64,000 nt of DNA, from the IMG/VR virus record IMGVR_UViG_3300037502_004185, positions 27,776 to 91,775 of that record; one strand, written 5' to 3'. This DNA is from a virus. Shown here in pieces: positions 1 to 64,000 of this stretch. Positions within the stretch are counted from its first letter, which is position 1. Each line of letters begins with the position of its first letter. The notes beneath the pieces are model-generated. The model was given only the letters and a program-made list of their open reading frames with translations, ran no database searches and was not told the origin of the DNA. The translations under genes and the position numbers were made by a program.

Positions 1-245
1 TGTGCCGCAGAACTGTTAGCAACAATCATTGGTACGGTCATCATTAAAGCAGCGTTCGCCGCCGTGCTTGTGGTGCTGGTGGATGTTTTAGTTGGCGTAG
101 CGCTGCGAACTGGTGTTACCGGACGAACGGGCGTAGGAGCAACACGAACTGGCATAGGGGCAACTCGAACAGGGGTTACTACTGGCGCTGAATGCGCTTG
201 AAAAGCGGCCAGCAAGGCCGCCGCTAATGTGACTTTCTTAAGCAT
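1..245 (-). CDS. Exported Pro/Val/Thr-rich protein, partial (3' end runs off the window)
   Basis: Not in the ORF track. ATG at 245 overlaps the upstream stop (TAATG). Reads MLKKVTLAAALLAAFQAHSAPVVTPVRVAPMPVRVAPTPVRPVTPVRS..., a signal peptide followed by PVR repeats. Confidence 0.65.
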   Translation of the reverse strand, partial: MLKKVTLAAALLAAFQAHSAPVVTPVRVAPMPVRVAPTPVRPVTPVRSATPTKTSTSTTSTAANAALMMTVPMIVANSSAA

Positions 246-832
246 TAGTGAATTGTCTCCCCATTAATTTCAACTCGCTTAACGTTCGCTACCTCAAATG
301 ATTCACCTGCATCGGTTTCAACTCTCAGTGCGGTTAGCACGTCCATCACAATTTCAATAAGCTGCTTAGTATTTTCTGACGTACCACCAAGGCGCTCATC
401 TACAGCGCTGACACTGTTTTTAAGGTTCTCAACTAGGAAGTCACAAGCCTGTTGAGAAAGGCTGGCTAATGCTAATGGCAAGTGTTTTTCCGGCGTGAAA
501 TCATCCTCACCCTCGTAGATATATTCCAGATTGTCAGCCGCTCCCATAGACATTTGAAACAGCTTGTCATCCATCAGTAGAGATTCAGCAATCTTGGTAG
601 CGACTCCAATAACTACTTGAGGCGGTACTGCATCTTCGTCGTTCTCGTCGTACTCGTAGGATTTATCAACGTGCATTGGTATAGCTTGAAGAACCGTGTC
701 ACGAACTGCGCGGTAATGGTCGAAGTAGTACGGAGCCATCAAGATAACGCCGCCCGTTTCTGGATTAAAACCAACCATCATGTTGTTCAGCTTGCATTCG
801 GTTTCAATTCTGTTTGGAGTATTCATGCCCAT
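245..832 (-). CDS. Hypothetical acidic protein
   Basis: 195-aa ORF with GAGG RBS, part of the leftward operon. Confidence 0.7.
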   Translation of the reverse strand: MGMNTPNRIETECKLNNMMVGFNPETGGVILMAPYYFDHYRAVRDTVLQAIPMHVDKSYEYDENDEDAVPPQVVIGVATKIAESLLMDDKLFQMSMGAADNLEYIYEGEDDFTPEKHLPLALASLSQQACDFLVENLKNSVSAVDERLGGTSENTKQLIEIVMDVLTALRVETDAGESFEVANVKRVEINGETIH

Positions 833-913
833 GCCTCTCGGTTTCTGGCTTAAACAAATTTATTAGGGGTAGGAAAAGCAAGGGAGCGTATCCCTTGCGG
901 GTTTAAATTCTTC

Positions 914-1111
914 TCAGTATTTGTGGCTTTGATGTGCCAAGTGTGGGTATTCCTTTTCCAGCATGTACCCTTTGCTGCATTTCTCGCATCGATGCGCAAG
1001 CTCATTACCGACGCGCACTTTGCCTAATCGAACGACATTGCCTTTACACTGCTCGTCATCGCATTGGTACGTCACTAGCACTGCTGAAAATGGCTTGTAT
1101 GTTTCGCTCAC
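914..1111 (-). CDS. Small zinc-ribbon protein
   Basis: CDDEQC...CEKC cysteine pairs; start overlaps the upstream stop. Confidence 0.6.
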   Translation of the reverse strand: MSETYKPFSAVLVTYQCDDEQCKGNVVRLGKVRVGNELAHRCEKCSKGYMLEKEYPHLAHQSHKY

Positions 1112-2511
1112 TTACGCTTACCTCGTTTCTGATTACGTTTAGGCTTGCTTGGTTTCTTTGGTGTGTCTGGAATACGGCCACCAGCGGAATGCAGCGCGTA
1201 CTCTGTGTTGAATCGTTTGTTGATGCGCTTAATTAGGCTTACGCTGCGTGGCGCGAGCTCTTTCGCACGTTCAATGTGTGTTAGCGCTCGGTTTAGCTCA
1301 TGTTGAGGTACGTAGTCACTTAAGCGCTGCGCAATCTCTACTAAGTTCACTTGAGTACACCAATCCAAATCGAGGACTTTGGCCACACTCACGACTTTCT
1401 TTGTGCGCTTAACCGCACGATCTAAAGCTCGCTCAATTTGGTCTACTGGTACTTGCTTAGCGGCCTCGGTAAATTCTTCCCAATACTCTTGTGGAAGTAG
1501 GCACGATTCGTGTAGCAGCTTAGACATACATAGGGAGCCATCTTCACCAATGTAAGCCGTGTGGCCAGCTCCGGTATGCGTGTTCATTAGGTAAATCAGA
1601 CCAAAACGCTGATCGGGTTTACCTAGACCCTCTTGAGGCTGAATCGCTGTCGCCTTGCAAAGCATGTAGGCTTGCCAATTACCGCCTTTCCAAACGGATT
1701 TAAGATCGTGGTATTGAACCGCTTCACCTAGATATAGGTTGTCGTTGCGTAGTTCTTCGTTTTCGTGAGCAATGATCGCTGCGTAGGCCAACACCTCATC
1801 AATGTTGTGCATCACGTAGTGATAGTTCTCGTCAGCGTTCTTCAACCCCTCGCTCATGCTGTTGATTTGCTCAGTTTGAGTCGCCACCAGCTCACTTAGC
1901 ATTTCGATGTGTTCTTTGCTCTTGGTGAGCTCTGATTCAGTGGCCTTGTATGCCTCATCCAGTGTCGCGTTCTTAGCGGCGGTTGCTTTGCGTTTGTCCT
2001 CGGCAATGCGTAGTTGCTCTTGAACACTCTCAAGTTGCTGATTAAGCGATTCCAGTTCACCAGATGATGCCACTTGGTTAGCCAATGCAGCGGCTACCTT
2101 GTTCTCCACCAGCTTAGGAATGCCGTCCAGTTCTTGTTGAGCGTGACGCAACTCAGTGGTAAGGCGTTTGATCTCAGCTTCTAGGCGTTGGTTGTCCTTA
2201 CCTAGACGCTCGTTTTCTTCGCGTAGCTCGGTTGCAATCTGCTCGGCCTCGTTACGCTTTTTACGCATAACCTCAGTGCCAGCCATTGCGCGGTCACGCG
2301 CTGCAAGGATTTCGGTACGTTCATCAAGCATTGCCTGATATTTTTGCTTTAGCGCCTCGTCGGCCTTGGCCGTGCGTTGGGATAGTTTGAATTGCAAGTC
2401 ATCAATGATGTGCTGCATCAAACCAACAAGCGGGATCTCAAATTCTTTGATTTCAATTGGCGAATTTTCAGGAAGTCCCCAAGGAAGCTCTACAGTAAAA
2501 ACATCGCTCAT
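1108..2511 (-). CDS. Long coiled-coil protein with a globular C-terminal domain and basic tail
   Basis: 467 aa; heptad-rich E/K/Q/L/A stretch over about 230 aa. Confidence 0.75.
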   Translation of the reverse strand: MSDVFTVELPWGLPENSPIEIKEFEIPLVGLMQHIIDDLQFKLSQRTAKADEALKQKYQAMLDERTEILAARDRAMAGTEVMRKKRNEAEQIATELREENERLGKDNQRLEAEIKRLTTELRHAQQELDGIPKLVENKVAAALANQVASSGELESLNQQLESVQEQLRIAEDKRKATAAKNATLDEAYKATESELTKSKEHIEMLSELVATQTEQINSMSEGLKNADENYHYVMHNIDEVLAYAAIIAHENEELRNDNLYLGEAVQYHDLKSVWKGGNWQAYMLCKATAIQPQEGLGKPDQRFGLIYLMNTHTGAGHTAYIGEDGSLCMSKLLHESCLLPQEYWEEFTEAAKQVPVDQIERALDRAVKRTKKVVSVAKVLDLDWCTQVNLVEIAQRLSDYVPQHELNRALTHIERAKELAPRSVSLIKRINKRFNTEYALHSAGGRIPDTPKKPSKPKRNQKRGKRK

Positions 2512-2566
2512 CGGAAAATTTCTCTACTACTCAAAAATTGGGATAAGGGAATAGGGTTAAAGTGTT

Positions 2567-2866
2567 TTATTCTTGGTTAGCAAAGCGCTCTAGGCGTTCT
2601 TCTAAGTCATCCAGCCAAACCAGTATTTCGCTACCTTTGTGAACGTAGTCGAGGTCGCTGTCTTGGATTAGTTCGGCCACATGACGCGAACACCCGTTTA
2701 CTTCTGCCGCGATCGCACGGTTACTGAAATAAAAAGCACTTGGTGTGTCAGTAAAATCCGTTTCGCCTGTCGCCTCGCGCATTTCCATAAGCGCTTTAAT
2801 GGTCATTCGACGCAATACAATCAGTAAGTCGTCTTGAGTTGCTAACGCTAAATTTTGTTTACTCAT
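2567..2866 (-). CDS. Hypothetical protein, possible DNA-binding
   Basis: 99-aa ORF directly downstream of ssb. Confidence 0.6.
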   Translation of the reverse strand: MSKQNLALATQDDLLIVLRRMTIKALMEMREATGETDFTDTPSAFYFSNRAIAAEVNGCSRHVAELIQDSDLDYVHKGSEILVWLDDLEERLERFANQE

Positions 2867-2869
2867 CGT

Positions 2870-3409
2870 TTAAGCCGCCACGTAACTCAGCATCTTGTAA
2901 TGACGGAACTCGTTCTGGAACGGTATTTCATCGTCAAAGTCCATTGGTGGCTCGCCGTATTGCTGTTGAGATTGATCCCAACCACCCTGTTGCTGTGGTG
3001 AATTCTGTGGTTGTTGAGGTTGACCCCAACCGCCTTGTTGTTGCTGGCCACCAGCGCGGTTATTGCCAAGCATTTGCATCACGCCATTAAAGCCTTGAAC
3101 TACTACCTCTGTGCTGTAACGGTCTTGGCCTTGCTGGTCTTTCCATTTGCGAGTCTGCAATTGACCCTCGATGTAAACTTGTGACCCTTTGCGTAGGAAC
3201 TCCCCCGCCACTTCGGCCAACTTGCCGAACAACACCACTCGATGCCACTCGGTTTTTTCTCGGTTCTCGCCTGACGCTTTATCGCGCCAAGTTTCGGATG
3301 TAGCGACCGTGATATTCGCTACTGCGCCGCCATTTGGTAGGTATCGGATTTCGGGATCTGACCCCAAGTTACCAACCAGAATGACCTTGTTAATGCCTCT
3401 TGAAGCCAT
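2870..3409 (-). CDS. ssb: Single-stranded DNA-binding protein
   Basis: [16 protein letters not shown]...TEWHRVV...[11 protein letters not shown] fold; DFDDEIPF acidic tip. Confidence 0.97.
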
Positions 3410-3412
3410 TCG

Positions 3413-3733
3413 TTATTCTCCGGTATCTCTCTTTACCGCTTCGTCTCTGTTAGAAATCGCATCACCAAAGAACAAATAACCCACGTCTGTACTTGTGTAG
3501 ACCGCTATCAGTTCTAGGTTTTGCACCCTTGGGTTCACCTCGCCATTCTCGATTTTTCGATAAGTGTCTGGTGATAACCCGATTAACCTGCTCATTTCGA
3601 GTATGGTTAAATCTGCATGCCGTCTCGCTCGCTTGATTCGCGCTGCACGTTGCTGTCGATACTCAAGCGATTGGATTCGAGCGGCCTGTTTAGTCTTTGC
3701 GTCTCGCATTTTCATAGAAGCTCTCCACTTCAC
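3413..3733 (-). CDS. XRE-family helix-turn-helix regulator (start may be ATG 3715)
   Basis: RIKRARRHADLTILEMSRLIGLSPDTYRKIENG...P HTH_3 pattern. Confidence 0.85.
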   Translation of the reverse strand: MKWRASMKMRDAKTKQAARIQSLEYRQQRAARIKRARRHADLTILEMSRLIGLSPDTYRKIENGEVNPRVQNLELIAVYTSTDVGYLFFGDAISNRDEAVKRDTGE

Positions 3734-4121
3734 TTGCTAGTCGTTCTTCCTCGGTTGTAGTCGCCTTAATCAATGCAACGCGATATTCATGTAACCGATT
3801 CTTTGACCAATCGAGGCAGAGCTTTTGCCACTTGATAACGGCAACCGGATCGGAAAGGTCGTAACCAGTCCCAAAACAGCTACAGCACTCCCACTTGCTA
3901 AATAACGACTTGGTGTAACCTGTGCCATTGCAAGTCGGGCAGCGATCCGGTTTGTCGTCCAATGTCACATCGGCATCTTGTAACCGCTTCGCCAGAGCTT
4001 CGCGTTCGTCCGTAAGCTCTATGCCCTCGAATGTATCCAGGATTGATGGTGAGCTTTCGTCTCGCTCTCTTTGCCGTTGTTCCAGTTGAGATCGCTTAAT
4101 TTCAGAAATTTCCTCACTCAT
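3690..4121 (-). CDS. DnaJ-type zinc-finger protein
   Basis: CPTCNGTG and CCSCFGTG (CxxCxGxG) repeats. Confidence 0.75.
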   Translation of the reverse strand: MSEEISEIKRSQLEQRQRERDESSPSILDTFEGIELTDEREALAKRLQDADVTLDDKPDRCPTCNGTGYTKSLFSKWECCSCFGTGYDLSDPVAVIKWQKLCLDWSKNRLHEYRVALIKATTTEEERLASEVESFYENARRKD

Positions 4122-4152
4122 CTTTCATTCCGAACACATAAATTTTATGCGG

Positions 4153-4181
4153 AGTATAAACCCACTTAAAAAACAATGCAA
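4153..4181 (-). promoter_or_regulatory. Sigma70 promoter for the leftward early operon
   Basis: TTGCAT-17-TATACT on the minus strand. Confidence 0.7.
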
Positions 4182-4187
4182 AAAGTA

Positions 4188-4216
4188 TTGATACAAAAAC
4201 CAAAACGATGTATTTT
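4188..4216 (+). promoter_or_regulatory. Divergent sigma70 promoter
   Basis: TTGATA-17-TATTTT. Confidence 0.45.
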
Positions 4217-4260
4217 TGTCTCAGCAAACAGGCAAACAGACTCATATGAGGAATCAGCAA

Positions 4261-4494
4261 ATGTCAGAGAACAACAGCAAAAAAGTTCACGACCAAATCC
4301 AAGCAGACGTTAAAGAGTACATGACCAACACCTCGAACAGCGTCTTAGACTTCGCTTTGGCCAATGCAATTAAGAGCGGTCAGAACAACCTATATGACTT
4401 GTGTAAAAAGTGGAAAATCCCTGTAGACAAGCTACTTAGCAAGATAAACACTTCTCTTTTCAAAGTGGATGATGATAAAATCCACCTCGCATAG
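4261..4494 (+). CDS. Small protein divergent from the early operon, possible regulator
   Basis: GAGG RBS before ATG 4261; followed by a terminator. Confidence 0.55.
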   Translation: MSENNSKKVHDQIQADVKEYMTNTSNSVLDFALANAIKSGQNNLYDLCKKWKIPVDKLLSKINTSLFKVDDDKIHLA

Positions 4495-4530
4495 ACGGAT
4501 ACGTTTAGCTATCGGGATAAGAGTAATGGA

Positions 4531-4560
4531 AAGCTTCGGGGAAACTCGAAGCTTTTTTTT
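4531..4560 (+). terminator. Intrinsic terminator
   Basis: GCTTCGGG-GAAA-CTCGAAGC followed by a T-run. Confidence 0.75.
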
Positions 4561-5442
4561 CGTTTCAATACTTAATCCGAACGTTCAAGAATTTAAGGCA
4601 TAAAAAAAGCGCCCACTCATAGAGCAAGCGCTTACCATTCGGAATCCTACCAAAACACCAGCAGCAACAAAATGACAATACAAAAACACACAAATGCAAA
4701 CACTAACTGTCGCATTTAATCCACTCAAAATATCGGTGGAAGGTAAGTCACTTAAAATTAACCAAATAATCTATATATTTAATACATAGCAAATTTATAC
4801 AGATCAAAGATCAAACTGGATGTTATACATGGCCGATTTAAGTTAATGTCGATTTTTGATTATTAGGTTTTCAGTTCGCTTGGGGTGCAAATTTGGCAAG
4901 TGTATAGTGAAAAACAAACGCCTTATGTGATACCGGATCGTTTAGCGTCTTATCACCGTCAAATAGTTGTGTTTAATACTGCCAACACTTAGGCTAATTG
5001 GAAATTAGTGGGCAAAAACTAGCCAAAATGATAGGAAGCTTAACCACTTAAGTTGTACGGGGAAGCATTTTTGTTTTTAACAGGATAAGATGAGTTAACA
5101 GCAATATATTGAATGCGCTAACCCATCTGCTGGAAGCGGCAACTTTCTTTTGAGGTTGGCATCAAGCAGAAAGGGAAAATGAACATGAATTATTGGATAA
5201 AAATCTTGCTCATATCCCGATTCATGTAGAGAAATGAATATTTTTCAAAGCGTTTCTTTATGAGAGGGGAATTATCTGATAACAATGGGACATAAGGACT
5301 TGGGAGCTTTCATGCGCCTAAACCTGAAACAGAAAGGCAACTCGTTTGGGCGTTTGCAAAATTAGCAAAAAGTCTGGAATACTAGGCACAGCAAGACTTG
5401 GAACAAAACGTTCCCTAATAACCTTGATTGTGTGAAGAATAT

Positions 5443-5475
5443 AAAAAAAGGCTGGATTCGAAGAACCCAACCTTT
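5443..5475 (-). terminator. Minus-strand intrinsic terminator, candidate end of an antitoxin RNA
   Basis: AAGGTTGGGTTC-TTC-GAATCCAGCCTT followed by a T-run on the minus strand. Confidence 0.6.
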
Positions 5476-5620
5476 AATTAATTAGGAGGTAATTATGTAA
5501 TCACCAACCAAGCTCGAAGCAGCTAGAAAGCTTCACTTCGTGTATGCGGGTAAACGATGGCGGCCACCATCAAAAACCCTTGTGCGTTGTCTTTCACCAT
5601 GAGTCTTATTAGAGGAACAA

Positions 5621-5695
5621 ATGGTAAATTTAATTGAACTGATTATAGCAATAATCAATCTCGTCGCCGTTATAGTGCAAGCACTATTCGGTTAA
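5621..5695 (+). CDS. 24-aa hydrophobic peptide, DinQ/DqlB-like type I toxin
   Basis: AGAGGA RBS; MVNLIELIIAIINLVAVIVQALFG*; hairpin TGCTCTAGAAG...CTTCTAGAGCA at 5703-5734. Confidence 0.65.
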   Translation: MVNLIELIIAIINLVAVIVQALFG

Positions 5696-5914
5696 CCAAC
5701 GCTGCTCTAGAAGTACATTGTTGCTTCTAGAGCACACTTACAACTATCCAATAATTAATATTTCCTGTCAATTCGTGTTTTTGTAAAGGACTCACACAAA
5801 TGCGGTCGCTATTCGTTGTAGCATGCCGTTGTCTATAGCTAGGATCATTAACTCATCCAAACAACAAAAACTTGTTGTGTATGTGGGAAACTGTGTAAAT
5901 CTTTGATTTTCCAG

Positions 5915-6206
5915 TTATCCACATACGCTATAAAGATCTATATTTAACTATATCAATCTATGAGAACTATAGAACTATAAGATCTATAGCAACCGTAACG
6001 TATTGATTTTAATTGATTTTAACTCGTTTAAAGATCTTTTTTTAGGTCTTTAAGTAACAAGATCTAGGTTTAATTGATCATTTATTAGGTGTTTGTGATC
6101 TTCTTACAGGCTTTAGTGCTACATAATCTAGGTGAAAGTGATCATATATCAGGTGATTGGATAACAGATTTTAGGTGTTTCTGTTCTTAAATGACATATT
6201 TTAGGT
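5915..6206. other. Plasmid replication origin (P1 oriR-like)
   Basis: Perfect DnaA box TTATCCACA at 5915-5923; AT-rich stretch with clustered GATC; iteron cores (T/C)AGG(T/C) at 6043, 6065, 6086, 6107, 6129, 6150, 6172 (21-22 bp period) and 6202. Confidence 0.85.
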
Positions 6207-6279
6207 GTGTGAGATGGTTGTATAGGAGTCTTGTCCGGTTTTTTCTACTTTCGAGTCAATGATCACGTCGAATTCCCTC

Positions 6280-6360
6280 CCATATACCTAAAATGTGTCA
6301 CATAGCTCATTTCAACCTAGAAAATGTCATCTATCGAGCCCATGACCTAAAACTTGTTAG
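6280..6360 (-). repeat. Three inverted iterons (control/incA-like)
   Basis: ACCTA(A/G)AA.. at 6286, 6315 and 6345, about 30-bp spacing, reverse complement of TGACAnnTTTAGGT. Confidence 0.7.
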
Positions 6361-6363
6361 CTA

Positions 6364-7452
6364 TCAGTAATCGTGTGTATCGGTTAGTTCTGAAAGGGTA
6401 TCTATCTTTTCCATTAACGACTCTAATTCATGCATTCCATCATCATGCTTTTGTTGCTCTTTTTCTAAGTGTCGCTTTGACAAGCTAGCTTCAACTTTAA
6501 GAGCGTGGTCTTCTTTACCCACATAGCGGTACGCGATGGCAAGTGATTCTAGTTCAGACTCGGTGAGTCTGACTTGGTTTTGAAGCCTTTTCAATTCAAG
6601 TTGTCGAATTGTCTTAAGAGCATCGTGTTGATTTAGTTCATCAATTGAACCTAGTTTAACCCACCGGAAGAGAAACTTGATTCCAGTAATGGTTCTACCT
6701 TTCTTTACAACCTCAAAACCCTTATCACCTTGGCTGCTTTCTAAAAATAGAAGCTCTTTGCTAATCTGAGGGTGTTCAGAAAGTTCTTTAATGCTTTCCC
6801 TGATACAACGTTTCATAAATACGCTGTTGTTTTTGAAGGAACTTTTATCTTTTTTCAGCTTCCCTGATTCGTCCAAAAGCCCAAATATTCCTTTCAGTTC
6901 ACTAAGCTTTTGCGCATGCATTTCAAAGCCCTTGTCTTTGAAGCGACTAAGCAGTTCGTACAAGCGCTTGGAATACTCCTTTTTCACCTCAAAGAAATTG
7001 CGAGTATTAATCAGAGCAAATCCTTGATTATATTCAATATACTCAGGTTTGAGCATATCGTTAGGAACCATCGTAAGTATGCCGTGTTTATAAGCGATAT
7101 GTTTAAAAAGAGGTCTATAGTCGAATTCAATATCACCTTTCGGGGTTTCCACCTTTATCCCGATTTTTCGACTAGCTAGGCGGTTCGCTACTGGACTTAA
7201 GTTGCTACCGATATGTTTAGACTCAACACCTAACCACTCTGATAATTGATGTGAAGTAAACTCATAGTGTGGTGTTTTCTGTTCCCAATCACTTGGTTTC
7301 ATATGTGCAATCATCAACGCAAACATATCTGCTTCCCTAGCGGATAGATCTTGACGACTAAAGACCAGTTGATGGCCTTTTTTGATATGTTTCGGGAGGT
7401 TATCGCTTACCGCAGGGTAGAAATATTCTTCATCACTCATGCAAATGCACAT
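6364..7452 (-). CDS. repB: Rep_3 family plasmid replication initiator (start may be 7440)
   Basis: IKKGHQLVFSRQDLSARE, YSKRLYELLSRF and KKGRTITGIKF motifs; flanked by iterons. Confidence 0.92.
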   Translation of the reverse strand: MCICMSDEEYFYPAVSDNLPKHIKKGHQLVFSRQDLSAREADMFALMIAHMKPSDWEQKTPHYEFTSHQLSEWLGVESKHIGSNLSPVANRLASRKIGIKVETPKGDIEFDYRPLFKHIAYKHGILTMVPNDMLKPEYIEYNQGFALINTRNFFEVKKEYSKRLYELLSRFKDKGFEMHAQKLSELKGIFGLLDESGKLKKDKSSFKNNSVFMKRCIRESIKELSEHPQISKELLFLESSQGDKGFEVVKKGRTITGIKFLFRWVKLGSIDELNQHDALKTIRQLELKRLQNQVRLTESELESLAIAYRYVGKEDHALKVEASLSKRHLEKEQQKHDDGMHELESLMEKIDTLSELTDTHDY

Positions 7453-7460
7453 CCATAAAT

Positions 7461-7497
7461 AACAAGATTTAGGTAATTATGACACATTTTAGGTCAC
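7461..7497 (+). repeat. Two iterons in the rep promoter region (autorepression)
   Basis: AACAAGATTTAGGT and ATGACACATTTTAGGT. Confidence 0.65.
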
Positions 7498-7529
7498 GCA
7501 TGTATAGAAATACTCACATCAAGCAGTGA

Positions 7530-8447
7530 TTACAGATACCTGACTTGTACTCGCCCGACTGCGTCACGATAGTATTCAACTAAGCCTTGAGACTCTTTCT
7601 CGGAAATGGTGTTCATGTACTCTGCTAACATGGTGGCTGTATCACGAACCTTACTCACGCTAGCTTTCACGGCGCTTGCAGCCTTGTTGTGCCAGCTAGC
7701 AATCACAAACTTAAGGTATGACACGAACTTAGGCGCTAAAGGCTGTTGGTGCTTGTTGTACAGCTTGATAACACGACGAGCTCCACTAGCTGATAGGCGG
7801 CCTTGCTTAGCAGCTAGTTGAAGTTGTTTTACTTCGTCAGCGTCACGTTTGAAGATCTTCAAAAACCAAGAATCAGACGGGATACCGTTATTAATTTTAT
7901 TTTTACTCTCTGTAGAGAGATCCTTTGTATTTATAGTGCAATTTTCGTTTTTGTCTGATTGCTCGCAAGCCTTGTCAGCACTGGCCTCAAGAGGTTTTTC
8001 CACAGAAGACCCCCCTAAATGCAATTTTTGTCTATTACAAAACTTCTCTGCCGCTTGTAGAGCGTATTTGTAGACACCAGCGAACATGTTTTTGATGCCA
8101 TCAACGCATAGAGTGATGTGACGTTGATTCTGACCTGTTTCACGGTTCTGGAACGATTTGCGGTCGATTAAGTGCAAATCAACTGCATCTGAAATGTAAG
8201 TATCAACAGTACGCTTTGTGATTGGCTGACAACCGTAACGGTGACAGTTCTCATTGTAGGTACGCATTAAGGTATCGCTTGATGCAAAGCAAGTGTGACC
8301 ATGCTTAAGGATAAAGCTTGAGATAGTTTCTAGTAGGCAAGCAAGCTTACGTTGTGCCAATGGTTTATTGGCTTTGATATTGGAAGCTTGTGTTCTGAAT
8401 CCTGACTTCCAGTAACGAGGATTCAGCAAAAGAGGTGTAATTTGCAT
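7530..8447 (-). CDS. Second putative replication initiator (winged HTH; lytic RepL-like or antisense-controlled Rep)
   Basis: CFASSDTL...ITKRTVDTYISDAVDLHLIDR wHTH pattern typical of phage/plasmid initiators; structured leader with antisense RNA. Confidence 0.55.
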   Translation of the reverse strand: MQITPLLLNPRYWKSGFRTQASNIKANKPLAQRKLACLLETISSFILKHGHTCFASSDTLMRTYNENCHRYGCQPITKRTVDTYISDAVDLHLIDRKSFQNRETGQNQRHITLCVDGIKNMFAGVYKYALQAAEKFCNRQKLHLGGSSVEKPLEASADKACEQSDKNENCTINTKDLSTESKNKINNGIPSDSWFLKIFKRDADEVKQLQLAAKQGRLSASGARRVIKLYNKHQQPLAPKFVSYLKFVIASWHNKAASAVKASVSKVRDTATMLAEYMNTISEKESQGLVEYYRDAVGRVQVRYL

Positions 8448-8476
8448 AAAATTCGCTCAAAAAAAGACGCAAAAAT

Positions 8477-8505
8477 TTGCCACCGATCTCTTTGAACGTT
8501 ATACT
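8477..8505 (+). promoter_or_regulatory. Sigma70 promoter of the antisense RNA
   Basis: TTGCCA-17-TATACT. Confidence 0.75.
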
Positions 8506-8511
8506 TACACC

Positions 8512-8750
8512 TGATTCAGTGTTGTGTAAGTAACGCTCGCTGAGATTGATGTTCTAAATCGCTCAAAAACATTCAATCTAAATGAGACTTCTTGGCTGCC
8601 AACCTCGTTGTCTCACCTGATTAGGCTTCGGTCTAATTCATTACGGCATAATGACTTTCCTTAAGTTCGTTTGTCGTGACGCTTTAAGTTTGCCGCTTAA
8701 AGCTCGATTTCAGTAAGAAAGCCCGCTCGCCAAAGCGGGCTTTTTTATTT
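8512..8750 (+). ncRNA. About 235-nt counter-transcribed structured RNA
   Basis: Promoter, five hairpins (one with a UUCG loop) and terminator AAGCCCGC-TCGCCAAA-GCGGGCTTTTTT; no ORF of 60 aa or more. Confidence 0.65.
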
Positions 8751-8973
8751 TCTGTTGCCCGAAATCGAATCACTTTCTCTCTATCACGGCATCGCCATGA
8801 TCTAATTACAGAAAAACTCCCCTATTATTGATCGTAAATGGTTGATCAAACAAGTCCCTATATCAAAGTGATTCCGAACAAGGGGCGTTACCATCTAGCG
8901 CTAGAGTTTACCAAAAATTTTATCTATTTAAACTCCTTTTGGACGTGTTAATATTCCGAACACACCAAATTTT

Positions 8974-9342
8974 GTGGATAACTCTGTGATGAAATTTACT
9001 CCCCCACCAAGTGCTGAACAGCAATTAGAAACTCAAGTTAACCAATTAAAACAACAATTTAAGCGCCGACAATTCCCGAAAAAGAACGCACCAGCGCTAC
9101 CGTTGGATTTGTTAGTAACAATCTCAGGTTGCACCTTTGGTTTGCATAGCCAAAAAGACGGTAGACTCGTTCTAAAGGCCGATAAGGCGATTAACTTTGA
9201 TAAGGGTGTCAATGTGTTGCGCTCAGTGTCGTATATTGCTGGCGCGCGAGATAGCGTATCTATCGCTGGTTGGGACTGGCGACCAACGCACTTCAAGAAA
9301 GATAAACTCTATTTGCGTCCTGTCGCGCCTAGTGATTTATAA
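8974..9342 (+). CDS. Hypothetical protein
   Basis: 122-aa ORF between the rep region and pro; convergent hairpin at 9354-9422. Confidence 0.55.
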   Translation: MDNSVMKFTPPPSAEQQLETQVNQLKQQFKRRQFPKKNAPALPLDLLVTISGCTFGLHSQKDGRLVLKADKAINFDKGVNVLRSVSYIAGARDSVSIAGWDWRPTHFKKDKLYLRPVAPSDL

Positions 9343-9433
9343 AATTCCGAATTGGCCACCAGCATTTTCGATTTATTTGAGTATTTTTTGTACTTAATTT
9401 CTAAGCGCTGGTGGCGCTTTTTAATTGATCAAC

Positions 9434-10387
9434 TTATTGGAATTTTCGTAATGAAGATCCGAAGTTGACGAATTGCTGTTTAATTTGAGGCGCAACACTC
9501 ACTTTTTGCTCTACTGGAACGTAGCTATTTGTCGGTAAAGTTGCCATTTTTCGGGAACCTAGCGACTCAAACATAGCTCGCACCACTTGATGATCTTCCT
9601 TGCTGGCCATGTTGGCGATCGCTTTGCGCTGCGCATCGGTCACATAGATAGGTAAAGAGTCCACAACATCAAGCAGCATCGAGGTTGCCTTAGCGTTTTG
9701 CTCTACCTTTTCACGCAACTCTGCGTTCACGCTTTCTAGGTACATAAGCTGGTTAGTAAGATCACCGACAAGCTCAACATTGCTCTGTTGAGTCATGTTC
9801 GCGTAGATATTACGCGCGGATTCCTCATCAAAACCTTGTTCCTGTAGCGATTCGAGGATCATTTGCTCGCTGTTCGCGCTTTCCATCATCATGGCCGGAT
9901 GGTCTAGGCTGATATAGTTCGGCTGCAATACGTAGTCCATACCGTGATATGAAGTAGTAATCGATGCCTCGCGTGTATCTTGGCCACCAGTCGCCCAGCT
10001 CCAACCACCAGCACGGCTATTGTACAAACCTAAAGCGATACGGCCTGTATCGGTATCTAAAAACTCTTGAGTGTGTTCAACAATACCGTCATCTGAACAG
10101 GTGATAGAGATTGTGCGGTTAGATGGCACGTTTTCTACCACAACCGGACGACCATTAATCATGATCACCTCAGTTTCACCAATTGAGAGCTTATTAGCGC
10201 GTTGGCGGGATTGATGGCCATAGTAACCATACGCCTCACCTAGTCGTAGTAGCTCTTGAGTTCGTGGGCTGTTGATCATCGCTTGCACGGCTTTGATGAT
10301 GTAGTTGCGCTTGTTGGCGCTAAGTTTTCGACCGTCATTGAATAGGCTGAAACGGTCGGATACTTGTTTAAGTGCTTTTGCTGTCAC
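9434..10387 (-). CDS. pro: Prohead processing protease (P1 Pro-like)
   Basis: LRLGEAYGYYGH, SRAGGWSWATGG and YISLDHP motifs as in P1 Pro; follows the portal gene. Confidence 0.88.
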   Translation of the reverse strand: MTAKALKQVSDRFSLFNDGRKLSANKRNYIIKAVQAMINSPRTQELLRLGEAYGYYGHQSRQRANKLSIGETEVIMINGRPVVVENVPSNRTISITCSDDGIVEHTQEFLDTDTGRIALGLYNSRAGGWSWATGGQDTREASITTSYHGMDYVLQPNYISLDHPAMMMESANSEQMILESLQEQGFDEESARNIYANMTQQSNVELVGDLTNQLMYLESVNAELREKVEQNAKATSMLLDVVDSLPIYVTDAQRKAIANMASKEDHQVVRAMFESLGSRKMATLPTNSYVPVEQKVSVAPQIKQQFVNFGSSLRKFQ

Positions 10388-10400
10388 TTTCTTTTCTCCA

Positions 10401-12074
10401 TTAATGGCTTTGGATTTCGGTTAGTAGGTCGAGAACTACGTCTCTAACGAATCGTTCCGCTTCGCTTTGGTCAGTCATGCCAATGGATTCCATCATCTTG
10501 TCGTTCTTGGCCACTTGAGCTGCGAGCTCAGAAATGACTTCATTGGCCAGCTCGGAGTCGAGGCCAACAACGGACGTGTAAAGATGGTTTTTGAGTTTCG
10601 AAGACTTGCTGATTGGGGATTGCTCGATAAGGTCAAGCACGGTAGTCAGCATGGTTGCGTAGTTCGCTTGCGACTCCATTGCTGCCGACTTCTCTTGCTC
10701 GATAGCAGTGTTGAGAGAGTTAAATCGGATCTCGAATGGCATATCGTTGTCATTCCACACCTTGCCGTCTCGGTAGATGGTGTGAATGTCGATAGCGCGC
10801 TTAACGAACGTCACCACGGCTGCGCGGATTTGGTTGGCGCGTAGTGCAGATTGAATCGAAGTGCGGAAGAAGCCGCCCTCGCCTAGCCCACCAGAAAGAA
10901 GATCACCAAACCCAAGCATTGATGGGTCTACGCCAAGCGTTCCGGCTAAGCGTTTAAGGTGAAACATAATGTCTTCGATGTGGGAGATATTTGGGTCAGT
11001 GGTAAAGGTATCAATCTGCAAGCCACCTTTAGCGCCACCCATAAAGGGCAATAGCGTGTTGATGACGGTTGGGATGAAACCTAGCTTGCGGGAACGGTCT
11101 ACCACCTCTTGACGATCTTGCTTCATCTGGTCAGCGACCATGTTGATGTATTCCGCAGCTCCCGCAGCATCTAAGCCGTCAGTGTTTACCGCTACCATGC
11201 GATCGATAAGTGAAGCATTCACACGACTTGCGCCTAGCGCTGCAATGGACTGGCGAAGCATCGACCAAGCCTCAAAACAGGTAAGCAGAATGGATGTGCC
11301 GTAGTTCTGCGTCTCGATTGGCATACGTGAATACGCATCGTCATAAAGTGAGTAGCGCTGGCCAGTGTAGTTAACTGGCGGCATATCCATATCTGGTCGC
11401 CAGATTGGCATCTTTAGTGGGATAAGCGCCCAAGGCTCGGCAAGACGTACCTGTTCGCCGTTCGCTCTGGTTTGTAGATATTCCGCAGTAAATCCAGCTA
11501 GCTCGCCCGAACGTTCGTACTCACGAATTTGGTTTGGCAACGTGTAGTAGTTGGCCTCAAAGTGAGTAATACCCACGCCCTCTTTCGTGTATGGGCGAAC
11601 ATAGTTAACCCCATAAACCAGCGTTGAATACGTCCAGTTCATTAGGTTTTCGTTGATTGGAGTTAGCAGCTCTCGGTTAAGACGGCCTACGTACTCGGCG
11701 TACTTCTCATCGGTTGGATGAAGATACACAGCCATGCCATTGTCGTTTGATACCGAAAGAGCGTGACCAAGGTGCAGATTGAGCGCGGCATCAATCGTGC
11801 TGTCCTCGGCCATTTCCTTGAGTATCGGATATAGCATGAAGCGATCTTTCGGCAGCTTGTGCAGAAAAAAGCGGTCTGAGCTTTTTCGACCGTCATTGGT
11901 CAGAGCGCCGTTGCTTTCATCTAATTGGTTTTCGCGATCGTGGAATGGCGATCCCGTGTATCCAGCGCCAGATTCAAAACTGATCCCGCTCTCTTTATCG
12001 TCATTCTCGTTAAAGAAAGGGAACGCTTGTTTTAAAGCTGTCGCTAGCCCAATTGATGCCTTGTTTTGCGACAT
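10401..12074 (-). CDS. prt: Portal protein (P1 Prt-like)
   Basis: 557 aa; GVDPSMLGFGDLLSGGLGEGGFFRTSIQ; darB-prt-pro synteny. Confidence 0.85.
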   Translation of the reverse strand: MSQNKASIGLATALKQAFPFFNENDDKESGISFESGAGYTGSPFHDRENQLDESNGALTNDGRKSSDRFFLHKLPKDRFMLYPILKEMAEDSTIDAALNLHLGHALSVSNDNGMAVYLHPTDEKYAEYVGRLNRELLTPINENLMNWTYSTLVYGVNYVRPYTKEGVGITHFEANYYTLPNQIREYERSGELAGFTAEYLQTRANGEQVRLAEPWALIPLKMPIWRPDMDMPPVNYTGQRYSLYDDAYSRMPIETQNYGTSILLTCFEAWSMLRQSIAALGASRVNASLIDRMVAVNTDGLDAAGAAEYINMVADQMKQDRQEVVDRSRKLGFIPTVINTLLPFMGGAKGGLQIDTFTTDPNISHIEDIMFHLKRLAGTLGVDPSMLGFGDLLSGGLGEGGFFRTSIQSALRANQIRAAVVTFVKRAIDIHTIYRDGKVWNDNDMPFEIRFNSLNTAIEQEKSAAMESQANYATMLTTVLDLIEQSPISKSSKLKNHLYTSVVGLDSELANEVISELAAQVAKNDKMMESIGMTDQSEAERFVRDVVLDLLTEIQSH

Positions 12075-12391
12075 GTGCGACCTCGGTTAGTTGAGGCGCT
12101 TTCTACAGGGATGGGGATGATCTTGGATGATAGCGCATCGCGTCAATGTGACCAATACGCTAATAAATGATTGATTTTCTATGCGTTAAATTTTTTTAGT
12201 CAAAGTTCAATTGCTTACCTTTGAATCTTGGTTACTCACCAAAAACACTAATTTTTATTCTTGATGACAACCTCTGTGTTCGGAATAATTCTCCCGTCCC
12301 TAAAAATCTACTTCCTTAGATATTTTAGATTATTCATTAACTTAAATTGATATTGATAGTGGCGTTTTTTTGGGATGGGGAATAGGAAAGG

Positions 12392-12425
12392 AAAAAGTCG
12401 GGCGAAAGCTCGACTTTTTTTTTGG
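12392..12425. terminator. Bidirectional terminator-like hairpin in the prt-darB intergenic region
   Basis: AAAAAGTCGGGC-GAAA-GCTCGACTTTTTT. Confidence 0.55.
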
Positions 12426-12455
12426 CTTTTATCCAAAGAATAAAAGGCACGTTCA

Positions 12456-15400
12456 ATGAACACTGATTTAACCCGCAGTATTGAACAGGCGACAACAATC
12501 GATGAACTGGTACGCCAGTTTGAAGCCTTGCTCGCTGTCGATATTAGCGACACTCCAAAAGGCCACCAGCGCCTTAAGGCTAACCAACTAGCCAAAGATA
12601 TTCTCGCCAAGTACAACGGCGACTACTCCAACGTTTCACCCGAAGATAAAGCAGCTCTGCGCGACTACACAGGTTTTGGCGGTATCGGTGGCTCCACCAA
12701 CGAATACTACACGCCTAAATGGCTGGCGAGCGCGACTTGGGATGCAGTTCGTTCCTATGGCTTTACTGGCGGCAGCGTACTTGAACCAAGTTCGGGCGTG
12801 GGCGTATTTAGCGAAACCAAACCTAAAGGCACCCTGACTACATCCGTAGAAATGGATCAGACCTCAGCGGCCATCAACCAAATTCTTCACCCCGAAGACC
12901 ATGTAATCCAATCAGCATTCGAAGCGGTAGCAACTAATCCTGGCATTGGTGACTTTGACCTAGTGATCGGCAACCCGCCTTATGGTGTTCGAGACGCTAG
13001 CGCGATGAAAGACAAAGCGTACAAAGACATTAAGTACGCTGATCAGTATTTCGTTTCTCGTTCTATCGATAAAGCGAAAGCTGGTGGCTTGATTGCCCTA
13101 GTGCTGCCAACTCGTATTTGTGATGCGAAAAACCTTGAGAAGTGGCGTACACAACTCGCACTTAAAGCGGAGTTTTTGGGCGCGCACCGACTACCAACGG
13201 GCACGTTCTCTGATACGGGCGTAGTGACTGACCTTGTTATCTGGCGCAAACACAGCGACCAAGCGAAAGCACTGATTGATAGTGCCGACCGTGACACGCT
13301 GATTGAATCTAACGTGCTTTGGGATACTTGGCTTAAAGGTAAGTGGTTCGAGCGCGAGGGTAAGAAATTCATCAACGGCGAACAGACTGTTGAGGGCGTA
13401 GGTAAGTTTGCGCGCAAAGTCGTGAAGCGTGGCAACCGTTCTAACGAGGATATTAAAGAGTCGCTAATGCGCCGCTTTGACAGTCGCATTGACTGGATGT
13501 TGCTCGATGAAGCGGTCAGCGAGCCAGTGAGCGCGAAATACTCCGAGGGCGACATGATTTTCCGCAATGGCCAGCAGTACGAAATGATTGATGGCGAATG
13601 GGAGTTATCTGAAAGCAACGCGCAAACAGGCGCTATCAGCAAGCCGACCTATGGCGTAGATAACACCGATGAGATCGGTTCTATCACCTACTCTACTGAA
13701 TCGATGCTTAAGCTATCGGCCAGCCAAGCGCTCAAGCTTTTCGAAGATTACGGTTACTTGTGTCATGACGACTTTAAAGCCCTAATGCGCGAGATAGCCA
13801 AGCTGCCAAAAGCGAGCCAAGAACACGCTTATAAAGGCATTCTACTTGGCATGAAAGTTCAAACACTTGCAACGCTGGTTGCTGGTGGCCGAACCACAGC
13901 CAATAGCGACTTGGCCAACATGGCAATGGGCGCGGAGGACTTCCAGACCGAACAATATCGCGTGAAGTTAAGCGGCGAAGTGTTAGAGCTGAACGCACTA
14001 ATGGGCGGCTCTAAGGTATCGAAGAAAGCGCTAAGCAACTTAAGCGAGAAGTACGTTTCTGCATGGAATTACTACCACTCATCGATCGATTCTAAGGGCA
14101 AACTGTCTGACCTACTCAAAGGCGACCTTAAGCGTGAGCTGACTGTTCAATACAGTTCGTCTCGCATTGGTGACGTGTTCCATCTATGCGACCGTGAACT
14201 AGGCATAACCACACTGACACTGCATGACGTTCGCACGTATTACACCGCAAGCGGTATCGATGCGATGAGCGATGAGCAGTTGCTTGATTACCTAGCGAAC
14301 ATGGATGAGGTAGCCGTAAACCCTGACGGCACGGTGACGGCATTCCATAAGGCGACGACTGGCCTAGTCGGCAAGCGCATGGATCAGCTGACCGCACAAT
14401 TAGTATCGGCCACCAGCGATACCGTGAAAGCTAACATCATGCGCCAAATCCAAGCCATCGAATCTAAGCGAAACAAGATCTCGATTGCCGATGTGAAGAT
14501 GAAGCTTACCGATAAGTGGATTCCTAAAAACATCATGCTTGAGTTCCTGCATGACCGTGGCTACACGGAATTTATCTTGGGCGACTTTACCGAGGATAAG
14601 GACGGCTTTGAGGATTTCGTACAAAGCGAATCCGGCCAATACCTCACTGGCTACCGTTGGCGTGATGGCGAATGGATTGATGGCCTAACTCGTAATGGCG
14701 TGAAAGGTAAAGCAGCGAACAGCGATGAGCGATTTGAGCGTCAAATTGAATCGTACATCAACTATGGTGCTGTTCGTGGCGGTAGTAAGAACGAAGATAA
14801 ATCACTTATCCGTGAACAAATGCGCCGCCTCGATGATGAGTTTTCTACATGGATTGCATCATCTGACCATTCAGAATACTTGGAACAGGTTTACAACAAT
14901 ACGTTTAACGGTTGGATTAAACCGGAGTTCGATGACACTCCATTATCGCTAGATGGCGTATCTGGTGCGATTGAGTTCCTACCTTACCAAAACTCAACCA
15001 TTCGCCGTCACAGTGCAGACGGTAACGGCATTATTGCCTTTGGTACTGGCTTGGGGAAAACGCTCACTGGCCTTGGCCTAGTGCAGTACAACCTAGAAAC
15101 CAAACGCGCAAACCGTGTGGCCATCGTTGTTCCTAAATCAGTGCTAGAAAACTGGTTCTATGAGTCCGACCTGTTCTTTGGTGAAAGCAATCTATCTGAC
15201 AAGGTATTTATCGGCCTTGAAGTTCACAAAGACGATGACGGAAAAATCATTCGGGAACCGGTATTAGATGAAACGGGCGAACCGAAGTTAGACAAGAAAG
15301 GCGATCCTATCTTGCGCGCCAAACTGACCGTAGACACAAACGGCAAGCGCGTAGCAGAACAGCTACACCAGCTTACACAGTCAACCGCTCGCATCGTGGT

Positions 15401-18400
15401 AATGACAAAAGACGTGTACAACCGCATTCCATTGAAGCCGGACACGATTTCGGCCAACGTGCTTGAAATGCGCGATGCTGGTTTGATTGCTGGTTCAAGC
15501 AAGCTAGTTAAGGAAGCGGAAAGCCACACAGAGCAAGCGAAGAACGCGCGCTTTGAAGCGAAATATGCTGACGATGGTACGGCCAAAAACGAAGAACTAC
15601 CGTACTTTGAGGACTTGCTATTCGACTCCGTTATGGTCGATGAGGCGCATGATTTCCGTAACTCGTACAAGGGCGGCTCATACCGAAACAACCTGGCATT
15701 CTTGCCTAGCCAAGCGCAAGCCGATCGCGCTATCGATATGCAGCTTAAGAACAACGTCATTAAGGCGCGCAATGACGGTCGAGGCGTTTACTTCCTAACA
15801 GCTACGCCAACCGTAAACAGCCCTGTTGATATGTTCAATATGCTGTCCCACATCATTCCGGCAGATACGTTTGCCAAGATGGGGATCTTTGACAGCGACG
15901 ACTTTATCCGCATGTTTGGTAAGACTGGCGAAGCGCTGGTTACTAAGATTTCGGGCGAAGTTGAACAGCGTGAAGCCCTACTCGGATTCCAAAACCTAGA
16001 CGCACTTCGAAACATCGTTAACCGCTACATGACGATCGAGGATGCTAAATCCGTTGGTGCCAACGTTCACATTCCTGACCTGATTAGCCAGCAAAGCGTT
16101 GTCCAAATGAATAGCGAACAGGAAGCGCTATATGAGGAACTACGCCAGCGCGCTGACGCAATCAGCAATCCAGACAAAGACGAAAACCAAGAGATTGTCG
16201 AGCAATACCCTAACGACACGGTTTTCGGCCTGATCCGCAAGATGGACAAGGTAAGTACAGACCTTGATTTGTACTATGAGCGTGTTACCTACCGATTCGC
16301 CAAGGACAGCAAGAAAGAGGTTGAGGCGGCAGTAGCCAAGCTACCAAATACCGTCACGGTCGCCTTTGAGGACGTGGCACCAGACGGCACGGTTAAGCTA
16401 AGCAAAATCCAAGTTAAGGTTGATAAGAGCGTTAAGGTTGAGGGCGATCACTGCGTGGTTCAGCTCCACCAGCAACTTGATGACAGATTCACAAAAATTT
16501 GTGACAAGGCCAAGTTGAAATTTACGCACCCTGTCTCTCCTAAGTACGCCAAGTTCCTTGAGAGCGCCCGCGAGATTTATCTGGCTGGCGGTAAGCAGCT
16601 TGTCTTTACCGAAGAAAAAACACAACACAAGAAAGTCGCGCGAATCATTGCGGATTTTGTTGGTTGTAAGCTGTCTGAAATCGGCATTTTGAACAGCGAT
16701 ACCGTTGCGGGTAAGAAAGGCTCTAAAGCGACTGAGGACGATGAGGAAGCGGGTTTGGAAGCAATGGCCAATGCTTACAACACCTCGAAATACAAATTCA
16801 TGATCCTCAATAAAAAAGGGGAAGTTGGCATCAACTTGCATCATGGCACAACCGATATTCACCACTTAACGCTACCTTGGACTCCAATGAGTATCACACA
16901 GCGTAATGGCCGTGGCGCGCGTGTTGGCTCTAAACAAAACAGCGTGAACGTTCACTACTACACGTCGAAAGGCTCATTCGATGATTTCCGCTTGGCCACA
17001 ATCCAACGCAAAGCCACTTGGATTGAGACAATGTTCAAAGGTGATGACAAGTACATTGCGAACGCCGATGCAGACGCAGCTGACGAAACTGCAATCATGC
17101 TGGCAGCGAATCCAGAAGAAGCGAAAGCCCGTATCGAAGCGGCTAAGCGTCAAGCTGAGCGCAAGCGAAAATTAGAGGAACGCCGACTAGCAAGTATCAA
17201 CGTTAGCAAGTACATCAAAGCCACCCAAATGCTTGCTTTGGATGTGAGTGCGGTTGAGGGCGAGCTGGCCGAACTACGCGAGAAGTTAGAGCCGCTACGC
17301 AAAGAGGTGGAAGAAGATCGCCTACGTGCAGAGGGCGAGAAGCGCGGCAGTTGGCAGCACAAAAACTACCAACGCACCAAGGGCAGACTGTTTGCCCTAG
17401 AAAGCCAAATCAAAACCTTTGAGGCAGCGATCAAAAACCGCGATAAGGCGAGCGACACCATTAAGAAACTGAAACCAGCAATGGAGCTGGCCATCAATGA
17501 CGGTGTGCTAAAAGACTACCCTGACTTCCTAACTCATCCAGAGTTATACATTGTTCGCAACGGTGTGATTGTTCGTAATGGCTACACCTACAAAGCCGAA
17601 GTTAAGAGCCGTTCTTGGAGCGCCGAGTACGACTCAAAAGCAACAATCATGATCACCAACTTCGACCGTAAATCTGGCACGGTGGACGGCTTTATTACTG
17701 AAATGGACGGCGAACCAGCGTCACGCAACTATGTCGATCTACCTGTTGAGCGCATCATTGAAATTGCGCCAGTGAATCAGGATAGAGCAGCACTAGAAGC
17801 AAAAGCGCTCCAAGGTGTACCACTAAGTGAAGTCGCTCATACGTTTGACCGTGAGACGTTCTTTGAACTGGTCGCAGAGAAGAAAATGAAAGCCTACGGT
17901 AATAGCCGCCGTTGTTTGGTGCGCAATGCTGACGGCTCATTCTCTACGCCGTGGGGATTGGATGTTGAACCAGACCAAACGCTGATTTATCCAGATGCGA
18001 GCGATAAAGCGACCGCGAAAGCCCTACTCGACCAAGTGACCAAGCAATTGGAAGATAAAGGTCGCGTGATGTTGGAACACGACATTCTAAGTTTCTTTAT
18101 CGGTAGCGATTGGGATAAACAGGCGATGGAAAACGGCAACCAAGTGAGCGAACAGGAAGTCGTTGAACTGGTGACACTTGAGATCAAAGCATTCGAGGAA
18201 AAATACCCTGAGCTTTATCAAGAGGCACTACTCAAAGCGGAGACGACTTACAAAACGTCTATCACGTTCCTCAAAGAGCTAGATAACCATCTAAGCAATT
18301 TGAAATGGACAGGTTACACCAACGCACACGAAGCGCGCCGCCTATCGGCTCGTGAGTACACTCGTTACACCGATATTCTGACCGAACGTTCGAGCGAATA

Positions 18401-19175
18401 CCGCACAGAGTTGGAAGATAAGCTATTCGCTGACTTCACTAAGCTGGTGGCCAACGACCCTGACCGTGCAAAACGCCTATCACAGATCGCGTACTGGATG
18501 ACGCAATACAAGCCAACGACCGATACTCACTTGCTGAAAAAGGTCGATGCGATTTACGGCGAAAACTCACAAGAAACCATGCTTAAGGTATGCGCTGACC
18601 TACACGCTATTGGCGAACGTGAGTTCCTATCCGGTGACGGCCTAATCTTCTCGGATGACTGGTCATTGAATCGCATGAAAGGTGCGTATGGTTCGCTATT
18701 CACTTACCGCAGCGCACAGCGTGAGGAATTTATCGAGAAGTACCTAAATGCGGATAAGTCGGAAAAGGCCGAGGTTAAAGTGACCGAAACGCAGAAAGTG
18801 AAAATCGATAATATCTCTGCCATTAACGTAGAGAGCATCGAGAAGTTTAGCGAACTAATGTCAGGCATTGGCATCGACGTTAAAATGGTGACTTCACCAA
18901 TTAGCTGGAAGCCTAAGCGCGGTCGCAACCGAAAAGAGATTGTTGTAGAGCCATACGAGCGCATTGGTTTGATGGACAACAACGGCCTTAAAGGTTCGCT
19001 TAAAGTGATGTTCGCTGGTGACAAGGAAGCCAAGGCCGAGTACGGCGCAGACTTCGCCTCGAACGCAAGCAGTGAGTTTAATGGCGGCTGGTGGTTTATC
19101 TCTGCTAAAGCGGATTTGGAATTGCTAGCGAAATCGCTATTAACCATTCACAACACAATGGCCGAAGCTGCCTAA
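12456..19175 (+). CDS. darB: DarB-like antirestriction protein (N6-adenine methyltransferase plus SF2 helicase)
   Basis: 2239 aa; VLEPSSGVG and GNPPYG methyltransferase motifs; GTGLGKT, DEAH, TATP and QRNGRGAR helicase motifs. Confidence 0.92.
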   Translation: MNTDLTRSIEQATTIDELVRQFEALLAVDISDTPKGHQRLKANQLAKDILAKYNGDYSNVSPEDKAALRDYTGFGGIGGSTNEYYTPKWLASATWDAVRSYGFTGGSVLEPSSGVGVFSETKPKGTLTTSVEMDQTSAAINQILHPEDHVIQSAFEAVATNPGIGDFDLVIGNPPYGVRDASAMKDKAYKDIKYADQYFVSRSIDKAKAGGLIALVLPTRICDAKNLEKWRTQLALKAEFLGAHRLPTGTFSDTGVVTDLVIWRKHSDQAKALIDSADRDTLIESNVLWDTWLKGKWFEREGKKFINGEQTVEGVGKFARKVVKRGNRSNEDIKESLMRRFDSRIDWMLLDEAVSEPVSAKYSEGDMIFRNGQQYEMIDGEWELSESNAQTGAISKPTYGVDNTDEIGSITYSTESMLKLSASQALKLFEDYGYLCHDDFKALMREIAKLPKASQEHAYKGILLGMKVQTLATLVAGGRTTANSDLANMAMGAEDFQTEQYRVKLSGEVLELNALMGGSKVSKKALSNLSEKYVSAWNYYHSSIDSKGKLSDLLKGDLKRELTVQYSSSRIGDVFHLCDRELGITTLTLHDVRTYYTASGIDAMSDEQLLDYLANMDEVAVNPDGTVTAFHKATTGLVGKRMDQLTAQLVSATSDTVKANIMRQIQAIESKRNKISIADVKMKLTDKWIPKNIMLEFLHDRGYTEFILGDFTEDKDGFEDFVQSESGQYLTGYRWRDGEWIDGLTRNGVKGKAANSDERFERQIESYINYGAVRGGSKNEDKSLIREQMRRLDDEFSTWIASSDHSEYLEQVYNNTFNGWIKPEFDDTPLSLDGVSGAIEFLPYQNSTIRRHSADGNGIIAFGTGLGKTLTGLGLVQYNLETKRANRVAIVVPKSVLENWFYESDLFFGESNLSDKVFIGLEVHKDDDGKIIREPVLDETGEPKLDKKGDPILRAKLTVDTNGKRVAEQLHQLTQSTARIVVMTKDVYNRIPLKPDTISANVLEMRDAGLIAGSSKLVKEAESHTEQAKNARFEAKYADDGTAKNEELPYFEDLLFDSVMVDEAHDFRNSYKGGSYRNNLAFLPSQAQADRAIDMQLKNNVIKARNDGRGVYFLTATPTVNSPVDMFNMLSHIIPADTFAKMGIFDSDDFIRMFGKTGEALVTKISGEVEQREALLGFQNLDALRNIVNRYMTIEDAKSVGANVHIPDLISQQSVVQMNSEQEALYEELRQRADAISNPDKDENQEIVEQYPNDTVFGLIRKMDKVSTDLDLYYERVTYRFAKDSKKEVEAAVAKLPNTVTVAFEDVAPDGTVKLSKIQVKVDKSVKVEGDHCVVQLHQQLDDRFTKICDKAKLKFTHPVSPKYAKFLESAREIYLAGGKQLVFTEEKTQHKKVARIIADFVGCKLSEIGILNSDTVAGKKGSKATEDDEEAGLEAMANAYNTSKYKFMILNKKGEVGINLHHGTTDIHHLTLPWTPMSITQRNGRGARVGSKQNSVNVHYYTSKGSFDDFRLATIQRKATWIETMFKGDDKYIANADADAADETAIMLAANPEEAKARIEAAKRQAERKRKLEERRLASINVSKYIKATQMLALDVSAVEGELAELREKLEPLRKEVEEDRLRAEGEKRGSWQHKNYQRTKGRLFALESQIKTFEAAIKNRDKASDTIKKLKPAMELAINDGVLKDYPDFLTHPELYIVRNGVIVRNGYTYKAEVKSRSWSAEYDSKATIMITNFDRKSGTVDGFITEMDGEPASRNYVDLPVERIIEIAPVNQDRAALEAKALQGVPLSEVAHTFDRETFFELVAEKKMKAYGNSRRCLVRNADGSFSTPWGLDVEPDQTLIYPDASDKATAKALLDQVTKQLEDKGRVMLEHDILSFFIGSDWDKQAMENGNQVSEQEVVELVTLEIKAFEEKYPELYQEALLKAETTYKTSITFLKELDNHLSNLKWTGYTNAHEARRLSAREYTRYTDILTERSSEYRTELEDKLFADFTKLVANDPDRAKRLSQIAYWMTQYKPTTDTHLLKKVDAIYGENSQETMLKVCADLHAIGEREFLSGDGLIFSDDWSLNRMKGAYGSLFTYRSAQREEFIEKYLNADKSEKAEVKVTETQKVKIDNISAINVESIEKFSELMSGIGIDVKMVTSPISWKPKRGRNRKEIVVEPYERIGLMDNNGLKGSLKVMFAGDKEAKAEYGADFASNASSEFNGGWWFISAKADLELLAKSLLTIHNTMAEAA

Positions 19176-19230
19176 CTCAAATTTTCGCATGCGATAAGTT
19201 TTCGCATGCGAAAACTTTTTGGAGACAAAA

Positions 19231-19656
19231 ATGATTACCCAAGTGAAATTGCCTACCGTTGAAGATCTACAGCCCCTACTCGATGAGGCATTAGAAACAG
19301 CGCAAAGCAAAGAAGCATTTATCCAAGCTCAAGTAGATGGCATTTACAAAACACTTAAAGCCAATCCGCTCATGTACCGTCACTATGGTGCTTATTGGTG
19401 GGCGGTTAAATCGCTTATGACTAAGCATGGTTATGACCTTGGCAGCGATTCAGAAGTGATCACAGAGCAACACTTCAATTTCGAAGACCCTGCGATTTTG
19501 TTGTGTGCTGCGTGGGCGTACCAGCAAGAGCAAGTTGATAAAGGCTACTGGCAAGCAAACCTACATACCTACTACGCCGATGATGAAGAATTTGAATATT
19601 CTATCGAGGACGTAAATCTCGAAGCGTGGAGTGTTAACAGTAAATCGATGCAGTAA
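19231..19656 (+). CDS. ulx: Ulx-like DarB packaging chaperone
   Basis: LKANPLMYRHYGAYWWAVK resembles P1 Ulx; directly after darB; GGAG RBS before ATG 19231. Confidence 0.8.
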   Translation: MITQVKLPTVEDLQPLLDEALETAQSKEAFIQAQVDGIYKTLKANPLMYRHYGAYWWAVKSLMTKHGYDLGSDSEVITEQHFNFEDPAILLCAAWAYQQEQVDKGYWQANLHTYYADDEEFEYSIEDVNLEAWSVNSKSMQ

Positions 19657-19685
19657 GTTTTCGCATGCGAAAACTTTTTCTCATA

Positions 19686-19714
19686 TACCCGTCATCTTTG
19701 GCGGGTATTTTTTT
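19686..19714 (+). terminator. Intrinsic terminator of darB-ulx
   Basis: ATACCCGTCA-TCTT-TGGCGGGTAT followed by a T-run. Confidence 0.7.
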
Positions 19715-20119
19715 GCATGGAATTTAGTGGAGAGTTTTCGCATGCGAAAACTTTTGAGATAGAAAAAATAAACCCCGCCACTGAAAAAATGGCGGGGATT
19801 GCACGTTGAATAGATAAGCTTTGATGCAATCAATCCTACCCCTAATAGTTTTGTTGCCGCCTATCTGTAATTTAATGTATATGAAATAATTTTCATATTC
19901 AACAGGTTTTTCAATCTTTTTTATTAAAAACAACGAGCTATGCAACTAAGTGCTTTTGTCATCTTATGCCTGTTGACGCAGCTCTTTGTACCCTAGTTAA
20001 GTAATAGAATTGTCAAAAAGTTTTCGCATGCGAAAACACATGGAATCAATCTCACAATTTATCTGATGTTCTCGCATGCGAAAACTTGTGCAATCGGTTC
20101 TGTTTGTTCACTTTTTCGC

Positions 20120-20172
20120 TTGTGCTGTTGCTTCTGGCAACGTATAGTGTAACCCCGTTGCCAGTGACAACA
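20120..20172 (+). promoter_or_regulatory. par operon promoter with two operator palindromes
   Basis: TTGTGC-17-TATAGT; TGTTGCTTCTGGCAACG in the spacer and its inverted near-copy CGTTGCCAGTGACAACA at 20156-20172. Confidence 0.6.
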
Positions 20173-20188
20173 ATTAAGAGGCGTTGAT

Positions 20189-20428
20189 ATGGCATCCAAG
20201 GAACGATGCGAAAGACTAATTCAATTAGTCGAGAAAGCAGGAAGTACCAGAAAAGCCAAGCTGCTTATTGATGGCGTTAAGGGAGTAAGCCCTTGTCACA
20301 CTGCCATCTACAAAGCCATGAATGGCGGCGGTACGACCGATTATGTGGTTCAGTGCTATATCGATGATCTTGAGACAGCACTGAGCAAACCAAAACAGCA
20401 AACAAATTCCACCAGCAAAGGAAATTAA
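20189..20428 (+). CDS. Small basic protein, probable par operon autorepressor
   Basis: 79 aa, GAGG RBS, first gene of the operon. Confidence 0.6.
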   Translation: MASKERCERLIQLVEKAGSTRKAKLLIDGVKGVSPCHTAIYKAMNGGGTTDYVVQCYIDDLETALSKPKQQTNSTSKGN

Positions 20429-20431
20429 TTA

Positions 20432-21205
20432 ATGAGCATTATCATGGCGATTGCCAACCAAAAAGGCGGCGTTGGTAAAACAACTTGTACTTACAACTTT
20501 GGCATTAGCATCGCTAATCAAGGCAATAAATGTCTATTCCTGGACTTTGACCCACAAAACAACTTAGGCGGTTCAATCGCACCGGAAATGGTCGAGAATC
20601 CAGAGTACACATCTGCGAGCTGCCTACACAACGCTTACAACCTTTTCGAAAATCCAGTAAAGGCTAAACCTTTCGAAGTCAGCGAAAACGTACACGTTGT
20701 TGGCGGCGATAAGCGCATGGGCAACATTACTCAATCACAAATCTTAAACGTGGCTGAGTCTATCGACCTTATCAAAGACGACTACGACTATATCTTTATA
20801 GACTGTCCACCAGCGGCGAACGCGCTACAGCATGCAGCGCTACTTGTGGCCAGTAAGCTACTTATCATTAGCCAAGCACAAAAAATGTCGATCAAAGGCG
20901 TTAATGAGCTGGTTAAGACCTCGCGCCAAATCCGTCGAATGAACCCTGACTTGGAAGTGTTAGGCATTGTCCTAAACCTTATCGAAGCCAATATCACAAA
21001 CGACCAGCGCGAACAGGAAGCGGAACTTCGTAAAGAGTACGGCAACCTAGTTTTTGAAAACAAACTGATTAAAACAACGCGCGTAAGTGAAGCTCTAAAC
21101 CAAGGCAAAGCACTGATTGAAACCAACCCTAAAGCGGCTGAGAAATTCGGCTTTACAGCGGTTTGTGATGAACTTTGCAAGCGCATGGTAGAGGTGACAG
21201 CATGA
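20432..21205 (+). CDS. parA: ParA/Soj partition ATPase
   Basis: NQKGGVGKTT, DFDPQNN and IDCPP motifs; no N-terminal HTH. Confidence 0.95.
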   Translation: MSIIMAIANQKGGVGKTTCTYNFGISIANQGNKCLFLDFDPQNNLGGSIAPEMVENPEYTSASCLHNAYNLFENPVKAKPFEVSENVHVVGGDKRMGNITQSQILNVAESIDLIKDDYDYIFIDCPPAANALQHAALLVASKLLIISQAQKMSIKGVNELVKTSRQIRRMNPDLEVLGIVLNLIEANITNDQREQEAELRKEYGNLVFENKLIKTTRVSEALNQGKALIETNPKAAEKFGFTAVCDELCKRMVEVTA

Positions 21206-22131
21206 CCAAAAGCTTAAGAGATCGAATCAAGCTTAGCGACCTAGATAATCTCTTGGATGAATCAGCGGTAGAAATCCGCGATGCAGCGAAAGTGCTGGCT
21301 ATCCCTAAAGACTCTTTGTATTCAGTTGAGCAAGTACGTGAAGAATTTAACGATGAGTCACTACTTGAATTGTGCGAAAGCCTAGAAGAAAACGGCCAAA
21401 TTCAACCTGTCGTTGTTTACCCGTTCGATGGCAAGGGATACAAAATCCAAGAGGGTGAACGCCGTTGGCGCGCCGCTATGTTGAGCGACAAGCTGACTCA
21501 CGTTGAATGTATTGTCCGTGAAAAGGGCGATATTTTTGGCCAGCTCATTGAAAACATCCAGCGTGAAGATTTAACGCCAATCGAATTAGGTAAGGCGTTT
21601 GACCAAGCTAAGAAAAAGCACAATCTGGATAACCGTGGCTTGGCTAAGCGCCTTGGCAAATCAGACGGCTACATTTCGAAATACCTAAATGTACTTAAAG
21701 CCCCTGACTTTGTTTTGGAAGCATTCCAAAAAGGGATTATTGGTGATGTGGAGTCCATCAACGAACTACGCAAAGCAACCATCGATAACTCTGATCGCGT
21801 TCGTGAAGCACTGGAAAGCGGCGAGAAGCTAACACGCCAAGATTGTGTGAAGTTACGCACCAATGCGTTTGGCGATGAGGTTGAGGTCAAGCTTAGCGAA
21901 GCAGATAAAGCAGATAAAGCAGACAAGGTAGAAAAGACCGTTAAGACACCAGTAAGCAAAAAGCCTACGGCGAACCAAAAGCCTACCAGCATTTGTGTCA
22001 TGGTTAATGGTCGTCATGGTTTGGTGTTCGCATCTGGTAAGCATAGCGACAAGCTAACGGTACTGTTTGATGATGGCGAACTTGAGCAAGTGCCAGTTGG
22101 TGAAGCTCAATTAGTTGGGTATCGTGTGTAA
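21202..22131 (+). CDS. parB: ParB partition protein
   Basis: GQIQPVVV, GERRWRA, ENIQREDL and an HTH; ATGA overlap with parA. Confidence 0.93.
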   Translation: MTKSLRDRIKLSDLDNLLDESAVEIRDAAKVLAIPKDSLYSVEQVREEFNDESLLELCESLEENGQIQPVVVYPFDGKGYKIQEGERRWRAAMLSDKLTHVECIVREKGDIFGQLIENIQREDLTPIELGKAFDQAKKKHNLDNRGLAKRLGKSDGYISKYLNVLKAPDFVLEAFQKGIIGDVESINELRKATIDNSDRVREALESGEKLTRQDCVKLRTNAFGDEVEVKLSEADKADKADKVEKTVKTPVSKKPTANQKPTSICVMVNGRHGLVFASGKHSDKLTVLFDDGELEQVPVGEAQLVGYRV

Positions 22132-22152
22132 AGTTCTCGCATGCGAAAACTT

Positions 22153-22485
22153 TTAAAGCGGGTGGCTAATTAGCTGCCCGTTTTTCGTTAAGACGTAGTA
22201 CCCGCCGTCACGGTAGACGCCAACCACATAGTGATCGAGCGGCACGTCTTGCCAGCCAAATAGCCCTAGTTCGTCATCGCAGTAAGCGACGATATTCACC
22301 AGTTTCACCTTTTGGACATGCAGTAGATAGATATTATCTAGCGCCCCTCTAAATGGCCTGTAGATATATTCTCCATCTTTCCTTAAAGCGGGGATCTCGT
22401 TCCCTGCGACTGAATGGCCATCGGCAACGCCGTCCTCGTTTATGTCGATTAGCCCGTAATGGTAACGATGCCTTATGGTAAACAT
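22153..22485 (-). CDS. Hypothetical protein
   Basis: 110 aa with GGGAG RBS. Confidence 0.6.
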   Translation of the reverse strand: MFTIRHRYHYGLIDINEDGVADGHSVAGNEIPALRKDGEYIYRPFRGALDNIYLLHVQKVKLVNIVAYCDDELGLFGWQDVPLDHYVVGVYRDGGYYVLTKNGQLISHPL

Positions 22486-22504
22486 CCCCTACTCCCTTAA
22501 ATGC

Positions 22505-22540
22505 AAAAACGCCAGATTTGACGTTTAAATCTGGCGTTTT
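22505..22540. terminator. Bidirectional terminator
   Basis: AAAAACGCCAGATTT...AAATCTGGCGTTTTT. Confidence 0.7.
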
Positions 22541-22581
22541 TGTCGTGTCTTCTAGGTTATCACAGGCTAGAAAGCCTAGAC

Positions 22582-23991
22582 CTATTTTATAGTCGCATAG
22601 TGGATTCTTGCAAGTTCGTCCGGTTGCAGAATAGACTCAAACATAAAGCCTGTTTGTACGCCCTCGTTTTCCAGCTCTTGATTCACTCGGCCAAGAATGT
22701 CGATAAGCGATGCACTACCGCCGCCGAACATATCCCCTAGCGCTTGGCCTTGGTGAAGCAGCTCACTATTGATTGCATCGGCCATTGTCTTAAAGGCCAG
22801 CGTCATGCGTTTTGCGCTTCGGTTGTTCGCGGCAATGAATCTCGCCAGCGCTTCGGCCTCGGGATCGTTGTCGCCAAACAAACCGGACTGAGCCAATAGC
22901 TCGTCAATGTGTTGGCCGGACTCTTTTGCCTGTCTTACCAGCTCGGTTGCTTGCACCAGTGAGTCAAGTGCTGACTTAGCGAGGTCAGGTTGTGAAGCGT
23001 TAATTTCCACGGCCTCTGCCAGCGTTTCAGACGTGTTTTTATGCACTTCCCCGCTAAGATATTGCATCTCAACAAACGCGCTTGCTGCGCCGTTTAGCGC
23101 GCTCAAAATGTTGCGAATTTCGGGATCGGCTTCCTCGGCTACCAGCTTCACCAACTTCTCGTTTTTGTACGCCTTGGCAAACACGGCATTTTGCATGCGC
23201 TCAATCAGTTGTTTGGTTGGTCGGCCATCTTCGGTCAGTAGTCCGGCGGTTGAGTTATCCCCAATTTCGGTTAGGAAGCTGTTTATAAATCCTTGGTTGG
23301 ATTTGGCCAAAAGGTTGCCTGTTTCGCTCGGTTGGAATAGAGCAATCATGCGGTCATCGATGCGCTCTGCGTCAACCCAAGCCGTCTCGGCTGCGCTCAT
23401 CTGTTGCAAGTCAGAGAGGTTGGAATCTCGGGCAAACTTAGCACGGTTAACTTGGGTAACACGTTCTCGAACCAACACTGGCTCGCGCATGCTCTCAACT
23501 TTCTCCGGTGATAGGTCGAAGCGCTCCGCATTGTCGATTAGGAACTGGCTGTACTTTTCAGCCTTGCCCTCTCGATACGCTTTTATGATGGCGATGGTTC
23601 GACCGTTCCCCGACTCCACCACATTATCTGCACCAACAATCGGTGCGCCGTGGCTAGATAGTCCAGAATCCGTTAATTGTTGTGGGCGCAAATCGTTGGC
23701 CATCTTTGAGATCTGCAATTTTGAGGATACGCGAGTACGGTCGCGCGGTTGCAGCTCTTGTGGAAAATTCGGATTGATTCGACCGTCCAAATCGTTCGAT
23801 GGAATAAGGTCGCTGGCTTCCACGACTTTAAAGCCTGTTTCTACTTCGTCGCCTTTTGCTGTCACAACGTAGCTGGTTCGACCTAGCTTGGGTTTTGGAT
23901 TGTCTGTTGCGTACAGTTGAACAATCTCGGCTAGGTCATTGATGTTTTTCGCCTCTTTGATTTCGGCGTTAATTGATGTGAGTTGATTCAA
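22582..23991 (-). CDS. ddrB: DdrB-like protein (ddrB-ParB domain); likely TTG start at 23991
   Basis: ELQPRDRTR and GAPIVGADNVVESGNGR motifs; GGAG RBS before TTG. The track ATG at 24027 lies inside a parS palindrome. Confidence 0.8.
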   Translation of the reverse strand: MNQLTSINAEIKEAKNINDLAEIVQLYATDNPKPKLGRTSYVVTAKGDEVETGFKVVEASDLIPSNDLDGRINPNFPQELQPRDRTRVSSKLQISKMANDLRPQQLTDSGLSSHGAPIVGADNVVESGNGRTIAIIKAYREGKAEKYSQFLIDNAERFDLSPEKVESMREPVLVRERVTQVNRAKFARDSNLSDLQQMSAAETAWVDAERIDDRMIALFQPSETGNLLAKSNQGFINSFLTEIGDNSTAGLLTEDGRPTKQLIERMQNAVFAKAYKNEKLVKLVAEEADPEIRNILSALNGAASAFVEMQYLSGEVHKNTSETLAEAVEINASQPDLAKSALDSLVQATELVRQAKESGQHIDELLAQSGLFGDNDPEAEALARFIAANNRSAKRMTLAFKTMADAINSELLHQGQALGDMFGGGSASLIDILGRVNQELENEGVQTGFMFESILQPDELARIHYATIK

Positions 23992-24056
23992 TTTGACCGC
24001 TCCGGTTGGAGTGGCGAGTTCTCGCATGCGAAAACTTTTGGGACAGTGGAAAAGGA

Positions 24057-24179
24057 TTAAAGGCTCTTAAGCAATGCGAAAAGCGCCTTGGCGTAGTTGT
24101 GACGCTCACTGGCTGCCAGTGCAAGGTTTAGAGATTGCTTGTAGTAATAATCTGCTCGGATTTTGGTTAAAACATTCAT
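24057..24179 (-). CDS. Possible 40-aa small protein
   Basis: MNVLTKIRADYYYKQSLNLALAASERHNYAKALFALLKSL*; lies between parS copies; weak RBS. Confidence 0.35.
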   Translation of the reverse strand: MNVLTKIRADYYYKQSLNLALAASERHNYAKALFALLKSL

Positions 24180-24305
24180 TTTGGTTTTCTCAAGTTCTCT
24201 GAAAAGTTTTCGCATGCGAAAACTATATCGAACGGGATTCTTTAAAGTTCTCGCATGCGAAAAGTATATGGAATGTCATGTTTTAAAGTTCTCGCATGCG
24301 AAAAC

Positions 24306-25010
24306 TTAAGCGGCCAGTTTGTCAGGATTGTGCTCGAACCATTCAATCGCTTTTTGCTTGATGCTATCTAGCTCCAAGCCCTCTGAGTGAACGTCTCGCA
24401 TTACATCAACAAACACCGATGGTTTGGCGTTATTAAACTCGCCAGCAAGGAATCTCGCAACTAGATCGCTTTGCTCAACTGGACGTTCGCCATTGTCGCG
24501 CTCATTCTGCTCGATGTGCTTCGTAAGAGTCTTGATAGCCTTGTTACGGTCAGCGCGCGACCAGCTACCAAAGCCACCATTTTTCTTAGCTGAACCCGCA
24601 TCGTTTTTCCAGTAGTCCAAACCGCGCGCGATATGCCCCTTGTAGCCAAACTGGAAGCTTTCGCCATCTTTGTACACAACGTAGTTATCGCCCTTTTCAA
24701 CCACTTGGTAGTTAGGGAAAAACGCCATTTCGTATTCGTACCAGTTAGGCAGAAATAGCACTTCATTGAGCTTTTCAATCTTATCGGAGCGGCCTAACTT
24801 GGAAAATTCTTCTACCGATATTGGCTCATCCGAACTTGATACCGGCTTCTGCTCAACCTTTTGGTTAGCGCCAGTCAGTTTATTAAGAATTTCCACCAGC
24901 TCACGGTTCTTTTTGATGCGTTCACCAATCGATAGCTGGCCACTCTTAAGCTCTTTCAACAAACCCGCAGCATCGCGGTTGAGCGTCATTTTTTCTCTTA
25001 AGCTTAACAC
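24306..25010 (-). CDS. ddrA: DdrA-like protein with an extra central domain
   Basis: C-terminus LVARFLAGEF...LDSIKQKAIEWF...LAA resembles P1 DdrA; lies between darA and ddrB. Confidence 0.65.
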   Translation of the reverse strand: MLSLREKMTLNRDAAGLLKELKSGQLSIGERIKKNRELVEILNKLTGANQKVEQKPVSSSDEPISVEEFSKLGRSDKIEKLNEVLFLPNWYEYEMAFFPNYQVVEKGDNYVVYKDGESFQFGYKGHIARGLDYWKNDAGSAKKNGGFGSWSRADRNKAIKTLTKHIEQNERDNGERPVEQSDLVARFLAGEFNNAKPSVFVDVMRDVHSEGLELDSIKQKAIEWFEHNPDKLAA

Positions 25011-25057
25011 TTGATTCTCTCCGGTTTAGGCCGCCGATGTGGCGGCCTTGGTTGTGA

Positions 25058-28000
25058 TTAGATTTGCGCTTGGATCATGCTAGTGATGTTGCTTAGAGCG
25101 GCATCCATCAACGCTTCGTTCTCTGCCACTTGGTCGTTAGCTTCGAAGTAGGCGTAAGCTTGTTCTAGTGCGGTTTGGAACTCATCAACCAATTCCGGCG
25201 TAGGTTCACCAGTGAAATCTCGGATTTCTTTTAGTTTCTCTACATGTTCCATTTCTTCGTTATTACCCTCTGTTTCAGATTGAGGCGCTTCACTACTTAG
25301 ATTGAACGCTTTCACTAATAACGCTTCCATTTCCGCTGTATCGTCAAATTCACCGATCAAGTCATTGCCTTGGTATAGCGCGAACTTGTACTCGCCATCT
25401 TTAGCGATTGGGTAAATATCAACGTAGCGTTCGTTTAGCCATGAACGCACGGTTAGCGGAGCGTACACGTTCGCTGGTACAGAGCCATTTACTGAATGGA
25501 TACCAGCCGCAACGCTTGGTTGTGCCAATGCGCCTTTTTCGTTGTAGTAGGTATCCGCAGATTGCCAGCCCTTAATCGTCTCAAGCTGAGCTTTCGCTTT
25601 TTCGCTTAAGTCGGTCGCTAGAATGTCGAATAGAACGTCTAGGCTGTAAGTTAGTCCGTCCTCATCTTTCGCATTAATCGACTTAACTCGGCCTGTTGGG
25701 AATGTCACTTCCTGCTTACCAAGTTTTAGCTCTAGGTTGGTAAAGGCTTCTAGCTGCTCAAGTGCTTTCGCTTCTTCTTCGTCTAGGCTTTCACGGAATG
25801 AGTTAACGTCTAGTACGTCATCCTCTGCCTGTTCGCCTTGCTGGTGAATTTCAGTTAGAGACGCGAGCTCTACCACTTTGCGCTCTTTACCAAAATCAAA
25901 GTCCACGGTTAGGCGGCCACCAAAGAAATTGCGATCGTGGTAATCGGTCATCGTGTCGCTATTGTTGTAGTCGTATTGGCTTACATAAGCGTTAACGAAC
26001 TCGATCAGCTGATCTACTGCTTCGGTATAACGGCTCATACCGTGTGGCGTTGGCGAGTTAGGGTTATCAATCTCGAACTGTAGGTAAGCTGGATTGTAGA
26101 GCATGACGTTTCTTGGCAAGTCAGTCAGCGTTAGATCTAGTGTACCGTAGCGAGGCTTGCGTACTGAGATTTTAACGTCATTACTGATTTTGCCAGCTTT
26201 CTTAAGCTGAGCGATAAAGGCGCGGATTCGCTTAGCGATTTCACCCGTATCTCGAATGCCCTCGCTCTCATAGATTGAGCCAAATGAATATTGAGTTGGG
26301 TCTAGTGCGAGAAGTTGTTTTTCTTCCTCGGATACACCCTTGCTCACTTCATCTGCTGTGTCAGATTCTACGGCGTTCTTAGCACCCAATAGTTCAAGCA
26401 GTTTGTTAGTACCGTCAACCGTTAGGTAGCTGCGAGAATTGGTGTTAGCGACAAAGCGTAGCTCTTTGCCCTTGCTCGATTTCGCAGAGAAGAAACTGTA
26501 GCCAAATGTGTTTTCCATTTGGTTCTCTTGTTCTTCGGTTAGCGCAATGCCGTTAATCTTGCCGTCATCGTCCACCTTGGCCAGTAGCTTGTCGGCGTTC
26601 TCGCGTAGTGTTGGGCGCGAGTGAAGCGAACCTGAGCCGTTAATGGCCAGCGTTGAATACAATGATTCAAAGCCGTTGATTGTGGTGAACATAGCCGGAC
26701 TGACAGGCTCAAGTGGTGCGCTGTATTCCGTCTCTGCAATTTGCTCAAGCGTTTTGCCGTCCTTAAGCATGTTAAAGATTGCAATAGTGCTTTCTTTCAC
26801 TGCTTGGTCGTTTAGTTGAGTCGCTTTTTGCTGTGCTGCTGCGCCCTCTAGGCCAGTTTCTAGCACCTTGCCTGTGTACGTATCGATAACACTAAAGTCA
26901 GCTTGGCCAATAGTGCCTACTGGTGCGTAGCGCTTCTCGCGTGTCGCCTTGAATTGGCCTTTGTGGTTCAAGTCAGGCAATGCAGCAAGGCTAGGGAAGC
27001 CACGGCTTTCGTATTCCGCTTCGATAGCTTTTGTGTACCACAATGGCATGACTGAGTTATGGATAGCGCGCGCCATCTGTTCGTTGTCGATCTGCTCATC
27101 GTTATCCAAGTATCTAAAGCCATGAACAGCCAGGATGTCTTGGTTAGTTACACCCGCCATTGCGTAGTGCTGAGCAAAGAGCTCATCTGAACTTAGTTCG
27201 GATAGGTCAGGGTAGCTACCGTCATCGATCGCCTTAATGAAGCGCTCAACTTTTTGGTAGTCCTCGCCTTGGTCTGCCATTGCTGGAATGACGGTTTCAC
27301 CTTTTGCCTTGGTGTAAGCTACGTCACCCTCATGGTAAACCGTAGTCGCGCTAAACGCTTTTTCTACGTCATCCAGTGCCAACGCTTCGCCGTTCTCAAA
27401 CTTCTCGTATAGGTCGCCACGTAGCGCGCGTAGGTCGAACATTTTCGCCGTTGCGCTAAAGAATCCGTCACGGTAGTTCAAGATAGCTTGCAGTAGGTCA
27501 GCACGTTTCGCACGGCGGTTAAATGGGATGCGATGAGCCGTTAGGAAATCAGTGATCTCTTTGCGGTTCTTAAATTGCGCTTCCAATGACGCTAGGGTTT
27601 CACCTTGTAGTGATTCCACTAGGTGCGCTTGTTCTGAAATGCGCTTAGCTTGGTCATCCACTTTCTCGCCACGTTTTAGCGTTTTGCCAGTGCCTAGCGT
27701 TAGGTCAGCCAGCATAACGAGACGTTTGCGATCGCTTGGGCTCACTGACTGCATATCCTTAAGTTTGGATAGGGCAGTTTCTTGGAAGCGCATGCGGCCT
27801 TGCGTGTGTTCTGCTTGGCGTTGCAATTCAGCATCGCTTTGAACCAGCATTAGGTCTTCGGCAATCTCTTGAATCATTTCCGGTGTCACAAGGTCAATCG
27901 ATGCGCTCCATAGCTTGTACGCTTTTGGATTTTCCTTGCGGTTCTTCATTTCCGGTTGCTGGCGTAGCTGCTTAGCGAACGCTGCTTTGAAGCCCACTTG

Positions 28001-29851
28001 TTTTAGGGTATCGAGCGTAGACTGAGGAATTTCATCAACGCCTTTGTCCTCAACCCATTGGTCTAGCGCTTCGGCTGCGATGCGCTCCGCTTCCTCTAGG
28101 TCGCCCTCAACCATGCCAAATAGCGGCTCTAGGTCAAAGTTGCTTACTAGCTCTGGTGGCAGTTTTTGGTCATAAGCGATCGCGCCGTGGCGAATGCCAT
28201 TACCAGCGTCAGCGAATTGCTCTTGAGCCGATTCTGGATCGAGGTACTTAACCACTTGATGTTGTGGCGGCGTTGTACCCAAGCCATAAGGGCGTAGACG
28301 TAGGCCATACCAGAATAGGTTAGCTGTGGTTTCGTCTTTGTCTTGGTCGTTCGCGTTTGGCTCGTCGTTCTCAATTGGTTGCGGTTCTTCGTTGCTGTCA
28401 TCGGTATCTTGAAGCAGCTTAGATTCACGGTCGTAGTCAGCCAGAATAAGCGATTTAGCCGCTTCCCAACCTTGTAGATCGTCGCCACCAGCAAGCGGTG
28501 AACCCTCGCCGTAAGTGACAGCCAAGGTTTGGTTATCGCGCGCGTGGATCATGTACTGGCCAAAGCTATCATCGTCGTTCGCGTCAGGCGATTCGAAGTA
28601 GACAAACGGCTCGCTATCTTCGCCTTTATCCATCTTCCAGCCCTTAGCAATGGTCTTGCGGCCAATAAGAGCCAATAGCCATTCTTTGCGCTCGATATTC
28701 GCTTTTCGCTCGCGTTCTTCGTCTGACAACTGAGGAAAATCGTTTTCAATTGAATCACGGATGTATTCTTTAGCCTCGGCAAGCTCTGATACCGTCATAG
28801 CGCCTTTATCGAGCTCATAAATCGCATCATTGATGTACGACTCTGAATACGTGCTAGGAACGTTTTGATTTGCTGCACCTGCAAACTCTAATGAGTCTTT
28901 AAACTCTTGGCTTAGCTGCTTAACAAAGGCATCGAGATCGCCATTGAAAGCGCGTTCAATGATGAAGTCGCGTTTCTCTTGCTTAGTCCATGAAGCGTCC
29001 CATTGCTCGATCACTTGAGACGGACTGCCACCAGCGTCCACATTGGTCGCTGCTGTATTTGCTGCTGGCTTGATAGCAGCAAGCTGTTTGCGTAGTTCTT
29101 CTTGGATTTCGTTTTGCGTAGCAATCTGAGTTTTTAGGCGTTTCTCTTTCTTGGCCAGCTCATCAAGTTTCTGTTCCAAGTCTGTTGTTTCTTCGCCTAG
29201 CTGAGCGGCTTGCTCATCGAGCTCTTGTGCCTTTTGTTGCGCCTCTTCCAGTGCTTTTGCGTCAGCGTCTTTCTTGGCCTTAGCGGCGACAAATTTCTCG
29301 CTGTTGTTCTCAAGCAATTGCGCTAGCTTGTCGGTCACTTCCTTAAGAGACAAATCCATGTTGCCCTTTGGCGCGACTACGTGAGTAATATCGCGCGAGT
29401 TCATCAGGAAGCGGAACGCGATTAGCGTGTCATCTGGATTTATTTTTAGCGGATCGTTATCCGGCGCATGGAACGCAATAGAAATGCTCTGGCCATCCGA
29501 GAATGGGATTTTCACCATTTGAACAGCGACCGCACCAGATTTGCGCGGTTTACCCACTTCTACAGCTTCTACCGATAGCGTAGGGGTTTTACGTTCCAAG
29601 TGCTTACCAAATTGCTGAGCACGAAACTCAAGCTTTGACGCTTTTGATTTGAACGCCTCTAGCATCATTTGAGGCACTGGTTTGCACTGGTATAGGTAAG
29701 TGTTTTCCAAATCCTCAAGCGATAGTGCTTCTAGGATTTGGTCGGCGTTTTCACCTTGCAGTACCGCTTCGATTTGCTCCGGTGTTAGCGTTTTAGCTAG
29801 ATGGTCGATGCGATCCACAATCTTGATTTGATTTTGACTGGTAAACATCAT
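25058..29851 (-). CDS. darA: DarA-like antirestriction head protein, expanded polyvalent form
   Basis: IPFSDGQSISIAFHAP...FRFLMNSRDITHVVAP N-domain; YGLRLRPYG...RHGAIAY DarA C-domain; 1597 aa. Confidence 0.85.
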   Translation of the reverse strand: MMFTSQNQIKIVDRIDHLAKTLTPEQIEAVLQGENADQILEALSLEDLENTYLYQCKPVPQMMLEAFKSKASKLEFRAQQFGKHLERKTPTLSVEAVEVGKPRKSGAVAVQMVKIPFSDGQSISIAFHAPDNDPLKINPDDTLIAFRFLMNSRDITHVVAPKGNMDLSLKEVTDKLAQLLENNSEKFVAAKAKKDADAKALEEAQQKAQELDEQAAQLGEETTDLEQKLDELAKKEKRLKTQIATQNEIQEELRKQLAAIKPAANTAATNVDAGGSPSQVIEQWDASWTKQEKRDFIIERAFNGDLDAFVKQLSQEFKDSLEFAGAANQNVPSTYSESYINDAIYELDKGAMTVSELAEAKEYIRDSIENDFPQLSDEERERKANIERKEWLLALIGRKTIAKGWKMDKGEDSEPFVYFESPDANDDDSFGQYMIHARDNQTLAVTYGEGSPLAGGDDLQGWEAAKSLILADYDRESKLLQDTDDSNEEPQPIENDEPNANDQDKDETTANLFWYGLRLRPYGLGTTPPQHQVVKYLDPESAQEQFADAGNGIRHGAIAYDQKLPPELVSNFDLEPLFGMVEGDLEEAERIAAEALDQWVEDKGVDEIPQSTLDTLKQVGFKAAFAKQLRQQPEMKNRKENPKAYKLWSASIDLVTPEMIQEIAEDLMLVQSDAELQRQAEHTQGRMRFQETALSKLKDMQSVSPSDRKRLVMLADLTLGTGKTLKRGEKVDDQAKRISEQAHLVESLQGETLASLEAQFKNRKEITDFLTAHRIPFNRRAKRADLLQAILNYRDGFFSATAKMFDLRALRGDLYEKFENGEALALDDVEKAFSATTVYHEGDVAYTKAKGETVIPAMADQGEDYQKVERFIKAIDDGSYPDLSELSSDELFAQHYAMAGVTNQDILAVHGFRYLDNDEQIDNEQMARAIHNSVMPLWYTKAIEAEYESRGFPSLAALPDLNHKGQFKATREKRYAPVGTIGQADFSVIDTYTGKVLETGLEGAAAQQKATQLNDQAVKESTIAIFNMLKDGKTLEQIAETEYSAPLEPVSPAMFTTINGFESLYSTLAINGSGSLHSRPTLRENADKLLAKVDDDGKINGIALTEEQENQMENTFGYSFFSAKSSKGKELRFVANTNSRSYLTVDGTNKLLELLGAKNAVESDTADEVSKGVSEEEKQLLALDPTQYSFGSIYESEGIRDTGEIAKRIRAFIAQLKKAGKISNDVKISVRKPRYGTLDLTLTDLPRNVMLYNPAYLQFEIDNPNSPTPHGMSRYTEAVDQLIEFVNAYVSQYDYNNSDTMTDYHDRNFFGGRLTVDFDFGKERKVVELASLTEIHQQGEQAEDDVLDVNSFRESLDEEEAKALEQLEAFTNLELKLGKQEVTFPTGRVKSINAKDEDGLTYSLDVLFDILATDLSEKAKAQLETIKGWQSADTYYNEKGALAQPSVAAGIHSVNGSVPANVYAPLTVRSWLNERYVDIYPIAKDGEYKFALYQGNDLIGEFDDTAEMEALLVKAFNLSSEAPQSETEGNNEEMEHVEKLKEIRDFTGEPTPELVDEFQTALEQAYAYFEANDQVAENEALMDAALSNITSMIQAQI

Positions 29852-30480
29852 GCTTTGGCAGCCTCTAATTGCGCTTCAAGTTCCTTGGTTTCTTGCTTCT
29901 CTTGCTCTAATGCAGCTTCAAGATCGGCTACACGGCGTTGGTCTTCTTCCAACTTCGTGCGAACACTGTCCCGAGCGGCTAGGGCGTTGGTGTAATTGGA
30001 TTGTGCAACCTGCTCGGCTGCCTTGGCTTCTTCCAATCGCTTAGCAATAGAACGTGTGGCTGGTTGAATGTCTGAGGTGTCTTTAACGGCCTGTGCCGCT
30101 TTGCGAGCTACTTGCTTGTCAAACTTGCTTTGGTTGCGCTCCATTAGGCGAACCATTTCACGCGCAAGCTCGCGTTCGTTCTTCACGCTTGGGATAGGCT
30201 GTTTCGTGTTGTTCAGTGTCATTTGGTAAATGTCACCCTCATCACCCACAAACAGCGTCATGGACTGGCCATTATCAAAGAACAGTTTGGCGCGTTTTAC
30301 TGTCTCGCCGTCTCGTCTCGTTTTCTTGTTCGAGGCTTCTACGTCTGTAACAGTCGCACCCGCTTGTTTTAACGCAGTGATCAGACTCTTAAGGCCGCGT
30401 TCGGTCACGTTGTCAAAATCGACCACCACATAGTTGTGCGACTGGTCTAGTGCAAACTTGCTGTTGTTACGCAATTTCAA
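29848..30480 (-). CDS. hdf: Hdf (homologue of DarA fragment)
   Basis: VVVDFDNVTERGLKSLITAL, FDNGQS and a coiled-coil end; lydB-hdf-darA order. Confidence 0.82.
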   Translation of the reverse strand: MKLRNNSKFALDQSHNYVVVDFDNVTERGLKSLITALKQAGATVTDVEASNKKTRRDGETVKRAKLFFDNGQSMTLFVGDEGDIYQMTLNNTKQPIPSVKNERELAREMVRLMERNQSKFDKQVARKAAQAVKDTSDIQPATRSIAKRLEEAKAAEQVAQSNYTNALAARDSVRTKLEEDQRRVADLEAALEQEKQETKELEAQLEAAKA

Positions 30481-30880
30481 ATTCCTCTGAATATGTCGTA
30501 CAGGTAGGGAAGATTTTGTATAGCGGATTGATTAGGGAACAGGAGCGCTCAATCTTCACGTCCAGAATCCACTCGCCGTGTAGCTTTTCCCCTGCTTCAC
30601 GTTCAAGCAATTTGCGGTCGAACGTTAGGTATTCGCTGTTATTTCCGGCGTGTGAAAAGTCGAGTTTACGTGTGCGAGTAATGACGGCTTTTGGTCGTTT
30701 CTTACTTTGCAACGAATAGGTTAATGTCCCATTCGTAATAGCTCGGTTAGATTGATAACCAAGAACGAATCGAATCACTTCGGGATCGTCCATCTGGTTT
30801 GCATGCAGTATTTTTACTGCGTTTCGTTTAAGCAAAAATCGGTCAGCAATGGCTAGGCCAATCACTGCAAATTCCATCAT
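30467..30880 (-). CDS. lydB: LydB-like lysis determinant (antiholin)
   Basis: LAIADRFLLKR and SLINPLYKIFP motifs as in P1 LydB. Confidence 0.8.
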   Translation of the reverse strand: MMEFAVIGLAIADRFLLKRNAVKILHANQMDDPEVIRFVLGYQSNRAITNGTLTYSLQSKKRPKAVITRTRKLDFSHAGNNSEYLTFDRKLLEREAGEKLHGEWILDVKIERSCSLINPLYKIFPTCTTYSEEFEIA

Positions 30881-31200
30881 TTGCTTTGCCCTCCGGTATT
30901 AAAGAATCTCGCTAACGTGTGGCTAGCTAGTTTGCGGATAAAGTTAATTGAGTCTGCTCCGTTGTTTGACGCGATGAGGACAAGCGCGCTGGTGTAACCA
31001 GACTCCACACCCTCACTGTCACACAAGTAAGCGACTATCAAACCGACCACCAACGCCAGCGTTAGCTCGGTTAAAAAGTCAAGGAATCCACCAGCCAAAC
31101 GTTGCTCGCGTATGCCTTGGAGATATGACCCAACACCACTGAGGACGGATAGAGCCAGAACGCTAATAGCAAAGCTCTCACCAACAACTGATACTGGCAT
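30877..31200 (-). CDS. lydA: LydA-like holin
   Basis: Three hydrophobic segments; VLIASNNG motif; upstream of lydB. Confidence 0.8.
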   Translation of the reverse strand: MPVSVVGESFAISVLALSVLSGVGSYLQGIREQRLAGGFLDFLTELTLALVVGLIVAYLCDSEGVESGYTSALVLIASNNGADSINFIRKLASHTLARFFNTGGQSK

Positions 31201-31339
31201 TAAATCCCCCTTTTATATGTGTCTTGCAAAGTGTATTCGGAATGATGTCGATTGCTCAATAGACGGGCGTTACTTACTTTTTAAAGGCTATAAAATAGGG
31301 CTCGTTTAGGGGAAAAAGAGATTTATCAACGGTCTACAT

Positions 31340-31490
31340 AAAGAAAAACCTCTCACCCAACGAGTGAGTGAGAGGCTAATCCAACCGTTTTGTCGCGCGG
31401 CAACGCGAGCAAAACATTCCACGAGGAAGCAATGAGGTGAAATCTATATTTGAGAGATTTGGATTATATCCAATTTCGTTTTCGCATCAA
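31340..31490 (-). ncRNA. Candidate stand-alone sRNA of about 115 nt, with its promoter
   Basis: TTGATG-16-TATAAT at 31490-31463; internal hairpins; terminator CCTCTCAC...GTGAGAGG-TTTTTCTTT. Confidence 0.5.
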
Positions 31491-31564
31491 TATGCGCCAA
31501 TGTTCTCGCATGCGAAAACTTTTGCAAGAAAAAAGGGACAGCATTGTGTCCCTTTGGTTGATGG

Positions 31565-34198
31565 TTATGGCTTGATGTAGCGAATTGTAAAATGGCCACC
31601 TCCTACTGCTACTTTACCACCTACAGAAATGAACCTCACCGTGTCATTTACGTTAAGGTGGCCTACCCATTTAGCGGTTGGAGTTGCCAATGCGTTATCC
31701 CCAACAGTACAACTATTGGTAATTTTCGTCGCATTGTTAACTTGGATTCGAGCCGAAACAGTATCGTCCTGACCTGTAGCGCGCACTCGTCTATAGTCAG
31801 TAAACTCGATGTAATATGTGCCAGCTTTTACAACCTTAAATCCTGTTGTTGGGTTAACCCAAGTCATTAGCGATGCAGACTCCGTTGTGCGTCCAGCCCA
31901 GTTGCGAGCATACCAAGTAACATGACCTTGTAGCACACCAGATGTCGTGTTTGATGGATCGTTGCCCACCATAATATCGCCAACGGGCGCTGTTGGAATA
32001 CTGTTAAACTTAGCGTCTACATAGTCTTTACGTGTTAATGAATGAGCTGCCGAGCTTTGAGGCGAACCCGCATACACATTACCGCCATATACCTCTACGT
32101 AGTTGCTTCTACGGTTAGTGTAGAATCTAATTCGACCATCAGAGTTTGTAAGAATCTGAATACCAGCACGAATGTTAGTTCCATCGTAGTAAGAGGCAAA
32201 AGCCCAATGAGCACCTGTACTGTCTGGTACATTAACACTGTAAGCAGCATAACCGTTACCACCCCAAGTGCCATCATAGAAGTTAGGAGCTACACGAGCT
32301 ACCTTTGCTTTGGCAGACCAAGAACCCGCAGTAAACTGTCCATCAGTACGAACCAATGAGCTACCGAAAAAGACACCAGAAGTAAACTTAGCTAAGTCAT
32401 TGATGCGAAGCCAGTTGCCGTCTGTATTACGAAATGCAGCTCGCCCACCTAATGAAATGCTCTGATTGAGCATTACATCAATCCCTTTAGCAAAGGTAAA
32501 CGTGGAGTAAGAGTAAAAACCGCTTGAGGCTTCAGTCTCCATGTGACAGTAGGATGTGTTGCGTGAGCCAATCCAAGTTTTCTTTGCAGAGTAATTGAGC
32601 TCTAAACCCTTTCCATCAACAGAGTTAATTGCACCTAAGTCTTTATTGTAAGACGTATAGCTAGTGACCATTCGCCCTTTGACAATACCCGCTGGTTGAG
32701 TTGCACCTTTGTTACTAACGTAAGGCGTAATGGTGTGACTACACATGTATCGAATTAGGATGTTCGTACTGTAGGCACTACGTGTTTTTACATAGATAGC
32801 GTAATTATCACCGCTAGTATTCACCCAACCAAACTCACTAAATGGCAAGCCGCTAGGATGGTCTGTAATAACCTGACCATTTAGACCTTTAGGGCTTCCG
32901 TTACTGGCTCGCAGAATCATTTGGTGTCGTGACGACTGATAGTGCAAGTCAGTGTTAAAGCCAGCACCACCAAAGAACTCAATAACCGCAGTAGAGCTTG
33001 ATTGAGGCATCGTTACATTGGCAACCAAGCACCAAGAGTTGTCACTACCTAAAGAGGTGCGCACAACCTCTGTACGGTTGAATGCCTCGGTAACTACCTT
33101 GCTACCTGATACTTCTATAGGCACATTACTGACTACTTTGCTCTTATTTAGGGTTAGGTATGCGGGCGTTGAGTTGTGCGCACCACCTACACCAATTTTT
33201 ACCTCGGCTTTTGCGTCGGTTGAGCCGTTAGTTAGATACATAATTTGGCGATTACCAATCAAACCGTAACCATCCATTTTTACATGGTCGGTTGATGGAA
33301 CCGTATTACCAGCTCTAGTACCTTGCACTTCAACGCTACGGTTGGAAGATACCGACTCTGTTGTGCTTAGTGAGCCGTATAGCGTTGTTTCACCACCTTT
33401 GCGGATCTTCAATCGACTTGAAGCGTCACTCTCCACAACCTCAAAGGTGCCATCGGTTTTCGTTTCTATATGGAATCGCTTACCTGTATGGCCTAAGTGA
33501 AGTTGTGAGACGTTACTTGCGCCCTCATCGATGAGTAGGCCGCCAGTTAATGTACCACCTGCAAGTTTCAGGTAGCGGCCATCGGCTTGCGCTTGAGTCA
33601 TCTTCGACGCTGCAAGGTCATACGCTTTCTTAACTGCACCTGCCGCCGCAAATTTCACGTCACTGGCATCGTTAATCGCCGCCGTGAATGCGTAGTTAGG
33701 TACGTTGGATAAGCCAACTTGAGCTTTTGTTACCTTGTGTGGGTTTGATGTGTCGGATTTGTGTTGAGCGATATTGGTTGTAATGGCCGCTACCGCATCT
33801 TCTTGATCCATTAACGCATCACCTAGCTCTTTGATTGTATCTAGCGCTTCTGCTGGCGCACCACCAATCAAAGTGCTGATACGGTCGTCGGTGTGCTTGT
33901 TCGCGTTTGTCTCTGCTTGCTCCGCTCGGTCATAAGCTGCGTTACCGCGATTTAAACCCTCAACGCCTTTGTCGTATGCCTGTTTAACAGCACCAGCGGT
34001 CGCAAGCTTGCTGTTGGACGTATCCGATACCGAGCTGGTGGCCGGATAGTTCGGTACGTTACCTAAGCCTACTTGTGCCTTTGTGACTCCGTGCGGGTTT
34101 GTTTTCTTGCTAGCATGCTCATCAACTTTCGTAGCGATTTCTTCACGAATTTTGCGAGCCGGACTACCACCAACTTGAGTCAATTTTTTTAATGCCAT
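31565..34198 (-). CDS. Distal tail fibre / receptor-binding protein
   Basis: NPHxVTKAQVGL repeats, AVKxAYD, APAEALDTIKEL and YLKLAGGTLTG fibre motifs. Confidence 0.85.
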   Translation of the reverse strand: MALKKLTQVGGSPARKIREEIATKVDEHASKKTNPHGVTKAQVGLGNVPNYPATSSVSDTSNSKLATAGAVKQAYDKGVEGLNRGNAAYDRAEQAETNANKHTDDRISTLIGGAPAEALDTIKELGDALMDQEDAVAAITTNIAQHKSDTSNPHKVTKAQVGLSNVPNYAFTAAINDASDVKFAAAGAVKKAYDLAASKMTQAQADGRYLKLAGGTLTGGLLIDEGASNVSQLHLGHTGKRFHIETKTDGTFEVVESDASSRLKIRKGGETTLYGSLSTTESVSSNRSVEVQGTRAGNTVPSTDHVKMDGYGLIGNRQIMYLTNGSTDAKAEVKIGVGGAHNSTPAYLTLNKSKVVSNVPIEVSGSKVVTEAFNRTEVVRTSLGSDNSWCLVANVTMPQSSSTAVIEFFGGAGFNTDLHYQSSRHQMILRASNGSPKGLNGQVITDHPSGLPFSEFGWVNTSGDNYAIYVKTRSAYSTNILIRYMCSHTITPYVSNKGATQPAGIVKGRMVTSYTSYNKDLGAINSVDGKGLELNYSAKKTWIGSRNTSYCHMETEASSGFYSYSTFTFAKGIDVMLNQSISLGGRAAFRNTDGNWLRINDLAKFTSGVFFGSSLVRTDGQFTAGSWSAKAKVARVAPNFYDGTWGGNGYAAYSVNVPDSTGAHWAFASYYDGTNIRAGIQILTNSDGRIRFYTNRRSNYVEVYGGNVYAGSPQSSAAHSLTRKDYVDAKFNSIPTAPVGDIMVGNDPSNTTSGVLQGHVTWYARNWAGRTTESASLMTWVNPTTGFKVVKAGTYYIEFTDYRRVRATGQDDTVSARIQVNNATKITNSCTVGDNALATPTAKWVGHLNVNDTVRFISVGGKVAVGGGHFTIRYIKP

Positions 34199-34295
34199 TC
34201 AGAAATATGCCTTTCTCAATTCATTGACTAGCAACTCCGACAAAGCGCCGGAGCCACGTTGTTAGTGGGGAAAGTAGGAAAGGAAAGGGCATGGC

Positions 34296-35414
34296 TTATT
34301 TGAAGCCGATAACAGTCACAATGTCGCCAGCTTGTAGCTGTTCACCGAACGTAATTGTGTTGCCAGATAGACTCCATACACCTGCGTTTTGCATTACACC
34401 GCATACGCTTAGAACAAGAACGGCAGAGATAGTACCTGCGGGTAGAGTGACGGTAGTTGATGCCGCTTCTAGCGTAATATCGACAGTGCGGATCGCGTCT
34501 TTGATTGTTGCGGCTACGCTTGATTTGGTCGCGTATTTACCGTCAGATTCCGCTTTGGTGTATGACGCGCCGCTAGCAGCAAGGCCGCTACGTGCTTCTG
34601 AAATGATTTGCGCTTTTGTTGAGTTCTCAAGTTTCGCAGCGTTAGCGGCAGTTTCGCCAGCGCCTAGCGCGCCCACGTCTTCTGCTGTTAGCTCGATGTT
34701 TTGGCTTAGCGCGTGACCGTTGATAGTGCGAGTCTTTGGTACTGCATTCACAACGCGAGAGTCGTTACCCTCCATTACTGTGCCAGCGGCATTACCAAAG
34801 TTTTTGTTGAACGCTGTGTTTTTGCTAAACGCTGGCTCTGCACCTACGTCTGTAGCTTCAAGCACTACGTTACCGCGCTGGCCGTTAACAGATGAAACCG
34901 CATCTGTTGGCGTTAACAGTTCTTGCCAGTTCGCTAGTGTGCTTGCTGGTTGGCGCATAAGAACGAATGATTTACGCAGATCCGAACGGATTGCCATATC
35001 ACCCTCTTGCGCTGTCAGAGCAAGCATTTCCGCTTCTGATTTAACAGGGAACGTTTCTTTGATAGCGATAGCTGGCAATTGGCCTTGTGGGATCTTACCT
35101 GTGCTATCTAGCGTAGCCACGCCCTCTGCAACGCCTTTCTTGTTGTTAGGGATGTAGTCGTGCGTGTGGCTTGCTGGCGCTGCGCCCACATCTGAGTGAG
35201 TCAGAGTCACATCACCTGTTAGTGGCTTGTTATTGATAGTGCGAGAGGTAGGGACAAGGTTCGCGCGCGCTTCACTAACAACCTGAGCTTTAGTTTTGCC
35301 CTCAAGTTTTGATGCGTCTGCCGCGCGAGCGCCTACTGGCAATGCGCCAACGTCTTGTGCTGTTAAGTCAGAAACTAGACGGTTAATGCGAGTTAATTTG
35401 TTTTGTGTAGCCAT
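34296..35414 (-). CDS. Middle tail fibre protein
   Basis: RTINxxxLxxDVxLTxxDVGA repeats and GVATLDSTGKIP. The + strand ORF 34291-34716 is its shadow. Confidence 0.8.
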   Translation of the reverse strand: MATQNKLTRINRLVSDLTAQDVGALPVGARAADASKLEGKTKAQVVSEARANLVPTSRTINNKPLTGDVTLTHSDVGAAPASHTHDYIPNNKKGVAEGVATLDSTGKIPQGQLPAIAIKETFPVKSEAEMLALTAQEGDMAIRSDLRKSFVLMRQPASTLANWQELLTPTDAVSSVNGQRGNVVLEATDVGAEPAFSKNTAFNKNFGNAAGTVMEGNDSRVVNAVPKTRTINGHALSQNIELTAEDVGALGAGETAANAAKLENSTKAQIISEARSGLAASGASYTKAESDGKYATKSSVAATIKDAIRTVDITLEAASTTVTLPAGTISAVLVLSVCGVMQNAGVWSLSGNTITFGEQLQAGDIVTVIGFK

Positions 35415-35486
35415 AAAAGATCCAATTTATTTGTTAGTTAAAAAGGGCATTTATGGGGAATAGGGTTAGGGGAATTTGAAAACTGA

Positions 35487-36746
35487 TTAGCCGACCAAGG
35501 TGATCTCCGTTCCTGCTGCAATTTCGCCAACAAACTGGATAACACCAGTGTCCGGCACAATGGTGTAAGCAAAGTCTTTCGATTGCTGCACACCTTGTAG
35601 GAACACAAGCTTAATCGCTCGCTCTGTAAATGCTGGCGGGATAGCGAATGTGTTCGAGGTATTAGGGAAGTGGCTATGGAATACTTCCATAGGCGAGCCA
35701 GTAGCGCCACTATTGATGATGGATTCAAGCTTATCGATGTACCCTTGAAGCTCGGCAATGATCGTGCTTGATGTTGCCGATGGCGAACCAAGCGTAATCA
35801 CCACTTCATCACCCGCCTCAAGTGGCTCGGCCACTTGGACTTCGTTCGTGTCTTTGAGGAACTGCCAAGCGCTGCCTTTGGTCTGCACAATGCCTTGAAT
35901 AGACATTGCATCCACTTCTGGCACTTCATAAGGCAATGCGATTCTTGTCTCGCCACCAGCCGCAATATATGGCCAATGCTCAACCGTTTTGTTGTAGGCT
36001 GCGACCGCTTTATCGTGGACTAACTTGATCGCTTTTGCCGTGGCATACAGCTGATCGCTATCTACGTTAATCTCACTGGTTGCCGCCCAGTTGTTTACCA
36101 ATCCAAGGCCAACTTGTTCTTTGGTTACGTGGTGCGGGTTTTCACGGTCTGCGTAGTGCGCTTTAGCCTCGGCGCGCATCGCATATTGATTGTGTGGGTC
36201 TGGATGTGAAATGTGCCCTTCGAGGTCATAGCCGCCTTGCTTGCGGTCATCAAAGTTAAGGTGTTCGCTTTCCAGTTGGCTAGCGGTATCCGGCACGGTG
36301 ACACGGCACAAAATCAAATGATGATCTTCGACCGATTCCAGTGGCAGTACCTTAATTTCTGACGCTTCAATGTCGGACGCTAAATCGACTTGCTTTGTCT
36401 TTACGCCGAACTTATAGAACGCTTCGAGCACCACGTATGACGTAGCACCCGCCGGAATTTCCACATCAATATCGTGTTGCTGGCGAACAGTTAGGATGTA
36501 GTCGTCACGCTCAACCAGCGCCACGCCAAATTCTTCACCACTGCTCACACGCAGTTTCATTCCACCAGCCGGAGCACATTTAAAACCACGGAAAATACCA
36601 GCGCGAACGATGCCGTAAAATTTGCGGTTTAAGCTGTTACTGGCCAGTGGTTCTAGGTACTGCGTATCGGTGATAAGCGGTAGCACTTGCCAGTCCGTTA
36701 GCAGTGGCGGAATGATGATTGTTTCTTCGAAGTTTGGGCGACTCAT
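35487..36746 (-). CDS. Proximal tail fibre (N-terminus homologous to the P1 gpS constant part)
   Basis: DTQYLEPLASNSLNRKFYGIV...GGMKLRV; NPHHVTKEQVGL. Confidence 0.8.
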   Translation of the reverse strand: MSRPNFEETIIIPPLLTDWQVLPLITDTQYLEPLASNSLNRKFYGIVRAGIFRGFKCAPAGGMKLRVSSGEEFGVALVERDDYILTVRQQHDIDVEIPAGATSYVVLEAFYKFGVKTKQVDLASDIEASEIKVLPLESVEDHHLILCRVTVPDTASQLESEHLNFDDRKQGGYDLEGHISHPDPHNQYAMRAEAKAHYADRENPHHVTKEQVGLGLVNNWAATSEINVDSDQLYATAKAIKLVHDKAVAAYNKTVEHWPYIAAGGETRIALPYEVPEVDAMSIQGIVQTKGSAWQFLKDTNEVQVAEPLEAGDEVVITLGSPSATSSTIIAELQGYIDKLESIINSGATGSPMEVFHSHFPNTSNTFAIPPAFTERAIKLVFLQGVQQSKDFAYTIVPDTGVIQFVGEIAAGTEITLVG

Positions 36747-37207
36747 TATGCACCAACCTGCGCCACTCTAGCGCTATCCGTGCGAGCCGTGTTGATCACG
36801 ATTTCAATCGATAGGCCACGGTCTGAGTAAATCCAAACTGGTTGCGTGACAGCCACCAGAATTAGGCCGCCACTTGCATCTTTCACGCCCACGCAAGAGA
36901 ACTGGTGTTGTTCATCTTCTGCTAGCGTACCCGCTGGCAAGTTTGCCGTGATCACGATGTTGCCATTCACATAGGCATAGTTGGCCTTAGAACGGTAAAA
37001 CACGTTTTCAATGGTTTTCTTGTCCAGTGGAATAGGCATGCAGCTAGGCTTGCCCTCAATTTCTTGGATAAGGTCAAAACCCCATTCAAGATCGCCAAAT
37101 TGGAAATAAGGCTCAGTACCATTGGTAGGCAACGACGACAAGGCGCGTTCGTCGTAATAACGGTTAAGCAGTTCACACTGCGATAGGACTACTTTTTGTG
37201 TAAGCAC
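36746..37207 (-). CDS. gpR-like tail fibre attachment/baseplate protein
   Basis: ELLNRYYDERALSS resembles P1 gpR; synteny. Confidence 0.7.
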   Translation of the reverse strand: MLTQKVVLSQCELLNRYYDERALSSLPTNGTEPYFQFGDLEWGFDLIQEIEGKPSCMPIPLDKKTIENVFYRSKANYAYVNGNIVITANLPAGTLAEDEQHQFSCVGVKDASGGLILVAVTQPVWIYSDRGLSIEIVINTARTDSARVAQVGA

Positions 37208-37263
37208 CTTTACGACCTCGTATAAGTCGTGGCGCTTTAATGGGACGGGGAATAGGAATAGGG

Positions 37264-38103
37264 TTAATAGTACCGTCTATCAATGGAGATCGCATCTAAG
37301 GGGATCGCATCCATTCTAGGTGTACCATACATAGGGCTAACAGGGCGTTCTTCCTGTGTCGTCGTTCCATTCTGAACAAAATCCTGTTTATAGCTCGGTG
37401 TTGATTCTATATCGGTCGTGGTCTGTTTTCCAACCGTAACATGGTCAGAATAGTTAGGTATTTCCACCATATCCATGACTTCAAATTCAATAGAATACAA
37501 TTGGCCATCTAAAACAATACGTAATGGGATAAGAGGATGCACCACTCGCTTAATCTTTGCTTCGAATGCTCGAATGGCTTCCTCGGTGATACCATCCTCA
37601 CCTGCAATGTCGTTCAAAGGGATGCGAATAGCGCCGCGACTGGTCAGGAAAAAGTCGCTCGGGTTTAATCCGTTTTGCAGCTCTAACTCTGACTCGGGAA
37701 CTAAGAACGTGCCGTATGGGAATCGGTCTTGATCTACTGGCGCGTAGATTCGTTCCCACTTAACACGTAGCCCTTTAAATTCACGCGCGAGCGTTGAGAT
37801 AAGTGGGTAAATGGTCTTTTTAAAGTGTATTTCGTCCTTACGCTGCATCACAACGTGTGGCAAGTCCTCATCGGCCACTTCGCCTAGTGGGAAGATTTTT
37901 CGCAGCTCTTTAATGTCTTCTAGCAGCGATTCTTTGTCCATTTCGTAAAGTGAAGAACGCGCTTTAAGCTTTTCAATGTATGACTCTACGTGCGCTTCAA
38001 TTGACTCTGCGATCGCGCTTGCTAAATCTACCCAAGCGGTTTCCTTTTGACGCGCCTTGGTTAGCTGGCCAGATAGCCATTTTCTAAAGTCTCCAAATGC
38101 CAT
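37264..38103 (-). CDS. gp16-like baseplate wedge protein
   Basis: WLSGQLTKARQ, QRKDEIHFK, WERIYAPVD..FPYGT; synteny. Confidence 0.75.
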   Translation of the reverse strand: MAFGDFRKWLSGQLTKARQKETAWVDLASAIAESIEAHVESYIEKLKARSSLYEMDKESLLEDIKELRKIFPLGEVADEDLPHVVMQRKDEIHFKKTIYPLISTLAREFKGLRVKWERIYAPVDQDRFPYGTFLVPESELELQNGLNPSDFFLTSRGAIRIPLNDIAGEDGITEEAIRAFEAKIKRVVHPLIPLRIVLDGQLYSIEFEVMDMVEIPNYSDHVTVGKQTTTDIESTPSYKQDFVQNGTTTQEERPVSPMYGTPRMDAIPLDAISIDRRYY

Positions 38104-38194
38104 GTTTTTTCCTTATTGGTGTGAAAGTTTTCGCATGCGAAAACATCCGTGTTTTTCATGCTCCGTGCGAAAAAGTTCTCGCATGCGAAAACTT

Positions 38195-39592
38195 CTATGA
38201 GTAATCGAAGTTAAGTTGAATGGTTGACGCACTCACGTCTAAATAGTGGTAAGTATCAATAGGGATGCGGTCAAGAATCCCAACGACATCAACCTCAAAC
38301 TCTTTAATACCCAAAGTTACGTTGAGCTCTTGGATGGCGTCCCAAATTTGGTTTTTGGTAATGCGGTCATTGCGACTTGTCTGTTTGCCAAATTTCTCAT
38401 TTAACGCATCGGCTAGTACCTTTGTCGCCCATTCTGGATTTGAGCTTGGATAAAGCTTGCCAGTAATCGCTACAGTGAAAGGTTCGTCTTTACGCTCCAC
38501 CATTTCATAGCGTTCGTTGTAGCCCTCACGGCCAGCGAATAGATCTTGTATTTCCTTATACAAAATCTCGTCGGGCTTATCGGCAGAATAAGCGCAAATG
38601 AAAATGGTATTGATGTTACGAACGTCAGGTTTTCCAGTGAGTTTTTCCTGCTCTGCTTCGCCCCAAATGGACAACCAAGTAACACCCGAAACATTACGCT
38701 TAACAAAGGTCATGTAATCCGAGTCCCACGCAATCTGCTCGTCATAGATTGGCGAGTAAAGGGCGTTGTTTCGGATTGATTCAATGTCTTCTGGCTCTGC
38801 ACCGCCGATAATGCTGGTGGACGTTTTGATTGAGAGCTGGTCTTTATAGGCGCTTTGAATACCCATATCGATAAGCTCTAAAGGCTGCGCATCGAGTAGG
38901 GTAGTCACACCATTAGTCAGCCATAGCTCAAACTCAATCACATCGCCCGTAGCTGGCGCGCGACCGTTATTGTTGTTACCAAAACGAACGCCTAGCTGGT
39001 CGGTTGGCTTGTAATATTCCATGTAGGCTTTGGATTTGCCGTCCGTATTACGAAACTTAAAAACGTGCGTCCATTGCTCGCCGTTCACGCGCACGATGAT
39101 GTTATGAATGCGCTTAGTCAGCTCTTGAGGGAACGCCACGGCCAACCAGTTCTGTCCCTCATCGACCGTGTAGGTCATTTTGGACACTTCGAACTGTTGT
39201 ACCTCTACTGCGGCGCTTTCTTGCGGCATCAAATCAATGGCTTCCATTAGCGTATAGCGCAATTGATTGTCAGCAATGCATTGGCTGTATTTCGGCAAGG
39301 TTACGCGCTTTGTTCCGGTATTGGTCACTAGCGCACGGCCTTTCGATGGTGCTGCTTTTCGCCCTACATAGCCCTCAGTTTCAGCACCCGCCAAAATGGA
39401 GGTGCGTTTAGTGGCTAGCGTCAAGTAGGATTCTTGCAATGCACGGCTACTGATTGCTGCCATGCGTTCAACAATCTTGGCCACAAATAAGCAAAGGTAG
39501 TCAACGAATTGCGAACCAATATGACGCGACCACCAGCTTGAACCAGCAATCGCCTCGTTAAAGGTCTTTTTGACTTCTTCTAACTTACTCAA
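38195..39592 (-). CDS. bplA: BplA baseplate wedge protein
   Basis: LATKRTSILA, GVRFG and GGAEPEDIESIR baseplate-J/T4 gp6-like motifs. Confidence 0.85.
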   Translation of the reverse strand: MSKLEEVKKTFNEAIAGSSWWSRHIGSQFVDYLCLFVAKIVERMAAISSRALQESYLTLATKRTSILAGAETEGYVGRKAAPSKGRALVTNTGTKRVTLPKYSQCIADNQLRYTLMEAIDLMPQESAAVEVQQFEVSKMTYTVDEGQNWLAVAFPQELTKRIHNIIVRVNGEQWTHVFKFRNTDGKSKAYMEYYKPTDQLGVRFGNNNNGRAPATGDVIEFELWLTNGVTTLLDAQPLELIDMGIQSAYKDQLSIKTSTSIIGGAEPEDIESIRNNALYSPIYDEQIAWDSDYMTFVKRNVSGVTWLSIWGEAEQEKLTGKPDVRNINTIFICAYSADKPDEILYKEIQDLFAGREGYNERYEMVERKDEPFTVAITGKLYPSSNPEWATKVLADALNEKFGKQTSRNDRITKNQIWDAIQELNVTLGIKEFEVDVVGILDRIPIDTYHYLDVSASTIQLNFDYS

Positions 39593-39936
39593 AACGTAAT
39601 ACCTCTCTCCAACGTTTGACCGTTCACAACGATCGTCAATTTGTAGGCATCGATACCGTTCACGCTTGGCTCTACGGCAATGCCTTGAACCACCGCGTCT
39701 TTCACGTCAATTGGGAGGGTTAATAGGATTGAGTTTTCGATAGCTGCTGCTGTGGTTTCGTTTATTGGTTCATGCTTGTATGCCCCTAATCTGTTGCCCC
39801 ATTTTGGAGCGCCCCAAACTTGGCCTTGAGGTGTATCGAGCCATTCAGAGACGCGCGCAACGATCGCGTGTTTCTCATCGGCTACTTTTACACCGTCAAT
39901 ATCGACCCGTAGTAAGTAATCAATTTCTTGGCTCAT
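39589..39936 (-). CDS. pmgA: PmgA, T4 gp25-like sheath initiator
   Basis: EWLDTPQGQVWGAPKWGN; synteny. Confidence 0.75.
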   Translation of the reverse strand: MSQEIDYLLRVDIDGVKVADEKHAIVARVSEWLDTPQGQVWGAPKWGNRLGAYKHEPINETTAAAIENSILLTLPIDVKDAVVQGIAVEPSVNGIDAYKLTIVVNGQTLERGITF

Positions 39937-39940
39937 TTAT

Positions 39941-42613
39941 CTACTCCATATCAGCGCTTTGACGCTGTAACGAACGGTCATCAAAGTTGAGAGGAATAGA
40001 GCCGCTAGCCTTAGTGGCTGACGCTGGTTTGTCTTTGCTTGAGCCACCGCTAGGCGCTGCAAAGATAGTGGTTGGTTTGGTTGCATCGCTGCCGCTAACC
40101 GCGCGCCCAATGGCATCCAATGAATGCTTGCTAAGTTCCACGGTTTGAGGCTTGCCGCTCTCTTTGAGGTCTTTCATTGCTGCCTGTGCTTGCAGCTCGC
40201 TAACTCGCTCATTGCGTTGGATGGATGATTGAGTCGCAACCGTCTTATTCGAGGTGTTTTCGGTGTCCACTTTCACCACGGATTGATCATCCGTTTTCTG
40301 GTTACTTAGCTCGGTATTGATGGATGATTCATGGCTGGCTGTGGTCACGCTGTTGGTTTGCGTGTTGTTTGCAGCCTTGGTTAGTGCGGCTACGGCCTCG
40401 GCCTCTTTACGGCGTTTGATCTCCGCATCGACGGCGGCTACTTGTTCAGCTTTCTTATCTGGCGAGTAAACTTGGCCAAGCTCGGGATGCTCGACCATAC
40501 CGGACATATCCATGCCTGTTTCATTAGCCACTTGCACACGTTTGTCCTGGCTAATGCGTTTTTCTCTTTTTACAGCTAAGTAAGCTTCTTTGTAGCTAAT
40601 GCCTTGCTCGCTGGCCTTTTGCGATACCTCTTGAGAGGTCACTTGAATTGAGTTTTTTGCATCAAGCTCGCGCATGCTTCTCTCATCACCGGACGCTTGA
40701 GCCGTGTGGTAGGCTTCGGCGCTCTTAAGGTGTTCTTCTTTATCCGGTTGAGCTTTCTCAGCCTTAGAATCCTTAGCCTCTTTGTCGCCCTCAACCTCAC
40801 CGCCAAATAGCTTGTAAATGCTTTTGGCCATATCGCCATAATCAAAGGTTAATGCTTCCTTAGCGCCATCCAAACCGAACGCCCCAAGCGCCGAACCAAG
40901 CAAACCAGCACCGCCACTGACTAGGCCACCCAAATCGAGCACGTTCGCCAATGCCATTGAGCTTTTCTGGCCAGTTGTCGCCTCTTGGCCATCTTTGAGG
41001 TTGAACGTCTCTTTCTGCTTGTCTTGGTCTGTAAATCCGCTAAACGCATCGTAGGCCATTAAGGCCGGAGCAAGGAAAGGGATCGCCTTGCCAGCAACAG
41101 AGCCGATTTTAGACATACCTTTAAAGGCAGCTCCCGCCATCGATACGCCCTTGCTGGCCACGTTTGAGGCTTTGCTGCCAATGCCTGACATAACCGATTT
41201 AACTCGGCCACGCTTACCGCCAGCTTTACGACCACTGCGGCGTTCAAACATATCGCCAGCCAAGTCAAATAAACCGCCTTGGCCATCGTTCCCCGCTGCT
41301 TTGGTTGCCGAAATCAGATCATCGAGCTTGTCTAGCACATCATCAAACTGGCGTTCACGATCAGCACTCGACTCATGGAGCACTTCAAGCATGTTTGCTC
41401 GGTAGCTCTGATCTTTGGTGCTTGTTAGCTCACTGGCCTTGCTTATCCGGCTAGAATCGCCCCTAGCAAGATTGACAGGATCGTTACCCCTAGCACCATC
41501 ACGGTTAGGTCGATCACTAGCCGTAATTTGCGTTGAATGGCTTGTCTCGAACGAATCTTTTGTCGCTGATAGTTGTTCATGGCTAACTGTCTCTATGGCT
41601 GTGACGGCCTGACTGTCTGCCTCTGGCGCTTGTTTGCCTCGGGTAAAGAGTCGGCCTAATTTCGATTCTTTTAGCTTGTCCTTGGTTGAAGTGGCCTTTT
41701 CGCTTACATCATCCAATGCCTCTTTAGCGTCTTGGCCTAAGTGATAGAGCTCTTTTGCGGAGTAGAAGAACGAACCACCAGCCGCAGCGCCAGCTGCATC
41801 GGTCGCATCGTTTTCTTCCTGTAGGAACTCTTTCACGTTATTGATGGCCAACTGCTTAAGGCTGGTGGCCACCTTGGCAAAAACGCTCTGGCTTTCCTTT
41901 TCCGTGTCGGTTTGCTTTTCAATCTGGCGCTCTAATGCCGTTTGCTGCGCGTTCTTGTAAGCCGATTGCTCTTGCTTGCTAGCGTAGCGGCCATCGGAGC
42001 GTCGAAGCTTGCCGTTTGCGTCTTCCCAATAGCCCTCAAACTCTGCCAGTGCGTCAGAGACGGCCTTTTCTAGCTTCTCTGGCACATCATCAAGGATTGA
42101 GGTATCTAAACGCTCAGAATTGGATTCTGGCGACTCTACATTCACGACAACAGGCGCTTGCTTTACAGGCTCGCGCGCGTCCTCGTTTTTCAGTGTGTCA
42201 GCAATCGGTGTAACGCCACTTACAGAGTTGCTTTGCTCGACCGCTTTAGCGTCCGGCTTTGCTTGTATCTCTGCTGGTTGACTAGGCGCAAATGACAGCT
42301 CAATTTCACCTGTTCGCTTGGTCTTGGTTGAGCTGGGTTGATGTGCGCCATTTGATTGTTGTTTTAATCCTTTTTGTGGATTAGTGCTCGGAATGGTGGA
42401 GACGTTTAAAGAGGCGTTGGAAACGCCCTTAGTCACCGCCTTTTCGATGCCCTTTGTATCTACTGCAAGGACGGCCTTTTGTTGGTTCGTTGGTAGCGTC
42501 TTGCCATCGAGCTTGCGACTAATCTCAGATAGCACGGTCAGCTCTTTGTCACTGGCTCGCTTCACTGCATCAACAACCAGTGAAAGATCAACCTCTTGTT
42601 GATTTCTGTCCAT
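39941..42613 (-). CDS. sit: Tape measure protein (Sit-like)
   Basis: 890 aa, Ala/Gly-rich with hydrophobic segments; lies between pmgB and pmgA. Confidence 0.8.
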   Translation of the reverse strand: MDRNQQEVDLSLVVDAVKRASDKELTVLSEISRKLDGKTLPTNQQKAVLAVDTKGIEKAVTKGVSNASLNVSTIPSTNPQKGLKQQSNGAHQPSSTKTKRTGEIELSFAPSQPAEIQAKPDAKAVEQSNSVSGVTPIADTLKNEDAREPVKQAPVVVNVESPESNSERLDTSILDDVPEKLEKAVSDALAEFEGYWEDANGKLRRSDGRYASKQEQSAYKNAQQTALERQIEKQTDTEKESQSVFAKVATSLKQLAINNVKEFLQEENDATDAAGAAAGGSFFYSAKELYHLGQDAKEALDDVSEKATSTKDKLKESKLGRLFTRGKQAPEADSQAVTAIETVSHEQLSATKDSFETSHSTQITASDRPNRDGARGNDPVNLARGDSSRISKASELTSTKDQSYRANMLEVLHESSADRERQFDDVLDKLDDLISATKAAGNDGQGGLFDLAGDMFERRSGRKAGGKRGRVKSVMSGIGSKASNVASKGVSMAGAAFKGMSKIGSVAGKAIPFLAPALMAYDAFSGFTDQDKQKETFNLKDGQEATTGQKSSMALANVLDLGGLVSGGAGLLGSALGAFGLDGAKEALTFDYGDMAKSIYKLFGGEVEGDKEAKDSKAEKAQPDKEEHLKSAEAYHTAQASGDERSMRELDAKNSIQVTSQEVSQKASEQGISYKEAYLAVKREKRISQDKRVQVANETGMDMSGMVEHPELGQVYSPDKKAEQVAAVDAEIKRRKEAEAVAALTKAANNTQTNSVTTASHESSINTELSNQKTDDQSVVKVDTENTSNKTVATQSSIQRNERVSELQAQAAMKDLKESGKPQTVELSKHSLDAIGRAVSGSDATKPTTIFAAPSGGSSKDKPASATKASGSIPLNFDDRSLQRQSADME

Positions 42614-42746
42614 TTTTCACCTTGTCTTGGAGCGCTTTATCTAGGCTTATGGCCATCGTTTGAGGCGTTTTGAATACCGCATCGATAGGTTGGCCACCGT
42701 AGATCGTTAAGTTCTCAATCAGTACGTTCCAACCAACGTAATCAAA
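42588..42746 (-). CDS. Small ORF probably expressed as a +1 frameshift extension of pmgB
   Basis: Fills the pmgB-sit gap, has no well-spaced RBS, and overlaps the pmgB stop at TTT TGA T. Confidence 0.5.
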   Translation of the reverse strand, partial: FDYVGWNVLIENLTIYGGQPIDAVFKTPQTMAISLDKALQDKVKNGQKSTRG

Positions 42747-43554
42747 ACGTTGTAATGAAGTCGTTATTCCGAAAGGGTAAGAGCAACGTTCGAGTTGCTT
42801 CACCTCCTTGCTCGATAACTTTTTGGCACTGCGGAATGGTGGCGACTAGGTAGTAACGCCCCTCGTCGTACTTAGTGAGTAATCCGTGACGCGCATTGCG
42901 TAGGCACTTTTCAACCTTGGCAAAGGCCACACGAAATTCCGTGTTGAGGTACATCGATTTCAGTAGGTCGATTTTCCACACTAGGGCATCGTCTTGGTCT
43001 TTAGGCTGTTCTTCGAACGTTAGGCAGTAGGCCAGCTCAGTGAGCGCCATGCGGTTAGCTTGTTGCTTCCACTCAGCGCTGTCCGGTTCGTACTGGTCGC
43101 GCTCATTGCGAATGTTCTCAAGTTGCTCCGCTTCGTAACCGGTTAGTGGTTTCACGTTCGCTAGGTATGACTTGCCTTTCACGCTTAAGGTGATCTCTTG
43201 TTTTGGCAATCCATTGAGCGCTTTGGCCGACTCCATTAGCTCGCCCATATTGAGATCGAGATAGTGAGTTTCTTTGCAGCGTTCACATTCATAGCTAAAC
43301 GGAATAGTGCCTAGCTCGCTGGTGGACATAAAAATCCACCACAATGCCGCTCGGCGATCTTCACCAGTCCATAGGCCGCTATCACTCATAGGGCGCTTGC
43401 TGGTGTCTTGCATGTGGTTCAGATAGCGAGTTGTGTTGGCTTCCTCTTGGTGCTCGTTTAGGTCGCAGAACAATAGAGCGTCTTCCACGGTTGGGACTCG
43501 AAACTCAATTACTTCTGAAATGTTACTTGGTAGTGGAAATGATGGAATGTGCAT
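42742..43554 (-). CDS. pmgB: PmgB baseplate hub / tail assembly chaperone
   Basis: IPSFPLPS, WTGEDRRAALWWIF, YECERCKETH and RHGL motifs. Confidence 0.75.
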   Translation of the reverse strand: MHIPSFPLPSNISEVIEFRVPTVEDALLFCDLNEHQEEANTTRYLNHMQDTSKRPMSDSGLWTGEDRRAALWWIFMSTSELGTIPFSYECERCKETHYLDLNMGELMESAKALNGLPKQEITLSVKGKSYLANVKPLTGYEAEQLENIRNERDQYEPDSAEWKQQANRMALTELAYCLTFEEQPKDQDDALVWKIDLLKSMYLNTEFRVAFAKVEKCLRNARHGLLTKYDEGRYYLVATIPQCQKVIEQGGEATRTLLLPFRNNDFITTF

Positions 43555-44069
43555 TACAGTACCTTGTTACCTACAGACATAAATTTTTGGAGAATGAGCG
43601 GGAATGACTGGATCTGGTTGCCGTTTTCGCGTGAAAACATCACGTTTCCAATCTTGGTAGGAAAGACTTGATAGCTCTTATAGAGTGACTTTTTGCCGTC
43701 CTCATTGAGCGTGAATATATTGATTTTGAACACGTACTCTTTGGGAATGTTGAGTGTGCCGTCTTGGTTTCTGACTTTCTTTATTCGGCCACCAAACCAT
43801 TTAGAAACAGTTAGGTTTTGGTCATCACGAACCGTTAGGGTAATTTCACCTACGCTGCTGAAAGTAGGCAGCGCAATAGAGCCCGAACCGACTTGGAATG
43901 AATCCGCATCGATAGAGCCAGCACCAAAATCAATATCCTTTACGTAAATATCAAAGTCCGTTGGCGCGTCCGGCGAGTCGATTTCTACCGCCCATTGCCA
44001 GCCTTGTAGCCACGGTTTACTCATAAAGTTATTGGTCGCGCGTTTGGCGAGCTGCATGTATGGATTCAT
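43554..44069 (-). CDS. tub: Tub, tail tube initiator-like protein
   Basis: LQGWQWAVE, YVKDI and NQDGTLNIPKEY motifs. Confidence 0.75.
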   Translation of the reverse strand: MNPYMQLAKRATNNFMSKPWLQGWQWAVEIDSPDAPTDFDIYVKDIDFGAGSIDADSFQVGSGSIALPTFSSVGEITLTVRDDQNLTVSKWFGGRIKKVRNQDGTLNIPKEYVFKINIFTLNEDGKKSLYKSYQVFPTKIGNVMFSRENGNQIQSFPLILQKFMSVGNKVL

Positions 44070-44080
44070 GGCGGCCTCGC

Positions 44081-44641
44081 TTAGAGCAACGATACTGGTG
44101 GAACAATGGCACGGTTCGCGCGCATTGAGTTTTCAATCTCGGCTTTACGTGCGGCTAGGTCAGGTTCGGCAGCAATATCGGTCACATCCAACTTGCCAGC
44201 GATGGCAATACGGCGTTGACGCTCTGCGTTCGGGATAGTGATCAGCAATTCCAGATAATCGCCAAGCAAGCTAATGCACGGCGTTGGAAGCTGGAACGAA
44301 TCAAACGGCTCATTGAGTACGTTTTGCATGTACATCAATGTCAGTGGGAATGTTTCTGCGCCCGTTAATTTCAGTTCAAGAACGTTGCCCCAAACCTCGC
44401 TACGCACATAACGGCCACGGTCATCTTTGACCACCAGCCTTGCAGCAAAGTCGGACGGTAATTCAAACTGATTGCTATCGGCTAAGTCGCTTTGTTGGAT
44501 GCGGATTTTAGTGGTAAATCCGGCAATCTCTTGGTACTTGGCCAGCGCTTTACGCAATAGGCTTAACAGCGCCTTTTCGTCGTCGTGCAGCAAGACAGGG
44601 AATCTCGCTTTCACGTCTTCGAGTAGTTCAATCGGTGTCAT
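44081..44641 (-). CDS. pmgC: PmgC head-tail adaptor
   Basis: MTPIELLEDVKARF...LLRKAL..YQ; IAGKLD. Confidence 0.75.
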   Translation of the reverse strand: MTPIELLEDVKARFPVLLHDDEKALLSLLRKALAKYQEIAGFTTKIRIQQSDLADSNQFELPSDFAARLVVKDDRGRYVRSEVWGNVLELKLTGAETFPLTLMYMQNVLNEPFDSFQLPTPCISLLGDYLELLITIPNAERQRRIAIAGKLDVTDIAAEPDLAARKAEIENSMRANRAIVPPVSLL

Positions 44642-44732
44642 GGCCGCTCCGGTAGTGGCGGCGCATTTTGAGATAGGGGATAGGCTTGGTGAATATTAAC
44701 TCAAAGCGATAGGGCGCGCGATAGATAAAGAG

Positions 44733-44785
44733 TCTGCACAATGACGTTGTGCAGAAAGTTCTTGCATGCACAATGGCGTTGTGCA
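44733..44785. promoter_or_regulatory. Twin palindromic operators upstream of higBA
   Basis: TCTGCACAATGACGTTGTGCAGA (44733-44755) and TGCACAATGGCGTTGTGCA (44767-44785). Confidence 0.7.
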
Positions 44786-44883
44786 ATTATTGTTGTGACT
44801 TTATCGGATAAACATGGAAAAAATGACTATGACTACAGTAGCAATCGAACGAATAAAACATGTTTTTAAGGAGGATTCCTCAA

Positions 44884-45171
44884 ATGGAATTCAGAGATCA
44901 ATATTTAGAAGATTTTTATGTAGATGATATTTCGCATAGAAAGATTCCAAGCAATTTAGAAGACACGCTGTACAGAAAGCTAGGAATGCTTGATGCAGCA
45001 ACAGATTTTAGAGATTTGCTTGCACCACCCAATAATAGATTTGAACGATTAAGCGGTCAGCTTGACGGGTATTGCAGCATTAGAGTTAACAGACAATATC
45101 GACTTATTTTTAAGTTTGAAGATGGGGAAGCTATTGATACCTATTTAGACTCGCACACTTATCGAGCTTAA
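44884..45171 (+). CDS. higB: HigB (RelE-family) toxin
   Basis: DLLAPPNNRFERLSG...SIRVNRQYRLIFKF; AAGGAGG RBS. Confidence 0.9.
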   Translation: MEFRDQYLEDFYVDDISHRKIPSNLEDTLYRKLGMLDAATDFRDLLAPPNNRFERLSGQLDGYCSIRVNRQYRLIFKFEDGEAIDTYLDSHTYRA

Positions 45172-45269
45172 TAGGTGCAACTACTGCCAGCCGAAAGGCT
45201 GGCTTACTTGGATTAGATACTAACCTACAGGCCAGTATCTATGACTATATTATGTATAGGAGACACCGC

Positions 45270-45599
45270 ATGAGACGCACAAAGCGTAAGCCAGTAACAG
45301 TCGGCGAAATGCTAAAAGTTGAGTTTCTTGAGCCGCTGTCCATAAATAATTCTACATTAGCCGAAGCTATGGGCGTTCACCGTAACACCATTAGCAATAT
45401 TATAAATGGCAAAACCACATTAACATCGGAATTAGCAACCAAATTAGCCGTAGCGCTTGGAAATACACCTGAGTTTTGGTTGAACATTCAACACGCAGTT
45501 GATGTGTGGGAAAGTAATAACAGCCTTGAAACTACCAAACTAAGTGTTAAGCCTTTGGTAAAGCTTGATAGCTCTATGTCAGATTTCGCAATGGCATGA
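45270..45599 (+). CDS. higA: HigA antitoxin
   Basis: VGEMLKVEFLEPL...GNTPEFWLNIQ. Confidence 0.9.
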   Translation: MRRTKRKPVTVGEMLKVEFLEPLSINNSTLAEAMGVHRNTISNIINGKTTLTSELATKLAVALGNTPEFWLNIQHAVDVWESNNSLETTKLSVKPLVKLDSSMSDFAMA

Positions 45600-45621
45600 T
45601 GTGAGCTAGAACTTATACGTT

Positions 45622-45648
45622 AAAACCGCCAGTTACGGCGGTTTTTTT
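45622..45648 (+). terminator. Intrinsic terminator
   Basis: AAAACCGCC-AGTTAC-GGCGGTTTTTT. Confidence 0.75.
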
Positions 45649-45752
45649 GTGCGCGCGAGTAATTAGGAATTTCTAGAATTAATTATAGATTGACTACTCG
45701 CTATCATGTGTAATACTGCTACTCATTAAACATTTTTAAAAAGTTTCACGAC

Positions 45753-47090
45753 ATGGTTAAGAAGATCGAGGGAATAAGTCTCCCACCCAAAAAACCAAAT
45801 GACATGAACGAGGTTTTTTCTATCTATCACCTTGTAAATCCACAGGTTCATGGGTTTGATAGTAAAGGAAACTACTTACACTGGCATGACTTCCAATTTC
45901 GTTCAAAAGAGTTTCAAGGTAGCGATAAGATTTTTGCTTGGCATGCTTTGAAACTTAAGCGCGCTCTTTCGTATATTCCTCTTGCTGACGAGAAAAACGT
46001 TCCATTTTGCATTAGCAGTACCTCTTTGGATGCAAAGCTATATAGAATTGGTAAAGAGGTTACATTTGAGCATTTACATCTTAGTGAGCGTGAACGTAAA
46101 GTGCATCTAGCTAAAGGTGTGATTATGGAAGAAGCCATTAGCAGCGCTCAATTGGAAGGAGCAGCAACAACACGTAAAGTTGCCAAGGAAATGCTCGAAA
46201 CCCAACGTGAACCAAGAGATATGTCTGAAAGGATGATCGTTAACAATTGGCGATTAATTGAAATGGCAGATGACTTTAAAGATGCAGAATTAACGCCAGA
46301 AATGATCATGGAATTTAACCGAGTTGCTACAGATGGAGTGTTGGAAAACGACCATATAGCTGGCCAATTCAGAAATGATGATGTGTTGGTTAGAAATGTG
46401 GCTACGAACGAGATTATTCATGAAGCTCCAGCACCAACGAAAGTTATGATGCTCATAAATGAATTGTGTAACTTTGCCAATAAAGACCATAGCACTGGTG
46501 CGGAGTTTGTTAACCCGATTGTTAAGGCTTGCATTCTACATTTTATGATCGGATACATTCATCCATTTATGGACGGCAATGGGCGTACAGCAAGGGCGTT
46601 GTTCTACTGGTTTATGCTTAAACATGGCTATGAGAACTTTAAGTATATTTCTATCTCTGCACTGCTTAAGAATGCGCCTAAGAAGTATGTTAAGAGCTAT
46701 ATTTGTACCGAAACTGATGAAAATGATTTAACTCATTTTGTTGATTACCAGCTAACAGTAATTCTGTTAGCTATGGAACGATTTGGGCGATACATTACAG
46801 GTAAGCTGGACGAAACAAGAGAAGCATTAGAGTTATTAGATCGCTCCCCATTGAAAAAAGGATTACAACTACAGCACATTACGATTCTAAGAAAGGCATT
46901 GCAGAATCCGGGACGCACTTTTTGGGTTAAAGAGATTCAGTCTGACTTTAGTGTTTCCCACACATCGGCGCGTAAGTACCTCGATAAGCTGGTGGATATG
47001 GGCTTGTTAGTTAAGTACAAGGATGGCAAGGAGAATGGTTATATTGCGCCAGCTGATTTAAAAGACAAACTACGGATTAAAGACGCCTAA
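45753..47090 (+). CDS. Fic-family protein with C-terminal winged HTH
   Basis: HPFMDGNGRTAR catalytic motif; SSAQLEG inhibitory motif. Confidence 0.92.
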   Translation: MVKKIEGISLPPKKPNDMNEVFSIYHLVNPQVHGFDSKGNYLHWHDFQFRSKEFQGSDKIFAWHALKLKRALSYIPLADEKNVPFCISSTSLDAKLYRIGKEVTFEHLHLSERERKVHLAKGVIMEEAISSAQLEGAATTRKVAKEMLETQREPRDMSERMIVNNWRLIEMADDFKDAELTPEMIMEFNRVATDGVLENDHIAGQFRNDDVLVRNVATNEIIHEAPAPTKVMMLINELCNFANKDHSTGAEFVNPIVKACILHFMIGYIHPFMDGNGRTARALFYWFMLKHGYENFKYISISALLKNAPKKYVKSYICTETDENDLTHFVDYQLTVILLAMERFGRYITGKLDETREALELLDRSPLKKGLQLQHITILRKALQNPGRTFWVKEIQSDFSVSHTSARKYLDKLVDMGLLVKYKDGKENGYIAPADLKDKLRIKDA

Positions 47091-47097
47091 CTGATTT

Positions 47098-47126
47098 AAA
47101 AAAGCCGCCAAACTGGCGGCCTTTTT
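47098..47126. terminator. Bidirectional terminator
   Basis: AAAAAAGCCGCCA-AAC-TGGCGGCCTTTTT. Confidence 0.7.
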
Positions 47127-47155
47127 GTAGGGAATAGAATAGGACTGGTTGGCGA

Positions 47156-47653
47156 TTAGAAATCTACCCAGTTGTATTGCAGTGTGATAGCTGGCTTAAC
47201 AAGTGCTGCTGAATCTTCTGTCGATAGGTCGATCACGTCTGAACGTACTTTTACGTGCTCCAAACGGAATCGATGCGAGGCTGCACCCTTACCCTTAGTT
47301 GATTCTGGCGTAGACTCGATAACGACAGTGACCATTTTCTTTTCACGAACGATCTCACGTAGCATTTCTAGCACTGTACCTGTGATCGTTTCTACGCACG
47401 TCACCGCGATTTCGCCTTTGTTCTCAAGCGCACCATTTTGGATGTAGCCCAAGCCCATTTGGCCAAAATCTTCTACGTCTGCACGACCCATTGCTGGAAA
47501 CTGAGTAGAACGCACCAAAACGCTAAGATTAGGGTATTCTTCGATTTTCATCTCGAACTCTGTACCCATCATCTTTTCGCCAGCTTGGACGTTCTTAGTG
47601 AATTTCTGTTTTAAGAAATTCATATCGCCTTTTGCGTTAAATGCTCCGGCCAT
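47156..47653 (-). CDS. bplB: BplB tail tube protein
   Basis: SVLVRSTQFP, CVETITG, STED...YNW as in P1 BplB. Confidence 0.82.
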   Translation of the reverse strand: MAGAFNAKGDMNFLKQKFTKNVQAGEKMMGTEFEMKIEEYPNLSVLVRSTQFPAMGRADVEDFGQMGLGYIQNGALENKGEIAVTCVETITGTVLEMLREIVREKKMVTVVIESTPESTKGKGAASHRFRLEHVKVRSDVIDLSTEDSAALVKPAITLQYNWVDF

Positions 47654-47666
47654 AATTACACCTATT

Positions 47667-48275
47667 CTATTGGAAGTGGTTTGGAATCTGTGACTGATTA
47701 ATCATTTGCTTAGGAGCGGCGGTAATAGTTACCGTGTTGTAAGCGAAATTGCCGTCTCGCGTCTTAGGGGCGTTAATGTCATAACTCACCTCGCTAATAC
47801 GCATAGGCAGATTGAGCGCTTTGCCAATCTTGAATCTCGCATCATTTGGAACACGGCCACCAAGGCCATCGGAACTGACTGGAACAGTATTTTGGAGCTC
47901 GGGACTGATCATCTGAGCCAGGTATTTAATGGGATCATTAACCTCTGATTTGGCATTGGTGAACGCGACAAATTTCAGCGTTGCTGTGATTTCTGGCGGT
48001 TCGTTTCCTTGCCAAACTTGCTGACTGTTCCATAGTGTTTTACTCGTCTTATCCGACACGGTTTGCGCGACTGAGGACGTTTTATCTAGGGCATTGATGT
48101 TACCCACGGAATCGCCCTCAAACGGCGCTTCCCATATCGCTCTAAAGGCAAGCTGACACTCATCAGTCATGTAACCAATGACCGTAACCTCTTGACCGCC
48201 TATGACTTGTGTAATGGCGCATTTATTGTGGATAGACACGCCATCATCATTAGGTACGCCGACAATTACAGCCAT
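47667..48275 (-). CDS. pmgG: PmgG baseplate/tube initiator
   Basis: WEAPF, WNSQQVWQG..PP, EVNDPIKYLAQMISPEL. Confidence 0.75.
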   Translation of the reverse strand: MAVIVGVPNDDGVSIHNKCAITQVIGGQEVTVIGYMTDECQLAFRAIWEAPFEGDSVGNINALDKTSSVAQTVSDKTSKTLWNSQQVWQGNEPPEITATLKFVAFTNAKSEVNDPIKYLAQMISPELQNTVPVSSDGLGGRVPNDARFKIGKALNLPMRISEVSYDINAPKTRDGNFAYNTVTITAAPKQMINQSQIPNHFQ

Positions 48276-48284
48276 TGCTTACCC

Positions 48285-48953
48285 TTACTTGTCCATACCG
48301 CGAGAATCGCGCATGCGGTTAGACTTTTTGCGAGCTGCTTTAGCCGCTGAGCTGTGAGCTTTCGCGCGCGCTTTCTTAAGTGCTGCTTTTTGTGCTGCAC
48401 TCATACGGCGCTTACGGCGATTGGTTTTGATGTAAGTTACCTTGCCGTCACGGATCACTTTCTTAAGCGCTTCAAGCATCATGGATTCACGAACGGCGAA
48501 CTCTGCAATCGCTTCGTCTGAGTCCACGTTGTCTAGGCCACGCTCTAGGGATTCAAAGATGCGATCTGCTGCTTCTGGATCTTCCAGAGCTTCTAGCATG
48601 TCGCCCTCTTTTGGCTGGCCAACTTGAGCAATGAACTCGCTAGCCGCTTCTTGTAGCGATTCGTATAGTGCTGCTTGGCCATCGGTTAGCTCTGCATCGT
48701 CATCGCCACCAGCCATGCCAAATAGCATTGCGTCTAGGTTGTCGATTGAGCTGTCACCACCGTTAACCCACTGAACACAAGCCGCTGCTGCGTCTTGGCG
48801 AGCCATGATGGTTGATGCACGGTTGATTGACTCAAGAAGTTGGTCTTCTGTTACAGACTCAAAAAATGCAGTTTCAGTTTGTTCCTGCTCGGCCACTTGT
48901 GGCATCACAAATGGGCGAGCAAGAACAGAACCCTCAGAAAACATTGATTTCAT
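48285..48953 (-). CDS. gp21-like prohead core/scaffold protein
   Basis: Acidic body with several ES motifs; basic tail KKVIRDGK...MSAAQKAALKKARAKAH. Confidence 0.75.
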   Translation of the reverse strand: MKSMFSEGSVLARPFVMPQVAEQEQTETAFFESVTEDQLLESINRASTIMARQDAAAACVQWVNGGDSSIDNLDAMLFGMAGGDDDAELTDGQAALYESLQEAASEFIAQVGQPKEGDMLEALEDPEAADRIFESLERGLDNVDSDEAIAEFAVRESMMLEALKKVIRDGKVTYIKTNRRKRRMSAAQKAALKKARAKAHSSAAKAARKKSNRMRDSRGMDK

Positions 48954-48975
48954 TCTATTCTTGCTCTTTTGTTGA

Positions 48976-50550
48976 TTAACGGATTAGTACAGGTTCACCA
49001 AGGATTCGACGCGCTGAGCCAGTTGGACAGAACGACCAAGTGACTTTCCAGTAGTCGATTTCGACTTGCTTGATTTCCAGTGTCCAAGCGCTTTCGCCGT
49101 CTTGATTTGGATTACGAGGTGTCACTAGCGCACCAACGGCTTCATAGCCCTCTAGGATGCTGGCCATGCCGTCAGTTAGACCCTCAAGCGTTGCACCGTC
49201 AGGTTGGTGTTTTAGGCGATTACCTAGTGCGTAGAAGTCGCGTGAGATAGCGTCAGCAATTGACACGACTTGCTCAAAACGTAGGTAGTTTTCAGCCGCA
49301 GATGCCGTTAGGGAGTCATCAATAAACAGGTTGCCGTTTTCGTCTGTGCCTAGTTTGTTTAGACGTGCCTTGTACATTTCTTGGTAGTTAGGCTCGCCAG
49401 CACCTTGGATTGGTTTTAGGCCAGTACGTTGGATAACAGCACGTTCAACACCTGCTGGTGTGTAGTGCCAACCGCCGACCGGAGAGGTCTTAGCAACGCC
49501 AAGCGCTTTAGCTGCAAAGCCGATACCCGAGCCGCCCCATACCGCCATGTTGCCGTAGAAACGACACTTAGCTTGGTAAGGGATATGCACGAATGAAGCG
49601 CGATGGTTGTTGAAGTTCAGACCTTTTTTGAACTCCAATGCCGCTTCGTGCGTTAGGCGAGGATCAATATCGAAGTAGCCAGAAATGCGTTTGTCTTTAC
49701 AGATTTGCGCTAGGTCAGTGATTACCGCTGTTTCGTAGCAGCCCAAACCACAAACGTAGTTGTAGCTGTAAACGGTAGTGCGTAGTGCTTTCACTGCTTT
49801 CTGGTAATCTTCAGCCGTAATGTCGCTAATATTGCCGTTGGTTGCGCCAGTGAATTTGGTTTTAGCAATTGCAGTAACTTCGCGTTTCGCTACTTCTGCA
49901 TCGATACGACAAGTTAGGTACTGCGAACGTTCTTCAAGAACAGTCTCGATAAACGCAGCGCTACCCATTTGGTCTACTGCTGTAGGCTCTAGGGATACAA
50001 CCCATTCTTCTAGCACTACAGAGCCACCAGCCGCCTGTTCTTCCTCTAGGGTAAGAGTGAACATGCCAGCGCCGTAAGTCGCTTCGTCTGCTTTCGCAAG
50101 CGTGATAGAGCGGTTGTCGGATTGAGCACCGTCTTTGATAGCGATCGCTAAAAATTCGCCATCTTCAAGTGACAGGTCAGCCGAGTAGTTGATCGCTTCA
50201 TTTGTGATCGTTACTTCGTCTGCTGGTTTGGTTAACTTGATAGATGGATAGGTTGCCGTTTTTGGTACGACACGAACCACATAGCCATTACCGCCGCGCA
50301 ATGCTTCATCAAGAACGCGCATGCCGTCAGCCAGTTTGCCAAGGCTTGAGTGGTAAGGTTTACCTAGCTTATCTAGGAAGTTAGCCGCAGTTACCGGAAT
50401 AACCTCGAACGGCTTACCTTTTTGAGACACAATCACACCGCCAAACACTAGCTGGTTAGAGCCAGTGCCTTGCTTAGTTGTCGAGTCAGCGTTAATTGGC
50501 GCAACCGCAACTTGTGAGACGTTATCCATTGAAAATTCAATCTTACTCAT
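48976..50550 (-). CDS. Tail sheath protein (P1 gp22-like)
   Basis: GYVVRVVP, GWHYTPAG, NYLRFE and CPTGSARRI motifs. Confidence 0.88.
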   Translation of the reverse strand: MSKIEFSMDNVSQVAVAPINADSTTKQGTGSNQLVFGGVIVSQKGKPFEVIPVTAANFLDKLGKPYHSSLGKLADGMRVLDEALRGGNGYVVRVVPKTATYPSIKLTKPADEVTITNEAINYSADLSLEDGEFLAIAIKDGAQSDNRSITLAKADEATYGAGMFTLTLEEEQAAGGSVVLEEWVVSLEPTAVDQMGSAAFIETVLEERSQYLTCRIDAEVAKREVTAIAKTKFTGATNGNISDITAEDYQKAVKALRTTVYSYNYVCGLGCYETAVITDLAQICKDKRISGYFDIDPRLTHEAALEFKKGLNFNNHRASFVHIPYQAKCRFYGNMAVWGGSGIGFAAKALGVAKTSPVGGWHYTPAGVERAVIQRTGLKPIQGAGEPNYQEMYKARLNKLGTDENGNLFIDDSLTASAAENYLRFEQVVSIADAISRDFYALGNRLKHQPDGATLEGLTDGMASILEGYEAVGALVTPRNPNQDGESAWTLEIKQVEIDYWKVTWSFCPTGSARRILGEPVLIR

Positions 50551-50974
50551 TCTCTGTCTCTTTCAGCGTTAGATCCTGTGCTGCAAGCTGGTCTACAATT
50601 TCTTGCAAACCCGCTTGAGCAATACCTTTCACCGCAATCACGTTGTCTTTCGTCATTTCGGTTAGTTGCTCAACCGTTGTCACACCGTGGTTAATCAGGG
50701 CTTTTTCAACGCTTGCGCTTAGCTCAAGTGCTGATAGCGCTGTGCCGTTATCGCTGGTGGCTGTGTCTGGTTGTTTTTGAACTTCTGGTAAAACCGTTGG
50801 CTCAAGGCGAACCGAAACAAGGCCGTTTGGATAGGCCGCTTCCACTTCGTGTTTGAAGCGGTTCACGTTGAAAACTGAGAGAGGGAAATCTTTGGCCAGT
50901 GGTGGCATAACGCGACCCTGCACCGTGATTTCCTTTGGTGTGTGGTTGGTGATTAAAACGATCGTTTCTTTCAT
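50543..50974 (-). CDS. Protein with a C-terminal RNA polymerase alpha-CTD/HhH-like domain
   Basis: LSALELSASVEKALINHGVTTVEQL...VKGIAQAGLQEI. Confidence 0.7.
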   Translation of the reverse strand: MKETIVLITNHTPKEITVQGRVMPPLAKDFPLSVFNVNRFKHEVEAAYPNGLVSVRLEPTVLPEVQKQPDTATSDNGTALSALELSASVEKALINHGVTTVEQLTEMTKDNVIAVKGIAQAGLQEIVDQLAAQDLTLKETENE

Positions 50975-51020
50975 CGAATCCCCCAAGAGCGGCAGCCCGT
51001 AAGACTGCCGCTTACTTGCC

Positions 51021-52670
51021 TTATGCCGCTGCTGCTACAGGAGCTTCGTCGATAAGTTTCACACGGTAGAAGTAGTCTTCTCCGTCGAATGGATGGATTT
51101 CGCCGTAGGCCAATTCGTATAGCGTGTTAGACGCTACTAGACCTTTGCCGATTGGATGTGTGTACATGGTTGCTGCGATCGCATCACCCGCTACGTAACC
51201 CGCTTCTGAGTGAGAAGAACCGCGACCGTAACAAAGCATGTCGTTCGTACCGATAACTACCGGACACTCGAACACTTTCCACATACCGAACAATTTACCC
51301 GCGTAGTGGATAGCGTTTTTCTGTTGGTAGTTAGCCGGAGCAACGAAATACGGAGCACCAAGAGACTTAAGGATTGTTGACGCGCCAGTACCAGCAAAGA
51401 TACCTGTCATGCCAGTTGTGCGAGTCGCTTGTAGGATCTTCGTAGAAACGTTTAGAAGAACTTCGTTTAGACGTTCACGATGTAGACGCCAATCTTCACC
51501 AGCTGCTACGTAGATATTGAATGTTTCTTCGCGCGTACAAGCAAAGTCCATATCTACTAGGTGGCGAGTCGCTTTTTCCGATGCCAATGTGTTGCGCATG
51601 TGGCTCATCTGTAGAGATTTCAGATCTTGGCCAAACTCGCGTTGCATTGTGAACATCGCTTGGATAGTCGCGTCTGCTGCGATTGCGTTTTGACGTGGGC
51701 GTAGTGTGCGAGAGTCCATGTCGTGATCGATAGTTGGGATCAGATCTGGACGTTTCTCAATGTCTACCTCGAACTCGATGTGTAGAACGGTTTCTTCTGG
51801 AAGTGCCGATGTTGGAGTAACAGTCACTTTGCCTTTGGCATGGTCAATCTGACAGTTGATCACTACACCGTTGTGAGTACCAGTCATGATTGCACCGCCG
51901 TTGCTGTCTAGATCGCGCGCCACTCGCTTGTGGTTTACGAACAGAGAAACGGAAGTCTTAGTGAATGGGATTTCAAACTTGGTGTGTTGTAGGTCAGTCT
52001 TAGAGTCAAAGACGTGAGTTGTCTTAGTGCCGTCTGGTTGCTGTTCAGCGACAAACTTGTAGCGCTGACGCATAGACGAGTATTGGCCAACCGTTGCTTG
52101 GTCGATTTCAGTACCCGCTGCGAAGTCACCAAAGTTTGAGCCAGTGCGGCGGTACACTTTGAAGATCTCAACTTCGTTCGCACCCGCTGGGATCATGGTT
52201 ACAGCGTCAAGTGTTGCTGTTTCTAGAAGAACAGGCAGCACTAGGCCAACCATTTTCGCGCGGATTTCAACACCCTCTGATGTTGATAGAGACTGGTTGA
52301 TAGACTCAAGCATCATTGCGCCTGTTGAGCCATCGCGCTTAGCGCCCTCTAGCGTCATCATGTTACGCATAGTTGCGTGAGCTGATGCCATTAGCTCATC
52401 GCTAGGTAGGTGGCCGTAAGTCTTTTCGTATTCACGTACCGCAGACTGCATGCCTGATACGATGCCAACCGCTGTTTCTTGAGACACTGACTCGAACATA
52501 GGCTCATTCGCAATGGCTGACAAAATAGCCGCGCCACGAGAATTGTCGTCAGTTAGAAACATGCCTGTTTGTGAATCGAATTGGGATTCGATACACAGAT
52601 TACGCATTGCTTGAGCGCCTAAATGAATCGCCTCAATGCGTTTGTTGAAGTTAGAACGTTTATCTGCCAT
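51021..52670 (-). CDS. Major capsid protein (P1 gp23-like)
   Basis: 549 aa; MMLES processing region; 23-22-21 synteny. Confidence 0.85.
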   Translation of the reverse strand: MADKRSNFNKRIEAIHLGAQAMRNLCIESQFDSQTGMFLTDDNSRGAAILSAIANEPMFESVSQETAVGIVSGMQSAVREYEKTYGHLPSDELMASAHATMRNMMTLEGAKRDGSTGAMMLESINQSLSTSEGVEIRAKMVGLVLPVLLETATLDAVTMIPAGANEVEIFKVYRRTGSNFGDFAAGTEIDQATVGQYSSMRQRYKFVAEQQPDGTKTTHVFDSKTDLQHTKFEIPFTKTSVSLFVNHKRVARDLDSNGGAIMTGTHNGVVINCQIDHAKGKVTVTPTSALPEETVLHIEFEVDIEKRPDLIPTIDHDMDSRTLRPRQNAIAADATIQAMFTMQREFGQDLKSLQMSHMRNTLASEKATRHLVDMDFACTREETFNIYVAAGEDWRLHRERLNEVLLNVSTKILQATRTTGMTGIFAGTGASTILKSLGAPYFVAPANYQQKNAIHYAGKLFGMWKVFECPVVIGTNDMLCYGRGSSHSEAGYVAGDAIAATMYTHPIGKGLVASNTLYELAYGEIHPFDGEDYFYRVKLIDEAPVAAAA

Positions 52671-52952
52671 GTAAATAAACCTTAGTTATTAATTGAGTGT
52701 GTTCGGAATAGTTGAGCCGCAGAAAAGCGGTAAAAATTCGCTCAATTTCGGATAGTAATTAAGATTTATTGCGAAAAAAACAGGGGTAAAATTTCATTTA
52801 ACTTATTGTTATATAATGAATTTGTGTCTTTTTGTGCGCTTTTGTGGGAATGGTAACGACAGGGGATTTCTATGTCGTTGATTGTGTGTTTTTACTGAGA
52901 GAAAAGGGGATAGGAAAGGACAACTAAAAAAAATTTAAAAAATTTTTAGTTG

Positions 52953-53303
52953 TTATAGGGTTCCAGCCAAAAAGCCGAACACATTGCTTAGCAGCTCTTG
53001 TGTGTCAGTCTCTAAGCTTGGAAGCTCAACACCATAGAAAACGGCCAAAAAGTCACGAACAATGAGTTGATAAACGACCACCAGCGCGATACTCCACATC
53101 ATAGCGGCGCGCCCAGTACGTACCAATGTGTTAGAGCTGGCCGCTTCAAGCTCTGCCAGTTTGTAGGCAAACTCTTTGCGTTCTTCGTCACTGGTAAACA
53201 CACGATCACCAAACTCGGTTAGTTCGTGGATAATGCCACCTACTTTCTCGCTGGTAGCGCTCTTAAATAGGCGGCTTGTAAACACTTTTGCTAGTCCCAT
53301 CAT
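52953..53303 (-). CDS. Holin-like membrane protein (GTA 3TM holin type)
   Basis: [10 protein letters not shown]...GRAAMMW plus hydrophobic segments; TAATG-coupled to the amidase. Confidence 0.6.
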
Positions 53304-53854
53304 TAATTGCTCTCTTTAATGTGTTCTGCGAACGCTTCTGCCAGTGCTACGGCTAGCTTTTCGCGCAGTTCTAATCCCTTTTGCAACGACTCATCGTTAG
53401 ACAAAAAGAACGGCTCCAAAATCACGGCTGGCATTTTGGTTTTCATCAAGAAACGCCAACCGCGAGTATCAGTACCAGTGTTCGAGATAGGCTTAAGACC
53501 ACGATTACGCTGTCCGATAAGTTCAGCCACCGCTTTTTGTAGGCGCAGAGCGAGTGCTTGGCTCTTGGCTGACTTATGCCAATGCAATGTCTCTGAGCCT
53601 TGAACGTCCTTATTTGCCACGCTGTTACAATGTAACTCGATGGCATAGTCAGCACTTGAATCGTTCACATCACCGATCATCCGTGAGTAGGTGTCTCGAT
53701 ACATGATCACTGGAAGAATGTCTCGCTTATGTAGCTCGGCGGCCAATAAGCTGGCTAAGGGATTATTGTAGCTATACTCATTCATTCCGAATGTTTCATT
53801 GTAAGCACCACCATCTTTAAAGCTGTGGCCAACAACAATACAGACTTTTTTCAT
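53303..53854 (-). CDS. N-acetylmuramoyl-L-alanine amidase (Amidase_3) endolysin
   Basis: [24 protein letters not shown] zinc-amidase motifs. Confidence 0.92.
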
Positions 53855-54086
53855 TTTATAAATTCCTAAACTTAGTTTAACTAATATGCACATAGGTATT
53901 AACTATGTTCGGAATAGGAAATATATTTTATTTACCAGCTCGGCACCCCAATCGGCTGGTGTCAACTAACGTTGAAACTTCATTTTTAGCCTTTGTAATA
54001 GCTTCTTGCGCCGCGAACACTTACCTCGCGGCTTTTTTTGCCTGCAATTCAGAAAAAAACCAGCGCGAACGCTGGTTTTGCTTGGA

Positions 54087-54428
54087 TTATGGTCGGTTTT
54101 GAACGGGCTCTATCTTGTTTGATTTGAAGTAATCAAGAACAGGATTAACTCGATAGGGTTCTACGTGGAAGCTGGCCATCACCTGATCTTTACGCATCAA
54201 GTAAAACTGATTTCCGCTGTATCGCACCGCATCAAATATCACGTTCATTCGGCACCCATCGTACATGTATTCCCCCTCGACACTGAGGCTTTTGCGTATC
54301 ACAAAGGATAGTCGCGCCTTGGTGGCTTTAAGCTCGTTTCGAGCTCTAAATAGGTTAATCGCTAGTACGATGATAAGCGACAATAATCCGCATAGTTGAT
54401 ATGCGTTCAAATAAACTGAATAACTCAT
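54087..54428 (-). CDS. Hypothetical membrane-anchored protein
   Basis: N-terminal transmembrane helix; 113 aa. Confidence 0.55.
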   Translation of the reverse strand: MSYSVYLNAYQLCGLLSLIIVLAINLFRARNELKATKARLSFVIRKSLSVEGEYMYDGCRMNVIFDAVRYSGNQFYLMRKDQVMASFHVEPYRVNPVLDYFKSNKIEPVQNRP

Positions 54429-54479
54429 TTTGTCTTTTTTATAGTGCGAATAGGAAGGTCATTAGCAACAAAAAACATT

Positions 54480-55247
54480 CTACAGTCTAAATACCTCCGC
54501 TGTCGCGTTTTTGATGCTCGTTTTTTTCGTCTGGTTGCTACAAATGGTAAACGAAATCGCTTTAGTGAAGTAGTCCAGCGCCAAGGTACGTTCCTCTTTC
54601 GACGCAATGATCATTGCCTCAATCACCTTGCTTGAGCTGGCCACGCCACCAGCAAGGGGAGCCATTACCTCATTTAGCGCATCGGGCTTGTTAGCCAGTT
54701 CTGGCGGTAAGACTGGCGGCGGCAGGGTTGCACCACTATCTGAGTCACTACCGCCCGTTGGTGGCGCTGGTGGCGTTAACGCGCCATTGATTTGCGCCAT
54801 TAAGGACACGGCCTCATCAACATGGCCAGAAAGACCGTTGATCACTGCCTCAAGCGCTTTCAGTTCTTCCTTGCTGGTAATTGGCAAGATACTCGGAGCG
54901 GGTACATTGTCCTCTGTGCCATCTACCTTGTGTTTGACGTTCACACCAATAGACACTTGTTCGAGGTCGGTTGGGTCGGTGATCAACACTAGGTGCTCAT
55001 TCCATTGCGTTAACGTGGCCACCGTTGCGCTCACTGAGCTATTCAAACCCTTAAGCGTTGCCACTAACTGCGATGCGCCTTGGTAGTCCTCAATATCCTC
55101 GCTCACGCATCCTGATAGTTTTCCTGACAAGCTTTCACACTTCACCTTAAGGGATTTTCCTCGGGCAAGGTTCTCCGCTTCCTTAAGGCCGCCCACGTCT
55201 AAAAACTGGCGAAACTGCTCGATTTGCTCTTGTGTGTCCAACATCAA
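54480..55247 (-). CDS. upfB: UpfB-like tail-tip protein
   Basis: FLDVGGLK start and G/S/P linker PPVLP as in P1 UpfB; next to the PAAR gene. Confidence 0.65.
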   Translation of the reverse strand: MMLDTQEQIEQFRQFLDVGGLKEAENLARGKSLKVKCESLSGKLSGCVSEDIEDYQGASQLVATLKGLNSSVSATVATLTQWNEHLVLITDPTDLEQVSIGVNVKHKVDGTEDNVPAPSILPITSKEELKALEAVINGLSGHVDEAVSLMAQINGALTPPAPPTGGSDSDSGATLPPPVLPPELANKPDALNEVMAPLAGGVASSSKVIEAMIIASKEERTLALDYFTKAISFTICSNQTKKTSIKNATAEVFRL

Positions 55248-55253
55248 ATTGCC

Positions 55254-55538
55254 TCAATCAATCGTCATCAAGTTGTTACCGTTCACCAGCGTAGCGCCAC
55301 ACCCAAGGGCATCGCCTACCACGGCGACCGGAACGCCATTAACAGTAAGTTTTGAACTACCAGTAATAACGCCAACGTGCGGCGGGTTATCTGGTTTTAC
55401 GTGCATGACGGATATATCACCCGTACCTAATACATTGATTCCATTCACGGTCAGTAGTGGTTGGCCAGAAACAAAAACACCTGGACTAAAGCCACCATGA
55501 CCACTATCTACACTCCCTACAATTCCTACGGCTGGCAT
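55254..55538 (-). CDS. PAAR-domain spike tip (UpfC-like)
   Basis: GH..F.P, NG..V..GD, H, GD..CG pattern. Confidence 0.9.
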   Translation of the reverse strand: MPAVGIVGSVDSGHGGFSPGVFVSGQPLLTVNGINVLGTGDISVMHVKPDNPPHVGVITGSSKLTVNGVPVAVVGDALGCGATLVNGNNLMTID

Positions 55539-55544
55539 AGTGCA

Positions 55545-56315
55545 TTACCCTAATGTAAATGGTGCTGCGGCAGCCTTAACAGCGAACTGGCCACCAGCAT
55601 CGATATTGACGTTACCACTCGCTTTAATGGTCACTTCATTGCCCTCTAGGTTGGCTTTACCGGACGCTTTAACGGTCGCATTGCCACCCGCCTCGATGTT
55701 CGCATCGCCTTTCACTTTGATAGTTAGTGCGCCTCCGACTTGCTCTAATGTGTTCCCTGTTGAGCTGCGAAACGCATTGCCCTCGACGTGGATAACACAT
55801 TGGCCATCTGGCGTAATTTCAATGGCCGTGCCGCTTTGGGTATGCGTTACTGAGTAGCCGCCTTGATGCGTGATGAGCTCGCGCAAACCAAATCGCACAA
55901 AAAGCGCATCCTTGCGGTCATAGGCTGGTGGCTCGGGTTCACCCTCGGCTCGTTTAGGTTGATAGGCTTCGCCGTTCACCTCGCTTGGTAGATACGATTC
56001 GTAGTTAGGCGCGTAGTAAAGCGATCCAGTGATACGGGGATAACGGGTATCTCCATTGCGAGGAAAATCCACCCAAACCAGATCCCCTTTTTCCACTGGC
56101 ACTGCATGGCCACTACTCGGTTTTGCGCCCAATGGCAGTAGAAACTCAGCAAAGGGGAGATCCTTATCGGGAATTGCATCCCAATAACCAAGCAAGCGAA
56201 CCGATACCATGTACAAGCCTTTCGGATGGACAGGATTAACCACCTCGGCCTGATAGCTACCAAACAAGCGGTTAGTGACGTTGGTGCGTGTTCTGTTCTC
56301 TGACGAATCGCTCAT
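55545..56315 (-). CDS. gp5/gpV-like baseplate spike
   Basis: OB-fold (GDLVWVDFP..GDTRYPRI) plus beta-helix repeats; ATGA overlap at 56315. Confidence 0.88.
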   Translation of the reverse strand: MSDSSENRTRTNVTNRLFGSYQAEVVNPVHPKGLYMVSVRLLGYWDAIPDKDLPFAEFLLPLGAKPSSGHAVPVEKGDLVWVDFPRNGDTRYPRITGSLYYAPNYESYLPSEVNGEAYQPKRAEGEPEPPAYDRKDALFVRFGLRELITHQGGYSVTHTQSGTAIEITPDGQCVIHVEGNAFRSSTGNTLEQVGGALTIKVKGDANIEAGGNATVKASGKANLEGNEVTIKASGNVNIDAGGQFAVKAAAAPFTLG

Positions 56316-57289
56316 AGGTTTCTGACTCCCAACTCGATACGACACTGATACCGGTTCCCACGTTGGCAATGGGCGACACGGTTCATGATTTGTTTCTCTG
56401 GCATGGACTCATCCAGCTCGGTAGCGGGTAGCCGTTTATGGAATAGCACTGAGCACACCGAAAGAGGCGTAAAGGCGGTATTTCCGGTAAGTTCCACATC
56501 CAAAATAGGGATGATGGCCATGTGTTGATTATTCAGCGCCTTGGCTTGTGGGACGCTAACCATAACCATAGCGCCCGAACGTTTACCACCTTGGAAGCCC
56601 TCGACGGTATCCCAAGAGGCATAGTTACGGTTAAGAACGCGCTCAAACAGGGCTTCCTCTCCGATAATGGAGTAGTTCGCAATGCTGTGCTCTGCTTCCT
56701 CTGGATTCGACTGTTCCAGCTTGAATTGCTCGCTCATATCCATGTTCTTGAGCGACTTAAAGTGCATAACACCACGGCAGATAAACGCTGCTGAACCGTA
56801 ATCTCTGGCCATTGTTCGAATTAAGCGAGACTTAGTGCCACCAGCGTTTAAATGGTACGTAGCGCCACGCTCAAAGCTGTCACATTCGATTTTTAGATCG
56901 GGTAATAGCTCGGCCAGAATGTCTCTAGGCTGCATTTCGACAAAGAATCGAGGTGCTGTGACTGGCTCTTTAAGTAGGTGCGCGTCCTTTTGGAACGCTT
57001 GAACCGTTAGCATGCCGTCAGCGCTGGTGGACTTGGCCACAATGAATTTTTCAATCCAAACCTGATCGCCTCGTTCGTTCACATCGGCCATCGTGACCTC
57101 GATCTCTGAACCGCGCTTAATCCCGTAGTCATCCCGATAAACGGCAGCCTGATCCATGATTTCCATAACCAGCTTGTTGCCGTCCATCGAAGCGCACTCA
57201 ATGTAGGTAAACGAATGAATGTGCTCGATAGGTATGTCATTTTCGTTGGTGACAACTTTTTGGGCGAGAAAGTATTCTTTATTACTCAA
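56312..57289 (-). CDS. gp6-like baseplate hub protein
   Basis: TYIECASMDG and TYHLNAG motifs; GGGAGG RBS before TTG 57289. Confidence 0.75.
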   Translation of the reverse strand: MSNKEYFLAQKVVTNENDIPIEHIHSFTYIECASMDGNKLVMEIMDQAAVYRDDYGIKRGSEIEVTMADVNERGDQVWIEKFIVAKSTSADGMLTVQAFQKDAHLLKEPVTAPRFFVEMQPRDILAELLPDLKIECDSFERGATYHLNAGGTKSRLIRTMARDYGSAAFICRGVMHFKSLKNMDMSEQFKLEQSNPEEAEHSIANYSIIGEEALFERVLNRNYASWDTVEGFQGGKRSGAMVMVSVPQAKALNNQHMAIIPILDVELTGNTAFTPLSVCSVLFHKRLPATELDESMPEKQIMNRVAHCQRGNRYQCRIELGVRNL

Positions 57290-58043
57290 TGACTCGGCCT
57301 CCCATACCAATCGCGCCCTGACGGACAGTGATCGACTCGGCCTCATAAACCTCTGCAATCACTTCAAAAGAGATTGAGGAAGCAAACAGACGAGTATTTT
57401 CATGGTCTACTTCGGCGGGTTCGGTCATCGCATCTTTACGGCCACGTATCTCGATGCTGATTTCCATTTCAGTATCAGCGAGCATAGTTTTCGCTCTGAA
57501 TACGTGCTTACGCTTGCCCTTGGTATGACGTAGCCAAACCATTAAACCTAGCGCTAGGCGGCTAAGGGTAGACTGGTTCCAAGCTAGGGCATTAATGCGG
57601 TAGGTAAGCGCGACAAAGGATTTATTAACCACGGCATAAGCTTGATCTTGCTCATTGGTCAGTTCGCCACAATCAGCAATATCGACGTACTCCGCGCCAT
57701 CAACAAATCCAATCACCGGATCGCGCGTGATATAGCAAACAGGCAAAAGCTCATTACGGTTTGCTTTCACCTTGTCACCTAGTTTGGCTGTCAACTTAGA
57801 TAGGAATGACACTGGATCGGTAAAGTTGCCGTAATAAATCTTTCTCGACTTATCACGGCCAACAAAGCGAGAAAACTCACTGTTCTCTCGCCGTTTAGTG
57901 TCAGTCACAACTAAGGAATCAAGCACGTTCTGGAAAAAGGCAGCCACCGCACGATCGATGTCGGTTAGCTCTGTGTGTTCCACCTTGCCATCGAATGTCA
58001 CTACATCGCATGGGATTTCAAAGAACGTCTCATCCAGTTGCAT
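57282..58043 (-). CDS. gp24-like tail terminator
   Basis: 253 aa; 5-6-24 synteny. Confidence 0.65.
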   Translation of the reverse strand: MQLDETFFEIPCDVVTFDGKVEHTELTDIDRAVAAFFQNVLDSLVVTDTKRRENSEFSRFVGRDKSRKIYYGNFTDPVSFLSKLTAKLGDKVKANRNELLPVCYITRDPVIGFVDGAEYVDIADCGELTNEQDQAYAVVNKSFVALTYRINALAWNQSTLSRLALGLMVWLRHTKGKRKHVFRAKTMLADTEMEISIEIRGRKDAMTEPAEVDHENTRLFASSISFEVIAEVYEAESITVRQGAIGMGGRVIE

Positions 58044-58045
58044 GA

Positions 58046-58585
58046 TTAGTCCTCCAAATCGTCCAGCTCGTAATACTTACGGCCTTTTACGATAGTGATG
58101 CACTTATCGCTTCGGTGTAAGGTCACATCGAACTTGTGGAAGTTGCTCGTTAGGATAGGGAGGTAAGCCGATACTGGCTCATTGCGCTGGTAGCCGTCTC
58201 GCGTTTTGCGGCCTTTACCGGATCGATTGCCCTCATAGATTTGAATGACCGCGCAATCAAAATCAATCTTGGCCATGTCTGCGATCGCTGCATCGAGATC
58301 TTTGTGCATGTTAAGCACGTTCGCGCACAACATGACGCAAAAACGGCGTTTTGAACTGTCAATTTCGGCAATATTGTTCACTACGCCTTTGGCTTTTGAA
58401 CTCGGGTCAAAGTGAGTGACCGTCATGCTCTGCTTGTGGCAGTTAGTAAGACATTCTTCTGTTAGGTCGGGAAACTTACCGCAACCAAAGTTAAGAATGT
58501 TGTTCGCGTATGACCAGTTAGGCGCCAGTTTGCTAAGGCGCTTTGCACTGACTGGCACTTGCTTTCGGCTAGTCTGTAATGTCAT
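58046..58585 (-). CDS. Class I SAM-dependent methyltransferase-like protein
   Basis: ILNFGCG, HFDP, CANVLN and GYQRN motifs; GGAG RBS before ATG 58585. Confidence 0.7.
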   Translation of the reverse strand: MTLQTSRKQVPVSAKRLSKLAPNWSYANNILNFGCGKFPDLTEECLTNCHKQSMTVTHFDPSSKAKGVVNNIAEIDSSKRRFCVMLCANVLNMHKDLDAAIADMAKIDFDCAVIQIYEGNRSGKGRKTRDGYQRNEPVSAYLPILTSNFHKFDVTLHRSDKCITIVKGRKYYELDDLED

Positions 58586-58696
58586 GACCACTCCATGATT
58601 GGAGCAGCGCTTTAAGGATGGGCGGAATAGGGTTGATATGAGCGTAAATTATACACCTCCACACTATTAACCCTAAATAACCAAAATGGTGCATAT

Positions 58697-58768
58697 AAAT
58701 GTGATGCGCATCATATACATCTCATGAACTCTCAAGTAAATTGCGCGCGATTACAAATCATTATCATT
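58697..58768 (+). promoter_or_regulatory. Class II CRP promoter with a Fur box-like site at the transcription start
   Basis: AAATGTGA-TGCGCA-TCATA centred at 58707.5; -10 TAAATT at 58737-58742; ATTACAAATCATTATCATT at 58750-58768. Confidence 0.6.
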
Positions 58769-58804
58769 TACATTAACGTCAATTAAGTAGCAAGGGCTGT
58801 ATTT

Positions 58805-59401
58805 ATGCGCATTTATACTTTGATATTTTTCTTCCTCTTTTCCACTATTACACCAACTCTCGCAATGGCTTCATATCCACCTCTTTGTAATATTGTAAAG
58901 GCAAAAGAGCACCATAAAATCCCTAGTGAAAGCCCATACTGCATTGAAACAGAAGAAGCTCAGATCACGTTTGTTAATCTATCGTCAAACCCTGTTGAAG
59001 TGGTCAGCTTAAAAGATGCTACTCACCTTGTTTATCCAAATGAGTATGTAGTTACTACAGGCAGATTTGTAGTCGCAAACTCTAAAGGCGCTGTAGTTGG
59101 TAAAGAAGAACGAGGCATCGTTGTGTCTCGTGATTATGGTGGTAAAAAAGCAAATGTGAATCAAAGGATTGCACCTTTAGCCGTTTGGATTCCTAGCGCT
59201 GTTGGTGGAGCAATCTTGGGCGGAATGGGAGTTGTAGCTTCGAACCCTAGCGCTGGCCTTAGACCTATTGTGATTGGAGCATTCTCAGGAGCGCTTGGCG
59301 GAGCATTGGGTCCATTGATGGGAGCTGGTCAGTTTGGAGTAGTTGCAGGTGGTGCTTTAGGTGTCTCTGCTGGTGGAGCGTGTAGCAGTTGTCATATTTA
59401 A
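58805..59401 (+). CDS. Sec-exported glycine-zipper bacteriocin-like protein ending in CXXCH
   Basis: Signal peptide ending AMA|S; Gly/Ala-rich hydrophobic C-terminal 77 aa; ends GGACSSCHI*. Confidence 0.6.
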   Translation: MRIYTLIFFFLFSTITPTLAMASYPPLCNIVKAKEHHKIPSESPYCIETEEAQITFVNLSSNPVEVVSLKDATHLVYPNEYVVTTGRFVVANSKGAVVGKEERGIVVSRDYGGKKANVNQRIAPLAVWIPSAVGGAILGGMGVVASNPSAGLRPIVIGAFSGALGGALGPLMGAGQFGVVAGGALGVSAGGACSSCHI

Positions 59402-59673
59402 TCTGGACGTTTGCAGTCGCATCATACTTGGTGCTTTGCTTTACTCTGTTAAAGGGAAAGAAAGAACGATTATTATATGGCTGCATAATAATCAGTTTAA
59501 TTGTAGTGAACATCATATTTGACATCAGGGAGCCTCATTTTTTTGATGTTTTGTCTGCGTTCATTATCTATTTTCTTTCTAAGTGGGTTAAAGCAGATCC
59601 TAAGTATTTTCTTATCACAACCACGGTCATATATTGGCTCTACCCTCTAGTGTTGAGTGTTCCAACTACTTAA
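59389..59673 (+). CDS. Small multi-TM protein, putative immunity protein
   Basis: 94 aa with 3-4 hydrophobic helices; overlaps the upstream stop. Confidence 0.55.
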   Translation: MSYLIWTFAVASYLVLCFTLLKGKKERLLYGCIIISLIVVNIIFDIREPHFFDVLSAFIIYFLSKWVKADPKYFLITTTVIYWLYPLVLSVPTT

Positions 59674-59698
59674 AACTAAAGTAATCATTATATGACTG

Positions 59699-59730
59699 AA
59701 AAGAGTCGCCGGAGAGGCGACTCTTTCTTT
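59699..59730. terminator. Bidirectional terminator
   Basis: AAAAGAGTCGCC-GGAGA-GGCGACTCTTTC. Confidence 0.75.
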
Positions 59731-59764
59731 TAGAAACGCTATAAACGAGCCTATCCTATCTAGT

Positions 59765-60274
59765 TTAAAGCGTTTGGTTAAAATCACGCATTGGTATGCA
59801 GATATAAATCACGCCCACGTTCGCCGTACCATAGCCAACGGCCTTATGTACGTACCACCACACGGTTCGTAATCCCTCGGCGGTTTCTTCATCCCATTCC
59901 AGTACACTACCGATAGGAACATGGTGCGAAGCAATGCGCAGCATTAGCGGCTCTAAGGACTCGCCAAGGTTTTCGTCGCCATCATCCATCATGAAGAAGT
60001 TCTCTTGCTCATCTGGACTATCCAATAAAGCCACCAGCTCTGGATCGCTATAAGTGAGCGCATCTTGGTTGGTTTCTAGCTCTAACACTGATTCGTTTTG
60101 GTAATTATCATCCGTTGGTGCCGATTCTGGCTCAACAGGGCGATACAGGGACGCTTCAAAGTGATCAGGTGATAGTTTGATAGCCTTAATCCAATCATCC
60201 CTTAAAACACGATTAAAGGGCTCATGGCCTTGGTATCGAGCCTTTCTTACTACAGGTTTAACTACATCACTCAC
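59765..60274 (-). CDS. gp7-like head-tail connector
   Basis: ARYQGH..FN...DWIKAIKL.PD; WYVHK..YGTA as in P1 gp7. Confidence 0.78.
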   Translation of the reverse strand: MSDVVKPVVRKARYQGHEPFNRVLRDDWIKAIKLSPDHFEASLYRPVEPESAPTDDNYQNESVLELETNQDALTYSDPELVALLDSPDEQENFFMMDDGDENLGESLEPLMLRIASHHVPIGSVLEWDEETAEGLRTVWWYVHKAVGYGTANVGVIYICIPMRDFNQTL

Positions 60275-61422
60275 TTGATGATTCTCTCTAATCTGCTTGG
60301 TGTTACGTTCATCAATTTTGCGAAATCGGTCAGTGCTTCACTCTTAGTTTTCCCTTGCAGCTTGTAGCCGTCATGGAAGTTCTGGAAGCCGACCTTAATC
60401 ATATCGATATAACCTTTCTTCTCGTTGGACTCCTTACGTAGTTTGCGCGCTTGGCGCTTAATGGTTTCGCTTTCTCGTTTCTGCTTGGCGATCTGTTTTT
60501 CCACTGCTTTCTGAGCGCGTAGGTATTTCGCGTGTTCGCGCGTAGCGGCGGCCTTATCCACCACCGTTTTACGGTTTCGTGCTGCGGCTTTCTTCTCGTT
60601 CTCGTTAAGCAAGTACGTTTCGTTATCCGAGCCAAAACCAACACGGCGCGCTTGCTGCTTCATTTGATTGGCCAAGATGCGTTGCCATGCCAGCGATTGC
60701 AGCATGGTTGCCGCCTTGAGAGCGTGTTTACATGCCACGCCGGACAATTCAGGGTTTCGGATTTTCGGGAAAGCAAACTCTTTAGGCGGCGCTATGCAGT
60801 AGTTACCCATAGTGGCCAAGTATCGATACCAGTACTGGTGACGGCCACAGTCGCAATCAAAGGAAATACGGCCAGCACACGCCAATTGCACCGCTTGGTT
60901 GTAATCCCCATTAGGCGGTTCGTGTAGTAGCTCATCCCACTGCTCAAAACGCACCTTTACTCGGTGTTCTTCGTGTCTAGACACGCTTGAGGCTCGGACA
61001 CGAATAAGCGCGATATTGTTCTTAATACCGATCAACGTGGCCTTGTGAATGCCTGTACCGTCATCGACACGGTTGTTAGCGCGGTCGATGTCAATTTGAC
61101 GCGAGTTCTTCACCAAAAAGGCGTAGGTGATACCCGCTGTCTTACTGTCATAGACCTCTTTGTGTCGCTGGCGAGCCTTGTCGAACTTGATCAGGTCTTC
61201 TTTGGTAAACCGTTGCCCTTTAGCCTTTTCGCCTAGCGCTTTTAATGCCTTATTAGTTGGCTTGGCCAGCGTTGAGGCGGTCAGCGTTCGCTTGGCATTG
61301 CGGCGGTTTTTCTTTTGCGCCCGTTCAATCTTGTTGAATAGCTGGTTGAACTGTTTCTCATTGAGGCCAAGGCTGGCAAATGAGCCGTTATCCCGTTTCT
61401 CCGCTTCAAACTTCTTCGGCAT
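60271..61422 (-). CDS. gp25-like protein with a SWIM-type zinc finger
   Basis: GRISFDCDCGRHQYWYRY...IRNP.L.GVACKH. Confidence 0.8.
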   Translation of the reverse strand: MPKKFEAEKRDNGSFASLGLNEKQFNQLFNKIERAQKKNRRNAKRTLTASTLAKPTNKALKALGEKAKGQRFTKEDLIKFDKARQRHKEVYDSKTAGITYAFLVKNSRQIDIDRANNRVDDGTGIHKATLIGIKNNIALIRVRASSVSRHEEHRVKVRFEQWDELLHEPPNGDYNQAVQLACAGRISFDCDCGRHQYWYRYLATMGNYCIAPPKEFAFPKIRNPELSGVACKHALKAATMLQSLAWQRILANQMKQQARRVGFGSDNETYLLNENEKKAAARNRKTVVDKAAATREHAKYLRAQKAVEKQIAKQKRESETIKRQARKLRKESNEKKGYIDMIKVGFQNFHDGYKLQGKTKSEALTDFAKLMNVTPSRLERIIK

Positions 61423-61425
61423 AAG

Positions 61426-61755
61426 TTACAGCCCCATTTCGTCCATGAATTGACGCATGGAACGACGCACCCAAGATGCTGGTGGCAGTTTGATGGTTTC
61501 GCCAACAGGTAGCGGATTCATTGGGTCGTCTACGTCACAGACCAGACTGACCAGCCAATCAAGCTCAACCGTGGCGTAAGCTCTGTAAGAGACAAGATCC
61601 GCACGATAAACCTCATCAAGTCGAATGGTGTACTCAAACAGATCGGTATTGCCCGAACGGTTCACGTATTCCATGACGATGGCAAAGAAATGCGCCCGTA
61701 GAATATCGTCCTCGATGTTCTCTGCTGAGAGGCGGGATAACTTACTCATGATCAC
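61426..61755 (-). CDS. gp26-like baseplate wedge protein (LysM / T4 gp53-like)
   Basis: YTIRLDEVYRADLVSYRAY...LPVG..IKLPP..W. Confidence 0.78.
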   Translation of the reverse strand: MIMSKLSRLSAENIEDDILRAHFFAIVMEYVNRSGNTDLFEYTIRLDEVYRADLVSYRAYATVELDWLVSLVCDVDDPMNPLPVGETIKLPPASWVRRSMRQFMDEMGL

Positions 61756-62374
61756 CCCCCATACGATACTTACCGTCTGCGATTAGCCCCGTTTTTGCCT
61801 TGAACAATCCCATTGCGCGCGAGGCCATTCCTGGCTCTTTCTTGGGCTTACGTAACAGGCCAAACAAGCTCTTAAGCGTTACCGTGTCGCCGATACTGTC
61901 TTGTGTAGCTGCATAGACCACAAACATGAGCGCGTAGGTATCAGGGCGCAGTTCTGACCAGTCAATGTTGTACGTTGGTTTACCATCCGTTCCCCGTACT
62001 TCTTCTACGATGGACGGCGACACTTCGAAGCGGCCACCAGCGTTAGGCGGGTAGGTGATAGCACTTAGGGATGTGAGATAGTTATAGGCTTCCATTGCCG
62101 ACACAATGATCGGTCTGCCTTTTGCGTCCAGTTCGGACAGGCGAACGGCGCGCCCATACTTCGAAAAGTAGGGCGTAACCTCGTCCACCAGCACAATAAA
62201 ACCGCCTTTTTTGAGCTTTTCTAACTTCTCCGGCAAAGTCAGCTTAAGGCTCATCAATGAGCGCTCTAATTGTTGGCATTCGATGATATGGAGTTGACCA
62301 TCATCTACACCAGCAAGCATAAGTCGTGGCTGGCCAGATGATAGAGTAAGTACAGCTATGCGCGTTCGTGCCAT
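61742..62374 (-). CDS. mat: Mat (particle maturation) homologue
   Basis: QPRL, VLVDEVTP, GRPIIV, FEVSPSIV and W..LRP as in P1 Mat; next to ref. Confidence 0.75.
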   Translation of the reverse strand: MARTRIAVLTLSSGQPRLMLAGVDDGQLHIIECQQLERSLMSLKLTLPEKLEKLKKGGFIVLVDEVTPYFSKYGRAVRLSELDAKGRPIIVSAMEAYNYLTSLSAITYPPNAGGRFEVSPSIVEEVRGTDGKPTYNIDWSELRPDTYALMFVVYAATQDSIGDTVTLKSLFGLLRKPKKEPGMASRAMGLFKAKTGLIADGKYRMGGDHE

Positions 62375-62471
62375 GTTGTGACCTCTAAGCGCGCTTTTTA
62401 AGATGGGGAGTCTTGGTCAGTTTAACACCATTAACCAAGCTTTTTAGCCCTGTTAATGGTGTTTATATTAA

Positions 62472-63137
62472 TTAATGTTCGGAATGTTGAGGGTAAATGT
62501 TTTCGAGCAATTCAAGTGGCAATCCCGCCAGATTATAGACCTTAAACAACAGCTCTATCTCTGTACCGTTGTGGATCTTCCATTGCGCTTTCCCGCCGTA
62601 CTTCCCTTTTGCGTGGATAGGTATCATATCGGGATACTGAGCGCGCTTCTCCGCTTCTAGTAGCGTGTCGTGGTGATAACAACACAAGGGTAATACATAC
62701 GCATGCGCCCGTTCTCCAACACGACCAAACACATGATGCAAGGAAATCACCGGATTCTCTCGGCCATGCAGCCAACACGCAATACATGGTAAGCGGCCAA
62801 TGGCATCCATGATGCGCCTTTCCTCTGCCGTGGGCGTTCGGCCTTTCAATCCCTTACTGGCGATCTTTTTGGTCGGTTTCTTCGCTACAGGCTTCGCTTT
62901 TTGGCGCTCGATGCGCTGTTGCTGTTTGTCACGCTGCTTTTTCTGGTATTCGGGATCATTTAAGCGCTCGATTTGTCGCTGGCGCTGACGCTCTTGCTGC
63001 TGTAATTGCTTTTTGAAGCGTTTCTGCCGTTCCTCGGGATCGTTCATTTTGGCGATTTGCTTTGCTCGCGCCCGTTCCATTGATTGTTTTTGCTTCTCTC
63101 GTTGTCTTTGAAGTTTCTCTGCTATTGTCAAAGCCAT
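62472..63137 (-). CDS. ref: Ref RecA-dependent HNH nuclease
   Basis: Charged N-terminus; GRTPTAEERR...LPCIAC..HG...LHH...LPLC..HH. Confidence 0.9.
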   Translation of the reverse strand: MALTIAEKLQRQREKQKQSMERARAKQIAKMNDPEERQKRFKKQLQQQERQRQRQIERLNDPEYQKKQRDKQQQRIERQKAKPVAKKPTKKIASKGLKGRTPTAEERRIMDAIGRLPCIACWLHGRENPVISLHHVFGRVGERAHAYVLPLCCYHHDTLLEAEKRAQYPDMIPIHAKGKYGGKAQWKIHNGTEIELLFKVYNLAGLPLELLENIYPQHSEH

Positions 63138-63244
63138 TAAAAACACCTACTATTTGCTTGCTCTTGTTTCACATTTGCTGGTGGAACATGAAAAGGCTGG
63201 TAACTCGAATTTGCTGATTCGAACTGTTTGCTAAGACCAGCCGC

Positions 63245-63275
63245 AAAAAAACCGCGTTTATTCGCGGTTTTTTTG
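63245..63275. terminator. Bidirectional terminator
   Basis: AAAAAAACCGCG-TTTATT-CGCGGTTTTTT. Confidence 0.7.
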
Positions 63276-63281
63276 TACCTA

Positions 63282-63470
63282 TCAGAAGTAACTCTCAATT
63301 AAAACTCGATGGCATGGCTTGCCGTCATCGTTACGCATACGTTGCCCCAAACTGACGATCTTCATGAGCTTGCCCTCGTAGTCCCAAGGCTGATTTCGAG
63401 TTAAACACTCTTTGGCTCGTTTAAGCGCTGGCGAGCCAACTAAAAGATAAACGGCTTTGCGAGGTTTCAC
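63282..63470 (-). CDS. Hypothetical protein
   Basis: 62 aa; GTGA overlap with the upstream gene. Confidence 0.5.
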   Translation of the reverse strand: MKPRKAVYLLVGSPALKRAKECLTRNQPWDYEGKLMKIVSLGQRMRNDDGKPCHRVLIESYF

Positions 63471-64000
63471 GCAGCATTCTCCGTAGCAATTTTTGAGGAA
63501 GTGATCATAGATAGTGAACGTTCGGCAAACTTAAGCTCTGCTTTGCGCATATCAATGTCGCGCTCTACATGCAGTGTGAAGTTGTCACAGAACACACCTT
63601 TCTCTTTCTGGTGCGCGTTCAGCTTCTCTTTAAGTTGCGTTATTTCTTGATTGAGTTTTTCAATGTACGACTTGAAGTAAACCTCGCTGCCGATTTCCAG
63701 CATCACCGATGCAGGACTACGAATGATAGACAGGCCATCGCATGTAGATTCGTTGCGTAAAAGGTTAAGAACATGCTCGCCGTCTTGAGTTAAGCTGTAA
63801 TTCTTGCGGTCTGGTTTACCGTCTTGCGCTTCAATTTCATGTGACACTAAACCCTTTTCCGTCATGCGACCAAGTTCGCGGTACACTTGCTGGTGGCTGG
63901 CTTGCCATGCGCCAGATTCAGGCATTGTTCGGTTTGTTAGGTCATAGCCTGTTTGTGTTCTCTGCTCAAGAATTGCTAGAAGTAGATTACCCAAAGTCAT
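63467..64000 (-). CDS. PadR-family regulator, AphA-like
   Basis: TGYDLT, W.ASHQQVYREL, Q.GKPDRK.YS.T motifs shared with Vibrio AphA; start codon at the window edge. Confidence 0.85.
   Translation of the reverse strand: MTLGNLLLAILEQRTQTGYDLTNRTMPESGAWQASHQQVYRELGRMTEKGLVSHEIEAQDGKPDRKNYSLTQDGEHVLNLLRNESTCDGLSIIRSPASVMLEIGSEVYFKSYIEKLNQEITQLKEKLNAHQKEKGVFCDNFTLHVERDIDMRKAELKFAERSLSMITSSKIATENAA

Follow-up and report, generated by a model that had tools for sequence, protein, structure and literature searches.

The window, that is, the whole stretch of DNA that was analysed (64,000 nt), is part of a 91.8-kb provirus record of IMG/VR. Within it, a two-gene unit with its own regulatory region and terminator lies on the plus strand amid minus-strand tail and baseplate genes. 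The parts of the unit, with gene 1 taken from the ORF list and the raw sequence, and its neighbors are:

57282-58043, minus strand: baseplate protein in the position of P1 gene 24 (phrog_1767, 3.8e-86)
58046-58591, minus strand: methyltransferase-like ORF (Methyltransf_23, E 6.7e-5, below the curated cut-off), in the insert and outside the two-gene unit
58697-58804, plus strand: regulatory region of the unit with a CRP-like site, a Fur-box-like 19-mer and a ribosome-binding site (RBS)
58700-58715, plus strand: CRP-like site, TGTGA-N6-TCATA
58747-58765, plus strand: Fur-box-like 19-mer, 13/19 to GATAATGATAATCATTATC
58805-59401, plus strand: gene 1, 198 aa, ATG start, AAGGG RBS (58791-58795) 9 nt upstream, stop codon at 59399-59401
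58805-58873, plus strand: gene 1 signal peptide, residues 1-23, Sec-type, cleavage between TLAMA and S
58874-59167, plus strand: gene 1 beta domain, residues 24-121, with Cys28 and Cys46
59168-59380, plus strand: gene 1 glycine-zipper helices, from residue 122
59381-59398, plus strand: gene 1 C-terminal tag CSSCHI (C-X2-C-H; C193, C196, H197)
59389-59673, plus strand: gene 2, 94 aa, TTG start, GGAG 11 nt upstream, about four transmembrane (TM) segments, candidate immunity or partner protein
59696-59733, no strand assigned: hairpin terminator closing the unit (-20 kcal/mol, z = -3.9)
59765-60274, minus strand: tail protein in the position of P1 gene 7 (phrog_1906, 1.2e-77)
60271-61422, minus strand: homologue of P1 gene 25 (phrog_1722; 46% identical to P1 gp25)

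In P1 the order 26-25-7-24-6-5 is gapless and genes 7 and 24 overlap. In the window the homologues of these two genes are parted by a 1.7-kb insert, which consists of the methyltransferase-like ORF on the operon strand and the two-gene unit opposed to it. Since nothing separates genes 7 and 24 in P1, the unit is an insertion relative to that phage. The insertion against the direction of the tail operon, claimed in an earlier sequence-only reading of this DNA, is confirmed by the P1 comparison and by the PHROG matches of the minus-strand flanks. As an insert with its own regulatory signals, opposite orientation and a deviating GC content (36-38%, the flanks being at about 50%), the unit qualifies as a moron of a P1-like Vibrio phage-plasmid. 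The pair is found at the same place in two related IMG/VR phage-plasmid contigs. The hairpin at the end of the unit is conserved in the loci L002 and L003. Because T/A runs flank it on both sides, it may terminate transcription in both directions and serve as a stop for the minus-strand gene 7 homologue too. Rfam gave no match in the region. The same reading was right that no modification enzyme and no ABC exporter are encoded here: the insert holds none, its content being the two genes and the methyltransferase-like ORF, and the flanks are tail genes. No outer-membrane export route is encoded in the window. Near the unit in L002, a CcdB-like pair was noticed by eye.

The layout of gene 1 agrees with what had been read from the letters, namely a Sec signal, a domain of about 100 residues with two cysteines, a zipper from 59168 and a CSSCHI end. 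The signal peptide has a single basic residue and a hydrophobic core, and a signal of the Sec type was found in all long forms of the family. The last 77 residues comprise three marginally hydrophobic zipper helices: from residue 122 onward, 71 nearly uncharged residues of GxxxG repeats (G158-G162-G166, G165-G169-G173 and G178-G182-G186-G190) are followed by CSSCHI, so that the protein ends in GGACSSCHI. Cleavage of the signal leaves a protein of about 175 aa, and release of the 77-residue core would need a further, unproven cut before residue 122. Several other fates of the product were considered and rejected. Cys28 has no preceding lipobox, which speaks against a lipoprotein; the basic tail of a GlyGly-CTERM or other sorting tag is absent; and the maturase genes needed for RiPP cross-linking are absent as well.

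Structure prediction depended on the depth of the alignment. With 6 sequences as input, AlphaFold gave no usable model (pLDDT 40); with 22, the predicted structure has a small beta domain (pLDDT 76-86) in front of three antiparallel helices. A Foldseek search of the N-domain against PDB returned nothing at E <= 0.001. The VIA-align matches to small double-stranded beta-helix or cupin-like proteins (Z 5-6) and to helical proteins (Z about 4.7) all lie within the stated noise. Only unnamed clusters, below 0.9, were retrieved from the ESM Atlas, and a sequence profile search of PDB gave low-complexity matches only, at E > 1.

Gene 2 starts 13 nt before the end of the gene 1 stop codon and overlaps the end of gene 1, to which it is predicted to be translationally coupled. 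The ORF list and the hydrophobic helices bear out the overlapping 94-aa multi-TM protein described earlier. An equivalent gene was then looked for in the homologues, as the same reading had proposed, and a small TM ORF follows gene 1 at every diverse locus (L006, L028, L029, L030/31, L032, L033, L034 and L035). These ORFs encode 81-111 aa with two to four hydrophobic helices and start from -28 to +2 nt relative to the gene 1 stop. Across branches, no reliable similarity was detectable when the downstream TM proteins were aligned. Among three close copies of gene 2, codon-position counts gave more non-synonymous than synonymous changes, and purifying selection was not demonstrable by these counts. 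Gene 2 is nonetheless taken to be coding, because its C-terminal half is almost perfectly kept in relatives of 62-72% identity. A fixed position combined with fast divergence of the partner gene would typically mark an immunity gene. A complex prediction for gene 1 residues 118-198 with gene 2 scored 0.00, which gives no verdict and counts neither way.

Neither gene belongs to a family in Pfam, NCBIfam or PHROGs, and the pair shows no homology to known toxin or immunity families. Megablast and tblastn searches of a phage database with the region and with gene 1 gave no match, and nothing was found by a genome-contig search with A1 or by both metagenome scans. Only a small family was recovered by word-indexed search, by exhaustive profile search of 1.84 billion representatives and by cluster look-ups. 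Where a source is named, all relatives come from Vibrio or Photobacterium (Vibrionaceae). A profile search of Vibrionaceae species genomes matched 18 of 401, two of the 18 being only generic glycine-zipper lipoproteins. The family alignment holds 22 full-length members of 22-93% identity. Relatives of as little as 22-30% identity still share the motif, the zipper and the downstream TM gene, so the features of the gene pair reflect more than chance.

The contexts of the pair are diverse and include phage-plasmids, a relaxase plasmid or ICE, integrase/recombinase islands and a helicase/HNH island. For instance, the pair adjoins a serine recombinase at one locus, an integrase fragment at another, a TrwC/TraI relaxase at a third, and a 2107-aa helicase with an HNH nuclease at a fourth; at a further locus it adjoins a cytochrome b561, GNAT and OMP group. 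In V. alginolyticus, V. parahaemolyticus, V. campbellii and Photobacterium, the module travels among phage-plasmids, plasmids and islands. Decayed copies also occur. In L016 and L017, from two species, what is left of the gene 1 C-terminus, with stop codons common to both, precedes an intact 62-aa ORF with two TM segments; L032 is an internally deleted copy; and V. alginolyticus chromosomes carry 152-aa copies of gene 1 that lack the signal peptide.

Such a distribution bears on the possibility that the pair benefits the prophage itself, as a pair of periplasmic or inner-membrane proteins through which the lysogen excludes superinfecting phages or aborts an infection. The moron's place among tail genes, its own terminator and its low GC would suit this function, as would the relative in the helicase/HNH island and the CcdB-like pair near the L002 copy. 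Nevertheless, most family members reside outside phages, and Fur control together with an invariant heme-type motif has no obvious role in exclusion, so we regard such a function as highly unlikely.

Only six columns of the 22-member alignment are invariant, namely Y45, C46, N58 and, in the C-terminal motif, C193, C196 and H197. The terminal Cys and His, whose conservation in homologues had been named as a check, are therefore kept throughout the alignment. The residues between the two motif cysteines vary freely (SS, TS, SV, NS, DS, YE, KS, LA, GK), and one Photobacterium branch has CMEACH, a CX3CH spacing. The His directly follows the second Cys in all 22 members, and 0 to 11 residues come after it. 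L036 has a degenerate zipper and, behind it, a 35-residue hydrophilic linker, after which GCGKCHN is retained; for this reason the motif looks like an autonomous C-terminal tag. An extra Cys pair, with one residue in the helix 1-2 loop and the other in a lengthened C-terminal tail, is complete in five of the 22 members and wholly absent from the other 17, and the decayed copy L013 has both cysteines. This pair would fit a disulfide staple across an antiparallel three-helix bundle in an oxidising compartment, which favors the exported toxin proposed below; the five members may go back to only one or two independent events. In the divergent short form P0060, a C-X6-C tail replaces CXXCH, so the zipper domain can do without the tag.

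Retention of both cysteines and the adjacent His, at a spacing of 2 or 3, is the pattern that a heme c site predicts, and the motif is probably a site for heme c attachment by the cytochrome c maturation (Ccm) system. Even short CXXCH peptides are reported to receive heme from system I (PMC3884852). Similarly, the system II synthase in vitro required both thiols and the His and accepted a 9-mer (PMC8112865). CcmE was above the cut-off in five of five carrier genomes, a set to which the host chromosome of the window's provirus does not belong. Gene 1 matches no cytochrome family in Pfam, and no conserved distal heme ligand was found, Met141 and Met172 not being conserved family-wide.

Alternatively, the pair could be the same toxin and immunity protein with a motif that carries no heme and instead forms a small disulfide loop or binds a metal (Zn, Cu or a bridged Fe-S), which would stabilize the protein or help it recognize a receptor. 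Class IIa microcins have disulfides, and cysteines have been taken as a hint of these (PMC12219008). The C-X6-C tail of P0060, further cysteines around the motif in some members, and the lack of a cytochrome fold or conserved distal ligand point in the same direction. However, the His after the second Cys is invariant and the Cys spacing is 2 or 3, as in heme c sites, Pro or Gly-Pro does not occur between the cysteines as in redox CXXC motifs, and system I is known to act on CXXCH in exported, unfolded polypeptides (PMC3884852). We consider a tag of this kind without heme rather doubtful.

Heme attachment by Ccm also presupposes a periplasmic tail. The signal peptide and the conserved Cys pair of periplasmic type are cues for that side. 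The zipper helices are borderline hydrophobic (KD19 1.4-2.0), and a rough translocon score, computed with approximate scale values, is +2 to +6 kcal/mol for all members except P0047 (+0.8). A topology with three TM segments is conceivable as an alternative: if all three helices acted as stop-transfer segments, the tail would be cytoplasmic and hence beyond the reach of Ccm.

Regulatory signals were compared by taking the best match to the 19-bp Fur consensus GATAATGATAATCATTATC within 300 nt upstream of gene 1. This match is 13-14/19 at -58 in the window group. At distant loci it is 15/19 at -42 (L006), 14/19 at -40 (L028), 14/19 at -82 (L029), 15/19 at -61 (L030), 15/19 at -101 (L032), 15/19 at -36 (L034) and 14/19 at -153 (L035), which amounts to sites of 14-15/19 at seven of eight distant loci. 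A site is absent at L033, where the gene is internal to an operon, and at L036. Background sites of at least 14/19 occur at about 0.12-0.22 per kb, the value of 0.22 over about 135 kb including the gene 1 sites, and 14/19 was reached in only 15 of 151 upstream regions, gene 1's own included. For a site within 160 nt at seven of eight loci, a rough binomial estimate gives p < 1e-8. Because the sites far exceed chance, the module appears to be iron-repressed through putative Fur boxes. The operons of siderophore-microcins and of colicin V are iron-repressed. A CRP-like site, TGTGA-N6-TCACA, is located at -104/-105 in the window group (9/10), in L006 of P. angustum (10/10) and in L030 (8/10), and the module is apparently under CRP control as well.

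Fur boxes and a CXXCH motif could also belong to an envelope module for iron starvation that is not a toxin, consisting of a membrane monoheme or metal protein and its partner and acting in heme or iron handling or in stress protection of the SlyB or OsmB kind. A weak low-complexity similarity to OsmB (E 0.34), weak fold matches between the N-domain and small proteins of the cupin or cupredoxin kind, FtrB included, and the cytochrome b561 gene next to one locus are in agreement with such a module. On the other hand, the family is patchy and accessory, rides on mobile elements and includes pseudogenised copies, its partner gene has diverged beyond recognition, and no iron or heme transport genes adjoin the pair at any locus examined. 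Gene 1 also lacks a lipobox and matches none of the glycine-zipper families of Pfam at E up to 1. An envelope function of this sort is considered unlikely.

Of the glycine-zipper lipoproteins, SlyB, Pcp and OsmB share Sec export and marginally hydrophobic zipper helices with gene 1, whereas they are lipoproteins of housekeeping or stress regulons without CXXCH and without a coupled TM gene. Membership of gene 1 in the Pfam glycine-zipper, SlyB or OsmB families was rejected, there being no lipobox before Cys28 and no Pfam match, and the OsmB similarity being confined to one relative. A pore-forming colicin was rejected likewise, with neither a Pfam match nor a PDB sequence match. Glycine-zipper membrane toxins with small inner-membrane immunity proteins are represented by CdzC/CdzD of Caulobacter and by the T6SS effectors Tse4 and Ssp6. 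Compared by description, these use T1SS or T6SS export and have no Sec signal, CXXCH or N-terminal beta domain.

The closest parallel in outline is with the microcins. Class II microcins are defined by a mature peptide below 10 kDa, a PCAT exporter with its MFP, and an adjacent immunity gene (PMC12219008). An adjacent small inner-membrane gene is present in gene 2 and its position-equivalents, which are candidate immunity genes. The pair, likened earlier to class II microcins, is nevertheless not one of them, because gene 1 has a Sec signal in place of a double-glycine leader, no PCAT exporter is present, and the mature protein is about 175 aa long. Within that class, the pair resembles class IIb microcins such as MccE492, H47 and M in its Gly-rich, putatively membrane-active core of about 75-85 residues, its putative determinant of modification or uptake at the C-terminal end, the adjacent small inner-membrane gene and the link to iron limitation. 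Its Sec signal, 100-residue N-domain and C-X2-3-C-H tag set it apart, as do the lack of a PCAT/MFP exporter and of sequence homology and the absence, from gene 1 and the insert, of a Ser-rich C-terminus and of siderophore-attachment genes. Residues 149-198 of gene 1 show a weak structural resemblance to MceA in 7DYR (Z 4.7, within noise). The pair may thus be described as resembling a class IIb microcin in outline and failing the defining features of that class.

Precedents for the two unusual steps, tagging and uptake, differ in weight. Artificial microperoxidases and heme tags have been made with the Ccm system of E. coli from a Sec-exported bare CXXCH without cytochrome fold (Braun and Thony-Meyer 2004, as described in PMC3884852), a precedent which, as far as that description goes, indicates that system I would accept such a tail. 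Those tags are engineered peptides, whereas the tail of gene 1 is natural, invariant and joined to a glycine-zipper domain. As for uptake, pyocin G enters via the TonB-dependent hemin transporter Hur through protein contacts (PMC7322526). It exploits a heme receptor, yet it is a nuclease, carries no heme and shows no sequence relationship. For NTHi, heme in covalent linkage did not serve as a heme source (PMC5666386), a result that gives no support for transport of a heme-peptide conjugate and is of no help to the uptake idea. No bacteriocin with covalent heme was found in the literature searched.

Our study suggests, tentatively and with somewhat less than an even chance, that the unit is a mobile module under iron regulation which encodes a bacteriocin-type toxin and its immunity protein. 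Fur, and probably CRP too, would control the promoter upstream of gene 1. The product would be exported by Sec, and the conserved Cys pair of its N-domain would form a disulfide in the periplasm. The zipper domain would enter the inner membrane from the periplasmic side and damage it, and gene 2 would shield the producer; insertion and damage by the zipper are, in our estimate, rather likely. The host Ccm system I would put heme c on the exposed C-terminal motif, yielding a heme-tagged toxin. To this attachment we give nearly even weight overall, and somewhat more than even weight if gene 1 is indeed a toxin. The toxin could be released at phage lysis or via an outer-membrane route, and its heme could help it enter by a receptor, anchor it in the membrane or cause redox damage. 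The first of these, uptake by way of a heme receptor, is speculative and improbable by itself. The complete scheme offered in the sequence-only reading, in which a bacteriocin conjugated to heme by Ccm is imported by iron-starved neighbors via a TonB-dependent heme receptor and attacks their inner membrane, has gained from the conserved motif, the TM gene, the Fur-like boxes, CcmE and the C39 neighbor of a short form; a class II microcin in the strict sense is not borne out. As a whole it seems decidedly unlikely.

If the scheme were true, it would be a heme counterpart of the siderophore-microcins that needs no dedicated modification enzyme. Should the tag be heme, toxin modification would be a second task of the cytochrome c maturation system, and heme receptors would be an entry route for conjugates, which is relevant to the design of Trojan-horse antibiotics. 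Even without heme, the pair represents an unannotated module, resembling a toxin with its immunity protein and confined to Vibrionaceae, that may shape competition among marine and aquaculture vibrios.

An exit route from the periplasm is hinted at by the short forms of the family (P0055, P0056, P0048 and L033), in which the beta domain gives way to a signal peptide plus about 30 leader residues. L033 is the sole short-form locus whose DNA was examined. There the order is an OMP-like 246-aa gene, the short gene 1, the TM gene and, last, a frameshifted gene for a Peptidase_C39 lipoprotein (C39 domain, Pfam E 3.8e-8; nearest NCBIfam models FapD, at 5.8e-5, and FilB). The C39 lipoprotein stands alone and is not a PCAT. 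These neighbors hint at periplasmic processing and an outer-membrane exit. The same operon, with its OMP-like gene and its FapD/FilB-like C39 lipoprotein, and the Gly/Ala/Ser-rich composition of the protein also raise the idea of a secreted, self-assembling surface fibre or amyloid-type subunit exported as in Fap. However, only one locus shows this arrangement, and its peptidase gene is frameshifted; the long forms have no such neighbors, and we consider a fibre subunit very improbable. Self-assembly and toxicity can, moreover, coexist in one protein, as in MccE492, which both self-assembles and is toxic.

Among the loci with relatives of gene 1, the glycine-zipper gene ending in CXXCH, the spacing of a CRP-like site (TGTGA-N6-TCACA) is kept at -104/-105 from the gene 1 start codon. 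The site matches at 9 of 10 positions in the window locus (58700–58715) and its close copies on the related contigs L002 and L003, at 10/10 in the P. angustum locus L006, and at 8/10 in locus L030. Coding-sequence identity among the window group, P. angustum and L030 is only 28–46%. The promoter architecture, a CRP site with a Fur box, seems to be conserved among these loci.

The two-gene unit shares its 1.7-kb insert, between the homologues of P1 gene 7 and gene 24, with another reading frame, and a hairpin lies close by.

Features flanking the unit (window coordinates)
58046–58591, minus strand: methyltransferase-like ORF (Methyltransf_23, E 6.7e-5, below cut-off)
59696–59733: terminator hairpin, flanked on both sides by A/T runs

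The methyltransferase-like ORF, which shares the strand of the operon, recurs in L002 and L003. The hairpin lies 32 nt past the point where the gene 7 homologue on the minus strand stops; without read-through, transcription of the tail operon might be cut short there. Downstream of the unit in one related phage-plasmid (L002 9458–10029, minus strand) is a pair of genes that by eye resembles CcdB/CcdA; the site between the tail genes appears to collect cargo.

Some relatives appear decayed or partial. Remnants of the gene 1 C-terminus with in-frame stops in common were found in two species (L016, G346:C18; L017, G371:C2). Behind both remnants comes an undamaged ORF of 62 aa with two TM segments, resembling an immunity gene left without its toxin. 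A weak match (E 1e-4) in L022 (G179:C92) covers the N-terminal two-Cys beta domain only, here fused to an acidic C-terminus without the zipper; the domain may be a reusable module. On 3.3-Mb chromosomal contigs of V. alginolyticus, the 152-aa copies of cluster 5 (P0005, P0027 and others) start within the N-domain, lack a signal peptide, and are probably truncated or mis-started.

The C-terminal tail also varies. An additional Cys pair, one in the helix 1-2 loop and one in an extended tail after CXXCH, occurs in 5 of the 22 aligned members (P0059, P0064, P0065, L034, L035) and in the decayed copy L013. In the short-form relative P0060, C-X6-C replaces CXXCH. Another short form lies in a four-gene operon.

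Content of the short-form operon in L033 (G214:C25), 2057–4081, minus strand
OMP-like gene (246 aa)
short glycine-zipper CSGCH gene
TM gene
lipoprotein C39 peptidase gene

The peptidase is nearest to FapD/FilB, and its gene is broken by a frameshift. This operon may represent a route of periplasmic processing and outer-membrane export.
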